Positions 1 to 64,000 of a stretch of DNA of 64,000 nt are shown piece after piece. The stretch spans positions 1,024,001 to 1,088,000 of the forward strand of contig CAXXXD010000002.1 of assembly GCA_963663385.2 (NCBI GenBank), given 5' to 3'. How positions within the stretch are numbered: position 1 is the first letter of the stretch; each line of letters begins with the position of its first letter. The DNA is from Oceanispirochaeta sp. GTDB taxonomy: Bacteria; Spirochaetota; Spirochaetia; DSM-2461. The notes beneath the pieces were generated by a model. The model did not search any database and was not told the DNA's origin. It saw nothing but the letters and a program-made list of their open reading frames with translations. A program made the translations under genes and the position numbers.

Positions 1-1
1 A

Positions 2-724
2 GACAGAGCCATTGCCGAAAAAGCCGATATGGTTCTTCTGGCAACTCTCGATGCCAAAGCCGGTGTACAGCAGTTCAAAAAACTCTACGAAGCCGGAATC
101 CCCGCTATCGCCTATAACATGATCCCAACCGATGAAGCCATGAGATACGTTCTGGCTATTACCGCTCCCGATGACTTCGGCCAGTTCAAAATGCTTGCTG
201 AGCATATGGCTCAGCAGGTTGGTGGAAAAGGCGGCGTTGGTTACATTACCCATATCCCCGGCGGTTCCCCCTATTTTGCCAGAACAACCAATGTTGTTGA
301 ATATTTCAAGGAAAACTACCCCGGTATGAAAACCCTGGATATCCAGTCTCCCGGATTTGATGCCCCCAAAACAAAACAGGTTGTAGCCGACTGGATCACC
401 CGTTTCGGTGATGATCTGACCTGTATCGTAGTTTCCGATGACTCCGCACAGGGGCTTGGTGTAACACAGGCTCTGGAAGAAGCCGGAAGAGATGACGTAT
501 ACGTTATTGCCGCAGGGAACTCCAAAGTAGGAATGGACCTGGTAAAAGCCGGTAAAATTGACGCCATTACCTTCCAGTCTGCCGAAGCAGACGGCGCTGT
601 TCCTGTCAAGGTTGCCGCCGACTGGTTCAACGGTGTGGATATTGGAGCAAATGCAGCGTTTTACCTGCCCCAGGCAGTTATTACCCCTGAAAACGTAGAC
701 AGCTATATGCCTGCACAGTGGTGA
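2..724 (+). CDS. Sugar ABC transporter substrate-binding protein, RbsB-like (5' truncated by window edge)
   Basis: Frame is open from base 2 (DRAIAEKADMVLLA...). Periplasmic sugar-binding signature; ends YMPAQW; paralogous to 8520-9719. Confidence 0.9.
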   Translation, partial: DRAIAEKADMVLLATLDAKAGVQQFKKLYEAGIPAIAYNMIPTDEAMRYVLAITAPDDFGQFKMLAEHMAQQVGGKGGVGYITHIPGGSPYFARTTNVVEYFKENYPGMKTLDIQSPGFDAPKTKQVVADWITRFGDDLTCIVVSDDSAQGLGVTQALEEAGRDDVYVIAAGNSKVGMDLVKAGKIDAITFQSAEADGAVPVKVAADWFNGVDIGANAAFYLPQAVITPENVDSYMPAQW

Positions 725-755
725 TCCATTACATTTTCTCATATTGAATGATAGA

Positions 756-775
756 GGGAGGCGGTAACGCCTCCC
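756..775 (+). terminator. Intercistronic stem-loop after the SBP gene (stabiliser or weak terminator)
   Basis: GGGAGGCG-GTAA-CGCCTCCC perfect 8-bp stem with no U-tract. Confidence 0.6.
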
Positions 776-843
776 CTAATTGCAGAACAAAACACAAGAA
801 CAAAACTGTGGAACAAATGAAAAAAACATTTGGGAGATTTTAA

Positions 844-2367
844 GTGGAAGACTTTACCATTGCATTACAGATGCAGAAAGTAAGAAAACAATTTCCCGGT
901 ACATTGGCAATTAACAATGTGGATTTTGAAGTCAGAGCTGGTGAAGTCCATGCCCTGATGGGAGAGAACGGAGCCGGAAAATCAACGCTCATGAAAATCC
1001 TGGCCGGATCCTACGCGGACTATTCCGGTGAGATAAAAATCGGAGGAAAGAGCGTTAACCTCCATACCCCTATGCAGGCTAAGGAAGTCGGTGTGGGAAT
1101 GGTTTATCAGGAACTGAGTATTGCCTATAACAGAAGCGTTATGGAAAACATGTTTGCCGGCAATATTCCAAAGAAAGGACTCTTCGTTGATGAAGCAGCC
1201 CTTAGAAAGCAGACAACCGAGTCTCTGAAAAGAGTCGGACTGGATAAGAAAATCGATCCTTGTGTCATGATGAAAAATATCAGTCAGCATGAATCCCAGT
1301 TGATTGAGATGGCCAAGGTTTTAAATAATAATCCCTATATTATGGTTATGGACGAGCCCACATCAGCTCTCTCAAATGAAGAAGTGAAGATGCTTTTCGA
1401 GATTATAAGGGATATTAAAAAACAGGGTGTTTCCGTTGTCTATATTTCCCACCACCTGCCGGAAGTTTTCGAAGTGGCCGATAGAGTTACTGTTCTGCGG
1501 GATGGAAAGAAGATCGCCACAAAAGATATCAGGGATGTAACCAGGGAAGAACTTGTTGAGATGATGGTCGGAGAGAAGGTCGAGGATTATTACAAACAGG
1601 AATCCCACTGCTGTCAGGATAAGGCCCTTGAAGTAAGGAATCTGACCCACTACGGATTTGTTCACGATATCTCTTTTGATCTCTACGAAGGGGAAATCCT
1701 TGGTGTTATGGGACTGGCCGGCTCGGGACGTACAGAGCTGGGCCGCTGTCTGGCCGGAGCAGACAGGGTAGATTACGGTGAAGTGATCCTTGATGGCGAA
1801 AAGGTTGAGATCAGGACCATGAGTCAGATGTTGAATAAGGGACTTGCCTATCTGAGTGAAAACAGGAAAACAGAAGGCCTCGCCCTGCGTCTTTCCAACA
1901 GGGATAATATCCTTTCTTCCATAATAGGCCGTCTTTCCAGCAAGGGATTTTTTATCCCCCGCAAGGGAGATCCTATTGTGGAAGACCTTTATAGAAAACT
2001 GTCCATCTATCCCCCGGATCCCTCTATCGGAACATCCAATCTGTCCGGTGGTAATCAGCAGAAGATTCTGCTGGCCAAATGGCTCTCCACCAAGCCCAAG
2101 GTCCTGATCCTGGATGAACCGACCCGCGGTGTGGATGTGGGAGCCAAAAAACTGATTCATGAAACAATTGTCAGCCTGGCTAAAGAGGGGATGGCGGTTC
2201 TTCTGCTTTCCTCGGATCTGCCGGAACTGGTTTCCCTTTCGGACCGGATATGTGTGTTGAAACAGGGGCATATGATAGGCGATCTTACCAAAGAAGACGG
2301 TTTTGATGAAACAAAAATTCTATTGGCCGCCAATGGTGACAGGAGTGTGTTCAGTGTTGAGTACTAA
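844..2367 (+). CDS. Sugar ABC transporter ATP-binding protein (two NBDs, RbsA/MglA family)
   Basis: GENGAGKST Walker A, MDEPT, LSGGNQQK, LDEPTRGVDVGA; GTG start. Confidence 0.95.
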   Translation: MEDFTIALQMQKVRKQFPGTLAINNVDFEVRAGEVHALMGENGAGKSTLMKILAGSYADYSGEIKIGGKSVNLHTPMQAKEVGVGMVYQELSIAYNRSVMENMFAGNIPKKGLFVDEAALRKQTTESLKRVGLDKKIDPCVMMKNISQHESQLIEMAKVLNNNPYIMVMDEPTSALSNEEVKMLFEIIRDIKKQGVSVVYISHHLPEVFEVADRVTVLRDGKKIATKDIRDVTREELVEMMVGEKVEDYYKQESHCCQDKALEVRNLTHYGFVHDISFDLYEGEILGVMGLAGSGRTELGRCLAGADRVDYGEVILDGEKVEIRTMSQMLNKGLAYLSENRKTEGLALRLSNRDNILSSIIGRLSSKGFFIPRKGDPIVEDLYRKLSIYPPDPSIGTSNLSGGNQQKILLAKWLSTKPKVLILDEPTRGVDVGAKKLIHETIVSLAKEGMAVLLLSSDLPELVSLSDRICVLKQGHMIGDLTKEDGFDETKILLAANGDRSVFSVEY

Positions 2368-3442
2368 TGTAATTAAAAAAGGGGATGTCAGAAAAACCAA
2401 ACAGAATTCCTTTACTGTAATTGTAAACCGTTTCGGCGTCTTCTTTATGATCCTTGTACTGGCTCTGATCGGGATGATAGTCTCTCCCAATTTTCTGAGC
2501 AGTACGAACTTGTTGAATATTTTAAATGCTGTTTCCTATCTGGGGATTGTTGCGGCAGGTATTGCCTTTGTCATCTACTGCGGTCAGTACGGTGATCTGT
2601 CGGCTCCGATGACTATGGCTATTTCCGGTGTTATCAGTGTTGAGTTTATGCGATACGGACTTGTCCCCGGTTTTATAGCCGCCATGTGCACCGGTCTGGT
2701 GATCGGTCTGATAAACGGCTACATTATCGGAAAACTCCGGGCCAATGCCATTATCTGGACGCTGGCAATGAACTTCATCCTGGAGGGACTGGTAAGATGG
2801 TCGTATAAGGGAACCCAGATCTATCCGGATATGGCAACCGAGAAGACCTATCAGACCGGGTTCTTTCTGCCCCTGCTGCACAAGCTGGACAGGAATATCA
2901 TGGATATTGATCTTGCTTCCCGGGCTGAGGCGTTTAACGGGCTGGCGACAACCTACCCGCTGGGAGTTCCCCTTGTTCTGTATGTCATGTTTTTTGTCAT
3001 GATTATCGGTTATATCATCATGTCAAAATCCACCTTCGGTAATCAGCTGACCGTAGTCGGTTCCAGTTATGAAGTTGGAAAAATGTCCGGAATCAATGCG
3101 ACCAGAACGGTTATGTTCGCTTTTATGATGTCTTCCATGTTTGCCGCTGTAGCGGGCGTCTTTATGACCTCCCTTAACCAGGTAGGGGCCTTCTACATAG
3201 GTCAGGGCTATGACTTCAAGGCTGTAACGGCCATTATCCTGGGCGGTATGAGCCTGGCCGGCGGCCGGGGGAGTATGATCGGTGTATTCGGAGGTGTTTT
3301 TACTCTGGGACTGATCAGCAATATACTGACTCTGATTGGAATCGGTACGTTCACCCAGAATATGATAACCGGAATCATTTTTGTAATCGTGGTAGCGGTT
3401 AATGCCAGATCACTGAGAAAATTAGGACGGGATTATGCTTGA
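2354..3442 (+). CDS. Sugar ABC transporter permease (RbsC family)
   Basis: Multiple TM segments, DLS motif, ILGGMSLAGGRGS. Start moved to GTG 2354 (AGGAG at 2341-2345). Confidence 0.9.
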   Translation: MLSTNVIKKGDVRKTKQNSFTVIVNRFGVFFMILVLALIGMIVSPNFLSSTNLLNILNAVSYLGIVAAGIAFVIYCGQYGDLSAPMTMAISGVISVEFMRYGLVPGFIAAMCTGLVIGLINGYIIGKLRANAIIWTLAMNFILEGLVRWSYKGTQIYPDMATEKTYQTGFFLPLLHKLDRNIMDIDLASRAEAFNGLATTYPLGVPLVLYVMFFVMIIGYIIMSKSTFGNQLTVVGSSYEVGKMSGINATRTVMFAFMMSSMFAAVAGVFMTSLNQVGAFYIGQGYDFKAVTAIILGGMSLAGGRGSMIGVFGGVFTLGLISNILTLIGIGTFTQNMITGIIFVIVVAVNARSLRKLGRDYA

Positions 3443-4541
3443 TTTGAAAAATAGGAATAAAGATGAATTAGTTGACAGGATGAACCATAACAGAATCTAT
3501 ATATTTATGGTTCTGGTGTTCATACTGATGTCGATCGGCGCTCCGGGGTTTATGAGATCCAGTAATTTTGCTCCCATGATGAAAACCGGTCTGCTCCCCA
3601 TGATGGTGGGAATCGGATTTACCTTTGTTATGATCGGAGGGAACTTCGATCTCTCTATCGGTTCGGTCATAAATGTGGGCGCCGTAATGGTTATGGGAGA
3701 ATTTAACCGTTTCTACTATTTATTCGGCGGAGAGGCAGGCGGATCAGCCGCTGTTTTCTGGGCCTGGGCTATAGCTATTGTCATTGCTCTGGCTGCGGGA
3801 TCCCTTGTCGGACTGATCAATGGTCTGGTAGTCGCCCGGGGAAAAGTACACTCTTTTATTGTAACAATCGGTACTCTTACAGCCATGCAGGGATTTGTGT
3901 ATACCTATTCCAAGGGGAATACCATCAGCGCCGACAGTTATGCTCTGGTGGATGTAATTGAAAAGCCCTTCTTACGGGTTCCGTACCTTGAGATGTTTAC
4001 CTGGCGCTTTGTGATCACTGTTCTGGTGCTGGTCTTCTTTGAGATTCTTCTGATAAAAACCCGATGGGGCAAGGATCTTTTTATGGTAGGCAGTAATGCA
4101 GAGGCAGCCTGGCAGGCCGGTATCAATACCGAAAAAAAGATTACCTGGACTTTTGTCATATCCGGTTTCTGTGCGGCTTTCGGAGGCATCCTTTTCGCTG
4201 CTTCCATGAATGCGGCGGTACCAAACTACGGGGAGCGGGGAATCAGTCCTCTTATGCTTGTTCTGGCTTCCACCATTATCGGCGGTACGGTTATGACCGG
4301 CGGATACGGCTCTGTTGTTAAAACCGCAGTGGCTGTTATTACGATCGAATCAATTTTTAACGGTCTGATCGGTATGGGACTGGGATTTGACTCCCAGGTA
4401 CTTGCGGCGGGAATCCTTCTGGGCGCTGTTGTACTGGGTGAAGCCTATGCCCTCTACAAACAGGCTCTCAAGAGAGGAGAACGGCCGGCCATGCTGAACG
4501 AAGCTGAAAAGCTGAAGCATATGCATACTCAGAAAGGCTGA
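3435..4541 (+). CDS. Sugar ABC transporter permease (RbsC family)
   Basis: GNFDLSIGS, IIGGTVMTGGYGS, multiple TM segments. Confidence 0.9.
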   Translation: MLDLKNRNKDELVDRMNHNRIYIFMVLVFILMSIGAPGFMRSSNFAPMMKTGLLPMMVGIGFTFVMIGGNFDLSIGSVINVGAVMVMGEFNRFYYLFGGEAGGSAAVFWAWAIAIVIALAAGSLVGLINGLVVARGKVHSFIVTIGTLTAMQGFVYTYSKGNTISADSYALVDVIEKPFLRVPYLEMFTWRFVITVLVLVFFEILLIKTRWGKDLFMVGSNAEAAWQAGINTEKKITWTFVISGFCAAFGGILFAASMNAAVPNYGERGISPLMLVLASTIIGGTVMTGGYGSVVKTAVAVITIESIFNGLIGMGLGFDSQVLAAGILLGAVVLGEAYALYKQALKRGERPAMLNEAEKLKHMHTQKG

Positions 4542-4597
4542 CCCCCTCGGCTTCGCTAGGGTGTCCCTGATAATTCCCCTCCTTCGGAGAGGGGTTC
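4541..4597. repeat. Composite of a REP-like unit and a partial BoxC-like palindrome
   Basis: CCTCGGCTTCGCTAGGG (4545-4561) followed by CCCCTCCTTCGGAGAGGGG. Confidence 0.55.
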
Positions 4598-4619
4598 TAT
4601 ATTTAAAGGAGCAAAAGTA

Positions 4620-4943
4620 ATGAAGCGATTTGGACAGGTTATTAAAGTGGATCCCGCCGGGATTGAGAAATATAAATATCATCACGCCAATCCCTGGCCT
4701 GAAATCAATGATATGATAAAGCAGTGCAACATCAGCAACTACTCCATCTATCTGAAGGACGATTACCTTTTTGCCTATATGGAGTATACGGGCTGTGATT
4801 TTGAAGCGGATATGGCCAAAATGGCGGCAGATCCCAAAACACAGGAGTGGTGGGATCTGATGAAGCCCCTGCAGCGGCCTATTGATACCCGGAAGGAAGG
4901 CGAGTGGTGGGCCGATATGGAAGAGGTATACCACCTGGACTGA
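4620..4943 (+). CDS. rhaM: L-rhamnose mutarotase family protein
   Basis: YKYHHANPWPEI, NYSIY, LFAY, WWDLM and MEEVYHLD match the RhaM/YiiL pattern. Confidence 0.85.
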   Translation: MKRFGQVIKVDPAGIEKYKYHHANPWPEINDMIKQCNISNYSIYLKDDYLFAYMEYTGCDFEADMAKMAADPKTQEWWDLMKPLQRPIDTRKEGEWWADMEEVYHLD

Positions 4944-4951
4944 TTTAAAAA

Positions 4952-5025
4952 ATCCCTCATTCTCCCCGCAGTAGAGTGACTGCTGTAGGATGACTCCCCT
5001 CCCTGTGAAGGGGTCGGGGGAGGTC
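4952..5025. repeat. BoxC-like palindromic repeat, type 1
   Basis: TTCTCCCCGCAG...CCCCTCCCTGTGAAGGGGTCGGGGGAGGTC between convergent genes. Confidence 0.7.
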
Positions 5026-5043
5026 CGATAGTTCGAGGGGGGG

Positions 5044-5901
5044 CTATATGCTGCTTCTATTATAGGTTCTGTACTGACTGGGCGACAGCCCGGTCTTTTT
5101 TTTGAAAAAGCGGGAAAAGTAGTACTGGTCCTTAAACTGCAGCAGAAAGGCTATTTTTTTTACGGTATAATCCGTTAGAAGCAGGTACTCCTGGGCAGAG
5201 GATACCAGGCTCTTATCCATATAGCTTTTAATGGAGTATCCCGTATCCTCTTTAAGGCTTTTATACAGAGTGGACTGGGAGGAGTTCATAAAATCCACCA
5301 CATCCGAAACCAGAAGCCTGGCTGAGCTGTTCTCATTGATAAAGCGGAAAAGAGTTTCGTATTTAACAACCCTCTCTATATGAGATTTGAGGTCTACCTC
5401 GTACTTTTCGATAAATCGTCCCATTATCTGAAACAGTATACTCTTGAATGTTACTATACTTTCCAGAGATCCCGATTCGGCGCTGCGGATTATGCGTCTG
5501 ATATGCTCCACCTGTTCCTCCAGGACCAGACAGTCCCGGCACTGGTCAAAAACATCAACACCTTTCATTAAAGAGACATTCAAATGAATAAAAAACTGAT
5601 CCATATGGCGGTCACAGTAGTAGGACCAGGTGGAGTGGGCCGGAATAAGGTAGATATTTCCGGGTACCAGGTCTACCGTTATTTCTTCAGCGGTTCCTGA
5701 CCGGACGATTTTTCCCGCTCCGTCAAGTATAAAATAGAGGCGGTGGAAGGGGGATGTAATTTTCTCATGTATCCAGTCATCCGCCAGGGCAACATGACCG
5801 TGAATATAATTTTCTACGGCCATGTTATTAATCAGAAAATCAAAGTATTCAATCTGGGAGATAATCTGATTATCAAAACGGGTAACCTTCATACCTCCCA
5901 T
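5044..5901 (-). CDS. AraC family transcriptional regulator (cupin sensor + double HTH)
   Basis: C-terminal IAFLLQFKDQYYFSRFFKKKTGLSPSQYR; N-terminal cupin-like LYFILDGAG. Confidence 0.92.
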   Translation of the reverse strand: MGGMKVTRFDNQIISQIEYFDFLINNMAVENYIHGHVALADDWIHEKITSPFHRLYFILDGAGKIVRSGTAEEITVDLVPGNIYLIPAHSTWSYYCDRHMDQFFIHLNVSLMKGVDVFDQCRDCLVLEEQVEHIRRIIRSAESGSLESIVTFKSILFQIMGRFIEKYEVDLKSHIERVVKYETLFRFINENSSARLLVSDVVDFMNSSQSTLYKSLKEDTGYSIKSYMDKSLVSSAQEYLLLTDYTVKKIAFLLQFKDQYYFSRFFKKKTGLSPSQYRTYNRSSI

Positions 5902-5908
5902 GGTAATA

Positions 5909-6943
5909 CTACTGAATGCTTTTGAACAGAGCTTCTACATTCTCGGGGGGAATATCGGGAAGGATGGCTTCATGGCTGGGTGAGAGAACCAGGCCTGTAG
6001 GAAATATGCTTTTCAGTTCTGCAACCTTTTCCTCTATCTCTTTTTTTGTGCCCTTAACCAGAAGGTACTGGGCATCCACACCGCCGCAGAACGCAACCCT
6101 GTCGCCGAAGTCATCCTTAAGCCCCTGAGGTTCCATCCCCGCTGCCAGGGCCTGTATGGGATGAATCACATCCACTCCCGTATCAATCAGATCGCTGATT
6201 ATCGGCCGGATGGCACCGCAGGAGTGGTGGATCACTTTCAACCCGTAGCTGTGAGCCTGCTCCACAAACCGTTTTGTCCCCGGCAGTACCAGGTCCCGGA
6301 TCAGATCGGGAGAGAGAAGCAGGCTGTCCTGGCTACCCAGATCATTACCGATCAGTACGGCGTGAACCCTTCCTCTGGCAGCCTTGTAGAAGATCTCATT
6401 GGCTTCCAGATAGAACTGAATGATCCGTTCATTAACCGCTTTATACATTTCCGGTTCCAGCATCATTTTAATCATGGCTGTTTCCATACCGAAGGCGGCG
6501 CTGGCATCCTGAAAATGGGCTGACCACAGTACTCCCATAATAACCTTGTCTTTGGGGGCTGCTTCAATCTCTCTTTCCAGTTCATCAAGATCTATGTACT
6601 TTTTGGGATCGGGCCAGTCAAAATCTTCAACCTTCGCCGGATCGGAATAATCCTGGAAAAAGCCGGGTGCCGTCAGGGTTCTCTCAAAATCATCATGTTC
6701 TTCGCCCGTATTTCTGGCAAAACTGAGAGCCGTATAGATGGCATCCGATACGGGGGAGTGGTAGGGGAGTTCAATAGGATAGATATCATCGTTGATGGCA
6801 GTGGTCATCTCTTTGATATCATTTATTTTAAAATACTCTTTCAGGGGCTGCTGAGCTTCCGGAACAGGAAGACCCAGCCAGCTGGCAGGGTAATCTACAG
6901 GTTTTTTATCTATCGTGGCAAAAAAACGTTCAATATGTGTCAT
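5909..6943 (-). CDS. Uroporphyrinogen decarboxylase (UroD)/MtaA-CmuA superfamily protein
   Basis: GNDLGSQ, HHSCG, HPIQ, FCGGVD, SPSHE. Confidence 0.85.
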   Translation of the reverse strand: MTHIERFFATIDKKPVDYPASWLGLPVPEAQQPLKEYFKINDIKEMTTAINDDIYPIELPYHSPVSDAIYTALSFARNTGEEHDDFERTLTAPGFFQDYSDPAKVEDFDWPDPKKYIDLDELEREIEAAPKDKVIMGVLWSAHFQDASAAFGMETAMIKMMLEPEMYKAVNERIIQFYLEANEIFYKAARGRVHAVLIGNDLGSQDSLLLSPDLIRDLVLPGTKRFVEQAHSYGLKVIHHSCGAIRPIISDLIDTGVDVIHPIQALAAGMEPQGLKDDFGDRVAFCGGVDAQYLLVKGTKKEIEEKVAELKSIFPTGLVLSPSHEAILPDIPPENVEALFKSIQ

Positions 6944-6972
6944 CTGTCCATCTCCTTTTCTTGTCTGGTATT

Positions 6973-7027
6973 ATTCTAGCAGACATCTGGGATATTCAAA
7001 TGGACAGATATTTCTAAATGATGGACA
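6973..7027 (-). promoter_or_regulatory. Extended -10 promoter with two upstream direct repeats (AraC-type sites)
   Basis: Minus strand TGC-TAGAAT (6973-6981); ATGGACA at 7000 and 7021 (21-bp spacing). Confidence 0.55.
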
Positions 7028-7095
7028 TTTTCGTATTTGAAATGTGCAGGGCCTCATACTGTCACATACAGCTATTCAATTATCATATCCTTTCT

Positions 7096-7156
7096 CCGAC
7101 CCTCACCTCCCGGTCCCCTCTCCTCATGGGAGAGGGGATTAAGGGGTGAGGGTCGG
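7096..7156. repeat. BoxC-like palindromic repeat, type 2
   Basis: CCGACCCTCACCTCCCGGTCCCCTCTCCTCATGGGAGAGGGGATTAAGGGGTGAGGGTCGG forms a long hairpin. Confidence 0.8.
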
Positions 7157-7164
7157 TTAAATAA

Positions 7165-8325
7165 TCAGCTGATATCCCACTCCCCCAGATCCAGGGGATA
7201 GACACCGTGCTTTTTAACAAGATTATAGACAAACTCATAGCGTTCGGCGCTTACATTGCTGGGGACAGAGTGGTCCGACTGTACGATGTATCCTCCGCCC
7301 CTGGCGGCATTCAGTTTGGTCATCACCTCTGCTTTCAGTTCATCCAGGGGGGCATCAGCCCATTTCATAACATTTATATTTCCGCAGAAACCCATATCAT
7401 GCCCGAAGATTTTCCTTTTATCGTTCACATCCATACCGGATTTGGCCTCCAGCGGGTTGTAGCAGTCCAGACCGATTTCTATCAGATCAGGCCAGATGGC
7501 TGTGGAGTTCCCGCAGCCGTGGTAGATAACCGGAAGATTTTTACTGTGGGCAAAGTCTATCATGTTTTTTACCGCCGGTTTGAAATACCGGCGCCAGTAA
7601 TCCGGTGAAAAGAGCATCCCGTTAACATAGGCCACATCGCCCCAGATAACAAAACCGTCCAGATTGCCATCAGCCGCTTCGTACTGAGCTTTCATTATTT
7701 CGAGGTTAAAAGCGGAAACACGGTTCAGGAAGGTTCCCAGTTCGTCAGGGTAGAGGGCTGACCAGAGCAGAAGGTTTTCAGTCCCGATTATCCGCCATCC
7801 CTCTTCCATTGTTTCGCAGACTCCTCCGTAAACGGGAAAATCGGGGTACAGGGATTTAACCCTTTCGGAAAAGGCCGGGATATTCCTGGAGATAACTTCC
7901 GAAACACCGTTTATCTGGTCGTCGCCGCTTTTGAAATACCGTCTTTCATCCCAGGGATCATCAAATTCAAAAGCCAGCATTTTCTCTACCGTGTCAGTTT
8001 CGAATTTTTCAAAATAGGGCATCTGGGCTCCCTTTTTATGGCGGACCACCGCTTCAAATCCCGTCCGGACAATCTGTTCGTCATCCGTATCCTTTACCAT
8101 TTCAAAGGGTTTGATATGAGGATCCATATTGGGATTGGTACAGATCCAGTCCAGGTTATAGTAATAGTACGGATCCGCATCTGAGGCCAGTCCAAGCTCT
8201 TCCCTCCAGCGTTCAATAAAGGTCAGCCAGAAAAAATCGCTGATCGGGACCCTGTCCGCTTCTTCATGGCGCAGGGTTTTATTCATTCTGTCCAGTTTTA
8301 AAAGGCAATTGTCTGTTCTATTCAT
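7165..8325 (-). CDS. UroD/MtaA-CmuA superfamily protein
   Basis: HEEADRVP, WGDVAY, FSP, YHGCG, NPLEAK, FCGNI, GGGYIVQSDHSVP. Confidence 0.85.
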   Translation of the reverse strand: MNRTDNCLLKLDRMNKTLRHEEADRVPISDFFWLTFIERWREELGLASDADPYYYYNLDWICTNPNMDPHIKPFEMVKDTDDEQIVRTGFEAVVRHKKGAQMPYFEKFETDTVEKMLAFEFDDPWDERRYFKSGDDQINGVSEVISRNIPAFSERVKSLYPDFPVYGGVCETMEEGWRIIGTENLLLWSALYPDELGTFLNRVSAFNLEIMKAQYEAADGNLDGFVIWGDVAYVNGMLFSPDYWRRYFKPAVKNMIDFAHSKNLPVIYHGCGNSTAIWPDLIEIGLDCYNPLEAKSGMDVNDKRKIFGHDMGFCGNINVMKWADAPLDELKAEVMTKLNAARGGGYIVQSDHSVPSNVSAERYEFVYNLVKKHGVYPLDLGEWDIS

Positions 8326-8435
8326 AATAACTCCCCGGTTCAGATATACGCAGGATCTGCATACATACAGACCCCGCTTTCAGGTGATACCCTTCTAATT
8401 TGTTTTCGGGTAAAGGAATATTGAACCATAAAGGA

Positions 8436-8444
8436 ATTATAACA
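8436..8444 (-). promoter_or_regulatory. Extended -10 promoter for the 8325 gene
   Basis: Minus strand TGT-TATAAT is a perfect TGnTATAAT. Confidence 0.55.
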
Positions 8445-8519
8445 CCCCGGATCTCCAATCGCCACGGGAAAAACTTTAGATAGGGAGGCAAAAATTAAAG
8501 GACCGGATTCCTTTATGGG

Positions 8520-9719
8520 TTACCATTGGGCGGGGTAGAACTCATTAACATCGGCAGAGGTAATAATATGCCTGGGCAGATAGGATACAGGCTCCAGGCT
8601 GACTCCGTTCAGGAACTGGGCCGCCGAATAGGCTGCCAGGGCCCCATCTCCCTCGGCAGACTGATAGGTAAGGGCTGTTACTTCACCGGCTTTTACGGCG
8701 TCCATTCCGATTTTTGAATTCCCTGCGGCCACAATGGCAATATCGTGTCGTCCGGCGGCATTTACCGCTTCCAGGGCGCCGGTCATGGAAAATCCGTCTC
8801 CCGCCAGGATCAAACCCTGCAGTTCATTGCCGTATTTTGTTATCCATGAGGCCACCAGCTGCATGGTCCCTTCCGCCTCGAGGTTAGCCGTATCCATATC
8901 CAGCAGCTGCATTTCAGGCGCGTATTCCGCCAGTTCCGTAATAGGGGCGTAGGTCCGGGCAAAGAAGGGAGAGGAACCCGGCATATGCCTGATAATGGCA
9001 TACCCCCCGGTCTTATGCATTGTATCAGCCAGTGTACGGGCCAATAGACGGAACTGTCCCCAGTCATCCGGTCCGGTCCAGGCAAGACAGTATCGCATGG
9101 CGTCATCCGTCGGAATGGTATTGGAAGCAATCAGGGGAATCCCCGCTTTGGTTATTTTCCGCATTAAAGGGGTGCATGCTGTTGCATCAACGGGGGCCAT
9201 GACAATGATATCCGGTCGGTCATTAATGGCCTGGTCTGTCTGCTGAGCCTGAAGGTCTATATTCCAGTTGGAGTTGAATACTTTTACATTCATCTCATAA
9301 GCGGCTGCCACTTTCTCAAATCCTCTCAGATACGCTGTCCAGTAGGGATGATCTCCAGCTTTGAGTAGTACCAGGCTTTTCCCTATGGCACCTGTGCCGG
9401 GGGAGGCCGGCATGGGGATCTTCGGGGCTGTCCATCCGGCGTATTCAATGTCCCACCAGTGTCCCGAATCGGTCAGGGGCAGGGACTTCGGATCTGCCGG
9501 CCGGGCAGGGATAACCTTATTGACTCCGGGGAGGATCAGGGGATGACCATCGGTTCCTTTCAGGTCCAGAACATTTACCGAGCGGGACCGGTTCAGATTC
9601 TCCAGATTATCAGACAGGGAATTTTCTGTTCTGCCGGTGCAGCTGAAGAAAAGAAGCAGGGACAGGATAACAGGGACAGTTGATAAAATCTGCCGGATCT
9701 GGGTTGAGAACTTATTCAT
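8520..9719 (-). CDS. Sugar ABC substrate-binding lipoprotein with N-terminal extension
   Basis: Lipobox-like LFFSC; RbsB-like body; ends FYPAQW. Confidence 0.9.
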   Translation of the reverse strand: MNKFSTQIRQILSTVPVILSLLLFFSCTGRTENSLSDNLENLNRSRSVNVLDLKGTDGHPLILPGVNKVIPARPADPKSLPLTDSGHWWDIEYAGWTAPKIPMPASPGTGAIGKSLVLLKAGDHPYWTAYLRGFEKVAAAYEMNVKVFNSNWNIDLQAQQTDQAINDRPDIIVMAPVDATACTPLMRKITKAGIPLIASNTIPTDDAMRYCLAWTGPDDWGQFRLLARTLADTMHKTGGYAIIRHMPGSSPFFARTYAPITELAEYAPEMQLLDMDTANLEAEGTMQLVASWITKYGNELQGLILAGDGFSMTGALEAVNAAGRHDIAIVAAGNSKIGMDAVKAGEVTALTYQSAEGDGALAAYSAAQFLNGVSLEPVSYLPRHIITSADVNEFYPAQW

Positions 9720-10707
9720 AGGAGCCTCCTTTGTCGATTTCTTTCATAAGAGAGGCCCTCCGCCCCTTCAGCCTGTTGTAGTGGAAGTTGGATACCGATT
9801 CATAAAGGACAACCACTGCCAGAATAAGCCCGTTGATAAATATCTGGACTTCAAATCCCCAGCCGAAGCAGCCTATCCCGTTATTAATGATAACCAGAAG
9901 CAGAACCCCCAGGTAACTTTTAAAAATACTGCCCCGGCCTCCGCTCATAAGGCTGCCGCCGATTATTACCGCAGAAATTACCTGCATAAGGGTTTTACTC
10001 CCGAGAATGGCATAGGATGTCATAGAGGAGATACTCATGGCAAAAACGGCTCCGCCCATGGCAGCCAGTCCGTCACAGATCATAAAACCTGCAATGATGA
10101 ACCGGTCTTTGGGGAGACCGGCCAGCCAGGCTGTTTCAGGACTTCCTCCAATCATAAAAAAGGATCGGCCTGTTCTTGTCTGGGTCAGAAAAAACGAAAA
10201 TATCAGTACCAGCAGCATTGTGATGACTGTCATTGGTGTAAGGATGAAGAGGAAGGAACGGTCCAGCCAGTCGGCCAGGGTGAAGTCATCCACATAAAGG
10301 GAACCTCCCCGGCTGTAGAGATGCATTATCCCAAAGGTAATAATCTGTGTTCCCAGGGTTACAATAAAGGAACTCAATTCCGCCTTTACAACCAGAATAC
10401 CGTTGATAAAACCAATAACTATTCCCGACAGGACGGCTATGGCAAAACTGGCTGTCCAGCCCAGCTGGGGTTGGAAGCCTATACAGAGCATACCCGAAAG
10501 CATGAGAACAGCACCGATGGAGAGGTCCAGCTGTCCCAGTATGATTATGATCGTGAATCCGATCGCGGCTATCCCCGACAGACTGGAACCTTTGAGAATA
10601 GACCGGATGTTATAGACAGAAAAGAAATTCGGGGCAAACAGAGAGAACAGCACAAAGAGGAGGAGGAGAAGAATTGCTACCTTATGTTTGCGTATTGTGC
10701 TATGCAT
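9712..10707 (-). CDS. Sugar ABC transporter permease
   Basis: GQLDLSIGA, IIGGSLMSGGRGS. Confidence 0.9.
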   Translation of the reverse strand: MHSTIRKHKVAILLLLLFVLFSLFAPNFFSVYNIRSILKGSSLSGIAAIGFTIIIILGQLDLSIGAVLMLSGMLCIGFQPQLGWTASFAIAVLSGIVIGFINGILVVKAELSSFIVTLGTQIITFGIMHLYSRGGSLYVDDFTLADWLDRSFLFILTPMTVITMLLVLIFSFFLTQTRTGRSFFMIGGSPETAWLAGLPKDRFIIAGFMICDGLAAMGGAVFAMSISSMTSYAILGSKTLMQVISAVIIGGSLMSGGRGSIFKSYLGVLLLVIINNGIGCFGWGFEVQIFINGLILAVVVLYESVSNFHYNRLKGRRASLMKEIDKGGSYE

Positions 10708-11725
10708 CCAGTTCTTCCTTCAGTTTGTTCCGTCTCTGATGCATGGCAATAACAGAGATAAAGATAATCCCGGTAATGATATTCTGCTGAAAATAGTTAA
10801 TGCCCATAAGGGTCAGAATATTGCTTAAAAGCCCTATCACCAGAACGCCGCCCATAACGCCCCGGATTGTTCCAATACCCCCTGACTGCATCATCCCTCC
10901 CAGGACGACCGCAGTGACTGCTTTAAAATCATACCCCTGGCCCAGGTAGAAAACTCCCATTTTGTTCATACTGGTAATAAATATCCCGGCAATGGAACTG
11001 AAGAGCGAGGTAAGGAGGAAGGCATACAGAGTATATCTGGCTGTATTGATTCCGGTAAATTCCGATACATTATGGGATGAACCCAGCAGTCTGAATTTCT
11101 GTCCCAGTCCGGTTTTTGTCAAAATCAGATGGCTTGCCAGAAAAAGGAGCAGCATTATAATCACAGAGAGGGGAACACTGCCCAGGGAAAAACGGAATAT
11201 ACCGACAAACTGCTCGGCTGTTCCCGTATCCAGTCCCTTCTGCTGCAGGATCTGATCCGGATAGAGCTGTGAACTGCTCCATACAAAGCGCATAAATCCT
11301 TCCATAAAGTAGACAACAGCCAATGTCCAGAGGATAGGATTTGCTCTGAGACGACCGATTACGATCCCGTTCATGGCCCCTACAGCCATCCCGGCCATTA
11401 TCCCCAGTACCATGGCTGGTATAAAACCCAGAGGAAGGGAGGCCACCGCAATAATACCGGAAAATGCCATATAGGTGGGAACGGACAGGTCGCACATATA
11501 CCCTGTGTAAACAACAAAAGACATCCCTGCCGAAGCTATCCCCAGAAGAGAGACGGCCCGCAGGATGTTCATCAGGTTTCCCGTGGAGAGAAAGTGGGGG
11601 GAGACAGACATTCCCAGGAGAAAGAGCAGGGCCGCTGCCATATATATGCCGGATTTCCTTATCACGCCCCTATACTCCCTCGCCGTTAGCAGCCAGAAGG
11701 ACTGCTTCTTCTGATAGATGGTCAC
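10700..11725 (-). CDS. Sugar ABC transporter permease
   Basis: CDLSVP; GQGYDFKAVTAVVLGG shared with 2354-3442. Confidence 0.9.
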   Translation of the reverse strand: MTIYQKKQSFWLLTAREYRGVIRKSGIYMAAALLFLLGMSVSPHFLSTGNLMNILRAVSLLGIASAGMSFVVYTGYMCDLSVPTYMAFSGIIAVASLPLGFIPAMVLGIMAGMAVGAMNGIVIGRLRANPILWTLAVVYFMEGFMRFVWSSSQLYPDQILQQKGLDTGTAEQFVGIFRFSLGSVPLSVIIMLLLFLASHLILTKTGLGQKFRLLGSSHNVSEFTGINTARYTLYAFLLTSLFSSIAGIFITSMNKMGVFYLGQGYDFKAVTAVVLGGMMQSGGIGTIRGVMGGVLVIGLLSNILTLMGINYFQQNIITGIIFISVIAMHQRRNKLKEELDA

Positions 11726-13160
11726 CCTGTATCTCTTCTATAAAATAACCGCTCCGCATAACCAGCACCCTGTCGGAAAGGGAGACAAGTTCAGTCAGAT
11801 CACTGCTTATAAGCAGTATTGTTTTTCCCTTGTCGGCCAGCTCCTGTATGGCCTTATGGATTCCCGTACGGGCTCCGATGTCCACTCCTTTTGTCGGTTC
11901 ATCAAGAATAAAGATCTCCGGAGAGGCTGCCAGCCATTTTGCCAGAAATACTTTCTGCTGATTCCCTCCGGATAGGGTGGATATATCAGATTCCTCCCGG
12001 GGAGGAGAAATATTCAGTTTTTTCATCAGTTCCTTCAACTTTCCCTGATTGTGGTTTTTATTGTAAATCCCCCCGCGGCAGCTTTCATCGATTACGGCGG
12101 AAAGGATATTCTGTCCCACCTCAATCCCGGGAAAAAGACCATCGTTCTTCCTGTCCTCGGAGAGATAGATCATACCGTTTTTTATACATTTCCGGTAGGA
12201 GCCTCTTTTGATCTTTTTCTGATGAATAAGTATCCGCCCGCTGTCGGAAGGATCTATCCCGCTCAGGCTCCGGCCCAGTTCTGACCGTCCGGCCCCGGAC
12301 AGGCCGGCTATCCCCAGGATTTCGCCCTTGTAGGCTCTGAAACTGATATCATGGAAAAAACCGTTGCGGCAGAGGTCGTTTACCCGGAGAGCTTCTTCCT
12401 CTTCTCCCCGAAAGGTATACTCTTTTTGAAACTCTTCAAGGTTCTTTCCAATCATCATATTGGCCAGGGTGGAAGATGTCACCTCATGAACGGCTGTTGT
12501 AATGACTTTTCTGCCGTCCCTCAGAATGGTGATCCTGTCGGCAATACGGAAGATTTCGGGAAGCCTGTGGGATATGTAGACTATGGCTAGACCTTTTTTC
12601 TTCAGGGCATCCACAGCGGTAAAAAGTGTTCGGATCTCTTCGCGTGAGAGAGAAGAGGTCGGTTCATCCATTACCAGTATGGAAGGATTTGTTCCCAGAA
12701 CCTTGGCTATCTCTACCAGCTGGGCTTCATGCTGGGATAGCTCACTTACCGGCGTCATGGGATCCAGATCCAGTCCAACCTGTTCCAGTATCATTATGGA
12801 TTCCTCCACCATGGCCTTCCGGTCGATTCTCAGGTTCCTCTTGCGCGGGAGCCGGCCGACAAGAATATTTTCGGCAATGCTGATAGGCTTGGCCAGGCTC
12901 AGTTCCTGATAGATCATTCCTATGCCGTGTTTAATGGCAACCCCTGGAGAGTTCAGACGGATCTTCTTTCCGTTGATCCGCACCTGTCCTGTATAGTCAT
13001 TATAGGAGCCTGCCAGGATTTTCATCAGAGTGGATTTTCCCGCTCCGTTTTCTCCCAGAAGAGCATGAACCTCTCCCGCTTCAACCTCAAAATCCACCTT
13101 ATCGACGGCGAGGGTTCCGGGGAAGGATTTACTGACTGACTGCATCTCCAGGGCTAACAA
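11670..13160 (-). CDS. Sugar ABC transporter ATP-binding protein
   Basis: GENGAGKST, LSGGNQQK, LDEPTKGVDIGA; TTG start. Confidence 0.95.
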   Translation of the reverse strand: MLALEMQSVSKSFPGTLAVDKVDFEVEAGEVHALLGENGAGKSTLMKILAGSYNDYTGQVRINGKKIRLNSPGVAIKHGIGMIYQELSLAKPISIAENILVGRLPRKRNLRIDRKAMVEESIMILEQVGLDLDPMTPVSELSQHEAQLVEIAKVLGTNPSILVMDEPTSSLSREEIRTLFTAVDALKKKGLAIVYISHRLPEIFRIADRITILRDGRKVITTAVHEVTSSTLANMMIGKNLEEFQKEYTFRGEEEEALRVNDLCRNGFFHDISFRAYKGEILGIAGLSGAGRSELGRSLSGIDPSDSGRILIHQKKIKRGSYRKCIKNGMIYLSEDRKNDGLFPGIEVGQNILSAVIDESCRGGIYNKNHNQGKLKELMKKLNISPPREESDISTLSGGNQQKVFLAKWLAASPEIFILDEPTKGVDIGARTGIHKAIQELADKGKTILLISSDLTELVSLSDRVLVMRSGYFIEEIQGDHLSEEAVLLAANGEGV

Positions 13161-13199
13161 AAAGAGCTCCGTTTAATATAATCTGAATAATTCCTGTGC

Positions 13200-13229
13200 G
13201 AATTATCACTTATACTGATAATTCTAGCA
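13200..13229 (-). promoter_or_regulatory. Extended -10 promoter overlapped by a perfect 9-bp inverted repeat (putative operator)
   Basis: GAATTATCA-N7-TGATAATTC at 13200-13224; minus strand TGC-TAGAAT at 13221-13229. Confidence 0.55.
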
Positions 13230-13296
13230 CTGCCTCTGTTTGAACTGCTATTGTATAAATTCCGGATTATTATGGAAATTTTGGGATTTTGAACCA

Positions 13297-15012
13297 TCAT
13301 TCTCCGCTTCCTCCTGTGTTTTCGATATTCTCCCTGTATTCGGAAGGGTTCATGCCGGTTTGTTTTTTAAATATTCTGTAAAAGTAGCTGGCATCGGTAT
13401 ATCCTGTTTCACGGGCTACTTCATACTCTTTCAAATGCCTGTTCTGCAACAGCTTTTTTGCCTGATCTATACGGATATCATTCAGATAGGCGGAAAAACT
13501 CTGACCAGTCTCTTTTTTAAATATCTGCCCCAGGTAGGCGGCGGATAGATCGTATTTATAGGAAAGGGTTTTCAGGGAGAGTGCTTCCTGTGAGTGGGTA
13601 TTTATATATTCCACAATCCGCTTGATGGGGGTCCGCCCCGGCATTTCCGCCGAAAGATCCGTACAAAAGTCAATAGAGACTTTTTCCAGCCATTTCAGAG
13701 TTTTGCTGAAGGATTTCTGGTGAAAAAGGTAGTTCGCCAGCATGGAGGGATTTGTGCTGATGGAATCTATCCCCCGATTGATCCCTTTTTCGGCAGCCGA
13801 ACTGATAAGCCTGGAAATAATCTCTACCGAAACGCCCCGGCAGTACTCTATGCTTACCAGACTGCATTCGGTAATCTGGTTATAGAGCTCCCTGAAATAG
13901 GCGGAAATCCCGTTCCTGTCTCCCAGCTTAAGGGCGTTTGTGTATCTGGTATAATCCAGAACGGGAACATCATTTTTTTTATTTAAAAAAACATCCACAT
14001 CCTGCTTTGTTATAATATGGACGGGCATATATTTAACGGGAGGTATATCGAAACCGTTAAACCAGTCTACTGCGGTCTGCATGGCAAGTATCCCGTCAAT
14101 GATTCCGGCCTGATAGGTCGTTGCCTGAAGGGTGCCTCTCCGGATATCTTCCAGAGCCTGGGGCGGGCTCCAGTGGGACACATTGATGATATTCTCTCTC
14201 TTCAACTCAATCAGGGCTTTCTTCACACCCTTCTGTACGGTGAGGCTGTCCGACGAAACAATCCCTTTTAACTTGTCTCCATATGTTTTAATCCACCTGC
14301 ATACCTGGTCATAGCTTCCCTTTTCTCCTACACCTGTACTTTTATACTCCAGGCAGGTCATGGCGGGAGCGATTTTTTTCAATTCAGTAATGATTCCCCA
14401 GGTCCGGGCCAGGTCGCAGGAGGTGTCTTCATAGTGGCGAATCAGGGTATAGGAACCCTGATAATCCATCATCCGGGCAAATTCAGCCGCCAGCGCCCGG
14501 GACATCCTCCAGTCATCAGGACCTGTCCAGCTTAATATATAGGGGAGTTCTCCATAATCGGGCACCATATTGCTGGATAAAACGGGAATCCCCCTGTCAT
14601 ATATTTTTTTATAGATTCCTCTGGAACTGCTGATGCTTGTGGGCATATGAATGATCATGTCCGGATTCTTGGCCAGGGCCATTTCGGTAAAATGTATCTG
14701 GGCGTTACTGTCCCAATCCGTATCATAAACTTCCAGCTGAATGTCATGATGATCGGCAATCCTCTGCAGCCCTTTCCGGAAGGCCAGCTGATAGGGGTGG
14801 GAAACCGGCATGTTGCAGATGACTTTCTTACCCTCCGGTCCGTCTGCCGGACTTTCCGGCATGGGCGCTTTCGGAATGCGCCAGGGGGCATATTCAGAAT
14901 CGTACCAGTGCCGGCTGTCCTCTTTGGGATAGATGGAAGGATCATCCGGCCGGGGAGGAATCGAGTAGGATTCATAATCATGTATCAGTATAAGCGGCCT
15001 CTGGTTTTCCAG
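13297..15012 (-). CDS. Fusion regulator: sugar-binding-protein domain + C-terminal AraC HTH
   Basis: N-terminal ~350 aa resembles the SBP at 8520 but has no signal peptide. C-terminus: AYLGQIFKKETG...GYTDASYFYRIFKKQTGMNPSEYR. Start is CTG 15012 (AAAGGAG upstream) or GTG 15078. Confidence 0.85.
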   Translation of the reverse strand: MENQRPLILIHDYESYSIPPRPDDPSIYPKEDSRHWYDSEYAPWRIPKAPMPESPADGPEGKKVICNMPVSHPYQLAFRKGLQRIADHHDIQLEVYDTDWDSNAQIHFTEMALAKNPDMIIHMPTSISSSRGIYKKIYDRGIPVLSSNMVPDYGELPYILSWTGPDDWRMSRALAAEFARMMDYQGSYTLIRHYEDTSCDLARTWGIITELKKIAPAMTCLEYKSTGVGEKGSYDQVCRWIKTYGDKLKGIVSSDSLTVQKGVKKALIELKRENIINVSHWSPPQALEDIRRGTLQATTYQAGIIDGILAMQTAVDWFNGFDIPPVKYMPVHIITKQDVDVFLNKKNDVPVLDYTRYTNALKLGDRNGISAYFRELYNQITECSLVSIEYCRGVSVEIISRLISSAAEKGINRGIDSISTNPSMLANYLFHQKSFSKTLKWLEKVSIDFCTDLSAEMPGRTPIKRIVEYINTHSQEALSLKTLSYKYDLSAAYLGQIFKKETGQSFSAYLNDIRIDQAKKLLQNRHLKEYEVARETGYTDASYFYRIFKKQTGMNPSEYRENIENTGGSGE

Positions 15013-15144
15013 TTGATCCTCTCCTTTAAAGAATGGGGATATCCTACCATAAGCTGGAGAAAATTGAAAATATATCACAAAGGCATCTTTTCAGACTGAT
15101 TCAGGACGCTGGACATTTGTAAATAATGAAATTATGTTGTCTAT

Positions 15145-15741
15145 ATGGATCGAATTCTTCCAGCTTGTTCTGAATATAAAACACAATTAAGCAGAATATT
15201 CCTATTTGTTTTTTTTCTGTTAACAATACTGGGAAGCTTTCCTTCTGATGCTGAGGAAATAAACAGTTACTGGTCTCTGGGACAGTTCGGTTTATCAACT
15301 GATTTTGAAAAATCGTATCTTTTATTGAAGGGACCGGGACTTTCGCTCTCAATGCCCGATCATGCCCTTTTAAGCATTAATACATTTAACGGGTTTCTGG
15401 ATCTGGATGAAGAAGACCATCGCTATGAAATTCTTCATTCCGTTTTTATGTATAATTTATTTAATCCCCTGAGTTACAGTTCTCTGGGGCCGTTCTTTTC
15501 CGCAGGGATCCGGCTCAATTCCGGAGCGGCATGCTGCGATGCCAAATGCGGTTTAAAATTCAATCTGTCCCATACGTTTGATAATTATAATAAGAGGATT
15601 CCAAAAGTATTTACCATTCTGGAAATTGAATCGGGAGTTTCAATCTCAGACAGGCATTTTTATGCTTCGGTCATAACCGACCTATCGATAATCTATTATG
15701 CTTTTAAGGAGTATTCCATTAATTACTTAATGGATAGATGA
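15145..15741 (+). CDS. Hypothetical exported or outer-membrane protein
   Basis: 198-aa ORF with a hydrophobic signal-like segment; AT-rich; no recognised family. Confidence 0.55.
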   Translation: MDRILPACSEYKTQLSRIFLFVFFLLTILGSFPSDAEEINSYWSLGQFGLSTDFEKSYLLLKGPGLSLSMPDHALLSINTFNGFLDLDEEDHRYEILHSVFMYNLFNPLSYSSLGPFFSAGIRLNSGAACCDAKCGLKFNLSHTFDNYNKRIPKVFTILEIESGVSISDRHFYASVITDLSIIYYAFKEYSINYLMDR

Positions 15742-15782
15742 AATATACTTTGTTAAACTCAGTTGATTGAGCCGGTAAAAAT

Positions 15783-16013
15783 GCGTACGATCTCGTTTTC
15801 AGGTAATATTATCTAATGTTGTTATAACTTTATCCATTCCTTCCGGTTCAAACCCTCTCCCCCGTCCCCTCTTCCCAATGGGAGAGGGTCGTTGCTTTGG
15901 GATACGTTCTTTCTTATTCATAACCAATTCAATATTAAAAAAGAGGTATTTCGCTTCAATAACTCTGGATTAAACTGTGAAGAATAATAAAACCCGAAAA
16001 CGAGATCGCACCC
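15783..16013. mobile_element. MITE-like non-autonomous element, 231 bp
   Basis: TIRs GCGTACGATCTCGTTTTCAGGT (15783-15804) and ACCCGAAAACGAGATCGCACCC (16013 end), 19/22 matching. Flanks GGTAAAAAT / GATAAAAAT (9-bp TSD, 1 mismatch). No ORF; contains a BoxC-like half at 15851-15890. Confidence 0.7.
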
Positions 16014-16029
16014 GATAAAAATCCTTTCC

Positions 16030-16059
16030 TTGACCATCGTGAATCAAGTGAACTAGAAT
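16030..16059 (+). promoter_or_regulatory. sigma70 promoter of the proS-like gene, probably giving a leaderless mRNA
   Basis: TTGACC-18-TAGAAT, then 6 nt to ATG 16066; no SD. Confidence 0.6.
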
Positions 16060-16065
16060 TATGCC

Positions 16066-17808
16066 ATGAAATACTCCCGTTTAATCGGTAAAACCATACG
16101 CCGCAAGGGCGGATCGTCCATGCTCAGAGGGAACTCCCTGCTGTTTCAGGGGGGATTCGTCCGGATGCTCGGTCAGGGGCTTGTTTCGTTTCTTCCCATG
16201 GGGATGAAAGTTATCAATAACCTTAAATCCCTGATAGCCGAAGAGATGCATCTCCTGGGGGGGGAAGAATTTCAGGTTCCCCTTGTTAACCCCCTCTCTC
16301 TCTGGGAGAAGAGCGGGAGAAGCGAACTCCCCGACAGCAATCTTGTTGTATTTTCAGACAGTCAGGGGCGTAAACTGGTCCTCTCACCCACTCATGAAGA
16401 GGCAGCGGTGGAGCTGGCCAAATCGGTTGTGAATTCCTACAGGGACTTCCCTCTTTTCATCTATCAGTTTCAAACCAAATTCCGGGATGAACCGCGGACA
16501 AGGGCGGAACTGATACGGTCCAAGGAATTTGTCATGAAGGATGCCTATTCCTTTCACCGTTCCTATTCGGAACTGAATAATTTCTTCCCCCGGGTGTTCA
16601 ACTCCTACCTCAGGATCTTTGAGAAGTGCGGAATCTCTGTTATTCCCGCTGAATCGGGAGTCGGTATGATGGGGGGATCCAGAGCCTATGAATTCCTCTA
16701 TCCCCACGAACAGGGCCGTGATGTGGTCATGGTTTGCCCCCATTGCGGGTACCGGGCAAACAGATCTGTCGCTGTGGGTGTAAAAACCTCGATCAGGGAG
16801 ATCCTGTCTGGACTTGAAATGCCGGCCGTTAAAGAGAAGAGTATTGAAAAACAGGCGGAAGAGCTGGGGATCCCTCTCTCCAAAATTGTCAAGCCCAGGG
16901 TATATAACACGGAGAAGGGGCCTGTCATGGCTGTCGTCCGGGGGGATTATGACGTCAGCCTGGATAAGCTGACCGCCTTTCTGGGGATGAGCGTCAGTAA
17001 GCCGGCAGACCATAATATACTGCGTCAATACAATCTGATTCCCGGATTTATGTCTCCTGTTCAGGCACCGGATGAGGTGATGGTCGTTGTGGATGATATT
17101 GTGGTCAATACACCCAACCTGGCCATGGGAACCAATGAAGAGGGATACTATTACAAGAATGCCAACTTCGGACGGGATTTTGATATTCCCGAAACGGGAG
17201 ATATCGCCCAGCTGAACGAAGGGGATAACTGTATAGGCTGCGGTACAGCTCTTGAATCAATCAATGCCTTTGAACTGGGAAATATCTTCAAGCTGGATGA
17301 TTTTTACACCAGGCGGATGAGTTTTACTTTCAATGATTATAAGGGGAAACAGCATTACCCCTACATGGGGGCTTTCGGGCTCGGTCTTGGAAGGCTTCTC
17401 AGCTGCATCGCCGAGGAAAACAGGGATGAAAGAGGTCTTGTCTGGCCCCTCGCTCTGGCGCCCTATACGTTCTACCTGATGGGGATAGGAAAATCTTCCC
17501 GTATCAATTCCGTTGTGGAAGAGATAGCGGAAGAGCTGGGCGAGGATGATGTTCTGGTGGATGACCGCCGGGAGTCCATAGGTGTGAAATTCCGGGATGC
17601 CGACCTGTTGGGGATCCCTCTCCGAATTGTAGTATCCCGCCATTTCCTGGAGAGGGGGGAAGTGGATTTAAGGGACCGGCGGAGCGGCCGGAAATGGTAT
17701 GTAAAAAGGGAAAATCTGAAACAGGAAATTAAAAAATGGAAAAGAGACATTTTACAGAATAGTCTCGACAGCCCAAGGAGAGATGAATGCCGAGACATTT
17801 TAAAATGA
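16066..17808 (+). CDS. proS: Proline--tRNA ligase, bacterial type with INS editing domain; divergent
   Basis: SPTHEE, QTKFRDE, MKDAYSFH, INS domain (VRGDYDV, PGFMSP), anticodon domain DDRRESIGVKFRDADLLGIP. Confidence 0.85.
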   Translation: MKYSRLIGKTIRRKGGSSMLRGNSLLFQGGFVRMLGQGLVSFLPMGMKVINNLKSLIAEEMHLLGGEEFQVPLVNPLSLWEKSGRSELPDSNLVVFSDSQGRKLVLSPTHEEAAVELAKSVVNSYRDFPLFIYQFQTKFRDEPRTRAELIRSKEFVMKDAYSFHRSYSELNNFFPRVFNSYLRIFEKCGISVIPAESGVGMMGGSRAYEFLYPHEQGRDVVMVCPHCGYRANRSVAVGVKTSIREILSGLEMPAVKEKSIEKQAEELGIPLSKIVKPRVYNTEKGPVMAVVRGDYDVSLDKLTAFLGMSVSKPADHNILRQYNLIPGFMSPVQAPDEVMVVVDDIVVNTPNLAMGTNEEGYYYKNANFGRDFDIPETGDIAQLNEGDNCIGCGTALESINAFELGNIFKLDDFYTRRMSFTFNDYKGKQHYPYMGAFGLGLGRLLSCIAEENRDERGLVWPLALAPYTFYLMGIGKSSRINSVVEEIAEELGEDDVLVDDRRESIGVKFRDADLLGIPLRIVVSRHFLERGEVDLRDRRSGRKWYVKRENLKQEIKKWKRDILQNSLDSPRRDECRDILK

Positions 17809-18737
17809 CACCGGAAATAATGGATCAGGTCATATTCGGTATGGAAAACCAGAACGAAGATATGGTTCTGGATTGTGAAAATGCCCTGGTTATGCCCCGG
17901 ACCGCCATAAAGGCTGATGCGGAAGGGGATGACCCGGAGGAGGAGCGATACTTTGATCTTCCCTGCTGGACTCCTTCCGATGGATTCCGGGTTATGGAGG
18001 GTTTTGCGGGGGCGTTGAAAAATCCGATTTACAGGGAGCGGCTGAGGGATATCCTGAATTCCGGCCGCGGGGTATTCCGCGGGTTTAAAAATGTTCTGAA
18101 AGAGCGTCCCGATCTGGAAAAAAAATGGTTCCTCTACAAGGAACGTTTTATGAAACAGAGGGTTAAAGAGTGGTATACGGATCTTTGCGGTTACTGGGAA
18201 GCCCGTGATGCAGGGGAAGAACCGGCAGAGACGGATGATCTCTTTCAGGAGGAATTCAGTATACAAACGGCAGAGGACAGCGATCCGGATTTTCTGCAGG
18301 GACGACAGGCCTTTATTGAAGAGATCTACAGGGAATCTCCCCCCAATCTTCGTAAAATACTGGAACGTCAGAGTAACTGGCGCGGCAGACCGGCGGATCT
18401 GGTTCTGAAATCCCTTACTCCCGAGGGGAGTTTCTGCGGAGTGCTGAGCGCTTTTATCGATGAATGTGACGACTTTGAGGGGGAACAGGTTTTTCTTTTC
18501 CTGGATGCCCTTTATGTGTTACCGGAATTCCGGGGGGCCGGAATTGCTTCAGGGCTGATGGATAAGGCAGCAGAACTCTGTCATGAGAAAGGGATCAGCC
18601 GTATGGTATCATTTATGCCTCCCGAGGGAGATGTCATGGTGGAAAATCTGAAACGTAAAGGGTTTATAACGTTCCGCAGTACTATGACGCTGGATATCCA
18701 GGCCTGGTACTACGAAACGTACTCTTCGGGGAAATAA
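17787..18737 (+). CDS. UPF0158-family N-terminal domain fused to a GNAT acetyltransferase
   Basis: LPCWTPSDGFRVMEGF...GRGVFRGFKNVL (UPF0158-like); LYVLPEFRGAGIASGLM (acetyl-CoA motif A). Confidence 0.75.
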   Translation: MPRHFKMTPEIMDQVIFGMENQNEDMVLDCENALVMPRTAIKADAEGDDPEEERYFDLPCWTPSDGFRVMEGFAGALKNPIYRERLRDILNSGRGVFRGFKNVLKERPDLEKKWFLYKERFMKQRVKEWYTDLCGYWEARDAGEEPAETDDLFQEEFSIQTAEDSDPDFLQGRQAFIEEIYRESPPNLRKILERQSNWRGRPADLVLKSLTPEGSFCGVLSAFIDECDDFEGEQVFLFLDALYVLPEFRGAGIASGLMDKAAELCHEKGISRMVSFMPPEGDVMVENLKRKGFITFRSTMTLDIQAWYYETYSSGK

Positions 18738-18767
18738 AATCCTCAACCCCCGGGTAGAGGATTATTT
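18738..18767. terminator. Bidirectional terminator between convergent genes
   Basis: AATCCTCAACCC-CC-GGGTAGAGGATT hairpin with A/T-rich flanks. Confidence 0.55.
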
Positions 18768-18785
18768 AAAAAGATCACTGTAAAT

Positions 18786-19667
18786 TTACAGCAGTTTCTC
18801 TCGTTCTTTTTCTGCCGCCAGGTGCATCTTTTCCAGCTCTTCCATCACCTGGTCCACAACATACTGTTTGGGATCGGTTCCTTCCGGAGCATGATTGATT
18901 TTATCCTGGCGGAATTCCTTTCCTGATATGGGTTCAGATACGGTAAAACGGATAATATCCTGATTTACCGTGTCTTTTTCCATATCATCTTCCTGGCAGG
19001 GAATCAGGAGATTCCCGTTAATGCTGATAAACTCGATGTAATCAAAGGCTTTGAGATAGGTGTAGATTTCTCTTACCCCTTTCTTTGAATCCGGAACCCA
19101 GGGCCTGTACCTCGTTCCGGCGGGGAAAACAATAATAATATGGCCGTTATATTTTCTGCGGGTCAGTTCCCTCATGGCAGCATGGTTGATGGGATTGCTG
19201 ATCTTCTTGATCTCCGCCTGTTTCACCGGATCTTTTTCCGCATCTATGGAACGGCTGGGATAGATAACAATTGTTGTATAGGAATTGGAAAAAGCCGCTG
19301 TCAGATCGCTCCCTTCGGAGAGCTTCATTCCCTGAATGGGGATCAGGCAGTCTGCCACGTCCGGTCCCAGGTCAGGGTGTTTTTCTATAAGTCTGTAAAG
19401 AGCCGGGTAGTCGAAATTGCTGTAGTGTTCAATCAGTAGAAGGCAGGATTTTCCCGATTTGGCATAATCATAAAGCTTTTTGAGGTTTTCAGGGTTTACA
19501 ATGCTGCTGCCGGGTTTCATTATTTTTTCAAGTAATCCGCCGATAATCTCCCTGTTGGCTGCAACGCCTTCCAGGTATATATTGTCAGGTCTGGCTTTGT
19601 AATCACCGGTCAGATTTTTTTTCATTTCAGCCGCCATGGGCATAAACTGGTCTATTGATATATCCAT
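18786..19667 (-). CDS. Glycerol-3-phosphate/lysophospholipid acyltransferase (PlsC-like)
   Basis: HxxxxD motif EHYSNFD and FPAGTR. Confidence 0.8.
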   Translation of the reverse strand: MDISIDQFMPMAAEMKKNLTGDYKARPDNIYLEGVAANREIIGGLLEKIMKPGSSIVNPENLKKLYDYAKSGKSCLLLIEHYSNFDYPALYRLIEKHPDLGPDVADCLIPIQGMKLSEGSDLTAAFSNSYTTIVIYPSRSIDAEKDPVKQAEIKKISNPINHAAMRELTRRKYNGHIIIVFPAGTRYRPWVPDSKKGVREIYTYLKAFDYIEFISINGNLLIPCQEDDMEKDTVNQDIIRFTVSEPISGKEFRQDKINHAPEGTDPKQYVVDQVMEELEKMHLAAEKEREKLL

Positions 19668-19755
19668 AAGTTAAATAATGCCCCTATTGAAGGGATTTTA
19701 CAAGCCATCGCATATAATAAATATATGTTGTACCTTAGGGACAGGAGTCGTACGA

Positions 19756-21381
19756 ATGAGTCTGAATCGTTGGTTTTTTCTAGGAATCTTTTTGATCGTT
19801 TTTGCACATGTTTCGGCCCGCGGACAGAAGGATCAGTCCGAGGAAGCACAGTTTTATGAGTTCCGCATTGCTCATCCCGGCCGGGAGGATGAAAATCAGC
19901 CTCCTGTTCCGGATCCCCATTTCATTGTGGAACCGGCCGATCTCCGTCTCTGGGAAGCCCTTACTGAGGGGCTGGTTGTCAGAGATCCTCTTACAGGCGA
20001 TGGAATCCCCGGTCTGGCCGAGAGCTGGGATATCAGTTCTGATGGAAGGGTCTATACATTTCATTTGCGGGACAGTTCCTGGCAGGACGGTACCCCTGTC
20101 AGTGCAAATCAGGCTGCCCTGTCCTGGAAACGACTCCTGGACCCCGAACTTGATTCTCCCCATGCCTGGTATCTGGCCATGTTTGTCGAAGGAGCCTCCG
20201 AATACAGGGAACAGAAAATACCCTGGAAAGAAGTAGGTATAAAGGCTCTTGATGACAAAACCCTGAGAGTGGAGCTTTCCGGACCGTACCCGTTCTTTAT
20301 TAATGCCATGGCCCATCAGAGTTTTGCAGTTCTGCCTATGCATCTTCTGGAAATTGACGGGGATTGGGCCGTCCCCGATAGAATTGTCGGCAACGGGGCA
20401 TATTCGGTTCAGCTTCCTGTCAGCAGGTATCAAATCGTTCTTCAAAAAAGGACTGATTTTCATAGAGCCGGTCCGGATATGCCCGACAGAATTGTCCTGA
20501 AAGAGTTCAGTCGTTCAGATGAGGTTATCGAAGCGTACCGGAAAGGAGAACTGGATTGGGTTCCTGCAGATCAGTTCCCCCTGGCTGATCTGGATAATCT
20601 GAAATATGAAAAAGGCTTTATGACTTCCGCCCTGCAGGCATCCTATTTCCATATATTTAATACGGTCATGACTCCATTAAATGACAGACGCATCCGGCAG
20701 GCTATGAACCTCGCCATTGACCGGGAGGTTCTGACTGATACCATTTTGAGAGGGTGCCAGATCCCTGCATATTCACCCGTACCGGAAATGAACGGTTTTT
20801 CTCCTTTGCAGCCTGAAGAAACCCTGCAGGATCTGCGGCGTCGGAAAGCGGTGGAACTGCTGAACCTTGCGGGATTTCCGGAAGGGAAGGGGATACCGGC
20901 GCTCAACATGATCTACCTGGAATCCGAAGGGCACCGCGCGGTTGCGGAATTTTTAAGGGATCAGTGGCGGGATGTACTGGGTATAACTGTTACGTTAAGC
21001 GGACGGGACAGCCTTTCCTACTACAACGATCGTAAAAACGGTTCCTTTGCCATTAGCCTGGGAGGATGGCAGGGAGCCTATCCGGATCCTATGGCTTTCC
21101 TCTGTCTTTTTCTGACAGGAGAACCGGTTTTCGGCAGAACCTATTCCAATCCCGAATACGACAAACTTCTGGTGGAAGCCGCTCTTGAAGGGGATCGGGA
21201 GAAACGCTTTGACATTCTTAGAAAAGCCGAAGTGCTGCTTTGTCTGGAAGATGCGGCACTGCTGCCTCTTTTTTACTACAGGGCGCCTCAACTGATTGAT
21301 TTGAAGAAGTGGGGAGGCTTCGCTCCCAACCCTCTGGATTCTCATCCCCTCTGGAATCTGACGAGGAGGGAAGGTTTCTGA
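19756..21381 (+). CDS. Oligopeptide ABC substrate-binding protein (OppA paralogue)
   Basis: EGLV...PGLAESWDISSDGRVYTFHLR, RQAMNLAIDRE, GWQGAYPDP. Start at ATG 19756 after AGGAG. Confidence 0.88.
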   Translation: MSLNRWFFLGIFLIVFAHVSARGQKDQSEEAQFYEFRIAHPGREDENQPPVPDPHFIVEPADLRLWEALTEGLVVRDPLTGDGIPGLAESWDISSDGRVYTFHLRDSSWQDGTPVSANQAALSWKRLLDPELDSPHAWYLAMFVEGASEYREQKIPWKEVGIKALDDKTLRVELSGPYPFFINAMAHQSFAVLPMHLLEIDGDWAVPDRIVGNGAYSVQLPVSRYQIVLQKRTDFHRAGPDMPDRIVLKEFSRSDEVIEAYRKGELDWVPADQFPLADLDNLKYEKGFMTSALQASYFHIFNTVMTPLNDRRIRQAMNLAIDREVLTDTILRGCQIPAYSPVPEMNGFSPLQPEETLQDLRRRKAVELLNLAGFPEGKGIPALNMIYLESEGHRAVAEFLRDQWRDVLGITVTLSGRDSLSYYNDRKNGSFAISLGGWQGAYPDPMAFLCLFLTGEPVFGRTYSNPEYDKLLVEAALEGDREKRFDILRKAEVLLCLEDAALLPLFYYRAPQLIDLKKWGGFAPNPLDSHPLWNLTRREGF

Positions 21382-21707
21382 TTGAGGAAATTGTATGCAT
21401 CAAGCGGGAGAATAGCCCTGTATTATAGTAAATTTAATATGTTTTCTATAAAATGAACCGCAAATCAGCAAACGTTTATTTACGGGAATATTTTTTGTAT
21501 TTTTATCGGTCGCTGCAGGGGATGTCGAACTCTATTCCACTTAGAATTCCAAAAGGGGAAAATTATGCATTCTGTATGCACGCAGTGTGCATTCCTGTCC
21601 TGAAGCCGGCTGGCTTGCGGCATTGTTCAAATCACATCTTTACATTGACTTATCATCAAAATGTTGGTTAAATAATATTTTACTCTACTAGAGTTATGCC
21701 CATTTAT

Positions 21708-21736
21708 TGGACACTGGCTCTTTCCCGGAGTATAAT
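21708..21736 (+). promoter_or_regulatory. sigma70 promoter of oppA
   Basis: TGGACA-17-TATAAT; SD TAAGGAG before GTG 21768. Confidence 0.65.
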
Positions 21737-21767
21737 TTTCTACAAATTCTTATAAGGAGTATTTTAC

Positions 21768-23414
21768 GTGAAAAAAGTAGTTTTGTTTACTTTGGTTTTC
21801 GCACTGCTCGCCCCTCTTGCCGTTTTTGCCGGCGGTCAGCAGGAAGCAGACAGCGCCAGTGTTGAAACCTCCAAGGCTCCCGTTGTTATGAACTGGAACC
21901 TGGCATCTGATCCTAAAACAATTGATCCCGGTCTGAATGGAGCCTCGGATGGAGGTGATATTATCAGTAATACGTTCGAAGGGCTTGTCCGTGAAAGAAG
22001 CGGTGAAGTTATTCCAGGTATTGCTAAATCCTGGGATATTTCTGAAGATGGAAAGACTATCACTTTTCACTTAAGAGAATCTAAATGGTCAGACGGATCC
22101 CCTCTGACTGCTCACGATTTCGTATATGGCTGGAAAAGAGCAATTGATCCTGCCACAGCTTCCGAATATGGCTGGATATGGCATTATACTAACGTTGTCA
22201 ATGCCGAAGCTGCCAATAACGGTGAAGTTTCACTGGATGAAGTTGGCATCAGAGCAATTGATGACCTGACTTTTGAAGTTTCTCTTTCTGCTCCTACAGA
22301 ATACTTTGTTTCTCTTTCTTCTTTCTATCATTTCAGACCTATCAAGAAGTCTGTTGCTGAAGATCCCGCAGGTGCTGAAGGCGCATGGGCCAAAAATCCC
22401 AAGCTGGCTGTTTCCAATGGTCCCTATAAACTGACTTCCTACACTATCGGTGACGGTCTGACTCTTGAGAAGAATGAATACTTCTGGAATGCCGATAAAG
22501 TCGGATTAGATATTATTAACGTAAAATTTATTGATGCTGCGTCTACAGGTTACAATGCCTATAAAGCAGGTGAGTTTGATTTCCTTCATCAGAATTCCAT
22601 TCCTCCCGCAGAGGTTCCTGCTCTGATCGCCGAGAATCCCGAATTCTACGTTTATCCCCTGTTGGGAACCTACTACTATAATTTCAATATGGATCTTGAA
22701 ATGTGGCAGGATGTCAGAGTCAGAAAAGCTCTGGCCTATGCTATCGACAGAGAGAAAATTGTTGAAACCAAAGCCAGTGGAGAAGTTCCTGCTGCCGGAT
22801 TCATTCCTCCCGGATTCCCCGATGCAGATGGCAAGGACTTTTTCGAAACTGCAGGTACCTATGGTGTATCAACCGATAGTGGTTCTGTAAAAGAAGCGCA
22901 GAGACTTCTTGCAGAAGCCGGTTATCCCGGAGGTAAGGGATTCCCCACATTTACTCTTATGTACAATACGGCAGAAAGCCATCAGCTGGTTGCGGAAATG
23001 GTGCAGGAAATGTGGAAAACCAACCTGGGTATCGAATGTACTCTTGAAAATCAGGAATGGGCTGTATTTCAGGACACCAGAAAACAGGGCGATTATGAAG
23101 TGGCTCGCGGTGGCTGGCTGACAGACTTCCTGGATCCAATGGGTCTTCTGGCTATTTTCGAAGAAGGCAATGACTACAACGATCCCAACTACAATAATCC
23201 TGCCTATAATGCAGCAATGGCAGAAGCTTCTTCCTCTTACGGAAAAAAGCATTTTGACGCTCTGTACAAAGCTCAGGATATTCTGATGAACGATATGCCT
23301 ATCGTTCCTGTGTACCATTACACAGACTTTTTCCTTTCCAGTCCCAAACTGAAGGGCTGGGACAGAAGCATGCTTGGTCAGATGGACTTCAGCACTGCTT
23401 ACATTCAGGAATAA
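21768..23414 (+). CDS. oppA: Oligopeptide ABC substrate-binding protein
   Basis: Signal peptide ending VFA-GGQQE, DPKTIDP, FEGL, NGPYKL, RKALAYAIDRE; codon usage typical of high expression. Confidence 0.93.
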   Translation: MKKVVLFTLVFALLAPLAVFAGGQQEADSASVETSKAPVVMNWNLASDPKTIDPGLNGASDGGDIISNTFEGLVRERSGEVIPGIAKSWDISEDGKTITFHLRESKWSDGSPLTAHDFVYGWKRAIDPATASEYGWIWHYTNVVNAEAANNGEVSLDEVGIRAIDDLTFEVSLSAPTEYFVSLSSFYHFRPIKKSVAEDPAGAEGAWAKNPKLAVSNGPYKLTSYTIGDGLTLEKNEYFWNADKVGLDIINVKFIDAASTGYNAYKAGEFDFLHQNSIPPAEVPALIAENPEFYVYPLLGTYYYNFNMDLEMWQDVRVRKALAYAIDREKIVETKASGEVPAAGFIPPGFPDADGKDFFETAGTYGVSTDSGSVKEAQRLLAEAGYPGGKGFPTFTLMYNTAESHQLVAEMVQEMWKTNLGIECTLENQEWAVFQDTRKQGDYEVARGGWLTDFLDPMGLLAIFEEGNDYNDPNYNNPAYNAAMAEASSSYGKKHFDALYKAQDILMNDMPIVPVYHYTDFFLSSPKLKGWDRSMLGQMDFSTAYIQE

Positions 23415-23435
23415 AAAACTAAAAATGTAATTCAT

Positions 23436-23465
23436 GGGGCTGTTCAACTGGGACAGCCCCTTTTT
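23436..23465 (+). terminator. Intra-operon terminator/attenuator after oppA
   Basis: GGGGCTGTTC-AACTG-GGACAGCCCC-TTTTT. Confidence 0.75.
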
Positions 23466-23478
23466 AAGGAGTCAATGT

Positions 23479-24408
23479 ATGAGACATTATATCGTACGGC
23501 GCCTGATTTATTCTGTGTTGACAATCATTATGATTGCAACAGTGACTTTCTTTATGATGCACTCCATTCCCGGAGGACCTTTTACAAGAGAGCGGCCGGT
23601 ACCCCCGGAAATCATGCGTGTACTGAATGAGAAGTACCATCTGGATGATCCGCTTTGGAAGCAGTACGTGGATTATATGAAAGGCCTGTTTTCCTTTGAT
23701 CTGGGACCCTCTTTTTCAAAAATAGGGACATCGGTTAATGACCTGATTATTTCCGGGTTCCCCTTGACGGCTCGTGTCGGCGGGTTGGCCGTTATTCTGA
23801 TTATTCTTCTGGGAGTTCCGGTTGGAATCATATCTGCTTTAAAACAGAATCAGCCAATCGACTACTTTGTGATGTTTATGGCAACCCTGGGGGTCACGAT
23901 TCCCAGTTTTGTTATTGCCACTCTCATTATTTTCGTTTTTTCCGGTAAACTGGGGTGGATTCCGCCATTCGGTTTAAGTACACCTGCCAGTTATATCGGT
24001 CCGGTAGTTGCTCTTTCCGGTTATTCCCTCTCCTTTGTGGCCAGATTGACCCGTTCCAGCATGCTGGAAGTCCTTCGGCAGGATTATGTCCGGACAGCCA
24101 GGGCGAATGGTCTTCGTGAGTATTCGGTTATCGGTAAGCATGCCGTGAAAAATGCTTTAATTCCCGTTGTCACCTATATCGGTCCGACAGTCGCTGCTCT
24201 TATGACCGGATCTTTTGTAGTAGAAAGGATTTTTGCAATTCCCGGTATCGGACGCTATTTTGTAGAAAGCGTTTCAAATAGAGATTATACAACTATTATG
24301 GGGGTAACAGTCCTCTATGCTGCGTTCTATGTTTTAATGGTCTTTATCGTAGATCTGCTCTATGCCGTAATAGATCCGCGGATACGTTTTGAGAAGGAGA
24401 CGGGTTGA
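23479..24408 (+). CDS. oppB: Oligopeptide ABC permease
   Basis: PGGPF, DLGPS, QDYVRTARANGL, DPRIR; start after AAGGAG. Confidence 0.93.
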   Translation: MRHYIVRRLIYSVLTIIMIATVTFFMMHSIPGGPFTRERPVPPEIMRVLNEKYHLDDPLWKQYVDYMKGLFSFDLGPSFSKIGTSVNDLIISGFPLTARVGGLAVILIILLGVPVGIISALKQNQPIDYFVMFMATLGVTIPSFVIATLIIFVFSGKLGWIPPFGLSTPASYIGPVVALSGYSLSFVARLTRSSMLEVLRQDYVRTARANGLREYSVIGKHAVKNALIPVVTYIGPTVAALMTGSFVVERIFAIPGIGRYFVESVSNRDYTTIMGVTVLYAAFYVLMVFIVDLLYAVIDPRIRFEKETG

Positions 24409-24411
24409 TTT

Positions 24412-25599
24412 ATGGAAGCAACAGATTTTCAATTTATTGATAAAACAGTAAAAGAAATCCCTGAGCAAATGCGTCCCAGTTTAACGTACTGGCAGGATGC
24501 ATGGCGGCGATTAAAAAAACATAGAATGGCCATGGTCGGCCTTGTCGGAGTTATTTGTATACTCTGTTTTGCTATTTTCGGCCCAATGATGGTAAGTAAA
24601 ACCTACTCAGATCAGAATCTGGACTATTCCAATCTTCCTCCCCGGATGGAAATCTATCAGCTGGATGAAGATTATTTTGTATTCTTAACAAATGATTATA
24701 AGCTCCTGAGAGTATCTGGTTCAGGCGAGATTCTCACTAGGCTGGAGCGGGTTAAAACAGATCCAATTAAAAAACTTTATACTTATCAGGATGAAGACCT
24801 GAAGGTTGTTCTGGATTTTTCCTACAACCTTCTACCGGATAAAATGAATAGCCCCTTTGATTATTCCTTTCTCTACAAAGGAGAGGAAATCACTGAAACA
24901 TATAAAATGGTTTTTAACAGAACCTATCCGTTTGGAAGCGATATCCTGGGACGGGATTTACTGGTTAGAGTTATGTACGGTGCCAGAATCTCCCTGACGA
25001 TTGCAATTGTTGCAACTCTTGTAAATTTGCTGATAGGTGTTTTTTATGGAAGCCTGGCAGGTTATGAAGGGGGGCGGACGGATATGCTTATGATGCGTTT
25101 TGTTGATATCCTGAACTCCATACCTCTGGTCCTCTATGTAATTCTTATTATGGTGATTGTCGGGAATCGCGGTTTATGGACTATGACTATCGCCCTGGGC
25201 AGTGTCTACTGGGTGCAGATGGCCCGTCTTGTCCGCGGACAGATGCTCAGCCTGAAAAATCAGGAGTTTGTACTGGCGGCTCAGGCATTAGGCGTTTCAC
25301 GTAACCAGATCATTACCCGTCATCTGATTCCCAACGCTATGGGTCCCATTATTGTATCCATGACGATGCTGATCCCCTCCGCTATCTTTACTGAAGCCTT
25401 TATAGGTTTTATCGGACTGGGTGTTTCGGCTCCTATGGCATCATGGGGAACCCTGGCCAATGATGCCCTGGCTGGTTTGCTCTCCTATCCCTATCAGCTT
25501 TTCTTTCCGGCAATGGCAATTGCCGTTACCATGCTCTCCTTTAACTTCCTGGGAGACGGACTGCGGGATGCGCTGGATCCCAGATTGAGGAAAGGATAA
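24412..25599 (+). CDS. oppC: Oligopeptide ABC permease
   Basis: WQDAWRRLKK, FGSDILGRD, GARISL, GDGLRDALDPR. Confidence 0.93.
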   Translation: MEATDFQFIDKTVKEIPEQMRPSLTYWQDAWRRLKKHRMAMVGLVGVICILCFAIFGPMMVSKTYSDQNLDYSNLPPRMEIYQLDEDYFVFLTNDYKLLRVSGSGEILTRLERVKTDPIKKLYTYQDEDLKVVLDFSYNLLPDKMNSPFDYSFLYKGEEITETYKMVFNRTYPFGSDILGRDLLVRVMYGARISLTIAIVATLVNLLIGVFYGSLAGYEGGRTDMLMMRFVDILNSIPLVLYVILIMVIVGNRGLWTMTIALGSVYWVQMARLVRGQMLSLKNQEFVLAAQALGVSRNQIITRHLIPNAMGPIIVSMTMLIPSAIFTEAFIGFIGLGVSAPMASWGTLANDALAGLLSYPYQLFFPAMAIAVTMLSFNFLGDGLRDALDPRLRKG

Positions 25600-25603
25600 T
25601 TTT

Positions 25604-26626
25604 ATGAGCGATGAAATACTGTTAGAACTTAAAGATGTGAGAACATCTTTCTATACTCACCACGGCGAAGTTCAGGCCGTAAGAGGTTCCTCTTTTAAAC
25701 TGCGCAAGGGCGATGTGCTCGGTATTGTCGGGGAGTCGGGTTCCGGAAAAAGCGTTACTTCCCTTTCCATTATGGGTTTGATTGAAGAGCCCGGAAAAAT
25801 CAAGAGCGGCGAGATTATATTCGATGGCAAGAATCTGGCGAAAATGAGTCAGAAAGAGCTGTCTGACATGAGGGGTAATGAAATCGCCATGATCTTTCAG
25901 GACCCCATGACTTCTCTTAATCCGGTTTATACAATCCGGAATCAGATGATTGAAGTCATCCGGCGGCATCAGAAGGTTTCTGTCAGGGAAGCCCATAATC
26001 AGGCGGTCGAAATGCTTCGTCTGGTCGGTATTCCAGAGCCGGAAAAACGAATCTACAATTATCCCCATGAATTCTCCGGTGGTATGAGGCAGAGGGTAAT
26101 GATTGCAACGGCTCTCTCCTGCAACCCCCGGCTGCTGATTGCGGATGAACCCACAACAGCTCTGGACGTTACCATTCAGGCTCAGATTCTGGAACTGATG
26201 AACGATCTGAAAGAGAAGATCGATGCTTCAATCATACTTATTACTCATGACCTTGGGGTTATTGCAGAGGTATGCGACCACATCGTTGTTATGTATGGCG
26301 GTACGATTATGGAAAAGGGAACAGAACGGGATATCTTCTACAATCCTCAGAACCCCTACACCGTAGGTCTGCATAAATCTGTTCCAAAAATAACAGAAGG
26401 GGATGAGGAACGTCTTGTTCCAATCGAAGGAACTCCTCCTGATCTGATGCACCCCCCCGAAGGCTGTGCTTTTTCTCCCAGATGCCCCCATACCATGGAA
26501 ATCTGCCTGAAAAAACAGCCCCCTACCTTTAAGCTCAGTGAAACCCACAGTTCGGCCTGCTGGCTGCTTCACAAGGATGCTCCACAGGTCGAAAAATATG
26601 AAAAGGCAGGTGACGAAGTTGAGTAA
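25604..26626 (+). CDS. oppD: Oligopeptide ABC ATP-binding protein
   Basis: [31 protein letters not shown]-terminal Cys cluster. Confidence 0.93.
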
Positions 26627-27608
26627 TCAGGAACCTTTGCTGGAAATTAGGAATCTTAAGAAATACTTTTCCATCAACAGCGGTTTTTTAAGACCCAAAA
26701 AGCAGTATCTCAAGGCTGTGGATGATGTGTCCTTTCAGATCAGGCGGGGAGAGACTTTTGGTCTTGTGGGCGAGTCCGGCTGCGGCAAGTCAACAACAGG
26801 ACGAACCATCCTTGGTCTTTACAGGGCCACAGGCGGACAGGTTCTGTTTGATGGAACGGATCTGGCTCTAATCCCCGAAAAAGAGATGAAACCCTTCAGG
26901 AAACGGATTCAGATGATTTTTCAGGATCCCTACGCTTCCTTAAATGCCAGGATGACCGTAACCGATATTATCGGAGAAGGAATTACCACTCATCATATTG
27001 CTGACGGAGCGGAGCGGCAGGAAAGGATTTACAATCTCCTTCATCAGGTCGGGCTTAAGCGGGAGCATGCCAACCGCTATCCTCATGAGTTTTCGGGCGG
27101 TCAGAGGCAGAGAGTCGGTATTGCCCGTGCTCTGGCTGTAGAACCGGATCTGGTCGTTTGTGACGAACCTATATCGGCTCTGGATGTTTCCATTCAGGCC
27201 CAGGTAGTCAATATGATGCAGGATCTGCAGAAAGAAATGGGGCTGACCTATCTTTTTATTGCCCACGATCTTTCCATGGTGAAGTATATTTCAGATAGAA
27301 TCGGAGTTATGTACCTGGGGCAGATGATGGAGATTACTTCCAGTATCGAGATGTATAAAAATCCTCTTCATCCCTATACAAAGGCTCTTCTGTCGGCGAT
27401 CCCTGTACCGGATCCGGATGTTACACGAAGTAATAAAAGGGTTGTGCTTCAGGGCAGCGTTACAAGTCCGATCGACCCGCCCGAGGGGTGCCGGTTTGCT
27501 TCCCGGTGTCCCGAGTGCAGGGCCATCTGTAAAGAGATAACACCTTCTCTTGAAGAAGTAGGACCGGATCACTTTGCAGCCTGCCATGTTGTGCAGGGCA
27601 AAGCATAA
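26619..27608 (+). CDS. oppF: Oligopeptide ABC ATP-binding protein
   Basis: [29 protein letters not shown]; probable TTG start at 26619. Confidence 0.93.
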   Translation: MSNQEPLLEIRNLKKYFSINSGFLRPKKQYLKAVDDVSFQIRRGETFGLVGESGCGKSTTGRTILGLYRATGGQVLFDGTDLALIPEKEMKPFRKRIQMIFQDPYASLNARMTVTDIIGEGITTHHIADGAERQERIYNLLHQVGLKREHANRYPHEFSGGQRQRVGIARALAVEPDLVVCDEPISALDVSIQAQVVNMMQDLQKEMGLTYLFIAHDLSMVKYISDRIGVMYLGQMMEITSSIEMYKNPLHPYTKALLSAIPVPDPDVTRSNKRVVLQGSVTSPIDPPEGCRFASRCPECRAICKEITPSLEEVGPDHFAACHVVQGKA

Positions 27609-27611
27609 AGC

Positions 27612-27690
27612 GGACCCCCTCCCAGTCTCCCCAAAAGGGAGATGCGACTTGCATGTTGCACCCCTCCTTCGGAGGGGATGGGGGAGGTCT
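27612..27690. repeat. BoxC-like palindromic repeat, type 1
   Basis: GACCCCCTCCCAGTCTCCCCAAAAGGGAGA...CCCCTCCTTCGGAGGGGATGGGGGAGGTC. Confidence 0.8.
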
Positions 27691-27733
27691 GTTTAACCCT
27701 TCAACTTTTTCATATAACCGTGGATAATAGGGC

Positions 27734-28480
27734 ATGACAGACGAAGCTTCCCGTTTTCATATTATCTCTGTGGAGGATGATCCTTCAGTCGCCAAGGGAC
27801 TGATCCTGTCCATGGAATCAGCCGGGTACAGGGTCAGCCACTTTCTGAATGGTGAATCCTTTCTCAGGCAGATTGAGGATATGGATCCCTCGCTGCTGAT
27901 ACTTGATGTCCGCCTTCCGGGGAAAGACGGTTTTCTTATATGCCGGGAAGTCCGGCAGAGAGGATATAAATTCCCTATCCTGATGCTTACGGCCAGGGAT
28001 GATGAAACGGATAAAATTGCAGGATTGGAAGGCGGTGCGGATGATTATATGGTAAAACCCTTCAGCCTTAAAGAGCTGCAGTCCCGCATAAAAGCCATGC
28101 TGCGCCGTTCCTACGGGCAGCTCTCGGAAAATCCTGACTCATCCGGGAAAAAGTATGTCTTCGGTGATTTTCAGCTGAGTCAGGACCATATGAAACTGAT
28201 AAGAAACGGCGAGGAGACTGATTTGACCCCAATGGAGTTCCGTCTGCTTCTTTTCTTTTTAAAAAACAGAAATGGTGTATTCACAAGGCGGGAAATCCTT
28301 AATCGGGTATGGTCCGCCGATCATGATTATCATGGAGACGAAAGAACTGTGGATGTCCACATCAGGCACCTGAGGAAGAAAATCGAAACGAATCCCTCCG
28401 AACCAGTCTTTTTAAAGACCTTAAGAGGGGAGGGCTACAGATTTGAATTGAGAAAGGATGGGAATGGCAGCTTTTCTTGA
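27734..28480 (+). CDS. OmpR/PhoB family response regulator
   Basis: VEDD, LDVRLP, LTA, GADDYMVKPF, RTVDVHIRHLRKK, RGEGY. Confidence 0.93.
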   Translation: MTDEASRFHIISVEDDPSVAKGLILSMESAGYRVSHFLNGESFLRQIEDMDPSLLILDVRLPGKDGFLICREVRQRGYKFPILMLTARDDETDKIAGLEGGADDYMVKPFSLKELQSRIKAMLRRSYGQLSENPDSSGKKYVFGDFQLSQDHMKLIRNGEETDLTPMEFRLLLFFLKNRNGVFTRREILNRVWSADHDYHGDERTVDVHIRHLRKKIETNPSEPVFLKTLRGEGYRFELRKDGNGSFS

Positions 28481-30155
28481 AGCCTTATGGCAATTAATGC
28501 AGCAGGGAGCTTTTTTTTCGGTATTCTTACTAATTCTTCTCGTCTCAAACGGATTGGTCGTTTTTTTCTATCGGAGAAATACGGTAATTACTCTCCGTAC
28601 CGCTGCCATGCGGGTTCAGATGAAGCACCAGCAGCTTGAAGAACGTTCGGTAATGATGAAGATGATGCTTGACCATATTCCGGATCCCATTGTTTTCAGA
28701 GATCCTGATGGTGTCTATGCCTACTGTAATAAAGCGCTGGAACTATTATGGGGTATCAAGCGGGAAGAAATACTGGGAAATTCGCCGGAGAAGCTGTTTC
28801 CAATGGAATCGGATGAGATTAATCGTATTGATGCTGAAGTCCGCAAGGACGGACACAGTATAAAACGTACCAAATGGCTGACCGATAAAACAGGGAAAAA
28901 CCGCTACTTTGAAATCCTGCAAATGCCTTTTGACGGTTTTCCGGATAAAGGACCGGGGGTTCTGGTTTTTTTCAATGATATGACAAAAATAAAGGAAGAG
29001 CTGGCTTCCCTGAGTTTTTTTCATGATACATTGAAGAGGGACCTGCAGGAAAGGGCTCTCTTTTATTCCCAGTTCCTGAGAAAAGCGGTTCACCCTCTGG
29101 AATCGATTCAGAAAAATACGGATTATGTACTGGATCTTGTTCGCGATAATAATGAGGCGAGGAATTCTGTTCGTATTATTGCTGAGGCTGGTCAGCTGAT
29201 GGATTCGTATATCCGGAATCTGGCTTTTCTGGCTTTTCCCGACAAATCGGCTCTGGCCTCCCGTTTTACTGCCAGGGAGACGCTCTCGCTGGAGGACTGG
29301 CAGCATGAACTCAAAAATCGCTGCCAGGTGTTTTCCTTAAAGAGCGGCAAGCCTACATATATTCTCCTCTTCGGAGATGTTCCCGAGAATCTGAAGATCA
29401 ATTATTCCATACTGAATGATCTGCTGGACAGGCTGATTGAAAATGCCGAGCGGTTCAGCCGCGGCGGATTCTATATCATGATACGCATCTATCGGGTAGA
29501 GGAGGGGTATTACTCCATGAATATATCCATTCGGAATCCCGGCAGATGCATACCACAGGCCATGCGTGAAGAGATCTTCAAACCCTTTATTCAGTTGAAT
29601 CAGGAAGAAAACGGCCGTCATGCAGGACTGGGATTAACGGTGGCCAGGCAGCTGGCGGAAAAACTGGGAGGGAGTTTATCCTGTGATCCATCCTGCAGCG
29701 ACGGCGCCCGGTTTCTTCTCTCTCTGCCTCCCATGGCGGGGGATGGACCCGTTATAAGCGGGCATCGTCTTGAAGGGCATTGCCGTGAGTGGCCCTCTTC
29801 CGTTCTGATTGCTGATGATGACAAGGTTTTCAGGGAGCGTTTGGGTAGTCAGCTTAAAAATGCGGGACTGAAGGTCTTTCAGGCCGAGGATGGAAATGAA
29901 GCCAGAAGAATGGTTCTTTCCAGCAAGGCTGAATTACTGATGATCGACAGTAAAATGCCGGGTCTTAACGGCATGGAGGTTTTACAGAGCCTGCAGGATC
30001 AGATTGATTTTTCAAAGCAGGATGTGTATCTGCTTGTTTCCGGTTACAATCCGGAGTTTGAGTCCTGCCCGGGAGATCATGAAAGCCATATAAAAACCCT
30101 CGTAAAGCCCCTGGACTGGTCGCTTCTTATGGATATTCTTGTTATGAAAGGGTAG
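28458..30155 (+). CDS. Hybrid sensor: TM-PAS-degenerate HisKA/HATPase-receiver
   Basis: PAS (LDHIPDPIVFRDPDG...N), ENAERF, IFKPF, AGLGL; receiver ADDD...IDSKMP...KP. H-box atypical. Confidence 0.8.
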   Translation: MGMAAFLEALWQLMQQGAFFSVFLLILLVSNGLVVFFYRRNTVITLRTAAMRVQMKHQQLEERSVMMKMMLDHIPDPIVFRDPDGVYAYCNKALELLWGIKREEILGNSPEKLFPMESDEINRIDAEVRKDGHSIKRTKWLTDKTGKNRYFEILQMPFDGFPDKGPGVLVFFNDMTKIKEELASLSFFHDTLKRDLQERALFYSQFLRKAVHPLESIQKNTDYVLDLVRDNNEARNSVRIIAEAGQLMDSYIRNLAFLAFPDKSALASRFTARETLSLEDWQHELKNRCQVFSLKSGKPTYILLFGDVPENLKINYSILNDLLDRLIENAERFSRGGFYIMIRIYRVEEGYYSMNISIRNPGRCIPQAMREEIFKPFIQLNQEENGRHAGLGLTVARQLAEKLGGSLSCDPSCSDGARFLLSLPPMAGDGPVISGHRLEGHCREWPSSVLIADDDKVFRERLGSQLKNAGLKVFQAEDGNEARRMVLSSKAELLMIDSKMPGLNGMEVLQSLQDQIDFSKQDVYLLVSGYNPEFESCPGDHESHIKTLVKPLDWSLLMDILVMKG

Positions 30156-30165
30156 AAACTTTTTC

Positions 30166-30193
30166 TTGACAAACTATTAGTAATCATTATTAT
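30166..30193 (+). promoter_or_regulatory. perR promoter with overlapping Per/Fur-type box
   Basis: TTGACA (30166)-16-TATTAT; 7-1-7 palindrome TAGTAAT-C-ATTATTA at 30178-30192; ATG follows with no SD. Confidence 0.7.
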
Positions 30194-30200
30194 TATTAAT

Positions 30201-30590
30201 ATGGAAGAATTCAGAATGACATCCCAGAGGAAACTGATTCTGGAAGAATTGATGTACTCTAGGGAACATCCTTCGGCAGACAGTATCTATGTAAAGGTGA
30301 GAGAACATCTTCCCAATATCAGTTTAGGAACGGTATACAGAAATCTCGAAATCATGGCTAATCAGGGAATGATAATCAAAATTGAAACGCCCGACGGACA
30401 GAAGCGTTTTGATTATAATACAAAACCTCATCCCCATTTTCGGTGTGAAAAGTGCGGAAAAATAGAGGATATACCGCTGGACCTGCGTGCTCCCGAGCCT
30501 GATTTACAGGATCCCTGGGTAAAAGCCCGGAAGATCAGGTCATCTGCGCTCTATTATCAGGGGCTATGCCGGGATTGTGTGGAATCATAA
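30201..30590 (+). CDS. perR: Fur family peroxide-responsive repressor
   Basis: HPSAD, ISLGTVYRNL, HPHFRCEKC, CRDC; heads an oxidative-stress cluster. Confidence 0.8.
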   Translation: MEEFRMTSQRKLILEELMYSREHPSADSIYVKVREHLPNISLGTVYRNLEIMANQGMIIKIETPDGQKRFDYNTKPHPHFRCEKCGKIEDIPLDLRAPEPDLQDPWVKARKIRSSALYYQGLCRDCVES

Positions 30591-30716
30591 AGAATTTTAA
30601 GTGATCTCTTGATTTTGTATTCAGGAGGAATAATCTTTAATAGTGGTTCATGTTTACCGATTACAACTGGACAGACTCTGTATGAGCTGGAATAACTATG
30701 TTTAAGGAGAATATCT

Positions 30717-31292
30717 ATGGCTTCATTGAAGGGAACAAAAACGGAAAAAAACATCTTAACTGCCTTTTGCGGGGAATCCCAGGCACGGAACAGGTATACC
30801 TATTATATCAGTCAGGCAAAAAAAGACGGATTTGTACAGGTTGCTGATGTGTTTGAGGAGACTGCAAATCAGGAGAAGGAACACGCCAAAAGGCTTTTTA
30901 AACTTCTGGAAGGCGGAGAGGTGGAAATCTCCGGAAGTTTTCCCGCTGGTGTAATAGGGACTACTTCAGAAAATCTGGCGGAAGCGGCTGCCGGGGAGCA
31001 CCATGAATGGACTGTGATGTATCCGGAGTTTGCAGAAACAGCAAGAGAAGAGGGATTTCCTGATCTGGCTGTTATATTCGAATCGATAGCCATTGCAGAG
31101 AAACAGCATGAAAAACGCTACCTGGATCTTAAAGCGAATATCGATAACGGAACAGTCTTCAAAAAAGATAAACCCGTAGTATGGCGCTGCAGGAACTGCG
31201 GTTTCCTTTTTGAAGGGACTTCCGCTCCCCAGAAATGCCCGGCCTGTGATCATCCTCAGGCACACTTTGAGTTATTGGGTGAAAACTGGTAG
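30717..31292 (+). CDS. rbr: Rubrerythrin
   Basis: [24 protein letters not shown]...CPAC. Confidence 0.95.
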
Positions 31293-31316
31293 AAATACAG
31301 CCTGTAGGAGGACATT

Positions 31317-31697
31317 ATGGGTGTTAAAAAGATTAATGAAGTATACAAGTGCGAACACTGCGGCAATATTGTAGAAGTTGTTACAGTGGGCGGAGCGGAA
31401 CTGGTTTGCTGCGGTGAGCCTATGAAACTGATGGAAGAGAAAACTGCTGATTCATCAACGGAAAAACATGTCCCTGTTATCGAGAAAACGGATACAGGTT
31501 ACAGGGTGACCGTAGGCAGTACCCTTCACCCAATGGTCGAAGATCACTGGATTCAGTGGATTGAACTCCTGGCGGACGGCAGAGTCTATAAGCAGTTTCT
31601 CAATCCCGGGGACCAGCCGGTTGCTGAATTTTGTGTTGATGCATCCGGTGTCACCGCAAGAGAGTACTGTAATAAACACGGCCTCTGGAAGGCCTGA
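31317..31697 (+). CDS. dfx: Desulfoferrodoxin (2Fe superoxide reductase)
   Basis: CEHCGN...[22 protein letters not shown]. Confidence 0.95.
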
Positions 31698-31783
31698 TTA
31701 TATTTGGTAGGATTTTCCTTGCGCTAAGGAAGTAATTATATGATAATTTTTATACCGCCCCTGCGGTATGGAGGTGTAATTTT

Positions 31784-31942
31784 ATGAAATACGTTTGTGA
31801 TGTTTGCGGCTATGTTTATGATCCTGCCGAAGGCGATCCCGATAACGGAGTTGCTCCGGGAACGGAATTCAAGGATCTTCCTGAAGATTGGGTCTGTCCT
31901 CTTTGCGGAGCGGAAAAATCTGATTTCTCTCCCAATGATTAA
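31784..31942 (+). CDS. Rubredoxin (52 aa, absent from the ORF track)
   Basis: [59 protein letters not shown]. Confidence 0.95.
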
Positions 31943-31965
31943 TGACCTGTCAATTTGTTAATTAC

Positions 31966-31994
31966 AGGGCTGCCCAGGGGGCAGCCCTTTTTTC
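31966..31994 (+). terminator. Rho-independent terminator
   Basis: AGGGCTGCC...GGCAGCCCT followed by a T-run. Confidence 0.85.
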
Positions 31995-31996
31995 TT

Positions 31997-33064
31997 CTAG
32001 GATTCCTGCAGGCTCTTCTGGGCATTGAAACGCAGCATGTGATCCATCAGGACCAGAGCTGCCATGGATTCCATTACAGGAATAATCCTGGGGCAGATAA
32101 TCGGGTCATGCCGGCCTTCGGTTTTTATCTCTGTCTCCTTTCCTTTTAGATCAACCGTATATTGAAGGGCCGATATGGAGGCTGTCGGTTTCACAGCTGC
32201 CCGGAATAAAATTTCCTGGCCTGTTGAAATCCCGCCGGTGATGCCTCCGGCATGGTTGCTTACAAAACCGTCGGCGTTCATGGGGTCATTATGTTCAGAT
32301 CCCTTCATATCCGCACAGGCGAATCCATCGCCCACTTCAAAACCCTTTACTGCGCCTATGGAGAGGATCCCTTTGCCCAGGTCCGCTTCCAGTTTATCAA
32401 AAACAGGCTCTCCCCATCCGGCAGGCACGCCGCTGATACGGCATTCGATTATGCCACCGGCGCTGTCTCCCTGCTCAATCAGTTTTTCGACAACCTTTGT
32501 CATGGCTATTGCCGCATCAGGATCGCAGGCACGCATAGGATTGGACTCAATCTGTTCCGGTACATACTTTTTACACCGTATACCCGCCGCTGCCAGTGTA
32601 TAGGCCTGTATGGTAATACCCTGTTCCTTCAGAATTTTTTTTGCCAGAGCGCCGGCTGCCACCCGACCTGCCGTTTCCCGGCCGGAGGCTCGTCCGCTCC
32701 CGCGCCAGTCCCGTATTCCATACTTCTGCTGATAGGTATAATCCGCGTGTCCGGGACGGTATTTATCATTGACACTGTTATAATCGCTTGAGATGGTATT
32801 GGTGTTGTGAAGCATCATCATGATGGGAACCCCTGTGGTTTTCCCTTCAAAAACCCCGCTCATTATGGTAACCCTGTCGCTCTCCTTCCGGGGGGTTGTC
32901 ATGTCTGACTGTCCCGGTTTGCGGCGGTCCATTTCCGGCTGAATATCCTCTTCGCTCAGGGGGATCCCCGAGGGGACTCCATCTATGATGACTCCTACTC
33001 CGGGGCCATGGGATTCGCCGAATGTGGTAATTCTGAATGCTGTCCCGAATGTGTTTCCTGCCAT
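31997..33064 (-). CDS. aroC: Chorismate synthase
   Basis: [29 protein letters not shown]; start MAGNTFG. Confidence 0.97.
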
Positions 33065-33065
33065 A

Positions 33066-33620
33066 TTAATCTCCTGTTTCAACAAAAGTCCGGGTATAGT
33101 TCCGGATCTCCCTGTCCAGTTTGTGGACTGCTTCCTCCAGGGATAATCCCCTGCAGGAAATGATTATATTACAGTACCGCCTGATTGTGGCGCTTCTGAT
33201 CTCATACATTTCATGAAAAGTTTCACGAGGATTATCCGTTTCAAGAAAGGGAGGAAGCCCCTTCCGGAGGATTCTTTCATAAAGAACATCCTCATCGTCC
33301 TCTATCCCGCAGAGGATAACCGAAGCCTTTTCCAGCAAGGATCTTGCTTCCTCATTCTCCAGGGTGGCGCCTCCAAGCGCCAGGCAGCTGAAGATGCTGT
33401 CTTCGCGGGCCAGGTAATCCTGTAAAGCCGAGACTTCCATCTCCCTGAAAGCTTTTTGACCCTTCTCCCTGTACCACTGCCGGACTGTATAACCCCGGGG
33501 GAGTTTTTCTGTAATCAGGTCATCCAGGTCTCTGAAGGAACCCCCACGGGCGTCGCACAGAAGCCTTCCCTTAGTTGTTTTTCCAGTGTGTTTTACACCG
33601 GCCAAAGCGATTCTTTGCAT
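33066..33620 (-). CDS. aroK: Shikimate kinase
   Basis: GVKHTGKTT, DLD, FREME, ALGG; adjacent to aroC. Confidence 0.85.
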   Translation of the reverse strand: MQRIALAGVKHTGKTTKGRLLCDARGGSFRDLDDLITEKLPRGYTVRQWYREKGQKAFREMEVSALQDYLAREDSIFSCLALGGATLENEEARSLLEKASVILCGIEDDEDVLYERILRKGLPPFLETDNPRETFHEMYEIRSATIRRYCNIIISCRGLSLEEAVHKLDREIRNYTRTFVETGD

Positions 33621-33737
33621 AAGAGCATTTTTTCAGACCCGAAGAATTATGGCAAGCCCCTCTAAATGACTTTGGAAAAAAGCCGATATTCTTATTATAC
33701 AGGGCGGATACTATCAGCCCGGATCAAGGAGTTCAAA

Positions 33738-33932
33738 ATGAAAGCATACAAAATCAAGGGTACCAGGGAAAGAACCGAGATTCTTGAAATCCTGCGTGAG
33801 AAACCCGAAGGGTATCAGGTAAAGATTACCAGAGACAGAAGCGGATGGCTGGAAGAAAAAAACGAATTCATGACCCGTGAACTTTTTGAAACATGTCTCC
33901 GAACAAGCTATCTTACAGAAGTTGCCCGCTGA
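33738..33932 (+). CDS. Small hypothetical protein (64 aa)
   Basis: SD AAGGAG before ATG 33738; followed by its own terminator. Confidence 0.7.
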   Translation: MKAYKIKGTRERTEILEILREKPEGYQVKITRDRSGWLEEKNEFMTRELFETCLRTSYLTEVAR

Positions 33933-33970
33933 TCAGATCATTTTAAAGAAAAGTAAAATTATATAAAGTT

Positions 33971-34000
33971 TAAAAGATCCGCTGCTATGCGGATCTTTTA
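33971..34000. terminator. Bidirectional terminator
   Basis: TAAAAGATCCGC-N6-GCGGATCTTTTA. Confidence 0.8.
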
Positions 34001-34027
34001 TTTGATAGTTAGATATCCGGCTTCCCG

Positions 34028-34092
34028 AACCCCACTCAATCTCCCCGAAGTCAATAATGATTCCCCTCCAATTGGAGGGGATAGGTGAGGTC
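34028..34092. repeat. BoxC-like palindromic repeat, type 1
   Basis: AACCCCACTCAATCTCCCCGAAG...CCCCTCCAATTGGAGGGGATAGGTGAGGTC; abuts the engB stop codon. Confidence 0.7.
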
Positions 34093-34703
34093 TATTCTTC
34101 AAAGCCCTCGCTGTACCAGAAGGAGAGGTGCTGTTTCAGTTCTTTAATCCCTTCTTTTTTTGTAGAAGACAGGGTCTGTATGCTCCACGGTACCGTCAGT
34201 CCTCTCAGTTTGTTATTCATATCCATCAGGGTCTTCTTTTTAATCCCGGCTTTTACTTTATCCGCTTTGCTCAGGATAAAGTGAATCTCTCTGTCTCCCC
34301 GGACAGCCAGTTCCACCATGGCTCTGTCCAGTTCTGTAAGGGGATGTCTGATATCCATCAGAAGGACAATCCCCTTCAGGCAGCGTCTGTTCAGTATGTA
34401 AAGGGTCATCTCCTGTTCCCAGCGTTTTTTCTCCCGTGGGGGGACTTTGGCATAACCGTAACCGGGCAGGTCGGCAATTCTCAGGCCCGGCTGAACTTCA
34501 AAGAGGTTTATATGCTGTGTTTTTCCCGGTTGTCCGCTGGTTTTGGCCAGACTTTTACGATTGACCAGTGCGTTAAGGGCGCTGGATTTCCCCGCATTGG
34601 AGCGGCCGGCAAAAGCAATTTCCATCCCCTCATCGGGAGGAAGGCTTTTAACGAAGGGGGCGCTTGTTGTAAAACGGGTATTATTAAAACTGATTTCTGC
34701 CAT
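34092..34703 (-). CDS. engB: Ribosome biogenesis GTPase YihA/YsxC
   Basis: GRSNAGKSS, PGKT, DLPGYG, SKADK. Confidence 0.95.
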   Translation of the reverse strand: MAEISFNNTRFTTSAPFVKSLPPDEGMEIAFAGRSNAGKSSALNALVNRKSLAKTSGQPGKTQHINLFEVQPGLRIADLPGYGYAKVPPREKKRWEQEMTLYILNRRCLKGIVLLMDIRHPLTELDRAMVELAVRGDREIHFILSKADKVKAGIKKKTLMDMNNKLRGLTVPWSIQTLSSTKKEGIKELKQHLSFWYSEGFEE

Positions 34704-34851
34704 AGTTTCTGTATGTTATAGATAAATCCTCATCCTTTAAAGCCCCGATCCGCTTCTGGTTGTAAAGAATCAGGCTAATTGTGAAAAAGGGGTAGTGAAA
34801 GAACTGCAAAAGTGTAGGAACTGCTTTCAAATTAGACTATTATAAAACTAT

Positions 34852-35919
34852 ATGAATACAAAGCTGATAACAGTGTTCCTGGGGTTACTTACGCTTATGG
34901 CGATGGGCGCCTGTCTGCATATCCTGCAGCCTCTCTTTCTTCCTCTTGTAATAGCCATCCTGCTCTCTTTTATTCTCTCCCCGCTGGTTAACCGTTTTAA
35001 CAGGAGAATTCCCCGGATACTGGCGGTTATTCTGGTCATTATTATTCTGATTGTCGGTCTTTATGCCATCGGCTGGTTTTTCTATACCAGTATTACCGCC
35101 TTTATTTCTGTTCTCGGTTATTATCAGGACCGTTTCAATATCATAATAAGGGAAATTATTTTCCGATATAATCTCCCGTCGGACCTTATGGAGGTCCTCC
35201 AGATTTCCAACGGCCTCCGTTCGGGAATCCTCAGCGTTTCCATATCTTTTGTCTCCTTTGCGGGGCAGCTCATTATCGTTGTATTTTTCGTGGTATTCAT
35301 GCTGCTGGAGAATCCTCTCTCCGAAAGGAAGATGAGGCTGGCCTTTAAGGGAAGGTCCGAGGACAGGCTGCGAAGGATTATAAAGAAAATCAACAGCCAG
35401 ATAACCCGCTACCTTTCGGTCAAACTGGGAATCAGCCTGGCTACGGGGCTCCTGGTGGGAACAACCCTCTACTTTATCGGACTGGATTTTTATCTGATGT
35501 GGGGCTTTCTGGCCATTCTGTTTAATTTTATACCTAATATCGGGTCAACCTTTATCATGGCCGCAACGATCCTGATGTCCTTTATACAGTTTTATCCGGA
35601 ATGGAATCCCATTCTGGCCACCTGTATTACCATGCCTGTTATCCAGATGGTTCTGGGAAACTTCCTGGATCCGAAACTTCAGGGAAATCAGCTGGATCTC
35701 AGCCCTGTGATTATTCTTGTATCCCTGGTTTTCTGGGGCTGGATATGGGGGATCGCCGGGATGTTTCTGGCCGTGCCTCTTACGGAAACAATCAAAATTA
35801 TCTGCGCCAATGTGGATGTACTCAAGCCTGTCAGCGTATTAATGAGCGCCGGCCGGGCACTGGAACCGGTTGAACCTGAAATACCGGAGAAAGAGAAGGA
35901 TACAGGAATTAATGGATAG
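34852..35919 (+). CDS. AI-2E family transporter
   Basis: NFIPNIG, GN..DP.LQG..LDLSP, FWGWIWGIAGMFLAVP. Confidence 0.92.
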   Translation: MNTKLITVFLGLLTLMAMGACLHILQPLFLPLVIAILLSFILSPLVNRFNRRIPRILAVILVIIILIVGLYAIGWFFYTSITAFISVLGYYQDRFNIIIREIIFRYNLPSDLMEVLQISNGLRSGILSVSISFVSFAGQLIIVVFFVVFMLLENPLSERKMRLAFKGRSEDRLRRIIKKINSQITRYLSVKLGISLATGLLVGTTLYFIGLDFYLMWGFLAILFNFIPNIGSTFIMAATILMSFIQFYPEWNPILATCITMPVIQMVLGNFLDPKLQGNQLDLSPVIILVSLVFWGWIWGIAGMFLAVPLTETIKIICANVDVLKPVSVLMSAGRALEPVEPEIPEKEKDTGING

Positions 35920-36295
35920 AATGAAAGCTGTCATATTTGAACCAATGAGAACATCGAAGAGATAACTGTTCCTGCCGTAAGCCGGAACCTTTTTCAGCAC
36001 AGGGTCTCTTCTGCTGAAGAGGGGAAGAGTAAACCTGCGCCGGATATCTTTCTGGAAACGGCAAAAAGGCTTGCTGTAAGGCCCGAACACTGTCCAGTGG
36101 TGGGTAAGATTACCTTTTGGTGTAGAAGCCGCCATAAGGGCAGGAATGGCCTGTGTGGCGATTCCTCAACCGATGGTGTACGATCCAAAAGGTGATCAGG
36201 CCTCAGCGGATATCTGTTTCCCCGGGGGAATGGCAGAATTCCGCTGTGATAAACTTATAGCAAAGCTTGGTAGAACTGTTCCCCTGCCTGTCTAG
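35912..36295 (+). pseudogene. Decayed HAD-family phosphatase
   Basis: Fragments MKAVIFE, KSKPAPDIFLETAKRL and GVEAAIRAGMACVAIP lie in shifted frames; cap domain deleted. Confidence 0.75.
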
Positions 36296-36366
36296 CTGAA
36301 CACATTCATACCCCTTATTGGGAAGTAATTTAATTCACATTTCCTTTGCAAAGGTAGTCAAATAGA

Positions 36367-36414
36367 GACTTTCTCCAGATTATACCCCTCCCTGTGGAGG
36401 GGAAAGGGGAGGTC
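36367..36414. repeat. BoxC-like palindromic repeat, type 1 (short)
   Basis: GACTTTCTCC...CCCCTCCCTGTGGAGGGGAAAGGGGAGGTC. Confidence 0.7.
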
Positions 36415-36440
36415 TTGAAGGCCGTCAAAAAACCATTTTC

Positions 36441-37076
36441 CTACTTGGCAAATATCCCGGTATTTTCGCTGGGGACCGCCTTTTCTCCGCCTTCATAGCG
36501 TACCAGATCAAAGGGTATCTCAATAATTCCCTCATCGCCGTTTGATGCTTTGGCCGGAAGGATGATGGATGATTCAGGTGATGCTTCATCTGATACGGGG
36601 ATCAGATAAACAATAAGCCCTTTGTAAGGTTTATCAGGGCTGACCGTAAATACAGCAGGCTTCAGGGTTTTATTAATGGTTATTTCCCGGTGGAGCATCT
36701 GGTTATCAGTTTCATGGTAGGGTTCCCAATCTTTTTTCAGTTTAAAGTCATTTGAGGCTCTGTACTGATTTGATCCAATATTAATAGCCATGGTCTTCTG
36801 GGAGAAACTAACTTCCGATTCTTCTGTTTCAATTTCCAGGTCAAAAACAAAAAAGAATCGACGGGGTAGTTTTCCTGGAAAATCTATAAAGGGATTATCC
36901 TCTTTACCATAGCGGTCTATTAAAGTGTTTCTGTCCAGTAGGGTCAGTTTTATGCTGATATCCGACACATGATGCTCTACAACCTGTAGTTCTGATTGAT
37001 AATCTACGGTTTGACAAGCTGTCAGTACAAGAACTGCCAGAGCAAGTAAAAGGGTAGGGTAAGTAAACCTCTGCAT
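36441..37076 (-). CDS. Hypothetical lipoprotein
   Basis: Lipobox LTAC; SD AGGAG. Confidence 0.75.
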   Translation of the reverse strand: MQRFTYPTLLLALAVLVLTACQTVDYQSELQVVEHHVSDISIKLTLLDRNTLIDRYGKEDNPFIDFPGKLPRRFFFVFDLEIETEESEVSFSQKTMAINIGSNQYRASNDFKLKKDWEPYHETDNQMLHREITINKTLKPAVFTVSPDKPYKGLIVYLIPVSDEASPESSIILPAKASNGDEGIIEIPFDLVRYEGGEKAVPSENTGIFAK

Positions 37077-37115
37077 GGTTTTACTCCTGTAATTTGAATG
37101 TAAGAGGATTATAAT

Positions 37116-37147
37116 AAAAAAACCCGTTCCTGAAAACAGGAACGGGT
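37116..37147 (-). terminator. Rho-independent terminator of the porin gene
   Basis: ACCCGTTCCTG-N4-CAGGAACGGGT with a U-tract on the minus strand. Confidence 0.85.
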
Positions 37148-37177
37148 ATATATTAAGTCAAGTTAATCTGAAATAGA

Positions 37178-38260
37178 TTAGAAAGAAGCACCAACTTTCA
37201 GGTAAACGTTACCTGATCTGTCAGCTCCGTCCATGTAACCGGCATCTTTTGCTTCGTTGTCAGATCCCAGAGTGTAACCAGCCTGGTAAGTTACATTGTC
37301 TACAACAGCTTTTGCACCAATTTCGTATCCCATGACGTCAGCCAGGTCGTCGTCGCCAGCGTCAGCAGGCATTTTGTAGGCAGCATTTACACTGAACATA
37401 TCGTTTACAGCGTAATCAACAGCAACAGCGATCCAAGTAGTTTCAGCCAGTTCAGCATCTTCGTAAGAAACAGTGTTTGTTCCGAGAGTTGCTGTCAGAG
37501 CGTCCATAACGTATTTTGCAGAAAGTCCGAAAGCAGAAACACTGTCGATGTCAGCATCTGTGCTCCATCCGCCCATTTCGTAACCAGCACCAACTGTCAG
37601 ACCGTCCATAACAGCAACTGCAGTGTTGAAACCGAGGCAGTATGCATCTTCAGCATCAGCGGGAACCATTGCAGAATAATCCCATGCAGAGTATGTGAAG
37701 TCTTTGAAGTAGTATACAGATACGTCAGCCATGTCAGCTACGTTACCGTAAGCATTTACACCAAATTTCTGATCTTCGTACATAGAAGCATCCAGAGTGA
37801 ACATATCGTTGCTCAGGCTAACTTTTGTCATGATGGAACCGGGGTTCAGTTCACCATCCAGATCGAAATCGCCGTAAGCCATATCGTTGTATTCTTTGGG
37901 GTCATGATCTTCAAGGCCGAAAGTTACAGAAACAGATACGGGAGCATCGAGGCCGAGGGCACCAGTGATGTCCTGAGTAATTTCAGCAGAGTTCATGGAA
38001 ACAGCTCTGCTACCAGAACCATCAGAAGTAACACCGTCAACATCTTCATACTCAGCTTCAAATTCAGCAGAAATAGAGGTGTAATCACCTACAGTTCCGC
38101 CAAGATCGATAACCATGTCATTAGTGTCAATAAATTCGTTGTAGTTGTCTGCATCGAATGTCCACTGGTAGTTTACTTCACCAGAAGCTGTCACTTCTGC
38201 AAAAACAGGGGCGGCCAGAATGGCCAGGACGATTGTCAGAATAACAAAGGTCTTTTTCAT
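37178..38260 (-). CDS. Major outer-membrane beta-barrel protein/porin
   Basis: Signal peptide MKKTF...VFA; alternating beta-strand pattern; C-terminal YLKVGASF; strong codon bias. Confidence 0.75.
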   Translation of the reverse strand: MKKTFVILTIVLAILAAPVFAEVTASGEVNYQWTFDADNYNEFIDTNDMVIDLGGTVGDYTSISAEFEAEYEDVDGVTSDGSGSRAVSMNSAEITQDITGALGLDAPVSVSVTFGLEDHDPKEYNDMAYGDFDLDGELNPGSIMTKVSLSNDMFTLDASMYEDQKFGVNAYGNVADMADVSVYYFKDFTYSAWDYSAMVPADAEDAYCLGFNTAVAVMDGLTVGAGYEMGGWSTDADIDSVSAFGLSAKYVMDALTATLGTNTVSYEDAELAETTWIAVAVDYAVNDMFSVNAAYKMPADAGDDDLADVMGYEIGAKAVVDNVTYQAGYTLGSDNEAKDAGYMDGADRSGNVYLKVGASF

Positions 38261-38326
38261 ATTACTTTCACTCCTACTTGTTTTCTTACAGAACATATGT
38301 CCTGCGTAATTTATACATTTAACTCG

Positions 38327-38381
38327 ATCTTAGGAGCCGTATTTGTTGATATTATGAAGCAAATGTGAAGAATGCGTGAAG
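38327..38381 (-). promoter_or_regulatory. Tandem OmpR/PhoB-type binding repeats plus -10 upstream of the porin
   Basis: TGAAG at 38355, 38366 and 38377 (11-bp period), degenerate copy at 38344; minus-strand -10 TAAGAT at 38327-38332. Confidence 0.6.
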
Positions 38382-38435
38382 CAATAAAAAAATAACCCAT
38401 TTCTAACAGGTATAAAGCTTGAAACAAAGGAGATT

Positions 38436-39785
38436 TTATGCAGATACGGTTGAGGAGCAGGCCAGAAGGACAATTTCAAAGCAGATCCTGTCGTTTTCAA
38501 GGTTTTCAACATGCATTTCAGCACCAAGAATTGCGGATATTCTGTGGGAAATTGTCAGGCCCAGGCCGGTTCCGCTGCGGTTCCGGCTGGTATCCGTTTT
38601 GTAGAGGGGGTCAAAAACTCTATTGATATGGTTTTCTGCAATATGGCCGCAATTGATAACACGGAATACGCCGATACCCGATTCCAGTTCAAGGGAAATC
38701 TGGATATCCGATTCTTCCGGAGAGTGCTGGATCGCGTTGCGTATTAGATGGTTGAAGGCTGTGGTCAGCAGGGAGAAGTCGCAGTTGAAGGTGAAATTCT
38801 GAAAATCCCAGACAAGGGTGATATCTTTTTCACAGGCTCTGTCCGACAGACTGCCGGCCAGATAATCCATAATGGCTATGCTGGATACGGTTTGTCTGTC
38901 CGGTTTATAGTCGGTAGCTTCTATCTTCGACAGAAATGAAAAATCCTTAACCAGAAGTTCAAGATTGCCCAGCTCTCCCAGTATGGTATCCCACCTGTCC
39001 GGGGTTATGGGCAGTATCCCGTCTCGTACAGCTATAAACTGGGACTTCAGGGCCGTTATAGGTGTTCTCAGATCATGGGCGATATTTTCATACCAGCGGA
39101 TCCGCATGTTTTCCTCGCTGATGAGATGATCCTGAAGAGAGAGGGCAGCGCTGTTAATTGTCGAAATTTCAGTTGTTACAGCCGGTATTACCTGGATATC
39201 ACGGGAGCCTTTGGAGAGATTGATAAGGTTTCTGGCTGTATTCCGCGTTTCCTTGACAAATACGCTGGCTATGCGAAAAGCCAGATAGAGTGAGAGTCCC
39301 ATGGAGAAAAGCATCCCTATAAGCGCTGTATGGATCATACGGGAGACAAAGAGTCTGTTAAAATCAAAATAACGGAAGCTGGTGGCGCGCAGGGTAAAGT
39401 ACCCTTTAATTTCCCCGTTATAAACATAGGCTTCGGCCGAATCAAAATCAGGGTCCTGGGGTTTATAATGATCCAGATTTCTGTTGACCCAGGATATCAG
39501 TAGTTCTCCACCCGGGCTGTAAATTTCTATCTGGGCTACACCTAACAGCCTTTCTCTGGCATCTGCTAAACCTCTGGCACAATTGTATGAACTGAGGTCG
39601 CCGTCCTTATTAATAATATTCAGAAGAAGAGTGTCCACGGTTACCCTGGCTTCCTGACTGATCATTTGGTTCCATCTGGTCCGGGAGCCCTGGTATCCTA
39701 TTAATAGGGAGGCGCAGACAAAAAACAGATTAAAAACAATAATGGATAGAAAAGCCGCCAGCATCCTGGCGCTCATGGATTTCAC
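38436..39785 (-). CDS. Membrane sensor histidine kinase (BaeS/CpxA-like)
   Basis: Two TMs, AHDLRTP, RNAIQHS, GTGLGL. Confidence 0.9.
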   Translation of the reverse strand: MKSMSARMLAAFLSIIVFNLFFVCASLLIGYQGSRTRWNQMISQEARVTVDTLLLNIINKDGDLSSYNCARGLADARERLLGVAQIEIYSPGGELLISWVNRNLDHYKPQDPDFDSAEAYVYNGEIKGYFTLRATSFRYFDFNRLFVSRMIHTALIGMLFSMGLSLYLAFRIASVFVKETRNTARNLINLSKGSRDIQVIPAVTTEISTINSAALSLQDHLISEENMRIRWYENIAHDLRTPITALKSQFIAVRDGILPITPDRWDTILGELGNLELLVKDFSFLSKIEATDYKPDRQTVSSIAIMDYLAGSLSDRACEKDITLVWDFQNFTFNCDFSLLTTAFNHLIRNAIQHSPEESDIQISLELESGIGVFRVINCGHIAENHINRVFDPLYKTDTSRNRSGTGLGLTISHRISAILGAEMHVENLENDRICFEIVLLACSSTVSA

Positions 39786-40468
39786 TTGCTGTTTCCTGCA
39801 AAACGGTATCCGTAGCCGCGGACTGTTTCTATCCAGTCCGGATTCTGCAGTTTAGCCCTGAGATTTTTTATATGGGTGTCAACGGTTCTGTCGTATCCTT
39901 CAAAGGAGTACTCAAGACAGCGGTCCAGGATCTGTTCCCTGGATACAACAGCTCCTCCGTTCGATGAAAGATAGAGGAGTATTTTCCACTCGGCTGCAGT
40001 CAGTTTCAGCGGCTGATCGTTCAGGAGGGCTTTGTGAGAGTCTTCATCGGTCGTCAGAATCTGCCCGTTCAGTTCCCATCCTGTCATTTTCTTCTGGGGT
40101 ATGGAAGTGCCGGCTCTTTTCAGAACGGCTCCCACCCGCAGAACCAGTTCCTTCGGGGAAAAGGGTTTGACAATATAGTCGTCGGCCCCCACTTCGAATC
40201 CGGTAATCCGGTCTGATTCGGACTCCCTGGCTGTCATGAATATAATAGGTATGTCCGATTTCTGCCGGATCTCTTTTGCAAAAACAAAGCCGTCCCCATC
40301 GGGCAGCATGGCGTCAAGGATGAGCAGATCCGGATTACGGGTCGTCAGGGCTTCCTTTACACCTCCCAGTGCATCGAACTCATCCACTTCGTAGTCCGAT
40401 AACTTCAGGTATCCCGAAACTGCTTCTCTGATAGAGTCGTTGTCTTCAATTACAAATATTAATGCCAT
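39782..40468 (-). CDS. OmpR family response regulator
   Basis: IEDN, LDAMLP, GADDYIVKPFS, DRTVDTHIKNLR, TVRGYGY. Confidence 0.93.
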   Translation of the reverse strand: MALIFVIEDNDSIREAVSGYLKLSDYEVDEFDALGGVKEALTTRNPDLLILDAMLPDGDGFVFAKEIRQKSDIPIIFMTARESESDRITGFEVGADDYIVKPFSPKELVLRVGAVLKRAGTSIPQKKMTGWELNGQILTTDEDSHKALLNDQPLKLTAAEWKILLYLSSNGGAVVSREQILDRCLEYSFEGYDRTVDTHIKNLRAKLQNPDWIETVRGYGYRFAGNSK

Positions 40469-40631
40469 ATTTACTATTCTGCCGGAGATCGTTTATTTTA
40501 TCCAGTCTTTTTTGCTGATCAGAAAGAAATTTACTCATCCCCGGTATGGCCGTATCAGGACTTCTCTTTCCTTTTATAAGGGTCTGTGGTATTATCCGGA
40601 AAAAATATCACTGAATATGGGAGATTACGGG

Positions 40632-41639
40632 ATGAGCAAACAGGTCGCTCTCACCGGTATCAAGCCTACCGGAATGCCGCATCTGGGGAACTACCTCGGA
40701 GCAATCAAACCCGCCCTGGAACTGGCGGAATCCTACGAAGCCCGTTACTTTATAGCGGACTATCACTCTTTGAATACCATCAAAAATCCGGAAGAACTCC
40801 GGAATTATACATATGAGATCGCAGCCTGCTGGCTGGCCTGCGGTCTGGATCCGGAAAAAGCTTTGATCTATCGGCAGTCTGATGTTCCCGAAACCTTTGA
40901 ACTGACCACCATGATTATGGCTTTTACCTCCAAGGGGCTGATGAACAGAGCCCATGCCTACAAGGCCCAGGTTGATCAGAACAGGGAGAAGGGGAAGCCG
41001 GATGACCACAATATCAATATGGGCCTTTATACGTACCCTGTGCTGATGGCGGCGGATATACTCCTTTTCGATTCAAACTATGTCCCTGTCGGAAAGGATC
41101 AGGTTCAGCATATAGAGATGGCCGTGGATATTGCCCAGGCTGTAAACAGAAACTATAACAAAGAGCTGCTGACCCTGCCCCAGCCCTTTGTTTCCGAAAC
41201 AACCCAGATTGTTACGGGAATGGACGGACGGAAGATGAGCAAGAGCTACGATAATACGATTCCCCTGTTTATTCCCGAGAAAAAGCTGAAAAAGCTCTGT
41301 AATAAAATCGTTACCAATTCACAGACCGTGGAAGAACCTAAGGATCCTGAAAACTGCAATGTTTTTACACTGTACAAACTCTTTGCCACTGAGGAGCAGC
41401 AGGCTGCACTGGCGGCCCGCTACAGAGCCGGCGGCATGGGTTGGGGGGAAGCCAAGGCTGAACTGTTCAAGGTTCTGAATGAGCACATTTCTCCCATGCG
41501 GGAAAAGTACGACGCCTTAATGGCGGATAAATCCATAATTGACAGGATATTAAAGGATGGGTCCGTTAAAGCCCGCGCTCTGGCATCGGCCAAAATCAAG
41601 ATGATGCGGGAAGTTATGGGATTTGACCACTTGGGATAA
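40632..41639 (+). CDS. trpS: Tryptophan--tRNA ligase
   Basis: TGIKPTG..HLGN, YPVLMAADIL, VPVGKDQ, KMSKS; start MSKQVA. Confidence 0.96.
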   Translation: MSKQVALTGIKPTGMPHLGNYLGAIKPALELAESYEARYFIADYHSLNTIKNPEELRNYTYEIAACWLACGLDPEKALIYRQSDVPETFELTTMIMAFTSKGLMNRAHAYKAQVDQNREKGKPDDHNINMGLYTYPVLMAADILLFDSNYVPVGKDQVQHIEMAVDIAQAVNRNYNKELLTLPQPFVSETTQIVTGMDGRKMSKSYDNTIPLFIPEKKLKKLCNKIVTNSQTVEEPKDPENCNVFTLYKLFATEEQQAALAARYRAGGMGWGEAKAELFKVLNEHISPMREKYDALMADKSIIDRILKDGSVKARALASAKIKMMREVMGFDHLG

Positions 41640-41659
41640 TTCTTAACAATTTCTTAACA
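41640..41659 (+). promoter_or_regulatory. 11-bp-spaced direct repeat (Pho-box-like)
   Basis: TTCTTAACA at 41640 and 41651. Confidence 0.45.
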
Positions 41660-41671
41660 TAGAATAAAATC

Positions 41672-41704
41672 AAAGAGAGGGAGGTCGAAGGATCTCCTTT
41701 TTTT
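41672..41704 (+). terminator. Rho-independent terminator after trpS
   Basis: GGAGGTC-GAAG-GATCTCC-TTTTTTT. Confidence 0.7.
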
Positions 41705-41750
41705 ATGTCCGGTACAGATTTTGCTTTTCCTTAAGAAAAAGGAGAAGAAC

Positions 41751-42641
41751 ATGTTGGATCAATTAACTCACCTTGTACTGGTTTATCAGTGCAAAGGAAT
41801 TTATAGGGATATCCTGGAGGAAGAGATTAACCTTCATATATATCGTTTCCCCGGAAACGGTTATGAACTGCCCGAAGAGGACTGGGGAGATTTTTTCCTG
41901 TCCATTCAGCAAAGAACGGATGCCCTGATTAATGGTTTTGAGTACCGTGGCTTTTCTTTCTACACCTATCTGAATAAAACCCTTCAATGGCATCTCAAAT
42001 CGTTCCGCTCCGGCTTGAAAAGAAAGCAGTATGACCAGTGGATGCTCGAAAAAGAGTCTATTCTGAACTTTCCGGATATTTTTGAATCCCCTGTTGAACA
42101 AAATTCCCTGAAAGAGCGCATTCTGTATCTGGTTGACACTTTGGGGTTCAGTGAAAAAAGGAGAGCTGTTTTAACTTCCCGTCTTTTTATCCTGATATTA
42201 AAAAATCTCCTGCTGATGAAGGAGTCGGATTACCTGGAATGTGCCCTTGCTCTCGGGTATTCCGTTTCGGATGCCATGGATATACGAATTCTTCTCCTTA
42301 CTTACCTCGAACCGAGGTTAAAAAGACGGGAGCACTTTATAATAAGAAGGAATAAGTACTATCACAAAATTTCCTGTCTGGAAAAACAGCTGAAAGATCA
42401 TATCGATTCAGAGCTGAGGGATAAACTGAGAGAGCGCTGCCTCCAACTGAAAATGAGGAAGGAGAAGGTTAACGAACACATTAGGCGGATTAATGTTCTG
42501 CCTACCAATAGTGAAATAAGCAGGGTTCTCAAAGTTCCCAAGGGATCGGTGGATTCCGGGCTCTATTATCTGCGGGAACATCTTGAGGTTTACGGAAATA
42601 AAGCTTCTTGCCCCATGGGGGGAAATGAATTATTCTGCTGA
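41751..42641 (+). CDS. Atypical sigma70-like protein
   Basis: Region-2-like FEYRGFSFYTYLNKTLQW and region-4 HTH TNSEISRVLKVPKGSVDSGL; SD AAGGAG. Confidence 0.6.
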   Translation: MLDQLTHLVLVYQCKGIYRDILEEEINLHIYRFPGNGYELPEEDWGDFFLSIQQRTDALINGFEYRGFSFYTYLNKTLQWHLKSFRSGLKRKQYDQWMLEKESILNFPDIFESPVEQNSLKERILYLVDTLGFSEKRRAVLTSRLFILILKNLLLMKESDYLECALALGYSVSDAMDIRILLLTYLEPRLKRREHFIIRRNKYYHKISCLEKQLKDHIDSELRDKLRERCLQLKMRKEKVNEHIRRINVLPTNSEISRVLKVPKGSVDSGLYYLREHLEVYGNKASCPMGGNELFC

Positions 42642-42643
42642 AT

Positions 42644-43240
42644 ATGGAAATAGTATTGGCAAGCGGTAATCTGCATAAAAAAAAGGAATTGGAAAAGATC
42701 TTTTCCAATCATACATTGTTGCTTCCCGGAGATTTGGGAATAGAATTCGACTGTGACGAAACAGGGAAAAACTTTCTGGAGAACGCACTGCTCAAAGCTG
42801 AGACTCTGTATAGGCTGACCGGAAAACCTGTTCTGGCTGATGATTCGGGACTGTGTGTTGATGCTCTGGACGGCGCTCCGGGAATCTACTCCGCCCGATT
42901 CGGGTCTGAGGAGGGAGAAGCGCCTTTGAGTGACTCCGACAGGAATGCACTCCTTCTGTCCCGTATAGGGGAAGGGAAAGACCGGTCCGCTTTTTTTGTC
43001 TGCTGTATGGCTCTTATGGTGGATCCTCACAGGATCTTTACCGTACAGGAGTCCTTTCCCGGCTCTATAAGCCGGACTCCTTTCGGAGGAGGCGGTTTTG
43101 GTTATGATCCTGTTTTTATCGAACCTGAGTCGGGCAGGACTGTGGCGGAACTGCCGGAGGAGGAGAAGAACAGGATCTCTCACCGGGGCAGAGCCGGCAG
43201 GCGGATGAATGCCATTCTGGAGGATCTGGATGAACAATAA
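42644..43240 (+). CDS. rdgB: Non-canonical purine NTP pyrophosphatase
   Basis: SGNLHKKKE, ADDSGL, APGIYSARF, FGYDP, SHRG. Confidence 0.95.
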   Translation: MEIVLASGNLHKKKELEKIFSNHTLLLPGDLGIEFDCDETGKNFLENALLKAETLYRLTGKPVLADDSGLCVDALDGAPGIYSARFGSEEGEAPLSDSDRNALLLSRIGEGKDRSAFFVCCMALMVDPHRIFTVQESFPGSISRTPFGGGGFGYDPVFIEPESGRTVAELPEEEKNRISHRGRAGRRMNAILEDLDEQ

Positions 43241-45029
43241 CAACTGTATTCCTCTCCGGGAGGATGTCCCCTCCGGGGATAAGTGGGACCTTTCGTCACT
43301 TTTCGTCAGCGAAGAAGCCTGGGAGGAGGGGCTGGAAACCTTTGAAAAAATGATACCTGAAATTGCCGGGTTCAAGGGTACCCTCGGCGAATCGGCGGAA
43401 CAGCTGAAAGCCTGTCTGGATTTTTTCAATGATCTGGAGATCCTTGAGGAGAGGCTGGGGTACTATGCCATGCTCCGCAAGGAGGAAAATGTCGGGGACA
43501 GCAGCGGTTCCGGCCGGATGGCCCGTTATATGAGCGTGGCAACCAGAAGCAGCGCGGAAGCCGGATTCCTGAAACCGGAGATCCAGAGCTTGAGCGGGGA
43601 ACAGCTGGACCGGTATCTGACGTCTCCTGTTCTTGAGGAATTCCGGATCTCGTTAAAGAAACTGATTCGTTACAAGCCTCATATCCTCTCAGAGAAAGAG
43701 GAGGTTCTTCTGGCGAAACAGTCCGAATTCGCCCAGACGGCCCGGAAGGCCTTTTCCGCTTTAACCAATGCGGATCTGGAATTCGGTTCTCTTCGATCGG
43801 GAGGAGAAGAAAAACCTCTTACCAACTCAACCTTCGGGGTCTTTCTGCTGGATCCGGACAGGGATGTTCGAAAAAAAGCGTTCTCACAGTTCTACAAACA
43901 GTTTGAAGGGCATAAAAACACCCTGGCTGAACTCTACTCCGGCAGTGTTTTAAAGGATATCTTCTCAGCCAGAATCAGAGGATTTGAAACAGCCCGGCAG
44001 TCCAGCCTGTTTCCCGATAATGTTCCCGAATCGGTTTATGATAATCTGGTGGAATCTGTCGGAGATAATCTGGAACCTCTTCACCGCTACTATGAACTGA
44101 GGCGAAAAGTCCTCTCTCTGGATAAGCTTCACCTCTACGATACAAAAGTGTCCCTTATTCCGGATGTTAAAGTTCGCCACAGTTATGATGATGCCGTGGG
44201 TAAAGTACTCGAGTCTCTGGGACCCCTGGGGGAAGAGTATGTATCCACACTGCAAAGCGGTCTGACCGGTGGCTGGGTAGACCGGTATGAGAATAAGGGA
44301 AAACGATCCGGCGCTTTCTCGGCGGGGTCCTACAAGGGCGATCCCTACATCCTGCTGAATTTCAAGGAAGACGATATCCGGGATGTTTTTACCCTTGCCC
44401 ATGAGGGAGGCCACTCCATGCACTCCTGGTACTCGGTGCGCAACAATCCTTTTCAGGACTATAACTACACCATATTTGAGGCGGAAGTGGCTTCTACCTT
44501 TAATGAGCAGCTGCTGGCCAGATACCTGCTGGAACAGACCGGGGACAGGGATATGCGTCTGTATCTGATCGGCAGGCAGGTGGATGACATCCTGGCTACC
44601 ATATACAGGCAGACCATGTTTGCAGAGTACGAACACACATGTCACTCCCTGGTTGAGGGGGGCGAGGCTCTTACCATTGAAGTATTGAGGAAGGAGTACC
44701 GGTCTCTGCTGGAGAAATACTTCGGTCCGGCCGTCGTGCTGGACGAAATGGCAGACCTGGAAGGTTTGAGAATACCCCATTTCTACAGCGCTTTCTATGT
44801 TTACAAATACGCTACGGGTCTTTCTGCCGCTATGGCTCTGTCCGAAATGGTTCTGGAGGGGGGGCAAAAGGAACAGGCTGATTATTTGAACTTTCTGAAG
44901 TCCGGGGGCTCCCGTTTCCCTCTGGACTCACTGAAGCTGGCAGGTGTGGATATGTCTTCTCCCGAACCGGTTAACCGTGCCCTGAAACGGTTTGCTTCCC
45001 TTGTGGAGGAGCTTGAAAGTTCTTTGTAG
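43230..45029 (+). CDS. pepF: Oligoendopeptidase F
   Basis: KWDLS, GKRSGAFS, HEGGHSMH, AEVAST, HFY..FYVYKYA. Confidence 0.95.
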   Translation: MNNNNCIPLREDVPSGDKWDLSSLFVSEEAWEEGLETFEKMIPEIAGFKGTLGESAEQLKACLDFFNDLEILEERLGYYAMLRKEENVGDSSGSGRMARYMSVATRSSAEAGFLKPEIQSLSGEQLDRYLTSPVLEEFRISLKKLIRYKPHILSEKEEVLLAKQSEFAQTARKAFSALTNADLEFGSLRSGGEEKPLTNSTFGVFLLDPDRDVRKKAFSQFYKQFEGHKNTLAELYSGSVLKDIFSARIRGFETARQSSLFPDNVPESVYDNLVESVGDNLEPLHRYYELRRKVLSLDKLHLYDTKVSLIPDVKVRHSYDDAVGKVLESLGPLGEEYVSTLQSGLTGGWVDRYENKGKRSGAFSAGSYKGDPYILLNFKEDDIRDVFTLAHEGGHSMHSWYSVRNNPFQDYNYTIFEAEVASTFNEQLLARYLLEQTGDRDMRLYLIGRQVDDILATIYRQTMFAEYEHTCHSLVEGGEALTIEVLRKEYRSLLEKYFGPAVVLDEMADLEGLRIPHFYSAFYVYKYATGLSAAMALSEMVLEGGQKEQADYLNFLKSGGSRFPLDSLKLAGVDMSSPEPVNRALKRFASLVEELESSL

Positions 45030-45031
45030 GG

Positions 45032-45087
45032 AACCCTCTCCCCAGTTCCCTCTCCCAGGGGGCGAGGGGAATCAAAGGGGTGAGGGT
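45032..45087. repeat. BoxC-like palindromic repeat, type 2
   Basis: ACCCTCTCCCCAGTTCCCTCTCCCAGGGGGCGAGGGGAATCAAAGGGGTGAGGGT. Confidence 0.75.
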
Positions 45088-45100
45088 GACGGCAGGTGTT

Positions 45101-45769
45101 CTACTCCTGCCGGTACCAGTCCATTTTCTGGCCTATCCTGCCGGCCAGTTCTTCCATATCCTTGTCGGTATGGTACTCCATGCCTGCCCGGCTCATGGAA
45201 ATTCCTCCATCCTGATCCCGCAGCCGTATGGCGCTGTGGTGGGTTGCTTCAAGGGGAATCCTGATTCTTCCCCGGGGATCGCTTATATCAAGGGTGCCGT
45301 TACAGAGACAGAAGTAGGTTGTCCGGTTGTCTTCTTTTTTTATGAAAAAAGACGTTCCTCTTACACCTGCTATTACATTCCCGGATTCTATGTGAAAAAG
45401 ATCGTCTTCCTTTTTCAGGAGGGTTTTTATATTCCTGAGAACAGCCGCCGCAGTTCCTCTCTCTACGTTCACCATAGCTTCCGAGAAGGATATTCTCATA
45501 ATGGTATCATCGAAAATCCTGATGATATTGCTGCCCAGAAATGTAATTTCGCAGTATCCGTTCTCATCCGTCTGGAGAATCGATCCATCAGGCACTTTTG
45601 CCCCGACCAGTACCGGATTTCCATTGATAAGAACACTCCCTTCCAGTCCGATTACAGATCCCTGAACAGAGGAGGACTGGACATTGCCGCTATTTTTTGA
45701 AGGAGAACAGGAAAGTCCAAATATCAGTAAAAAAAACATCAAAAGATAAAAAAAACGCATTTTCTTCAT
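45101..45769 (-). CDS. FecR-domain lipoprotein
   Basis: Lipobox GLSC; AGVRGTSF motif. Confidence 0.75.
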   Translation of the reverse strand: MKKMRFFYLLMFFLLIFGLSCSPSKNSGNVQSSSVQGSVIGLEGSVLINGNPVLVGAKVPDGSILQTDENGYCEITFLGSNIIRIFDDTIMRISFSEAMVNVERGTAAAVLRNIKTLLKKEDDLFHIESGNVIAGVRGTSFFIKKEDNRTTYFCLCNGTLDISDPRGRIRIPLEATHHSAIRLRDQDGGISMSRAGMEYHTDKDMEELAGRIGQKMDWYRQE

Positions 45770-45869
45770 AATTCAGATCTCCCCATACCTCGAATTGTAA
45801 GATAAAAAGCTTTTATATGGAAAGGAAATAAGGGATTTCTTCATTAAAATGGTTTTTGTATAAAATAGT

Positions 45870-45899
45870 TTGACAACATGGAGTCATATTCGTTACCAT
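45870..45899 (+). promoter_or_regulatory. sigma70 promoter of the 45942 gene
   Basis: TTGACA-18-TACCAT; predicted TSS about 45906-45907. Confidence 0.65.
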
Positions 45900-45941
45900 T
45901 TCTACTATTGAAACAAACTTAATAACATTGAGGAGAAATTA

Positions 45942-46919
45942 ATGAAGAAATTATTAGTTCTGCTAATTCTTATTTCTTTCACAGTCGGCGTATTTGCCGA
46001 CGATGCTCTGGTTATGCCCGAGGGTGTAATCCGCGCCTATTTCGTCGGATCATACGGGATGACCGACAGTGCATATGATTCTGACGGAGAAGAACAGGAT
46101 TCTGATACAGGAGAAACCAAATTCTTTAATCAGGGATATGCTGTGGAACTGGGTGTAACCGATTCCATTACAGCAGCCCTGCAGTGGGTTCCCGGGCATA
46201 ACCTCTATTCGGATGTCGAAAATGCTGAAGACGTTGAGCTTTCGGGAGCTTATGATCTGTTTGCGGGTGCCAAAATCCAGATCCTCGGAGATCATGGTTT
46301 TGTAAAGAACGATCAGTTCCGTTTTTCAATGGCTCCCGGTTTCAGAATCCCCCTGGATTCCTATGATGCGGTAGAGGAAGCTGAAAACTATTTGGCTGGA
46401 GATTCCTACAGAGCTTCAGGTGTGTCAAATGAGTCTCTCGGAATCGGTTCAAGGATTTACTTTGACTACATTGTAAATGAAAACTTTTTCCTGAACCTTT
46501 ACAGTGAAATTATCTATAATATTCCCGTTGATAAAACGTCTGCAGATCTTGGAGCTGATGCGATCGGGGCTGCTATGATGGGTACAGATCTTGATGAATT
46601 GGAGTATAAATACGGAACCGATATGGTTTTCGAATTTGAACCCCAGTACAGCTATTCTGTAACAGACAAGAGTTCTCTGAAATTTTACCTGCCCGTTAAC
46701 TATGCCATTACACAGGATGTTGAAGTGGAAGGGGAAAAAGTGGATGATTCCGGCAGCAAATATCTGCAGCTCCGACCCGGACTCGGTTACTTCTGCGGCG
46801 ATTTCAAGGTTCCCTTTGAAGCTTCCGTACAGTACGGTCTTCCCCTTATGGGTGAAAATACAGCAAAGATGCATACCATTGTTTTCAAGCTGAAAGTATA
46901 CGCCAGACTGTGGGAATAG
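45942..46919 (+). CDS. Outer-membrane beta-barrel protein (predicted sRNA target)
   Basis: Signal peptide ending VFA; amphipathic beta strands with an aromatic girdle; terminal strand VFKLKVYARLWE; SD GAGGAG. Confidence 0.7.
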   Translation: MKKLLVLLILISFTVGVFADDALVMPEGVIRAYFVGSYGMTDSAYDSDGEEQDSDTGETKFFNQGYAVELGVTDSITAALQWVPGHNLYSDVENAEDVELSGAYDLFAGAKIQILGDHGFVKNDQFRFSMAPGFRIPLDSYDAVEEAENYLAGDSYRASGVSNESLGIGSRIYFDYIVNENFFLNLYSEIIYNIPVDKTSADLGADAIGAAMMGTDLDELEYKYGTDMVFEFEPQYSYSVTDKSSLKFYLPVNYAITQDVEVEGEKVDDSGSKYLQLRPGLGYFCGDFKVPFEASVQYGLPLMGENTAKMHTIVFKLKVYARLWE

Positions 46920-46944
46920 AAATCTGATTTAATCTTTTGATTGA

Positions 46945-46998
46945 AGCCGTCCTTCCCCTCGACTTTGCTCGGGGATCTTGAGGACGGCTGTTTTATTT
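46945..46998 (+). terminator. Terminator with a REP-like unit in its loop
   Basis: AGCCGTCCT...AGGACGGCT-GTTTTATTT; the loop contains CCTCGACTTTGCTCGGG. Confidence 0.65.
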
Positions 46999-47065
46999 AT
47001 AAATTGAATTTGTTTCTGGTTTCTGAACACATCGTGCCGAGCATAGCCGAGGTAAAGTCAGGGGA

Positions 47066-47704
47066 TCAGGCTCTGATGGCGGAAAGCAGAAGCGAGAACA
47101 TGGTTTTAATCAGGTCGTCATCATTGACGTTCATGCTGGCCTTTATCCAGCTCTTGCGGACATATATTTTCTGCATGGTCGCCTGAATCATTGTCAGAAT
47201 TGTAACTGCCATTTCCCGGGGATTACTGATTTTCCGGATGGATCCGTCATCAATTCCCATCTGTATGGTTTTTTCGATATCCATAGTCAGCGCATTCAGA
47301 ATCCCCAGGCATTTCCGGGCATCTTCGCTGGGGCTGTCCATGAAATTGATCTTCTGGTCCAGTAGCAGGGTAAAGACAAACTGATTAAAATGGTCTTTGT
47401 AGTATTCCAGAAAGGTGTTCTGTATCACTTCCAGCTTTTTCAGCCCTGTTGCATGTTTGGAGTCAAAAGACTCTCTGAACATCTCCTTCAGCTTTGCATA
47501 GGATTCCAGCATAATGATATAGGAAATCTCTTCCTTGCTTGTAAAGTAGTGATAGAGGGTTCGTCTGCTCAGTTCCGCCTGTTCCGCTATGTTCAGCATG
47601 GTTGTGTTTTCATACCCCTTGGACATGAACAGTTCCCTGGCTGCGGTCAGTATCTCACGGACCCTCTGGTCTTTTTCTCGTTGTTTGCGTTCTGCTATTC
47701 CCAT
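47066..47704 (-). CDS. TetR/AcrR family transcriptional regulator
   Basis: ILTAARELFMSKGYENTTMLNIAEQAELSRRTLYHYFTSKEEI HTH. Confidence 0.93.
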   Translation of the reverse strand: MGIAERKQREKDQRVREILTAARELFMSKGYENTTMLNIAEQAELSRRTLYHYFTSKEEISYIIMLESYAKLKEMFRESFDSKHATGLKKLEVIQNTFLEYYKDHFNQFVFTLLLDQKINFMDSPSEDARKCLGILNALTMDIEKTIQMGIDDGSIRKISNPREMAVTILTMIQATMQKIYVRKSWIKASMNVNDDDLIKTMFSLLLSAIRA

Positions 47705-47767
47705 TTCCCTAGTTAATTCCGCTTATTGGTATTTGTCAAGGCTGATTACCGATCTGATCAGATGCAG

Positions 47768-47837
47768 AAAAAAAATGGCCGGATATTTCAAATTGAAACA
47801 AACTTAATAACATTAAGGAGAAATATCCAGCCGATAT
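47768..47837 (-). ncRNA. Candidate trans-acting antisense sRNA (about 70 nt; single stem, 30-nt loop, U-tail)
   Basis: AUAUC-GGCUGGAUAUUUC-UCCUUAAUGUUAUUAAGUUUGUUUCAAUUU-GAAAUAUCCGGCC-A-U8; 33-nt complementarity to 45907-45939; promoter immediately upstream. Confidence 0.75.
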
Positions 47838-47872
47838 GCACTTATGATACAGCAACTACACTCAGAGTGCAA
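47837..47872 (-). promoter_or_regulatory. sRNA promoter with two overlapping putative TetR operators
   Basis: TTGCAC (47867-47872)-17-TATCAT (47844-47849); TACAC-TCAGA-GTGCA at 47857-47871 and TGCAC-TTATG-ATACA at 47837-47851. Confidence 0.7.
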
Positions 47873-47888
47873 TTGCTTTTTTGATAAA

Positions 47889-49337
47889 TTAGAAATTGTA
47901 GGATACAGTGAATTCTACAAAATCATTTTCATCATACTGGCCGAAAAGGGTATCCTCGTCGCCCCCGAAAAAACGGGCTGCCATTCCCAGGGTGAAATCA
48001 TCAACCGGTGAGTATTCGATGGAAGGATAAATCCCATAATCAGAGTCTTCAAAATGATAGAATGTGATCAGTTCCGCTTCCAGTTTTTCGTGAAGGTATT
48101 TATCCGATACGGCGAAGATCAGAAGGTTCTCTGTGTATTCCTTATCTTCATCATACTCAATATCACCCAGCCCAATCTCATTTGAATTCAGAGTGAGGGT
48201 TCCCGCTTCCTGAATATTGATGTTCAGGTTACTTACAGGAATGTCTCTGTCAAATCCTGCCACCCACTTAATACTGTTGTTATGAACATCTGTCTTATTT
48301 CCGTCAAAGTCTTCGGTCAAATTGCAGGCAAATTCACCCTTCAGGTTAAATTCGGCCAATATACAGGCCGCTTCAACGCCGAAGGTCTGCATGGGGTCGT
48401 ATTCAAACCAGTAGTTAATCGTGTCCACACCATCAAAGGCGTAATTGAAACTGGGGAGTTTGTTGTAACCGTAGTAGTAGGTGAATCCGTAGTCCAGACC
48501 GCCGGCGGTTGACGTATAATGCATAGCTCCCTGACCATAATCAAATGTATTGATGTCGGATCCGGCAAGAGCCGTTATGCTGGGTGTTACCACAGCACCG
48601 GTCTGTGCGTAGATGGCGGCTGCCGTCTGGGACGCAATCGCCTGCAGTGTCGCGGGGAGCTCAACTTTGGTATTCAGGGGCTGCCAGATGCCCGCTTCTG
48701 CATAACTGTAGGGAGTCAGTGTGGGAACATAGGCCAGTTCCAGCATACCGGACATCCCCAGGGGAACATTAACCTTGAGCATCAGTTCGGGATCGATCAT
48801 CTCCATATAGTCGGGGATGAGGAATTCGCTCAGATTGACGCTGTTCAGAACATCTACCACATGGAACTCATCAGCTTTTCCCCAGACGACTTTCATATAT
48901 CCCGCTTCGAAGTTCATCTTCTCACCGAAATACTGTCCATAGGCTTCGTTGACAGTCACCACGGAATCCCGTTCGCTTCCAGTCATTTCGGGGGTGATAT
49001 CAACATCGGTAACGACTTTGAAATCACTTCCTTCATAGGTAAAACTGAGATTGGCTGCAATAGAGGTTTCCATCTGATCCAGACCGGCTTCTCTGTCGGC
49101 CATATCATCCCTTGCATCTTCAGAGGCAAAAGCTCTTACAGAAGTGGTTACTCCTCCGTTTACTTCAACGGCGGCAGTGTTCTCATCACCAAAGGCGGAA
49201 TCTCCAAAGGCAGAGTCGCCAAAGCCGAAGTCTTCTGATTCGGAGTCTTCGAACCCCGATGTGAAGAAGGAATCATCGGCCCGGAGACCGGTGCTCAGAA
49301 CCAGTGATGCTGTTAACAGTACCAGTATTTTTTTCAT
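47889..49337 (-). CDS. Outer-membrane beta-barrel protein of an MMPL/LolA-like transport operon (DUF1302-like)
   Basis: Signal peptide; acidic Phe-rich N-tail; NEAY...GYMKVVWGKAD...VDVLN; C-terminal FTVSYNF. Confidence 0.7.
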   Translation of the reverse strand: MKKILVLLTASLVLSTGLRADDSFFTSGFEDSESEDFGFGDSAFGDSAFGDENTAAVEVNGGVTTSVRAFASEDARDDMADREAGLDQMETSIAANLSFTYEGSDFKVVTDVDITPEMTGSERDSVVTVNEAYGQYFGEKMNFEAGYMKVVWGKADEFHVVDVLNSVNLSEFLIPDYMEMIDPELMLKVNVPLGMSGMLELAYVPTLTPYSYAEAGIWQPLNTKVELPATLQAIASQTAAAIYAQTGAVVTPSITALAGSDINTFDYGQGAMHYTSTAGGLDYGFTYYYGYNKLPSFNYAFDGVDTINYWFEYDPMQTFGVEAACILAEFNLKGEFACNLTEDFDGNKTDVHNNSIKWVAGFDRDIPVSNLNINIQEAGTLTLNSNEIGLGDIEYDEDKEYTENLLIFAVSDKYLHEKLEAELITFYHFEDSDYGIYPSIEYSPVDDFTLGMAARFFGGDEDTLFGQYDENDFVEFTVSYNF

Positions 49338-49339
49338 TC

Positions 49340-50110
49340 CTATCTCCCTGTGTTCAGAAACTGGGTTGTAAACATATTGCTGTTAACAGGTTTATCGAAT
49401 TCTACATTCAGTACTTTCATCTCTGTAGCGTGGCCGTTCTGAACATTATCAATACGGGTCAGGATGGGAGTCCAGTGACCGTCAATGTTTTTAAGCTGTT
49501 TAACCGACATTACCTTGTAGAGATTCTCCTGCTTGTCGTACATCTCGATTTTAACGGGGGTCCAGGTTTCCTTGTCGAACCAGGTCAGACGGTAGGCATA
49601 CTGGGAATCGGCAGGATCCACGGCTTTGCCTTTTACTACGTAACAGTTCCATTCGGAAAATGATTCTTCCCGGATCAGTTCGTGTGTGTCCCGGTCAAGA
49701 TCACGGGTTTCCATATCGTCATAGGAGGCATCAGAACCCATAAAAGACTTGCTGCCGTCAGAAGTAGAGATCCGGCGGACCCTTTTCATGGCAGGCAGGT
49801 AAATCCATTTGTCATCGGCTCTGTCTTCATTCTGTACCTGCAGGAACCGTGTGTTTTTTACACTGGCGGGGCTTCTGAAAACCATTATGCTGCTGGCAAG
49901 GTCGTTCTCTTCCATACCCCACTGTTCGATCATTCTGGAGGAAACATTTCCTCCCTCTTCAATCAGGTCCATCTGCAGGGCCATATGGGTTGTATCAGGT
50001 TTGTCCCTGTTGTCATAGTTCCGGGCTACTTCAAGGCCGGTTATGGCAAATAGGGAAGGTGATACCAGCAGCAGGGCCAGTCCTGTTAAATTACTTATTG
50101 TCCTTTTCAT
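49340..50110 (-). CDS. LolA-like outer-membrane lipoprotein-sorting family protein
   Basis: FRSPASVKNTRFL, WIYLPAMKRVRRI, FMGSDASYDD; located between MMPL and OMP genes. Confidence 0.8.
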   Translation of the reverse strand: MKRTISNLTGLALLLVSPSLFAITGLEVARNYDNRDKPDTTHMALQMDLIEEGGNVSSRMIEQWGMEENDLASSIMVFRSPASVKNTRFLQVQNEDRADDKWIYLPAMKRVRRISTSDGSKSFMGSDASYDDMETRDLDRDTHELIREESFSEWNCYVVKGKAVDPADSQYAYRLTWFDKETWTPVKIEMYDKQENLYKVMSVKQLKNIDGHWTPILTRIDNVQNGHATEMKVLNVEFDKPVNSNMFTTQFLNTGR

Positions 50111-50134
50111 AATAATCCTCCGGATTTATTTTTT

Positions 50135-50324
50135 ACCCTTTCCCTGCCCTCTCCCGGAAGGAGAGGGTTCAAGAAGAAGTAATATATGCTTTGTTTTTCT
50201 CCCCTCTCCCTCCGGGAGAGGGGCTGGGGGTGAGGGCCTCTGTTCAAGGCCCCTCTCAGTCTCCCCGAAGGGGAGATGCAATCTGTTGTCAGCTCCCCTC
50301 CTACGGAGGGGACGGGGGAGGTCC
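50135..50324. repeat. Two tandem BoxC-like elements (type 2 then type 1) inside the operon
   Basis: CCCTCTCCCGGAAGGAGAGGG...CCCCTCTCCCTCCGGGAGAGGGGCTGGGGGTGAGGG, then GTCTCCCCGAAGGGGAGA...CCCCTCCTACGGAGGGGACGGGGGAGGTC. Confidence 0.85.
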
Positions 50325-53075
50325 TTACGCACTCTTCTTCCGTTTTCCCTCGCTGTCTTTTCCTCCCTTTCCGCTTGTATCCCTGCTGATGAATTTCGGT
50401 TTGAAAATATTCAGCAGGGCAGGCAGTACCGTCAGGGCTGCAATGGAAGATGTTCCCATGATGATTGCCACCAGGGCTCCGATAAAACGGAGTACAACAA
50501 ACTTTGAAAAGATGAGTACCAGAAATCCCAGACCTACAGAAACCGCATTTGTAATGATGGCCTTGCCGGACGACATAACAGTTTCTTTCGTTACTGTATC
50601 CAGGTTATCCGACTTGAGCCGTTCAATTTTATAGCGGCTGAGAAAGTGTATGGTGTAGTCTACGCCGACACCAATGGCAATTGAGGCGATAAGGGCTGTT
50701 ATCATATCCAGATTTATCCCTGTTAATCCCATAATTCCAAAGTTGATCAGGATGGCCAGGAAGAGGGGCACAATCCCGTAAAATCCTGCAAAAGGAGACC
50801 GGTAGGCAATGGATACAATCAGGAATACTGCAACAAGGGCTGTGAGAAGGCTTTTGATCTGGGATCCTGTAATCATATCGGTCAATGCTTTTACCAGTTC
50901 CGCAATTCCCGAGTTTTCAATGGTAATGTTATCGGGGAAATGGGCATCGGCATAACTGTTGATATCTTCCAGAATCTCGGCGCAGACTGCTGTATCGGAT
51001 ACTTTCAGCTGTACGAGCATTCTAACCTGTGTGGGTTCCAGAGAATCATCGGAGAACTTGTCCAGTGAGCCTGAGTAGAGAAGCAGGTACTGGGAGATCA
51101 GGTTTTTCAGTTCCTCATTGGAGGCGGCAGGATACTTGGAAAGATCCGTGGGGATTTCGTAATAGGCTTTTCCTCTGACATTAAAAGCTTTTTCAACTTC
51201 GCTGGTCAGATCCGCAATGGTAAAATTGCCGTCTCCATTTTCATTAACCACCTTTCTGGCCAGGTCGATAAGGGTGGCCCATGTCAGGTCATCTGTCATG
51301 GAAAGGGGCTCGAAGGTCACAGGCGAGGCTTCCGTCAGTTCTTCGCTGTCATCGCCGAAGAAGGAACCTGAGTCAGAATCATCATCACTGAAGAAGGATG
51401 AGTTCCCCTCGCTGTCATCGCTGAAAAAGGACCCTGAATCAGAGTTGTCATCGCCGAAGAAGGAACCGGCTTCTACACTTTCGTAGTCGTCATAGCTTCC
51501 AAAATCCTCAGAACCCTCTTCTACGGGAAAATTCATTACCTGATTCATCCTCTTGATGAAATCGGCATATGTCATGATTTTCCCGATATCTGGATGGGTT
51601 GTCAAAAGATGCTTTTTCAGGTTATCCATCTCATTCAGAACCAGGGGATCAATCACATCACCGGGATTTTCCCCTTTTACAACAATGTTGAATGTGTTGG
51701 TTCCGGCGAAATGATCAGAGATATAGTCGGCATTAACCCGTAGAGAGGAATCCTTGGGAAAGTAGTCGATCAGGGCGCTTTCGATATTCATCTGAGTCAG
51801 CCCGTAAGCGGAGATAAGTACGATAGCTATTGTAATAACTAGAATCCCCGTTCTATGGCTGGATAATCTGTTATAAACCGCTTCCATTCTTTTATGAGAG
51901 TGGTCTTCTCTTTTCTTTATCTTGGCCTCCAGAGCAGATTTATCCTTAAGGACTTCCCTGTCTTTATAGGAGATGATCATCAGAGCCGGAATAAAGGTAA
52001 GAGAAAGAACTAAAGCTATCACCGTACCGATTGTTGAAAAAAGACCGAATGTCTTGAGAGGAACAATGGGGCTGGTTATGATGGAGGAAAAACCGACAAT
52101 CGTCGTAAATCCGGCCAGCAGAACAGGTTCCAGAACCAGATTCACTGAGGAAATTACTATTTCCTTATGCTCCTGAACGGAAACCCTTTTTTTCTGATTG
52201 CGCATGTCCGTGTAGTAATGGGTCATTACATGGATACCGTACGCGCTGCCGATTGCAATAATCAGTACGGGCAGACAGGTTGATACAATACTGAAAGCCA
52301 CATCGAAAAGAGCCATGATTCCTACGGTCCAGATTGTCGTAATCATTACGGTTATCATGGGAAGCAGAGTTCCTCCCAGGCGATGGAAGGCGAAGTAGAG
52401 GCTTAACAGAAGTACAAGCAGTACCAGCGGGATAAGGGCTGTCAGGTCTGCTATCATGAAAATCTCAGCATCGTGGGAGATAACAGGATCTCCGGCAACA
52501 CGGATGTCCAGCCAGTCGTAGTTTACAGAATATTCGACAATCCCGTCATAGATGGCATTTTTTTCCGCATGATTGGCATCCTTGTTTACTACAACCAGAA
52601 TCTGAGTCGATTTAAAGTCTCTGGAATAAAGGCTGTTTTCATACATGTCCGGCCAATCCAGAAGGTTGGTTTTCAGCTGAGCCAGCTCTTCCTCTGTTCC
52701 TGTAAAATCGTCTCTGATAAGGGGTTCGACAATCATACCTTCCGATGAACCATCAGGAAAATCCGTATTCAGTATGGATGTAAGGTCATCAACTACCGGA
52801 TTGGCTTCCAGAATTTCAGAAATTTCCCGTATCGCCTGGATCGTTCTGTTGTTGAGAAAGGTTCCATCCTTTTCGGTGATGCAGATATCAAACATGATCT
52901 GACTTTCATACACATCGTCCAGTGCTTTCATCCTTATATAGGAATCATGGTCTTCGGGGAAAAACGCAAGGACATCATTATCCAATACAACTTCAGGGAT
53001 TTGAATCCCCATAAACACTGTAACAGCCAGTACGATTAAAATTATAATCCATGGCTTTTTTAAAATATTCTTCAC
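50325..53075 (-). CDS. RND superfamily/MMPL transporter
   Basis: Two repeats of a large periplasmic loop plus TM bundle; IAIGSAYGIH and IAIGVGVDYTIH; GTG start. Confidence 0.9.
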   Translation of the reverse strand: MKNILKKPWIIILIVLAVTVFMGIQIPEVVLDNDVLAFFPEDHDSYIRMKALDDVYESQIMFDICITEKDGTFLNNRTIQAIREISEILEANPVVDDLTSILNTDFPDGSSEGMIVEPLIRDDFTGTEEELAQLKTNLLDWPDMYENSLYSRDFKSTQILVVVNKDANHAEKNAIYDGIVEYSVNYDWLDIRVAGDPVISHDAEIFMIADLTALIPLVLLVLLLSLYFAFHRLGGTLLPMITVMITTIWTVGIMALFDVAFSIVSTCLPVLIIAIGSAYGIHVMTHYYTDMRNQKKRVSVQEHKEIVISSVNLVLEPVLLAGFTTIVGFSSIITSPIVPLKTFGLFSTIGTVIALVLSLTFIPALMIISYKDREVLKDKSALEAKIKKREDHSHKRMEAVYNRLSSHRTGILVITIAIVLISAYGLTQMNIESALIDYFPKDSSLRVNADYISDHFAGTNTFNIVVKGENPGDVIDPLVLNEMDNLKKHLLTTHPDIGKIMTYADFIKRMNQVMNFPVEEGSEDFGSYDDYESVEAGSFFGDDNSDSGSFFSDDSEGNSSFFSDDDSDSGSFFGDDSEELTEASPVTFEPLSMTDDLTWATLIDLARKVVNENGDGNFTIADLTSEVEKAFNVRGKAYYEIPTDLSKYPAASNEELKNLISQYLLLYSGSLDKFSDDSLEPTQVRMLVQLKVSDTAVCAEILEDINSYADAHFPDNITIENSGIAELVKALTDMITGSQIKSLLTALVAVFLIVSIAYRSPFAGFYGIVPLFLAILINFGIMGLTGINLDMITALIASIAIGVGVDYTIHFLSRYKIERLKSDNLDTVTKETVMSSGKAIITNAVSVGLGFLVLIFSKFVVLRFIGALVAIIMGTSSIAALTVLPALLNIFKPKFISRDTSGKGGKDSEGKRKKSA
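51348..51467 (-). repeat. Coding 33-bp tandem repeat, four units
   Basis: Encodes GSFFGDDNSDS-GSFFSDDSEGN-SSFFSDDDSDS-GSFFGDD. Confidence 0.85.
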
Positions 53076-53112
53076 AGAAACTCCTATAATTTTTTACTTG
53101 TCCGGCAGAGCG

Positions 53113-53179
53113 TGCACTCTTGATTAATAAAATGCACACCCTGTGCAATTAATGTATAAAATAAAATCTAAAAGGTCAA
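53113..53179 (-). promoter_or_regulatory. MMPL operon promoter with tandem putative TetR operators
   Basis: TTGACC (53174-53179)-17-TACATT (53151-53156); perfect TGCAC-ACCCT-GTGCA at 53133-53147 over the TSS; half-site TGCAC at 53113. Confidence 0.75.
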
Positions 53180-53285
53180 CTTTTTCAGGGACTTTTTATA
53201 ATAAAAAAGAAAGACGGAAGGTTGATGCATAAAATAAAAACACAGCCTTCCCGATATTTCTTCATTCTGATATTATCGAATTACT

Positions 53286-54560
53286 ATGCTGGATTTTAAA
53301 TTTATCAAAGACAACCTGGATGCCGTCCGGGAAAATATCAGAAACCGGAATGTTTCCGCCGATCCCGAAAAGGTTGCGGTACTGTACGATCAGAGGAATG
53401 CGGTTCTTCAGGAAATGGAAGATCTTCGCAGGCGGAGAAATGAAAATGCCGGAAAAATGAAGGGGAAGCTGGATCCCGAAATCCGTCAGGGGCTAATTGA
53501 AGAGGGTAAAGTCCTTAAAGAGAAGATTGCTTCAGTGGAAGAAAAGCTGTCTGTTCTGGAAGAGGATCTGAAACAGGCTGCCATGCTGATACCCAATATG
53601 GCCCATCCAGATGCTCCCATCGGTAAAGAGGACAAGGATAATCTGGAACTGCTCCGAAGTGGAGAAGTCCCCCGGTTTTCTTTTAAACCGAAGGACCATG
53701 TGGAGCTGTCCGAGACCCTGGATCTGGTGGATTTTGAAACAGCCGCACGTGTGTCCGGAGCCAAATTCTACTATCTGAAAAATGAAGCTGTTCTGCTTGA
53801 ACTGGCTTTAACCCGTTATGCACTGGATCTGCTCCGTCAGAAGGGGTTCACACTGACGATAACTCCGGATATTGCCCGTGAAGAGATTGCCGAAGGAATC
53901 GGTTTCAATCCCCGGGGGAGCGAATCTAATATCTATACCCTGGAAGGAACGGGTACCTGTCTGGTGGGAACGGCCGAGATAACCCTGGGAGGTTATCATG
54001 CAGGGCAGATGCTGGATCTCTCAAAGGGGCCTATCCTGATGGCAGGAGTATCCCACTGTTTCAGAAGAGAGGCCGGTGCGGCCGGTCAGTACTCCAAAGG
54101 TTTATACCGGGTGCATCAGTTTACCAAAATCGAGATGTTCGCCTACTGTAAAGAGGAAGAATCTGATGATCTGCTGATGAAACTGAGAAGCATTGAAGAG
54201 GAGATTTTCAGCGGTCTGGATATACCATTCCGTGTGGTCGATACCTGTACCGGAGACCTTGGCGGCCCCGCCTACAGAAAGTTCGACCTGGAAGCCTGGA
54301 TGCCCGGACGGGGAGATGAAGGGGACTGGGGGGAAGTAACCAGTACCTCAAACTGTACGGATTATCAGGCCAGACGCCTTGGTATCCGCTATAAAGGGGA
54401 GGACGGGAAAAACCGTTACGCCCATACCCTGAACGGAACGGCCATTGCCATATCCCGTGCCATCATTGCCATTATTGAGAATTTTCAACAGGAAGACGGA
54501 TCTATCCGTATTCCCGAAAAACTGGTTCCCTATATGGGAATGTCAGAAATCAGACGCTGA
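53286..54560 (+). CDS. serS: Serine--tRNA ligase
   Basis: GTAE, CFRREAGA, GLYRVHQFTKIE, EVTSTSNCTDYQARR, TLNGTA. Confidence 0.97.
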   Translation: MLDFKFIKDNLDAVRENIRNRNVSADPEKVAVLYDQRNAVLQEMEDLRRRRNENAGKMKGKLDPEIRQGLIEEGKVLKEKIASVEEKLSVLEEDLKQAAMLIPNMAHPDAPIGKEDKDNLELLRSGEVPRFSFKPKDHVELSETLDLVDFETAARVSGAKFYYLKNEAVLLELALTRYALDLLRQKGFTLTITPDIAREEIAEGIGFNPRGSESNIYTLEGTGTCLVGTAEITLGGYHAGQMLDLSKGPILMAGVSHCFRREAGAAGQYSKGLYRVHQFTKIEMFAYCKEEESDDLLMKLRSIEEEIFSGLDIPFRVVDTCTGDLGGPAYRKFDLEAWMPGRGDEGDWGEVTSTSNCTDYQARRLGIRYKGEDGKNRYAHTLNGTAIAISRAIIAIIENFQQEDGSIRIPEKLVPYMGMSEIRR

Positions 54561-54615
54561 TTGAAACAGGAATATTCTGCCGGGAAAAGACCGTTCCCGG
54601 CTTGAAGGGAGCAGG

Positions 54616-55677
54616 ATGAAAGTCATTGCAGAAATCGGTACCGCTCATCAGGGAGACCTGATGCAGGCGGAAAAGCTAATACGGGAGGCTGCCCGTTCCG
54701 GCGCCGATTGTGCAAAATTTCAGATTGTTTTCGCCCGGGAGATCCTGCATCCGGAAACGGGTATGGTTGAGCTGCCGGGGGGCTCTACCCCTTTGTATAA
54801 AGTCTTTGAAGATCTGGAGAGGGAAGCCCCGTTCTACAGGGATCTGAAAAACCTGACCGAGTCGGAGGGGCTGGAATTCCTGGCCACTCCCTTCGGTCTG
54901 GAGAGTGCGGCTTTGTTGAAGCAGCTGGATCCGCTCTCTGTCAAAATAGCTTCTCCCGAAGTTAATCACTTTCCCCTGCTGGAAGAACTGGCCAGCTGGA
55001 AAAAGCCGCTTATCCTCTCTTCCGGTGTCAGCCGTATGGGAGACCTGGAAGATGCCCTTGATATAATAGGCCGGGAGAATACGACCCTTCTGCACTGCAT
55101 AACCTTCTACCCCGCTCCCGAAGAGGAGTACAACCTCTCCCTGCTGCCACACCTCTCCTCCCTCCTGGGAGTTGAAACGGGAGTCTCCGATCATTCGATG
55201 GATCCGCTTCTGGTTCCGGGGCTGAGTCTGGTGGAAGGGGGCGTTATGGTGGAGAAGCACTTTACCCTCTCACGGAGAGACAGCGGTCTGGACGATCCCA
55301 TTGCTCTGGAACCGGACGGTTTCAGGCTGATGCGGGACTATCTGGATGAACTGGAAGGGCTGCCAGACCGGGAGTCCCGTCTGGAACGGATGGAGAAAGA
55401 CTTTTCCAGAGATAGAATAAAGGCTGTATTAGGATCCGGGCGAAAGGAACTGGCTCCCAGCGAACAGGCTGGATACGGCAGAACCAACCGGAGCATCCAT
55501 GCCCTGCCGGCCCTGCCGGCGGGGACAATCCTGACTGAGAAGAATATGGCCATACTCCGGACTGAGAAAATCCTGAGACCGGGGATTTCCCCGCGCTATT
55601 ATAGATCGATCCTGGGAAAAAAAGTAAAAAGGGATGTGCCGGCAGGAGAGGGGCTCCTCCTGGAAGATCTGGTGTAA
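54616..55677 (+). CDS. N-acetylneuraminate synthase (NeuB/PseI) family protein with SAF domain
   Basis: IAEIGTAHQG, AKFQ, TPF, KIAS, LHC...YP, SDH, EKHFT. Confidence 0.85.
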   Translation: MKVIAEIGTAHQGDLMQAEKLIREAARSGADCAKFQIVFAREILHPETGMVELPGGSTPLYKVFEDLEREAPFYRDLKNLTESEGLEFLATPFGLESAALLKQLDPLSVKIASPEVNHFPLLEELASWKKPLILSSGVSRMGDLEDALDIIGRENTTLLHCITFYPAPEEEYNLSLLPHLSSLLGVETGVSDHSMDPLLVPGLSLVEGGVMVEKHFTLSRRDSGLDDPIALEPDGFRLMRDYLDELEGLPDRESRLERMEKDFSRDRIKAVLGSGRKELAPSEQAGYGRTNRSIHALPALPAGTILTEKNMAILRTEKILRPGISPRYYRSILGKKVKRDVPAGEGLLLEDLV

Positions 55678-55716
55678 ATGTTATATCCGGGAAATGGAAC
55701 TGCTTAAGGAGTATAT

Positions 55717-57615
55717 ATGTCATTAATTAAACATGAAAGAACCGGGTTTACCCTCTGTAATCCCGATAAGGGAATATTTGAAAACGGACTGCCGTCACAG
55801 GATGAAATCAAAAATGCTTTGTCTCCCATGATCCTTTCCGCCTCGGGATGGCGGAAGGTATTTGCCTGTGACGGGGATGAAGAGAGCCAGACGGAAAACA
55901 TTGCGTCCGCGGACAGTTATCTGTCCGGAGCTATGGCTCAGGTCTTTATGGATTATATGATAGAAAATACAGGGAACAGCAATCCTGTTATCCTGCTGGG
56001 AATGGATGCCCGGTTTACAGGGCCTGCCATTGCGGATGCCATGCTGCGTGTTCTGCTTGCAAGGGGTGCTCAGGTCCGTTACCTGTTTATTGCAGCTGCT
56101 CCCGAAATTATGGGGTATGCAGGCCAGAGCAAGGGAATCGATGGATTTATCTATATTTCCGCCAGTCATAATCCGATCGGGCATAATGGTGTGAAATTCG
56201 GCTTGAATACGGGAGGCGTCCTGGACGGTTCTCAGGCTGCCGATATGATTGCCCGTTTCAAATCCTTTCTGGATGAGGAGTCGAATATACAGGGACTCAG
56301 CTCTTTAATGGATCAGGCAAATGCGGATGATATCCGGAAGATACTGGGAGAGTCGACGGAGTGGAAGAGAGAAGCGGAGAGGGTCTACGGCGAGTTCACA
56401 GCCCGGGTTATAACGGGACAGGAGGATCCTTCAGCCAGGGAAGCTCTGATTGAACAGTTTAAGAAGGGCATAAGCGATTCGCCTATGGGTGTTGTCTCGG
56501 AATTGAACGGAAGCGCCCGGACCTTATCCATCGACAAGTCCTTCCTGGAGGACCTGGGAGTTCAGGTTACTGTTGTAAATGGAAGGCCCAGAGAGATAAC
56601 CCACAGGATTGTCCCCGAGGGGGAATCCCTGAACCTCTGCCGGGAAATACTGGAAAAAGAAGCCGCTGTCGACAGGGCGTTTCAGTTGGGATATGTTCCG
56701 GATAATGATGGAGACCGGGGTAATCTGGTTTACAGGAACAGTAAGACAGGCAAAGCGGAAATACTGGAAGCTCAGGAGGTTTTCGCCCTTTCCGTTCTTG
56801 CGGAGCTGGCTTTTCTTGAGTGGAGCGGTCATATTACAGATAAAACGGCAGTTGCCGTTAACGGTCCTACATCCATGAGGATTGATGAGATTGCCTCCTG
56901 TTTCGGATGCCGGACGTTCCGGGCTGAAGTAGGAGAAGCCAATGTGGTGAATCTGGCCAGGGAGAAGCGGGCTGAAGGCTGGCAGATCCGGATCCTGGGG
57001 GAAGGTTCCAACGGCGGTAATATCACCTATCCCGCAGCGGTACGGGATCCCCTCAACACACTGGGGGCTCTGCTCAAGCTTCTGACTCTCAGAAGCCGGG
57101 AAGGGAAGGCCGGATTGTTTCAGATCTGGTGTGAAAAAAGCGGGCAGATGGACCTCTACCGGGACGATTTTGACCTGACACATATTCTGGAATCCCTTCC
57201 TTCCTATGTTACCAGCAGCGCCTATGAAAAAAGGGCATTGATGCAGATTCAAACGACCGATCATGCCAGGCTGAAGGCCAATTACGAAAGTATTTTTCTG
57301 AAATCATGGGAATCTCGCCGATCTGAACTGGCTGAGCGTTTCGGGATTGTCTCCTGGGAGGAGTGGAATCAGGAAGGAACGTCCTCTGTTCAGGGAATGG
57401 GAGCTCAATTTCGTTCCGGTGCAGAGAGGGGGGGGCTGACCATACGCTTTCTTGACAGGCAGAAGAAGCCTATCGCCTGTATCTGGATGCGGGGGAGCGG
57501 TACGGAACCGGTCTTCCGGGTTCTGGCAGACTGGAAAGGAAAGGACCCTTCTGCAGAAGAATATCTGCTGGAATGGCATAAAAAAATGATAAAAGAAGCA
57601 GATGGGCAGGATTAA
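55717..57615 (+). CDS. Phosphoglucomutase/phosphomannomutase family protein
   Basis: SASGWR, ISASHNP, PDNDGDR, GEGSNGG, RGSGTEP. Confidence 0.85.
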   Translation: MSLIKHERTGFTLCNPDKGIFENGLPSQDEIKNALSPMILSASGWRKVFACDGDEESQTENIASADSYLSGAMAQVFMDYMIENTGNSNPVILLGMDARFTGPAIADAMLRVLLARGAQVRYLFIAAAPEIMGYAGQSKGIDGFIYISASHNPIGHNGVKFGLNTGGVLDGSQAADMIARFKSFLDEESNIQGLSSLMDQANADDIRKILGESTEWKREAERVYGEFTARVITGQEDPSAREALIEQFKKGISDSPMGVVSELNGSARTLSIDKSFLEDLGVQVTVVNGRPREITHRIVPEGESLNLCREILEKEAAVDRAFQLGYVPDNDGDRGNLVYRNSKTGKAEILEAQEVFALSVLAELAFLEWSGHITDKTAVAVNGPTSMRIDEIASCFGCRTFRAEVGEANVVNLAREKRAEGWQIRILGEGSNGGNITYPAAVRDPLNTLGALLKLLTLRSREGKAGLFQIWCEKSGQMDLYRDDFDLTHILESLPSYVTSSAYEKRALMQIQTTDHARLKANYESIFLKSWESRRSELAERFGIVSWEEWNQEGTSSVQGMGAQFRSGAERGGLTIRFLDRQKKPIACIWMRGSGTEPVFRVLADWKGKDPSAEEYLLEWHKKMIKEADGQD

Positions 57616-58258
57616 TTCACCTTTTTCCACCATACTTTTTGATGTAGACAATACATTGTACGATGCTGAGTGCGGTGTGGAAACCGAGATGAGCCGGAGA
57701 ATAGATGAGTTTGTTTCGGATTATCTAGGGGTGACCAAGGATGAATCACGGGCTCTCCGGGCGGAGTATCTGCCTGTATACGGAACTACCCTGAGGTGGC
57801 TCCAGGTCTGTCATAATATGACCGATACCGGCAGGTATATGAATATAGTTCATCCTGTAAACCTGGAAGACTATATTGACAGGAATCACCAATTGCGTGA
57901 AATGCTCCAGTCATTGACACAGAATCTGGTTGTATTTACTAACGGACCCGAGTTTCATGCCAGAAGGGTTTTGAAAACCCTGGGGATTGAAGACCTTTTT
58001 ACCCGTTTCTTTGCATTGGAACATATGGGCTTTCAGGGAAAGCCCTGCGAGTCTGCCTATAAACTGGTTCTGGATAGTCTGAAGATTAAGGCGGAGGAAA
58101 CCCTTTTTCTGGATGATAAGGAAGTCAACCTGGATGCTTTTCACAGGATGGGCGGGTTTGGGCTCCTTGTCGGTCAGGGATCCGCTACCGGCCGGTACCC
58201 GCAGATTCGTACAATTCTGGAATTGAAGGACTATCTTGAACAAGAGGTGTTGGAATGA
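57602..58258 (+). CDS. HAD family pyrimidine 5'-nucleotidase-like hydrolase
   Basis: FDVDNTLY, YGTTL, FTNG, KP, FLDD. Confidence 0.85.
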   Translation: MGRINSPFSTILFDVDNTLYDAECGVETEMSRRIDEFVSDYLGVTKDESRALRAEYLPVYGTTLRWLQVCHNMTDTGRYMNIVHPVNLEDYIDRNHQLREMLQSLTQNLVVFTNGPEFHARRVLKTLGIEDLFTRFFALEHMGFQGKPCESAYKLVLDSLKIKAEETLFLDDKEVNLDAFHRMGGFGLLVGQGSATGRYPQIRTILELKDYLEQEVLE

Positions 58259-59181
58259 TTAAGAAAGAATTCCCCGAGGAAGATAAAAAGACTCGTATGA
58301 AGGCTCATGCCGGTGACAGACGGTACCACTTCTTCCTCTCCGGCGGTGATGTCAGGGGGGTGCTGGTTCACGGAAGCCGGATGATAAGGGAAATGAAACT
58401 GAACCATGACCTTGGTGTGCTGGAAACTATCGTTCTGGGACAGGCTTATCTGGGTACTGTCCTGATGGCGGCGGGTCTTAAGGAAGAGGGGCTTATACAG
58501 CTTAAAGTGGAATGCGGCGGTCCCCTGCAGGGGCTTTCTGTAGAAGGGGATTCTCACGGTACAGTCCGCGGCTATCTGTTTCAGAACCCCATTCCCCTTG
58601 AAAAGGCACCGGACAGCCTTGATACCTCCAATCTGTTCGGTCCCGGATTTCTTTCGGTTACCCGGTATACCGTTGAAAAGGGGAAACCTTTTACGGGAAA
58701 GGTTATGCTGAGATCCGGACGGCTGGGGGAGGATCTGGCGGCCTATTATCAGGAATCCGAACAGATCCCTACCATATTTATCCTCAGTGTCCGATTGAAT
58801 AAGGAGGGAGATGTAAAAGGCGCTGCCGGTCTATTCCTCCAGGCTATGCCCGGCAGCGATGAGAAACTGCTTGAAGTTATTCAGGAAACAGCCGTGGCTC
58901 TACCTTCTTTAGGAGATACCGTTAACGCCGAAACAGATATAGACGCTTTTATAGAGGGCGCTTTCAAACAATTTAATCCGGAAATGCTTGAAAGCAAAAG
59001 GGTCGAGTTTATGTGCAGCTGCAACAGGGACCGCTTTGAGAAATTCCTTTCCAACCTTTCCAGGAATGAAAAAGAGGAGATTCTGGCAAAAGGTCCTTTT
59101 CCCCTTGTAACAACCTGTTTCAACTGCAATACATCCTACGAGTTTGAAAAGGATGTTTTGCTGGAGTTATTTAAGCAGTAA
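58255..59181 (+). CDS. hslO: Hsp33 redox-regulated chaperone
   Basis: EDLAAYYQESEQIP, LQAMPG, CSC...CFNC zinc motif. Confidence 0.92.
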   Translation: MIKKEFPEEDKKTRMKAHAGDRRYHFFLSGGDVRGVLVHGSRMIREMKLNHDLGVLETIVLGQAYLGTVLMAAGLKEEGLIQLKVECGGPLQGLSVEGDSHGTVRGYLFQNPIPLEKAPDSLDTSNLFGPGFLSVTRYTVEKGKPFTGKVMLRSGRLGEDLAAYYQESEQIPTIFILSVRLNKEGDVKGAAGLFLQAMPGSDEKLLEVIQETAVALPSLGDTVNAETDIDAFIEGAFKQFNPEMLESKRVEFMCSCNRDRFEKFLSNLSRNEKEEILAKGPFPLVTTCFNCNTSYEFEKDVLLELFKQ

Positions 59182-59264
59182 TCAGGATTTATTCCCGATT
59201 TTCTTGAGAAGCCCTGCCTGTTCGGATTAGAATTTAAGAAGATGGAAATCTTTGGAGGTATATT

Positions 59265-60467
59265 ATGAAGAGGCAGATTCTTAAAAACTCCAGCTTTCTT
59301 CTCTTGTTTCTGGCAGTGATTCTACTCATATCCTCCTGTATAACCCGTACACCCGTAAGCGATGAAGACTCCGTAATCACCATCTGGTCCGATCCTGATT
59401 TGGGAGACAACTATGAGGAACCTCCTCTCCCTGAGATCCGCAGTGAAGGTCTTACTGCAACTGAAGTGAACAATATGACAATCTACCGGGAGAATATCCG
59501 TTCTATTGTAAATATTACTACGGTCAGTCTATATGGTTCCCGCTTTCTGGGTTCTTATTCTCAGGAGGGGAGCGGATCGGGGGTTATAATATCAGCAGAA
59601 GGGTATATCCTGACAAACAGGCATGTGGTTGACGGGGCGGACTATGTCGTTATTACTCTTTATGATGGAACGAATTATCAGGCCCGTAAAATAGGCAGTG
59701 ATCCGGAAAATGATCTGGCTGTTCTCAAATTCGACCCGGCCGGGAGAGTTCTGCATGTAATAACTCCGGGAACCGCCAGCGACCTGCAGGTGGGGCAGAC
59801 CGTATTAGCCCTGGGAAATCCCTTCGGTCTTGAAGGAACCCTTACAACCGGTATCGTGTCCGGGCTGAACCGTCCCCTTCAGACAGAGGACGGTTTCCTC
59901 CTTAAAAGCATGATCCAGACTGATGCTGCCATAAATCCGGGTAATTCCGGAGGAGCTCTGCTTAATTCCCGTGGAGAACTGATAGGGATCAACACCATGA
60001 TTCTGACTGCCAGCGGCAGCGGCAGTATCGGAATAGGGTTTGCCATCCCTGTGGAAACGGCTCTGCGTATTGCTCCTGAATTGATCAGGGACGGGCATAT
60101 AACAAGGGGGTGGATTGACATTGAAGCCCTTTCCATTACACCGTCTCTGGCATCACAGCTGGGAATCCCCTTTATCGACTATGGGGTGATGATTACCATG
60201 GTTATCAAGGGCGGAAATGCCGAATTGGCCGGTTTGAAGGGCGGTACAGAGAGACGGGGAGTCGGATTGGGTTTAAACAGTGTCTTTATAGGGGGGGACA
60301 TCATAATCAGTATTGATGGATCTCCCATCAAGAATGTACTGGATTATTTCAGTGTTCTGGAAGGTTCCCGGCCGGGGGATATTTATGAGCTTGAGTATAT
60401 TCGGAACGGGGAAACATTCAAAGTGGAAATCAAGCTGTCCGAACGGCCCATGAACTATCGCTATTGA
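59265..60467 (+). CDS. HtrA/DegP-like serine protease lipoprotein with one PDZ domain
   Basis: ISSC lipobox, TNRHVV, DLAVLK, TDAAINPGNSGG. Confidence 0.92.
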   Translation: MKRQILKNSSFLLLFLAVILLISSCITRTPVSDEDSVITIWSDPDLGDNYEEPPLPEIRSEGLTATEVNNMTIYRENIRSIVNITTVSLYGSRFLGSYSQEGSGSGVIISAEGYILTNRHVVDGADYVVITLYDGTNYQARKIGSDPENDLAVLKFDPAGRVLHVITPGTASDLQVGQTVLALGNPFGLEGTLTTGIVSGLNRPLQTEDGFLLKSMIQTDAAINPGNSGGALLNSRGELIGINTMILTASGSGSIGIGFAIPVETALRIAPELIRDGHITRGWIDIEALSITPSLASQLGIPFIDYGVMITMVIKGGNAELAGLKGGTERRGVGLGLNSVFIGGDIIISIDGSPIKNVLDYFSVLEGSRPGDIYELEYIRNGETFKVEIKLSERPMNYRY

Positions 60468-60476
60468 ATAGAAGGA

Positions 60477-61823
60477 TCAGTAAAAAAGGCTGGTGGAGAG
60501 GAGGAATTCAAAACGGTCGTCTTCCGGGCTGGGGACAAGAAGATCCCAGCCGAATGTTGTTCTTACCTGAATACTGGTCAGTTTGTCAAAGAAAAAGAGG
60601 AAACTGAATCCTGTTGACATCCTGAAATCCTGATCTGCTGAGAAGCTTTCTCTCTCCCGTTTACTTAAACCGAAATCCATAAAAGGTTCCCATTGCAGTT
60701 CAAACAAATTGTCCCAGTCCAGAGTTTTAAGTGCAGCGGCGCTGTTCAGAACAAAACAGGAATTCCCATAGAAGTTTTCATCCGGAACTCCCCGCATATA
60801 AATTCCGAGTCCGGATTTTTCTTCATTATAGCTGGTGGCCAGAACACTTCTGAAATTCACCCCCAGCTGCCTGTGGAGACTATGGTACCAGGCTGTTTCT
60901 ATATAGCTGAATCCTTTCATTTCTTCTTCTCTGAAACTGTAGCGGAACAATACCCCCAGATCACAATTTATGCCTTCCCGGAAATTCCCGTGCCAGTCAT
61001 AGGGGTCGTACACCAGATTCTGTACCAGCCCGAAAGAAAATGGTTCTTCCCGGGGAGGATCGCCATGATCTCCCAGACTGTTTTTGTAGGAGTACCGCAT
61101 ATTGGCTATGGGAGCAATTGTATAGGTAAGGTTCTTGTTAAGGGGAAAATCCGTTCCAAAACTCAGGATGGTTTCGTTATAGCTGTAGTTCTCCACAGTC
61201 TTTTCCGTATTGGTTTTGATCTCCCTGTTATGCTGCTGTATCCACTGAAATCCGTAGGTCCTGTTTCCCAGGTGAATATTTTCCAGGGTCGTATCCACCT
61301 GCCAGAGACCGGTATCCACTCCCTCTATATCCTCTTCCGGAGAAACCTGGATATAACTGTCAATTTCAAATTCCATGAGGGTTCCGAAAAAATTGGAGTA
61401 AAGGATCTTGGATTCCATGGTAAGATCCGTGTTTGTATCGTATTTAGGGTAAACAAGGGGGACAAAGGTCCAGGAATCCTCTAGAAATATGGTAAGACTG
61501 TAGGAGCGGTATGTTTCCGATTCTTCCAGCAAAGCCTTTTCTGTCCGGACAGAAGAGTAGAGCCGCAGGTTGAGCAGATCCTGTTCGATACGGGCTATGG
61601 CATTGTCCATCTCTTCCAGACTGCGGTAAGTCAGAATATCCGGAAGGTTAAGTTCTTTTTCCAGTGCCCATGGACGGCTCATTCCGTTAATACTGTAAAT
61701 CCGCTTCGATATTGAATAACTCTGTTTTCTGCTAATCGTTCCAGAAGATTCTGCAGAAAGGGTGGAGAAAAAAACTGCTACTATCAGGAAACAGAGTATT
61801 TTTTGAATAAATCGTGAAAACAG
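60477..61823 (-). CDS. Omp85/TamA-like outer-membrane protein (single POTRA + beta-barrel)
   Basis: POTRA-like LLNLRLYSSV...EDSWT, MRG motif, aromatic C-terminus. Frame is open upstream of ATG 61682 to a CTG at 61823 that yields a signal peptide. Confidence 0.7.
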   Translation of the reverse strand: MFSRFIQKILCFLIVAVFFSTLSAESSGTISRKQSYSISKRIYSINGMSRPWALEKELNLPDILTYRSLEEMDNAIARIEQDLLNLRLYSSVRTEKALLEESETYRSYSLTIFLEDSWTFVPLVYPKYDTNTDLTMESKILYSNFFGTLMEFEIDSYIQVSPEEDIEGVDTGLWQVDTTLENIHLGNRTYGFQWIQQHNREIKTNTEKTVENYSYNETILSFGTDFPLNKNLTYTIAPIANMRYSYKNSLGDHGDPPREEPFSFGLVQNLVYDPYDWHGNFREGINCDLGVLFRYSFREEEMKGFSYIETAWYHSLHRQLGVNFRSVLATSYNEEKSGLGIYMRGVPDENFYGNSCFVLNSAAALKTLDWDNLFELQWEPFMDFGLSKRERESFSADQDFRMSTGFSFLFFFDKLTSIQVRTTFGWDLLVPSPEDDRFEFLLSTSLFY

Positions 61824-61901
61824 AGAGGAACCGCCTGTATTTTATTATTCCTTTATTGTATCTCCAAAACGGGAAAAATCAACATGGGTTCTGTCATTAT
61901 T

Positions 61902-62663
61902 TTATGAAAACTGCTTATTATCACCGGATGAGCGGATAATTCTGTCCCAGTCATAGAGCGGGACAAATTCTTCTCCCGGTTTGAGTACCTGAAAATCCTC
62001 TTCCGGCCAGTTTCCGAAAAGCAGATTTTCTATCAGGCGGATACTGCCTTTCTGTTCCGTATAGGTATAGCCCTCCGTTTCGGACTCTTCCCGGCACTTT
62101 TTCCTGAAGACCGGGAGATCGGTTTCAGGGACATTAATAAAATAAAGCTCTTTACAGCTGCTCTGTTCAGTTTCTTTAATGGTTTCCATTATATAACGGG
62201 CATTCTCTTCTCCGTACAGCTCTACATAGTCCTGATATGTCCTGTTCAGTCCCATAGCCGCACCTACAGTTGATTCATGGAGGTAGGATTCGCCCCTCTC
62301 CATATAGCCGGCAGAAGAAAAAGGCCGGCTCGGGTTATCACTGAAAAGTTCCCTGAACCGCTCCTTTGAGCCCAGAAAAAGGGTACAGCAATCGTGGGCC
62401 CTGGGAAGGACCAGAGGGTAGCGGGAAGAACTCAGACCGGCCGTTCCATTGCCGCATAACCCGTATCCCAGAAGAATAGCATCGTATTCCGTATAGGATT
62501 CTTCTGCTTTTCGAATCTCTTCGGTAATGGTTTTTCTCAGAAGGTCTCCCGATTCATGAGCTCCCTTCGGGGTAAATACCATATCAATGGTGTGGGGAGA
62601 CCGCGCCACGCACCAGCTAATTTCACGGATCAGGACTTCGCAGGCAATCAGTTTCAGTTTCAT
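61902..62663 (-). CDS. DUF1638 domain protein
   Basis: LIACEV, ILLGYGLCGNG, PRAHDCCTLFLG. Confidence 0.8.
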   Translation of the reverse strand: MKLKLIACEVLIREISWCVARSPHTIDMVFTPKGAHESGDLLRKTITEEIRKAEESYTEYDAILLGYGLCGNGTAGLSSSRYPLVLPRAHDCCTLFLGSKERFRELFSDNPSRPFSSAGYMERGESYLHESTVGAAMGLNRTYQDYVELYGEENARYIMETIKETEQSSCKELYFINVPETDLPVFRKKCREESETEGYTYTEQKGSIRLIENLLFGNWPEEDFQVLKPGEEFVPLYDWDRIIRSSGDNKQFS

Positions 62664-62760
62664 AGGACAAGTATAATTCGAATCAGTTCTTCGGCATTGT
62701 GATTTTTTTCTGTTTTTATAAAGAAGTGTAATAATTCAGCTGTTATCACTACTTTATCCA

Positions 62761-62856
62761 GACCCACTCCTTCTCCCCCAAGAGGAGAAACGACCGGAGA
62801 GTTATACCCTTCCCCGGATACAAGCGGAGTCGAGGGTGGAGGGGGCGGGGGAGGTC
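62761..62856. repeat. BoxC-like type 1 element with a REP-like unit in its loop
   Basis: GACCCACTCCTTCTCCCCCAAGAGGAGA...CCCTTCC[CCGGATACAAGCGGAGTCGAGGGT]GGAGGGGGCGGGGGAGGTC. Confidence 0.7.
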
Positions 62857-62883
62857 TTCCCCCTTACAGCCTGATGCGGTACT

Positions 62884-63552
62884 ATGAAACCCATGAAACT
62901 TACAGTGATCCATGCGGGGACCGTCCCCTACGAAGAAGCTTTTAAATGGCAGTACGAACTGGTTGAAAAAAGGCGGAACGGGCAGATTAACGATACCCTT
63001 ATTCTCCTTGAGCATCCTCCCGTTCTGACTACAGGGCGGCGGGATCAGGCCCATAATATTCTGATTGACGCTGAAAAAAGCGGGATTCCCGTAATTAAAA
63101 CCAACCGGGGCGGGGAAGTTACCTATCACGGACCGGGGCAGATGGTCGGTTATATGATTGTCGATCTTTCCCAGTTCTCCCGCAGGGTAAAGCAGTTTGT
63201 ACATAACCTGGAAGAGGTTTTTGTCGAAGTTCTGGAGACGCACTATGGAATACGGGCTGACCGGCACGACAAACACAGGGGCGTCTGGGTGGGAGATAAC
63301 AAGATTACCGCCATAGGGCTTGCCATTGAGAGAGAAATTACCATGCATGGCTTTGCCTTCAATATCAATACGGATCTGAGTCATTTCAACTGGATTGTCC
63401 CCTGCGGGATAACTGAGGAGGGCAAAGGTGTAATTTCTCTGGAAAAAATCACCGGAAAAACCTGGCCCATGGAAGACCTGAACCGTCAGGTGGCGGAAGC
63501 CTATGCCCGGGTTTACAACTATGATGAAGTGGAGATTCAATATGGCCGATAG
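62884..63552 (+). CDS. lipB: Lipoyl(octanoyl) transferase
   Basis: [39 protein letters not shown]. Confidence 0.95.
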
Positions 63553-64000
63553 TACATACCTCAGAAAGCCGGAGTGGCTGAAAATCCCCGTCCGGAAGGG
63601 TGATAAAATGCATTTTGTGGAGGACCTTTTAAAACAGACGTCCCTGCATACGGTTTGTCAGGAGGCAAACTGTCCCAACAGGATGGAGTGTTTCAGTAAA
63701 AAAACTGCAACTTTTATGATTCTGGGCAGAATCTGTTCCAGGGGCTGCCGTTTCTGCAATGTGACAGGCGGGAAGCCGACACCTGTGGATCAGGAAGAGC
63801 CTAAGAAAGTAGCCGAAGCCATCAAGGCATTGGGCCTGAAGTTTGCGGTAATCACGTCTGTGACACGGGATGATCTGGAAGACGGCGGTTCCGCCATATT
63901 TGCCGAACTGATCCGGGAAGTGCACAGGCTGGACCCCCCTGTAGGGGTAGAGGTCCTGATACCCGACTTTCAGGGTCGCCGGGAAGATCTTCAGAGAGTG
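63542..64000 (+). CDS. lipA: Lipoyl synthase (3' truncated by window edge; absent from the ORF track)
   Basis: [44 protein letters not shown]. Confidence 0.95.

Follow-up and report, generated by a model that had tools for sequence, protein, structure and literature searches.

The window, the whole stretch of 64,000 nucleotides analysed here, contains a gene for an outer-membrane barrel (45942, called ompA below as shorthand and distinct from E. coli OmpA), a tetR gene, a predicted small RNA (sRNA) and an operon encoding a second barrel (ompB), a LolA-like periplasmic protein and an MMPL/RND transporter (Table 1).

Table 1. Features of the locus, as positions within the window. Operator mismatches were counted against TGCAC-N5-GTGCA; sites that read the same on both strands have an empty strand cell.
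Feature	Position	Strand	Description
Perfect operator-like site	21577..21591		21.4 bits, top score of the genome; ahead of an oppA-like ABC operon (21768) by about 190 nt
Target promoter	45870..45899	+	sigma-70-type TTGACA-18-TACCAT; same shape in 5/5 genus genomes
RNA target	45907..45939	+	33-nt direct repeat, 97% identical to 47792-47824
Target gene ompA	45942..46919	+	325 aa outer-membrane barrel, COG4313/SphA type (predicted)
Terminator-like inverted repeat	46945..46995	+	after the target gene; read from sequence
tetR	47066..47704	-	212 aa, PF00440 E 1e-17, recognition helix SRRT
Predicted sRNA	47768..47837	-	~70 nt, 13-bp stem, 30-nt loop, U8 tail; ends predicted
sRNA stem arms	47832-47820 and 47789-47777	-	13 bp
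sRNA antisense segment	47824-47792	-	within loop region; 33-nt match to 45942 leader
Weak partner operator	47837..47851		over -10 and start of sRNA promoter; 2 mismatches, 5.3 bits
sRNA promoter	47844..47872	-	TTGCAC-17-TG-extended TATCAT
sRNA promoter elements	47872-47867 and 47849-47844	-	-35 TTGCAC and -10 TATCAT
Strong operator	47857..47871		over -35 and spacer of sRNA promoter; 1 mismatch, 20.6 bits
Operon barrel ompB	47889..49337	-	482 aa, porin-like, DUF1302-related
LolA-like periplasmic protein	49340..50110	-	256 aa; PF17131 E 1e-64, PF07044 DUF1329 E 6e-17
REP-like G+C-rich palindrome cluster	50139..50320		between mmpL and LolA-like gene; read from sequence and repeat search
MMPL/RND transporter	50325..53075	-	916 aa, closest to HAE3; PF03176 E 8e-37
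Degenerate partner site	53113..53127		20 bp downstream of the perfect one; 3 mismatches, 0.9 bits; only one half good
Perfect operator	53133..53147		over expected operon start; 0 mismatches, 21.2 bits
Operon promoter	53151..53179	-	TTGACC-17-TACATT

Protein families at the locus

Channels of the COG4313/SphA group are 12-stranded barrels with the N-terminus in the lumen. The ompA product resembled the group members Pput2725, TcpY and SphA, described as hydrophobic-uptake channels in the available part of the source (PMC4493636), in its PF13557 score (29.3 bits, above the cut-off of 22), its modelled size (306 aa, pLDDT 84, within the 270-320 aa of mature COG4313 proteins) and its best fold match (Pput2725, 4RL8, E 2e-11, TM 0.64/0.72). 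It differed from the known channels in sequence (14% identity), and belonged to a spirochaete subfamily found in 34 of the 301 genomes of the class. In the structure model this putative uptake channel is folded like these hydrophobic-uptake channels. For SphA, uptake itself is described as protective in the same text (PMC4493636), a point against the reading of export on and import off proposed below.

The MMPL protein had TIGR00921 as its best NCBIfam match (E 3e-78, 263.5 bits, below the cut-off of 351.9), and both Pfam matches of the LolA-like protein were above cut-off; the PDB relatives of the latter (9TP6, 3BK5, 4Z48, 3BUU) were shared with AmeB of AmeABCD. The ompB product itself had no Pfam match, PF06980 was detected in 12 of 114 ompB homologues, and the model (pLDDT 87) showed a barrel fold with porins and OccAB/AlgE as fold matches. 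Together, an HAE3/MMPL pump, a LolA-superfamily periplasmic protein and a barrel are also the make-up of AmeABCD of Castellaniella defragrans and of PG1178-PG1181 of P. gingivalis, the latter also TetR-linked according to the sections available (PMC11018363, PMC10434189, PMC13096392). AmeABCD, an HAE3/DUF1329/DUF1302 module with an export phenotype, is the only tested module of such make-up and acts as an exporter (PMC6394551). By this works-like comparison, the operon may resemble AmeABCD in function. The fourth subunit, AmeC (COG4447/BNR), was absent, the interval from 47889 to 53075 holding just three genes; in the available text, neither an sRNA nor a linked uptake channel is mentioned for AmeABCD or PG1178-PG1181, unlike the arrangement here, and their substrates may differ from those of this operon.

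The hairpin RNA and its conservation

The RNA target covered nearly the entire ~36-nt leader of ompA, from the expected start to the ribosome-binding site, and the sole difference within the 33-nt match pairs as G:U when sRNA and leader are joined. The predicted sRNA folded with -20.2 kcal/mol (z -4.1). Its loop, set against 2883 leaders, gave -47.7 kcal/mol with the target, -26.7 with the next leader and -13.7 on average; in a genome-wide search with the 33-nt match, the next-best place had 5 mismatches and those thereafter 9. The sRNA has one predicted target. Among the 109 strict large-loop hairpins of the genome, this was the sole one with a leader match (E 4e-9; next 0.009). Net co-folding, with the opening of the hairpin paid, amounted to -13.7 to -22.4 kcal/mol, and the mismatches in the sRNA/leader duplex were not all G:U. 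The 5-mismatch place belongs to another hairpin elsewhere in the genome, a diverged copy of this one.

The sRNA promoter was called because of its conservation and not from the generic promoter scan, from whose list it was absent and which gave no excess over shuffles (14 vs 13.8): TTGCAC-17/18-TAnnAT recurred in all five genomes, and the -10 hexamer, which took four forms, always kept T, A, A and T. No Rfam match was obtained over the hairpin (E up to 1). Neither Hfq nor ProQ was found in the 98% complete genome, and RNase III was present. One weak RNA run, available as contigs only, had no piece over the hairpin and was uninformative.

The predicted hairpin RNA was present in all five genus genomes with the target gene and in none of the six without it; G008 and G009 kept tetR and the operon, and had neither target nor RNA. 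It was conserved and co-varying in the 4 relatives: cognate loop/leader duplexes had 35-40 Watson-Crick pairs, and the loop followed the leader of each genome. The RNAs of G007 and G001/G002 paired best with their own leaders, while the G010 RNA paired better with the leader of the genome analysed here than with its cognate leader (-48.9 vs -43.2), and the G002 RNA likewise paired better with the G001 leader. Since the five genomes are kin, with G001/G002 near-identical and the RNAs of this genome and G010 cross-pairing, they represent about three independent states. In the stem, 65 of 65 cells were paired across genomes and 2 pairs were changed on both sides, a result that 12 of 500 shuffles also reached and that kinship among sequences can produce even where there is no structure; 6 G-U cells would be mismatches if the opposite strand were transcribed, and the proposed strand folded better in 6 of 6 cases. 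The location of tetR between RNA and target, described in the earlier note, held for this genome and for only 3 of the 5 in all, the operon lying at three different places; where it had moved away, a promoter and operator remained at the hairpin. A trans-acting base-pairing sRNA is expected to have a promoter and a terminator of its own, a conserved structure, and leader complementarity co-varying with the target, and all were predicted here; the RNA is very probably real and pairs with its target.

Operators, TetR and further regulon members

Both 38-mers on which the earlier note was based were present at 47837 and 53113 exactly as quoted, confirming its observation. Two TGCAC-N5-GTGCA-type sites per promoter had been claimed, exactly 20 bp apart. 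This spacing was correct here; the mismatch counts (2, 1, 3 and 0 at 47837, 47857, 53113 and 53133) indicate, however, one strong site and a degenerate partner 20 bp off in each promoter, and the spacing was not fixed in relatives (mostly 20-22 bp, 61 bp in G001/G002). Their placement was as described: in the sRNA promoter, the strong site begins within the -35 and the weak one covers the -10 and start, and the perfect site covers the operon start. All four relatives had a counterpart of the 47857 site at the equivalent position (14.9-19.2 bits), and all four had partner sites in the sRNA promoter (6.1-10.8 bits).

In the 5.3-Mb genome there were 2 perfect TGCAC-N5-GTGCA sites, along with 3 frames of the type TGCAC-N25-GTGCA, against a chance expectation of about 0.5 for each spacing; two of the three frames are the sRNA and MMPL operon promoters. 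When the 39-mer of the sRNA promoter was compared with the genome, the best match was the MMPL promoter, with 13 mismatches and tied with one unrelated AT-rich place. With a weight matrix trained solely on mmpL promoters from 9 other genomes, 53133 ranked second and 47857 third in the genome, and scores were down to 15.3 bits at the fifth site. The promoter of ompA was without an operator-like site in this genome (best score below 0).

The N-terminal helix-turn-helix of TetR was well supported (PF00440, 63.8 bits, cut-off 24), and its named matches (DarR, FadR, ScbR) were weak and generic. The palindrome tracked the recognition helix, with three motifs for three helix variants: RRT with TGCAC-N5-GTGCA in 13 of 15, KG with TGAC[C/T]-N3-[G/A]GTCA in 6 of 7, with no cross case, and RGT with TGAAC-N5-GTTCA in G042; the RRT/KG contrast corresponds to one clade switch on the tree. 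From these comparisons, TetR is predicted with high confidence to bind the palindromes. Autoregulation from a shared divergent promoter is common, not universal, among TetR repressors. A divergent tetR layout with shared sites was found in G001, G002, G009, G014, G019 and G023; in this genome the weight-matrix scan gave no site at the tetR promoter (TTGACA, 47739-47734), whose position suggests a leaderless message.

The regulon probably has further members, for instance a DUF5692 gene, and the oppA-like ABC operon is perhaps another. In the sister genus g5 (G014, G019, G023), the target gene itself carried operator sites, which scored 15.5-19.5 bits and lay about 140-185 nt before the start codon; 0 of 600 control windows reached 15 bits, and the hairpin RNA was not found in these three genomes. 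If TetR represses in g5, the target would there be co-induced, the opposite sign.

Proposed circuit, alternatives and known systems

In the TetR family, ligand binding releases the DNA. A TetR dimer on TGCAC-N5-GTGCA would block both the mmpL/LolA-like/barrel operon and the stand-alone RNA, and a ligand, probably hydrophobic or amphipathic, would let both promoters fire. The operon product may then, by analogy with AmeABCD, carry the compound out across both membranes, while the open RNA loop would contact the target message at its 5' end and zip through the ribosome-binding site (35-40 base pairs as computed), putatively blocking translation without Hfq in a duplex long enough for RNase III to cleave. 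The COG4313-type channel would no longer be made, one repressor thus turning export on and import off. The earlier note is partly supported as a whole: a common operator on both promoters and an independent antisense RNA to the 45942 leader, and with them the sign inversion that the two together would produce, agree with the sequence comparisons. The exchange of one channel for another that it had proposed agrees less well. The barrels are not like-for-like, one being COG4313-type and the other part of an HAE3/LolA-like/DUF1302-related module with an exporter as its best-studied relative, so that "export on, import off" fits better than a channel swap. We lean slightly towards this reading as a whole, and export/protection is moderately favoured as its direction.

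The same wiring might serve another purpose, a possible but rather doubtful explanation that comes near to the one in the earlier note: the operon could be an importer or a delivery line for envelope lipids, and the ligand could cause a default channel to be swapped for a specialised one, or an abundant barrel to be trimmed to free assembly capacity. All of the wiring evidence applies equally to this explanation. In the parts of the sources available, iron or haem limitation and NO induce related operons of Bacteroidetes (PMC10434189, PMC13096392, PMC11018363), and in Pseudomonas, growth on fatty esters is helped by DUF1302/DUF1329 genes (10.1101/2020.07.04.188060); by analogy, these data would fit uptake or a role in the envelope no less than export. 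The codon bias of the target was high (95th percentile of 2333 ORFs), though that of ompB was near it (93rd percentile), so that codon bias does not separate the two. The LolA-like gene was present in 27 of the 34 genomes with the target versus 66 of the 267 without it, and target and module were neighbours in three families, which suggests a shared substrate; this co-occurrence is, however, overstated among kin. Against another purpose are also the different families and folds of the two barrels, and the exporter activity of the sole tested module of this make-up.

It is improbable that the hairpin is mainly a terminator of the upstream gene, the antisense RNA being a 3' end or processing product and the separate promoter minor. 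A same-strand gene ended 100-200 nt upstream in all five genomes and could read into the hairpin, which is the first terminator-like element after ompB in this genome; yet the hairpin kept TTGCAC-17/18-TAnnAT and the operator whichever gene lay upstream (ompB, fecR-like or tetR), and plain terminators do not typically have a loop of 30 nt. Regulation in this genome would come out the same, because the operon is under the same operator. Binding of the palindromes by another factor, or activation by TetR, so that the signs are not as drawn, is quite unlikely. The sites at 21577 and before the g5 target precede the nearest promoter by about 100-140 nt, which suits activation or looping, and G022, G038 and G111 were without the expected motif in the stretches scanned. 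Against this, the motif and the TetR recognition helix changed together on two separate occasions, sites over the -35, -10 or start of the sRNA, operon and DUF5692 promoters have repressor geometry, and the strict motif was rare (1-4 times per genome), with the tetR-linked promoter included in 8 of the 10 genomes searched. It is very improbable that the 33-nt copy is a neutral leader duplicate, or serves a protein as a DNA site or a sense decoy, with gene conversion keeping copy and leader alike. Such conversion could occur between the direct repeats, which are separated by 1.1-1.9 kb, and in a CsrA-type reading a sense copy would display a GGA motif in the loop; but the G-U pairs, the U tail and the promoter all indicate the antisense strand, central letters and bulges common to the RNAs of G007 and G001/G002 are missing from their leaders, so that these RNAs derive from one another and are not fresh copies, and the element was missing wherever the target was missing.

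The preferred reading, export on and import off under TetR, works like the MicF system of E. coli, in which, as far as the available text describes it, MarA, SoxS and Rob raise both AcrAB-TolC and MicF, and MicF binds the OmpF 5' UTR and lowers influx: one input raises RND export and an sRNA against the 5' UTR of an outer-membrane channel (PMC12282887). The input here is instead a local TetR repressor and not a set of global activators, all parts lie within 7.3 kb, the whole leader is covered from a hairpin loop with no Hfq found, and the target is a COG4313 channel and the pump HAE3/MMPL, with no sequence likeness. Membership of the MicF family was ruled out by the missing Rfam match and Hfq. 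NikS of Helicobacter pylori reportedly pairs through the extended loop of a stem-loop (Eisenbart et al. 2020). NikS/HPnc4160 is described, in the part of the review available, as a NikR-repressed trans-acting sRNA of a bacterium that lacks Hfq and ProQ, where it blocks translation from outer-membrane protein leaders, as the RNA here would do; it has many targets and is repressed when the ligand is present (PMC8322730), unlike the RNA here, with one near-fully complementary predicted target and induction by ligand along with the pump. The type I antitoxins IstR-1, OhsC, OrzO and AgrB, according to the available excerpt, are also encoded near and not opposite their targets, with long 5' UTR complementarity, independence from Hfq and duplex cleavage by RNase III (PMC4147584). 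In contrast, pairing here covers the ribosome-binding site itself, and a repressor controls the RNA, not the target. A type I toxin-antitoxin RNA was ruled out, the target being a 325-aa barrel and not a small hydrophobic toxin.

If the proposed circuit is true, a single sensor raises an envelope pump while lowering a neighbouring uptake channel in a spirochaete.

Operator sites and their predicted reader

The window corresponded to G000:C2:1024001-1088000 (G000, own genome), a spirochaete judging by the names of its homologues. The locus comprised two outer-membrane barrel genes, ompA (the predicted target, not E. coli OmpA) and ompB, a tetR gene, and genes for a LolA-like protein and an MMPL pump in one operon with ompB (see table). 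An earlier note had proposed that TetR and a small hairpin RNA encoded beside tetR exchange one barrel for the other. Both 38-nt promoter segments that it quoted, for the RNA and for the operon, were found at its positions. The paired TGCAC-N5-GTGCA sites were indeed spaced 20 bp apart, but each promoter had one strong and one degenerate site (mismatches 2, 1, 3 and 0). The whole genome had only two perfect sites and three outer frames. A matrix built from the mmpL promoters of nine other genomes, leaving out own-genome sites, ranked window position 21577 first genome-wide, the operon site second, the RNA site third and C2:623371 (same contig) fourth, with a drop from 18.9 to 15.3 bits at the fifth-ranked site; the partner operator of the operon promoter scored near zero.

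Coordinates of the genes, sites and side features (window positions unless a contig, C2, or an extracted locus, L, is named; G, genome)
Feature	Position	Strand	Remark
ompA barrel gene	45942-46919	+	first in order
tetR	47066-47704	-	followed by non-coding gap
Hairpin RNA (predicted, ~70 nt)	47837-47768	-
ompB, second barrel gene	47889-49337	-	operon
LolA-like protein gene	49340-50110	-	operon
MMPL pump gene (mmpL)	50325-53075	-	operon
FecR-domain lipoprotein gene	45101-45769	-	divergent from ompA
tetR promoter	47704-47739
REP-like G+C-rich palindromes	50139-50320		mmpL / LolA-like gap
REP-like G+C-rich palindromes	45034-45080		after oligopeptidase gene
Acidic, Phe-studded low-complexity repeats	51343-51464		MMPL periplasmic loop, 66-nt repeat
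Acidic, Phe-studded repeats	49177-49280		ompB N-terminus
Perfect operator-like site	21567-21591		upstream of oppA-like ABC operon (21768)
Operator at DUF5692 gene	C2:623371 (L120 8372)
Diverged second hairpin copy	C2:884429-884500 (L036 6430-6501)	+	model E 3e-9
Tandem operator-like sites and several TTTACACA words upstream of target	L121 5780-6040 (G019), L122 5620-5900 (G014), L123 4170-4400 (G023)		sister genus g5
KG-class operator TGAC[C/T]-N3-[G/A]GTCA	L177 10530-10600, L174 5860-5880, L032 7790-7830, L033 8680-8700, L182, L184		same operon
Operator sites before short lipoprotein-like genes	L179 3950-4200, L180 3690-3920 (G126, G145); L160, L162
Tandemly duplicated mmpL/LolA-like/barrel operon	L171 322-11361 (G103)		end head-on with target gene

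The TetR recognition helix was obtained from 22 of the 24 loci examined, and the TGCAC-type site was looked for in the 300 nt preceding tetR and the 260 nt preceding mmpL. Loci whose helix carried the letters RRT had this site in 13 of 15 cases; the exceptions were G022 and G145, and the site of G145 sits 341 nt upstream of tetR, beyond the scanned range. Loci with KG had the motif TGAC[C/T]-N3-[G/A]GTCA in 6 of 7 cases (all except G038), a motif defined by eye from four of these loci, so that G060 and G274 are the only independent confirmations. There were no cross cases, and the RRT/KG split amounted to one clade switch. Among four added TetRs, two with RRT (G103, G059) were accompanied by the TGCAC site and one with KG (G111, no adjoining operon) had no site. 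The TetR of G042, with RGT, was associated with TGAAC-N5-GTTCA before mmpL, a second and separate change. The strict motif occurred 1-4 times per genome in ten genomes. Reading of the palindrome by TetR thus has good comparative support; the KG-class protein is a predicted second specificity for control of this operon in other families of spirochaetes, and the RGT protein a putative third. A site at the target start in G042 (13.3 bits) was discounted, as it misfits that genome's own operator variant. Matches of TetR in PDB, NCBIfam and Atlas were all generic as to ligand. The predicted tetR promoter placed the start at the ATG or a few bases off, suggesting a leaderless message, as in several relatives.

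A predicted hairpin RNA complementary to the ompA leader

The RNA was predicted to fold into a 13-bp stem with a 30-nt loop and eight U (-20.2 kcal/mol, z -4.1, none of 200 shuffles as good). Positions 47792-47824, which on the minus strand form its loop and inner stem, were a copy of the target leader (45907-45939) identical at 32 of 33 letters, the single difference giving a G:U pair; G:U enrichment in the duplex was rejected as too weak to count. Since the leader is only about 36 nt long, counted from the predicted start, the RNA would span nearly all of it, ribosome-binding site included. Against 2883 genome leaders the target was a clear outlier in duplex energy (-47.7 kcal/mol, next -26.7), and net co-folding energy after hairpin opening was -13.7 to -22.4 kcal/mol. 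Target leaders outside family f1 (L100, L101, L102, L111, L177) often start with a stem-loop of their own, unlike the open leader that is the predicted partner of the RNA in the own genus (g1). In the own genome (98% complete), Hfq and ProQ were not found and RNase III was present.

A strict survey of the genome returned 109 large-loop hairpins, with a leader match in this one only, and no genome-wide class of leader-antisense hairpins at the G+C filter applied. This filter made the survey miss a second copy of the hairpin, the sole informative output of a loose survey that was otherwise too permissive. In the second copy the stem was longer and re-paired by compensation, and among the 2883 leaders its best partner was again ompA (-37.0, next -29.5). 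Its neighbours were a methyltransferase/thiamine cluster on one side and pabB on the other. An imperfect palindrome directly preceded it; no operator was found upstream, nor the copy itself in the other ten genomes of the genus. It may be another input on the ompA message or a decaying copy. In Rfam (E up to 1) no family covered the hairpin, the two chance matches both lying off it. One RNA run (X1, share 0.06) gave no pieces over the hairpin and six short target-gene pieces from relatives, evidence neither way.

The same hairpin stood by the tetR orthologue in G010, G007, G001 and G002. A covariance model built from the five hairpins, which therefore match by construction, was searched against 38 genomes of the order and gave full-length copies in exactly these five genomes, plus the second copy; as just 130-150 candidates are scored in each genome, the search may pass over diverged copies. 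Weak matches in G005, G006, G010, G049, G053 and own contig C4 were ordinary short-loop terminators, and others, in G019, G042 and G103, had E values of at least 0.37 and were discarded, in two G042 cases upon inspection. Within the genus the same five genomes had the target gene; searches did not find it in the remaining six (genomes 93-99% complete), of which G008 and G009 kept tetR and the operon. In a scan that covered 24 of 30 target-gene loci, leader copies near the target gene were absent from the 19 loci of other genera, and they were likewise absent from 12 genomes compared by larger or operon loci. A metagenome scan with a protein query gave no match, and the 24 loci found with a 21-letter pattern lacked both the hairpin and the locus genes.

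All 65 stem cells were paired, six of them as G-U, and two pairs had changed on both sides; these features, together with the U tail and better folding on the proposed strand in 6 of 6 cases, fix the RNA strand. A stem shuffle control was matched by 12 of 500 shuffles, which alone is weak for kin. In G007 and in G001/G002 the RNA differed from the own-genome RNA in step with the leader, and each RNA paired best within its own group; because the own and G010 sequences cross-pair and G001 and G002 are close, this amounts to about three independent states. The RNAs of G007 and G001/G002 had central letters and bulges in common that were absent from their leaders, which points to descent with co-adaptation and argues against repeated copying.

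Just upstream of the hairpin, TTGCAC-17/18-TAnnAT was found in all five genomes; its -35 coincided with a strong operator, and a weak partner followed 20-21 bp further on. The gene upstream was ompB in two genomes, tetR in two and fecR-like in one (the FecR-domain gene of the table is directly upstream of the RNA in G007), and the operon occupied three different places among the five. As promoter and operator are constant while the upstream gene varies, the hairpin appears to be its own transcription unit, which may double as a terminator.

Channel, pump and further candidate regulon members

OmpA passed PF13557 (model pLDDT 84), its best fold match being the COG4313 channel Pput2725; COG4313 channels have been linked to uptake of hydrophobic molecules (passages of PMC4493636). 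OmpB was a larger, porin-like, DUF1302-related barrel, and the pump was nearest HAE3, scoring below the family cut-off. Acidic, Phe-studded repeats occurred in both; those of OmpB were disordered in the model, and homologues had similar variable inserts. Codon bias did not separate the target from the operon genes. In the class, ompA was found in 34 of 301 genomes and the LolA-like gene (E 1e-40) in 93 of 301, 27 of the 34 with ompA vs. 66 of the 267 without, counts that ignore kinship. Families f9 and f45 (G103, G125, G252, G304) likewise have ompA next to the operon or to the tetR orthologue, and no hairpin RNA was found near it there, so that the link between channel and module predates the RNA. 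The own pump was 77% identical to that of G042 (first 453 residues; other genus; L214) and 62% to that of G124 (other family; L178), but only about 47% to the pumps of G001 and G009 in the same genus (L023, L025), which hints at replacement of the operon under a resident TetR. The mmpL / LolA-like gap was 215 nt here and far shorter in relatives; the REP-like palindromes could affect decay of the operon message or read-through.

In the sister genus g5 (G014, G019, G023) the hairpin RNA was not found. The ompA upstream regions there carried operator-like sites of 15.5-19.5 bits, vs. at most 8.4 bits in the other 23 scored ompA loci and at least 15 bits in none of 600 control windows. These sites were located about 110-150 nt before the predicted ompA start, amid repeated TTTACACA words, one of them at a fixed 7-8 nt before the -35; the words suggest a putative second regulator. 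The sites would be compatible with either sign: activation would arrive at the same logic by different means, and repression would give the opposite sign.

A second palindrome, offset 10 bp upstream, overlapped the first-ranked site; the promoter of the oppA-like operon, whose binding protein had very high codon bias (99th percentile), followed after about 100 nt. The fourth site overlay the -35 in front of a DUF5692 membrane-protein gene, in a promoter shaped like that of the RNA; of 18 DUF5692 loci compared, some of them incomplete, only that of the own genome had it. Operator sites also stood before short lipoprotein-like genes, which encode about 45 aa and precede tetR in family f10 and encode about 165 aa in g5; these are possible further regulon members.

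A predicted switch, its alternatives and possible origin

Sites, promoters, hairpin, complementarity and co-variation were read from the sequence itself; from TetR onward we infer the steps. TetR would repress the promoters of the RNA and the operon, and ligand would free both. The unpaired, co-varying 3' part of the RNA loop would then start pairing at the message 5' end, from where the duplex would zip onward to the ribosome-binding site, stopping translation; RNase III would possibly cut the duplex. The pump would go up and the uptake channel down. We regard this full reading as probable, though only just.

The direction of transport is where the closest alternative departs: the same wiring may serve uptake or envelope remodelling, nearest to the channel swap of the earlier note. 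The closest tested module, AmeABCD, whose fourth subunit is absent from this operon, bears on export, its deletion lowering monoterpene tolerance and raising dye accumulation (as sections of PMC6394551 describe). Related Bacteroidetes TetR/MMPL/LolA-like/porin operons are responsive to NO and to a shortage of iron or haem (parts of PMC10434189, PMC13096392 and PMC11018363), and Pseudomonas DUF1302/DUF1329 genes are important on fatty esters (part of 10.1101/2020.07.04.188060), which leaves room for a direction other than export and for various cargoes. We consider this alternative unlikely. What probability remains goes to a terminator-derived RNA, another binder or sign, or neutral duplication. 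Pump up and uptake channel down through the RNA is still the reading we prefer.

The RNA would work like MicF but was not a MicF member. It resembled NikS in repressor control, lack of Hfq or ProQ and outer-membrane targets (excerpts of PMC8322730), and non-overlapping type I antitoxins in pairing (excerpts of PMC4147584), and belonged to neither. No published report of this RNA or layout was found in the mainly open-access literature covered, and the novelty of the locus lies in its RNA link. Its pump-up/channel-down logic through a small RNA is already known in E. coli, where MarA/Rob act likewise with acrAB and micF/ompF (portions of PMC12282887), which limits the surprise.

Base-pairing RNAs are scarcely charted in free-living spirochaetes, and in Borrelia their Hfq-free action is still an open question (part of PMC13734083). 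Here a single 7-kb locus combines a sensor, its operator and a predicted RNA whose one target stands out and would respond in the opposite sense, tying the MMPL/LolA-like/barrel module to the spirochaete COG4313 channel, two widespread, little-understood systems. The TetR ligand, once known, would indicate the cargo of both.

For the origin of the RNA we tentatively propose, as possible rather than probable, that the target leader, from transcription start to ribosome-binding site, was copied behind a TetR-operator promoter, its short end-to-end complementarity becoming the inner stem and the rest the guide-like loop; that the inverted RNA link took the place of direct control of the channel gene by TetR, a state that g5 would still show; and that the cassette was later duplicated under a different promoter. 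With a co-varying loop and a second copy, this RNA is a clean case for studying how such RNAs arise. If true, this would be a traceable example of a regulatory RNA derived from its own target, and a natural chaperone-free silencer, a stem plus a swappable 30-nt loop, for spirochaetes and other bacteria without Hfq.

Follow-up and report, generated by a model that had tools for sequence, protein, structure and literature searches.

A candidate large-loop antisense RNA predicted to pair with the leader of a neighbouring outer-membrane protein gene in Oceanispirochaeta

Introduction

Why does the leader of an outer-membrane protein (OMP) gene recur, nearly letter for letter, in a nearby intergenic region? 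The window analysed here, a stretch of 64,000 nt of DNA from Oceanispirochaeta sp., raises this question through a 33-nt direct repeat (45907–45939 and 47792–47824, identity 32/33), the second copy of which is situated between two minus-strand units, the end of an MMPL/RND operon and a TetR-family gene. A preliminary description of the locus, the coordinates of which are all correct, interpreted the second copy as part of a ~70-nt antisense RNA that blocks translation of the gene starting at 45942. Comparison with related genomes supports this interpretation through co-variation, target rank, promoter and strand, and the sequence-level predictions that we tested were all borne out.

Results

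The repeat copies the leader of an outer-membrane protein gene

A repeat search with shuffled controls returned the 32/33 identity that had been claimed for the two copies, where 0 matches are expected (100 shuffles), and no third copy with up to three mismatches was found in the whole 5.3-Mb genome. The first copy (45907–45939, plus strand) is the 5′ leader of the OMP gene, reaching from about +1 through the Shine-Dalgarno sequence AGGAG (45931–45935), and the repeat, duplex and co-folding analyses point to it as the target site. Specifically, it begins 7 nt past the target promoter, TTGACA-18-TACCAT (45870–45899, plus strand), which matches the consensus at 10/12 positions in a promoter scan, has the same layout in four orthologous loci and, by its position, predicts a transcription start at ~45906–45907. 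It ends 2 nt ahead of the ATG at 45942, and the extent that the preliminary description gave it, from the predicted start through the Shine-Dalgarno sequence, is thus correct. The gene itself (45942–46919, plus strand) encodes a 325-aa outer-membrane protein with a signal-peptide-like N-terminus and a match to Phenol_MetA_deg (PF13557; 29.3 bits, cut-off 22).

The second Shine-Dalgarno copy, at 47.8 kb, is not followed by an open reading frame, as had been stated: the ATG at 47836 runs into a stop after three codons, and a 55-aa ORF (47844–48011) starts 23 nt beyond the copy. Inspection by eye of the equivalent stretch in a related genome (G010) revealed no ATG near the Shine-Dalgarno copy. 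A peptide from a 25-codon ORF that can be read in the small RNA of the genome under study (G000) was rejected, its ATG being missing in another relative (G007). When the 40-nt segments preceding each of the 7026 ORF starts were searched with BLAST, no other case of a nearby copy confined to a leader emerged in the genome, the remaining matches being whole-gene duplicates, low-complexity runs or paralogous coding sequence. A run search turned up one RNA run, with a small share (0.07), and six runs of unrecorded kind, four of which were compared with the stretch. Three of these span all of it with 0–3 differences, none of which falls in the small RNA or the leader; RNA contigs, from a related organism, cover only 46490–46852, within the coding sequence of the OMP, and not the small RNA.

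The second copy lies in a minus-strand hairpin with a promoter-like sequence ahead of it

On the minus strand, the second copy resides in a hairpin revealed by an inverted-repeat search. Two 13-nt arms, 92% complementary and separated by 30 nt, form a 13-bp outer stem (5′ arm 47820–47832, 3′ arm 47777–47789), and a single A separates the stem from a U8 tail that can be read at 47775–47768 (A8 on the plus strand). The hairpin, described in just these dimensions before, has the stem and the U tract of an intrinsic terminator on the transcribed strand; a loop of 30 nt is unusual for one, and one relative (G002) has a weak U tract. The loop (47790–47819) holds the anti-leader sequence defined by the repeat and duplex analyses, complementarity to the leader (47792–47824) extending 5 nt into the stem, and folding places a 6-bp inner hairpin with a 3-nt loop inside it (47803–47817).

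Ahead of the stem, as already noted in the preliminary description, a putative promoter TTGCAC-17-TATCAT can be read on the minus strand (−35 hexamer 47867–47872, −10 hexamer 47844–47849). With a start at ~47837, predicted from the −10 hexamer, and a 3′ end in the U8 tract, the predicted RNA would be ~70 nt long (47768–47837, minus strand). The −35 hexamer is identical in 5/5 orthologous loci and the −10 hexamer has counterparts in the same place (TAGAAT/TATAGA, TACAAT, TACTAT and TACTAT), a promoter of the form TTGCAC-17-TAnnAT being kept in 5/5 loci. G010 and G007 have U tracts of 8–9 nt; that of G001 has 5 U and that of G002 only 3. At the level of sequence, the element therefore has a promoter of its own in 5/5 loci and a hairpin followed by 5–9 U in 4/5. 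Consensus scans flagged neither feature: the promoter was passed over because TTGCAC fits TTGACA at only 3/6 positions, and the hairpin because the scan admits loops of 3–8 nt only.

The minimum-energy fold of the minus-strand RNA has an energy of −20.2 kcal/mol (z = −4.8, 200 shuffles). Its long unpaired segment comprises 13 nt on the 3′ side of the loop, opposite the anti-Shine-Dalgarno sequence. The latter has only 2 nt unpaired, the remainder being within the outer stem and the 6-bp inner hairpin, so the ‘exposed’ anti-Shine-Dalgarno (UCCU) of the preliminary description does not hold as worded. The Rfam search that had been suggested as a check of novelty (cmscan of 44000–50000, both strands) gave no family match at E ≤ 1 save a chance-level Antizyme_FSE elsewhere. 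Judged by its sequence, the candidate element is a new small-RNA family, of a known functional kind and with no Rfam membership.

The loop best matches, and changes together with, the leader of its own genome

Both imperfections at the locus are accommodated only by minus-strand RNA, as had been pointed out. The single imperfection of the stem (C47780/A47829) is a G-U pair on the minus strand only, and the sole mismatch of the repeat (G45930 versus A47815) becomes a G-U pair in the duplex of minus-strand small RNA and plus-strand mRNA. The prediction that the gene at 45942 would be the top-ranking target was tested over 7026 ORF-start windows of G000: by duplex energy, the OMP leader ranks 1/7026 with −43.1, versus −24.7 for the next window (mean −10.8, sd 3.4), and complementarity to the ribosome-binding site thus exceeds chance both by rank and by the 32/33 identity. 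Furthermore, when the small RNA and the leader are co-folded, the energy is 28.8 kcal/mol lower than for the two folded separately, and the uppermost part of the small-RNA stem opens.

The preliminary description had further proposed that loop and target leader should co-vary in relatives, and this is what we observe in three diverged lineages, in each of which the best match of the loop is the leader of its own genome. Cognate loop:leader pairs have duplex energies of −43 to −51.5 kcal/mol; pairings of loop and leader within a lineage give −45 to −49.5 kcal/mol, and those across lineages −26.5 to −41.2 kcal/mol. At least 6 intermolecular columns have changed on both sides across the three lineages. 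In particular, the loop and leader copies of G007 have a T>C and a C>T substitution and an inserted C in common, while G002 and G001 carry other changes common to both copies, and their match reaches further 5′. The loop and leader copies differ by single-base bulges and wobbles; two core differences are U-U mismatches, with no wobble. In all five genomes, the complementarity starts 4–7 nt past the target −10 hexamer and ends 2–6 nt before the ATG, and therefore tracks the transcribed leader, not the promoter DNA.

On sequence grounds, these comparisons support selection on the loop for pairing with the leader transcript. The co-variation counts rest on few events among related sequences, the independent lineages numbering only three. 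Gene conversion between direct repeats 1.1–1.9 kb apart could likewise keep the copies alike; indels between the copies argue against recent conversion.

Conservation of the hairpin fits a minus-strand RNA

Between lineages, the hairpin DNA is 78–88% identical, with 39–50% protein identity for the OMP and 41–54% for TetR. G000 and G010 share a stretch of 36 nt in the loop region with 36/36 positions identical, as compared with 69–70% in coding DNA. Aligned intergenic sequences of G000, G010 and G007 show conservation only at the −35 hexamer and operator-like sequence, the −10 hexamer, an adjacent GTG(C/T)A, the hairpin and the T-run; the spacer from the T-run up to the TetR promoter is unconserved.

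In an alignment of 6 sequences fitted to the covariance model, 78/78 outer-stem cells are paired when read as minus-strand RNA (7 of them as G-U), versus 71/78 when read as plus-strand RNA, where the G-U pairs become A-C mismatches. The strand bias first noticed from one stem G-U in the window is thereby widened to 7 cells; these trace to about four independent events, and the strand test is suggestive, not strong. Four outer-stem pairs and one inner pair have changed on both sides, the inner pair being turned from A-U to U-A in 3/6 sequences. The covariation score was reached by 0/500 shuffles, and controls slid along the alignment pair at 33–52%, versus 99% observed.

The strand-specific cells bear on a reading in which RNA plays no part, namely that the two 33-nt copies are DNA sites of one DNA-binding protein, for example at the palindrome CTTAAT-AAC-ATTAAG, and that the hairpin is incidental. 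The repeat does contain this 6-3-6 palindrome, which changes symmetrically between lineages (pair 32/38) and is located just past +1 in the OMP promoter, a usual position for a repressor. Nevertheless, we consider such a reading unlikely. The similarity spans 33–38 nt, mostly outside the palindrome, and runs from the predicted transcription start to the Shine-Dalgarno sequence, where it stops. The copies in G007 and in G002 and G001 differ by indels within the palindrome, which would alter the spacing of half-sites and merely bulge an RNA duplex, and in the G007 leader the palindrome is degenerate. In addition to the 7 strand-specific G-U cells, the site at the small-RNA locus would fall at about +25 to +40 of the small RNA, with the TetR −35 hexamer still ~65 nt further downstream, and would there control nothing obvious, and a better operator candidate, TGCAC-N5-GTGCA, exists at the locus.

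The element occurs with its target gene and in three gene orders

We searched 40 related genomes at the DNA level and 38 family genomes with a covariance model built from six copies. Full-length matches of 71–98 bits were found in G000 (two copies), G010, G002, G001 and G007, the main element scoring 88–98 bits in the four genomes other than G000; no other of the 38 family genomes has a full-length match above 33 bits, and the model has no match at E ≤ 0.01 in the other five genera. Partial matches of 31–34 bits in G000, G010, G001 and G002 are reverse complements of the OMP leaders, that is, the targets. Weak matches in G005 and on contig 45 of G010 were discarded as ordinary hairpins without the loop sequence. 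The element is accordingly present in 5/11 genomes of the genus, the same five that carry the target OMP gene, and neither an OMP orthologue (protein search) nor the element (model) was found in the other 6/11. OMP homologues in two other genera have unrelated leaders, and the three of their loci that were mapped, all from one of those genera, have different neighbours too.

G000 carries a second, unlinked paralogue of the element (C2:884422–884501), in which the hairpin is preserved through 3 double changes. Its upstream region is different and lacks the operator-like palindrome, and its best target is the same OMP leader. An exact-pattern scan of genome contigs returned 18 stretches, of which L039 and L049, both from spirochaete metagenome-assembled genomes, score as the element (98 and 91 bits); the others score ≤20 bits. 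One stretch (L045) is an unrelated signal-peptide gene, the leader of which has the same palindrome plus a Shine-Dalgarno sequence by chance. The corresponding scan of metagenome contigs yielded 8 stretches, none with the outer stem and none matching the OMP by tblastn; those inspected by eye resemble Shine-Dalgarno contexts of other genes.

The locus exists in three gene orders: OMP> <TetR <sRNA <DUF1302-like-DUF1329-MMPL in G000 and G010; MMPL-DUF1329-DUF1302-like> OMP> <TetR <sRNA <another gene in G007; and OMP> <sRNA <TetR MMPL-DUF1329-DUF1302-like> in G002 and G001. In all three, the element adjoins TetR, and the OMP gene lies less than 2 kb away. In G007 and in G002 and G001, the element does not follow the MMPL operon. 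A plus-strand ORF beside the element of G002 and G001 was evaluated as a divergent regulator and rejected, since it is too short and lies between the small RNA and the end of the minus-strand TetR gene.

The gene immediately upstream of the element is the last of the MMPL operon in G000 and G010, a 251-aa gene in G007 and TetR in G002 and G001. In the window, the MMPL/RND operon ends 17 nt before the −35 hexamer of the small RNA, and its transcript should therefore also end at the small-RNA hairpin. The preliminary description had proposed as much; the proposal fits G000 and G010 only, another gene being upstream in the remaining three genomes.

That a co-directional gene ends just upstream in every arrangement invites the view that the hairpin is merely the terminator of that gene and that its leader-like loop is a functionless relic of a local duplication, the more so as the stem plus U8 resembles a terminator and the consensus scan finds no other between the stop of the 482-aa gene (47889) and the hairpin. 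This view is quite unlikely to be correct. A functionless loop would not keep 36/36 identity where coding DNA is at 69–70%, nor would it change in step with its cognate leader in three lineages, and exact co-occurrence with the OMP gene would be unexpected. Furthermore, the hairpin is retained in G002 although the U tract has decayed to 3 U, and a conserved promoter and an operator-like sequence lie directly upstream.

The order promoter–hairpin–TetR, found on one strand in three of the five genomes (G000, G010 and G007), lends itself to another reading, in which the element belongs to the TetR mRNA as its 5′ leader or attenuator. The terminator stem would be opened on pairing with the OMP leader, transcription would continue into TetR, and the OMP mRNA would in this way pass information to TetR. 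The complementarity enters the stem by 5 nt, and pairing would thus compete with the terminator. Two observations make this arrangement quite improbable, namely that the element is downstream of TetR in G002 and G001, and that in all arrangements TetR has a conserved promoter of its own (of the type TTGACA-17-TTAACT), ending 6 nt before its ATG.

A palindrome is shared by the putative promoters of the small RNA and the MMPL operon

The TetR-family regulator adjoining the small RNA (47066–47704, minus strand; assigned by domain search and gene maps) is proposed to bind an operator-like palindrome detected at both promoters. At the small-RNA promoter, the palindrome reads TACAC-N5-GTGCA (47857–47871) and overlaps the −35 hexamer. 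The MMPL/RND operon (47889–53075, minus strand), which by its ORFs and domains encodes an HAE3-like MMPL/RND protein, a LolA-like/DUF1329 protein and a 482-aa protein with DUF1302 as a lead, has an exact TGCAC-N5-GTGCA palindrome (53133–53147) directly after its −10 hexamer; no more than 2 exact sites exist genome-wide, this being one of them. At ≤1 mismatch, the 5.3 Mb of G000 contain 40 sites, ~11 of which belong to a repeated element.

A site of the TGCAC-N5-GTGCA type, matching 9–10/10 core positions, is present at the small-RNA promoter in 5/5 genomes, and the same palindrome occurs at the MMPL operon promoter in the 4/4 genomes with promoter sequence, the contig of G010 ending before the promoter. 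In G007, the site at the operon promoter is exact and lies right after the −10 hexamer; in G002 and G001, the palindrome occurs twice each, with one mismatch each, in the divergent region between TetR and MMPL, one of the two being right after the −10 hexamer. The palindromes thus mark promoters beside a regulator gene, an adjacency that makes TetR the obvious candidate binder, with a confidence lower than that in the antisense-repressor reading. Given the palindrome shared by the small-RNA and MMPL promoters, we propose that TetR would release both together.

Discussion

We consider it probable, at roughly 0.7, that the element is an antisense small RNA repressing OMP translation. According to our model, positions 47837–47768 of the minus strand would be a stand-alone small-RNA gene, the product of which has a 5′ tail of 4–5 nt, the 13-bp stem, the 30-nt loop and the U tail. 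Together with the upper part of the stem, the loop would be antisense to essentially the whole OMP leader, which lies 1.9 kb away, covering it from transcription start to Shine-Dalgarno sequence. The 13 exposed loop nucleotides would touch the free 5′ end of the OMP mRNA first, and pairing would then zip through the inner hairpin to the Shine-Dalgarno sequence, opening the top of the stem. Ribosome binding would be blocked by the ensuing ~33-bp duplex, which would probably be an RNase III substrate. G000 and G010 may supply the antisense loop in two ways, from its own promoter and as the 3′ UTR of the operon.

A duplex of this length would make a chaperone unnecessary. Consistent with such a chaperone-free mechanism, the genome encodes RNase III, and the Pfam model of Hfq, which detects Hfq in 5 control genomes, finds none in it (98% complete); the small RNA would then probably be Hfq-independent. 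Release by TetR would co-induce the exporter and the small RNA and silence the Phenol_MetA_deg channel, with the exporter on and the alternative outer-membrane channel off as the outcome.

It is very unlikely that the small RNA is real and has a different main role, as a sponge, as an activator or stabiliser acting at the 5′ end of the OMP mRNA, or on other mRNAs through its anti-Shine-Dalgarno sequence: that sequence does yield many weaker predicted partners (−22 to −25 kcal/mol), and a duplex at the extreme 5′ end of an mRNA can shield it against 5′-end-dependent decay, which counts in favour of such a role, but the duplex covers the Shine-Dalgarno sequence in all five genomes, which alone should block initiation, and no other genomic site approaches the score of the leader.

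Several features count against this model of a small RNA that represses OMP translation. For an intrinsic terminator, a loop of 30 nt is large, and two genomes, G002 and G001, have weak U tracts. The anti-Shine-Dalgarno sequence is, in the predicted fold, mostly paired inside the small RNA. The −35 hexamer fits the sigma-70 consensus at only 3/6 positions, and scans flag neither the promoter nor the terminator. For a closed loop to form three helical turns with a target, either the mRNA would have to thread its 5′ end through the loop or the stem would have to open. Finally, a co-directional gene lies upstream in every arrangement, so the RNA could arise solely by read-through and processing.

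How the element came about is a more speculative matter. We tentatively suggest, at somewhat less than even odds, that the small RNA was born when the leader of its target was copied into the loop of an oppositely transcribed terminator hairpin, and that, together with the target and TetR, it has since come through at least 3 genome rearrangements and one extra duplication as a self-contained cassette for ‘exporter on / channel off’. In this scenario, it would act free of Hfq, the 5′ end of the mRNA threading the loop, zipping up a full-leader duplex and unwinding the small-RNA stem.

The predicted arrangement resembles that of MicF and RNAs of the MicF/MicC/MicA type, which are trans-encoded beside a gene for an envelope component and cover the ribosome-binding site of the mRNA for an outer-membrane channel. 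The available excerpt of one account describes MicF as pairing with the ribosome-binding region of such an mRNA, thereby preventing translation, and as encoded away from its target, beside the gene for another envelope component (PMC7355843). The two RNAs also differ. MicF pairing is short and imperfect, whereas the pairing predicted here is near-perfect, ~33 bp long and covers the entire leader; unlike in MicF, the seed is in the loop of the sole hairpin of the RNA, in a genome where an Hfq gene was not found; and control is proposed to be exerted through a TetR-type operator, as opposed to activators of the AraC/OmpR type. MicF is co-induced with efflux by MarA, SoxS and Rob.

RepG of Helicobacter pylori uses its terminator loop to pair with the 5′ UTR of the target, according to the part of the source available (PMC8295292). 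The candidate RNA shares with RepG the use of a terminator loop as seed. Unlike the present element, RepG carries a second stem-loop, and its short C/U stretch recognises a G-repeat, while the loop described here is a 30-nt copy of the target's leader that includes the anti-Shine-Dalgarno sequence; the likeness does not imply homology. Helicobacter pylori, the host of RepG, is likewise not known to encode Hfq.

In its long, near-perfect complementarity shown in a hairpin loop, the element resembles CopA/CopT and RNA I/RNA II. These RNAs pair over long, near-perfect stretches, begin by hairpin-loop recognition, have complementary small hairpins in both partners and act independently of a chaperone; RNAs of the CopA/CopT type are likely to be cleaved by RNase III and are transcribed from the strand opposite their target. 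Unlike such cis-antisense RNAs, the element is a separate gene 1.1–1.9 kb away, with indels and wobbles relative to its target, and its complementarity must therefore be upheld by selection. MicL, CpxQ and DapZ are small RNAs derived from 3′ UTRs that use the terminator of an mRNA. Like them, the hairpin in G000 and G010 is predicted to terminate the transcript of the upstream operon and is closely preceded by an internal promoter; unlike them, it has another upstream gene in G007 and in G002 and G001, and is not bound to one parental mRNA. Among the titles and abstract beginnings of the literature on spirochaete small RNAs and the outer membrane, and on TetR, small RNAs, efflux and porins, we found no published counterpart.

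The anatomy is minimal, one hairpin with a loop that copies the whole leader of its target, and the three lineages amount to natural compensatory mutants. The locus is thus a convenient system in which to study the origin of small-RNA genes and long antisense pairing free of Hfq. Should the birth from the leader prove true, it would be an unusually clear and datable origin of a trans-acting small RNA from its own target, and would provide a minimal one-hairpin design for a specific translational repressor.

If confirmed, the element would represent, in free-living spirochaetes, a regulatory small RNA the target of which is defined. It would also mark the Phenol_MetA_deg channel and the exporter, MMPL-DUF1329-DUF1302, as functionally opposed parts of one pathway for some hydrophobic ligand, and the logic of MicF, efflux up and influx channel down, would reach a distant phylum, with a TetR-type repressor as its proposed input.

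A second copy of the predicted sRNA elsewhere in the genome

The genome that contains the window (G000) carries a second, unlinked copy of the predicted hairpin sRNA, located outside the window on the plus strand of G000:C2:884422-884501 (locus L033, about 1501-1580) and scoring 71 bits. The stem of this copy contains three compensatory changes, and its anti-SD is altered to UCUUCUU. Neither the TGCAC palindrome nor the TTGCAC promoter of the window sRNA is present at the second copy. On its two sides are genes that resemble those for a methyltransferase and for PabB, assignments made by eye from ORF translations. Its top-ranking predicted target is again the OMP leader (-36.1, rank 1/7026).

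Start regions of the OMP and TetR genes

A perfect 13-nt inverted repeat surrounds the OMP promoter, with its left arm (45835-45847) upstream of the promoter and its right arm (45939-45951) containing the OMP start codon. The repeat probably arose by coincidence from 'ATGAAGAAA' (MKK) start motifs; by chance, this 3.5-kb region should hold about 0.1 inverted repeats of this kind. A weak Rfam match to Antizyme_FSE at 45031-45074 on the minus strand (24.6 bits against a gathering score of 40, E = 0.06) was taken as chance.

The adjoining TetR gene appears to be leaderless. Its predicted minus-strand promoter (region 47705-47739) comprises TTGACA at 47739-47734, a 17-nt spacer, and TTAACT at 47716-47711, and stops 6 nt upstream of ATG 47704. 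The layout of promoter and ATG is the same in the genus relatives G010, G007 and G002.

Additional palindromes and the MMPL operon

Two more TGCAC-N5-GTGCA-type palindromes, both intergenic, are located at window positions 21577-21591 and at G000:C2:623371-623385; one is exact, and the other has one mismatch with consensus-like flanks. An ORF for a 311-aa membrane protein begins about 75 nt downstream of the C2 site. Both palindromes may be additional members of the proposed regulon that includes the sRNA and the MMPL operon. Separately, a 23-nt string holding a near-palindrome recurs identically at about 11 places in G000 (e.g. C1:362204, C2:511231 and C3:58780) and presumably belongs to a repeated or mobile element.

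The last gene of the MMPL operon (47889-49337, minus strand) encodes a 482-aa protein that matches no Pfam or NCBIfam family, even when the thresholds are relaxed. A protein atlas lead points to DUF1302 clusters (score 0.98, with the family on 10-29% of members), and the protein ends in SYNF, an ending of a type frequent in outer-membrane barrels.

OMP homologues in other genera

The sRNA is absent beside the OMP homologues of other genera at L065 (G019), L071 (G023), L068 (G014) and L067 (G042). These four homologues have in common a TTTACACA-type motif just 5′ of the TTGACA (−35) element, which in G042 is a full ACACATT-N5-AATGTGT palindrome. The shared motif hints that these homologues are under direct transcriptional control.
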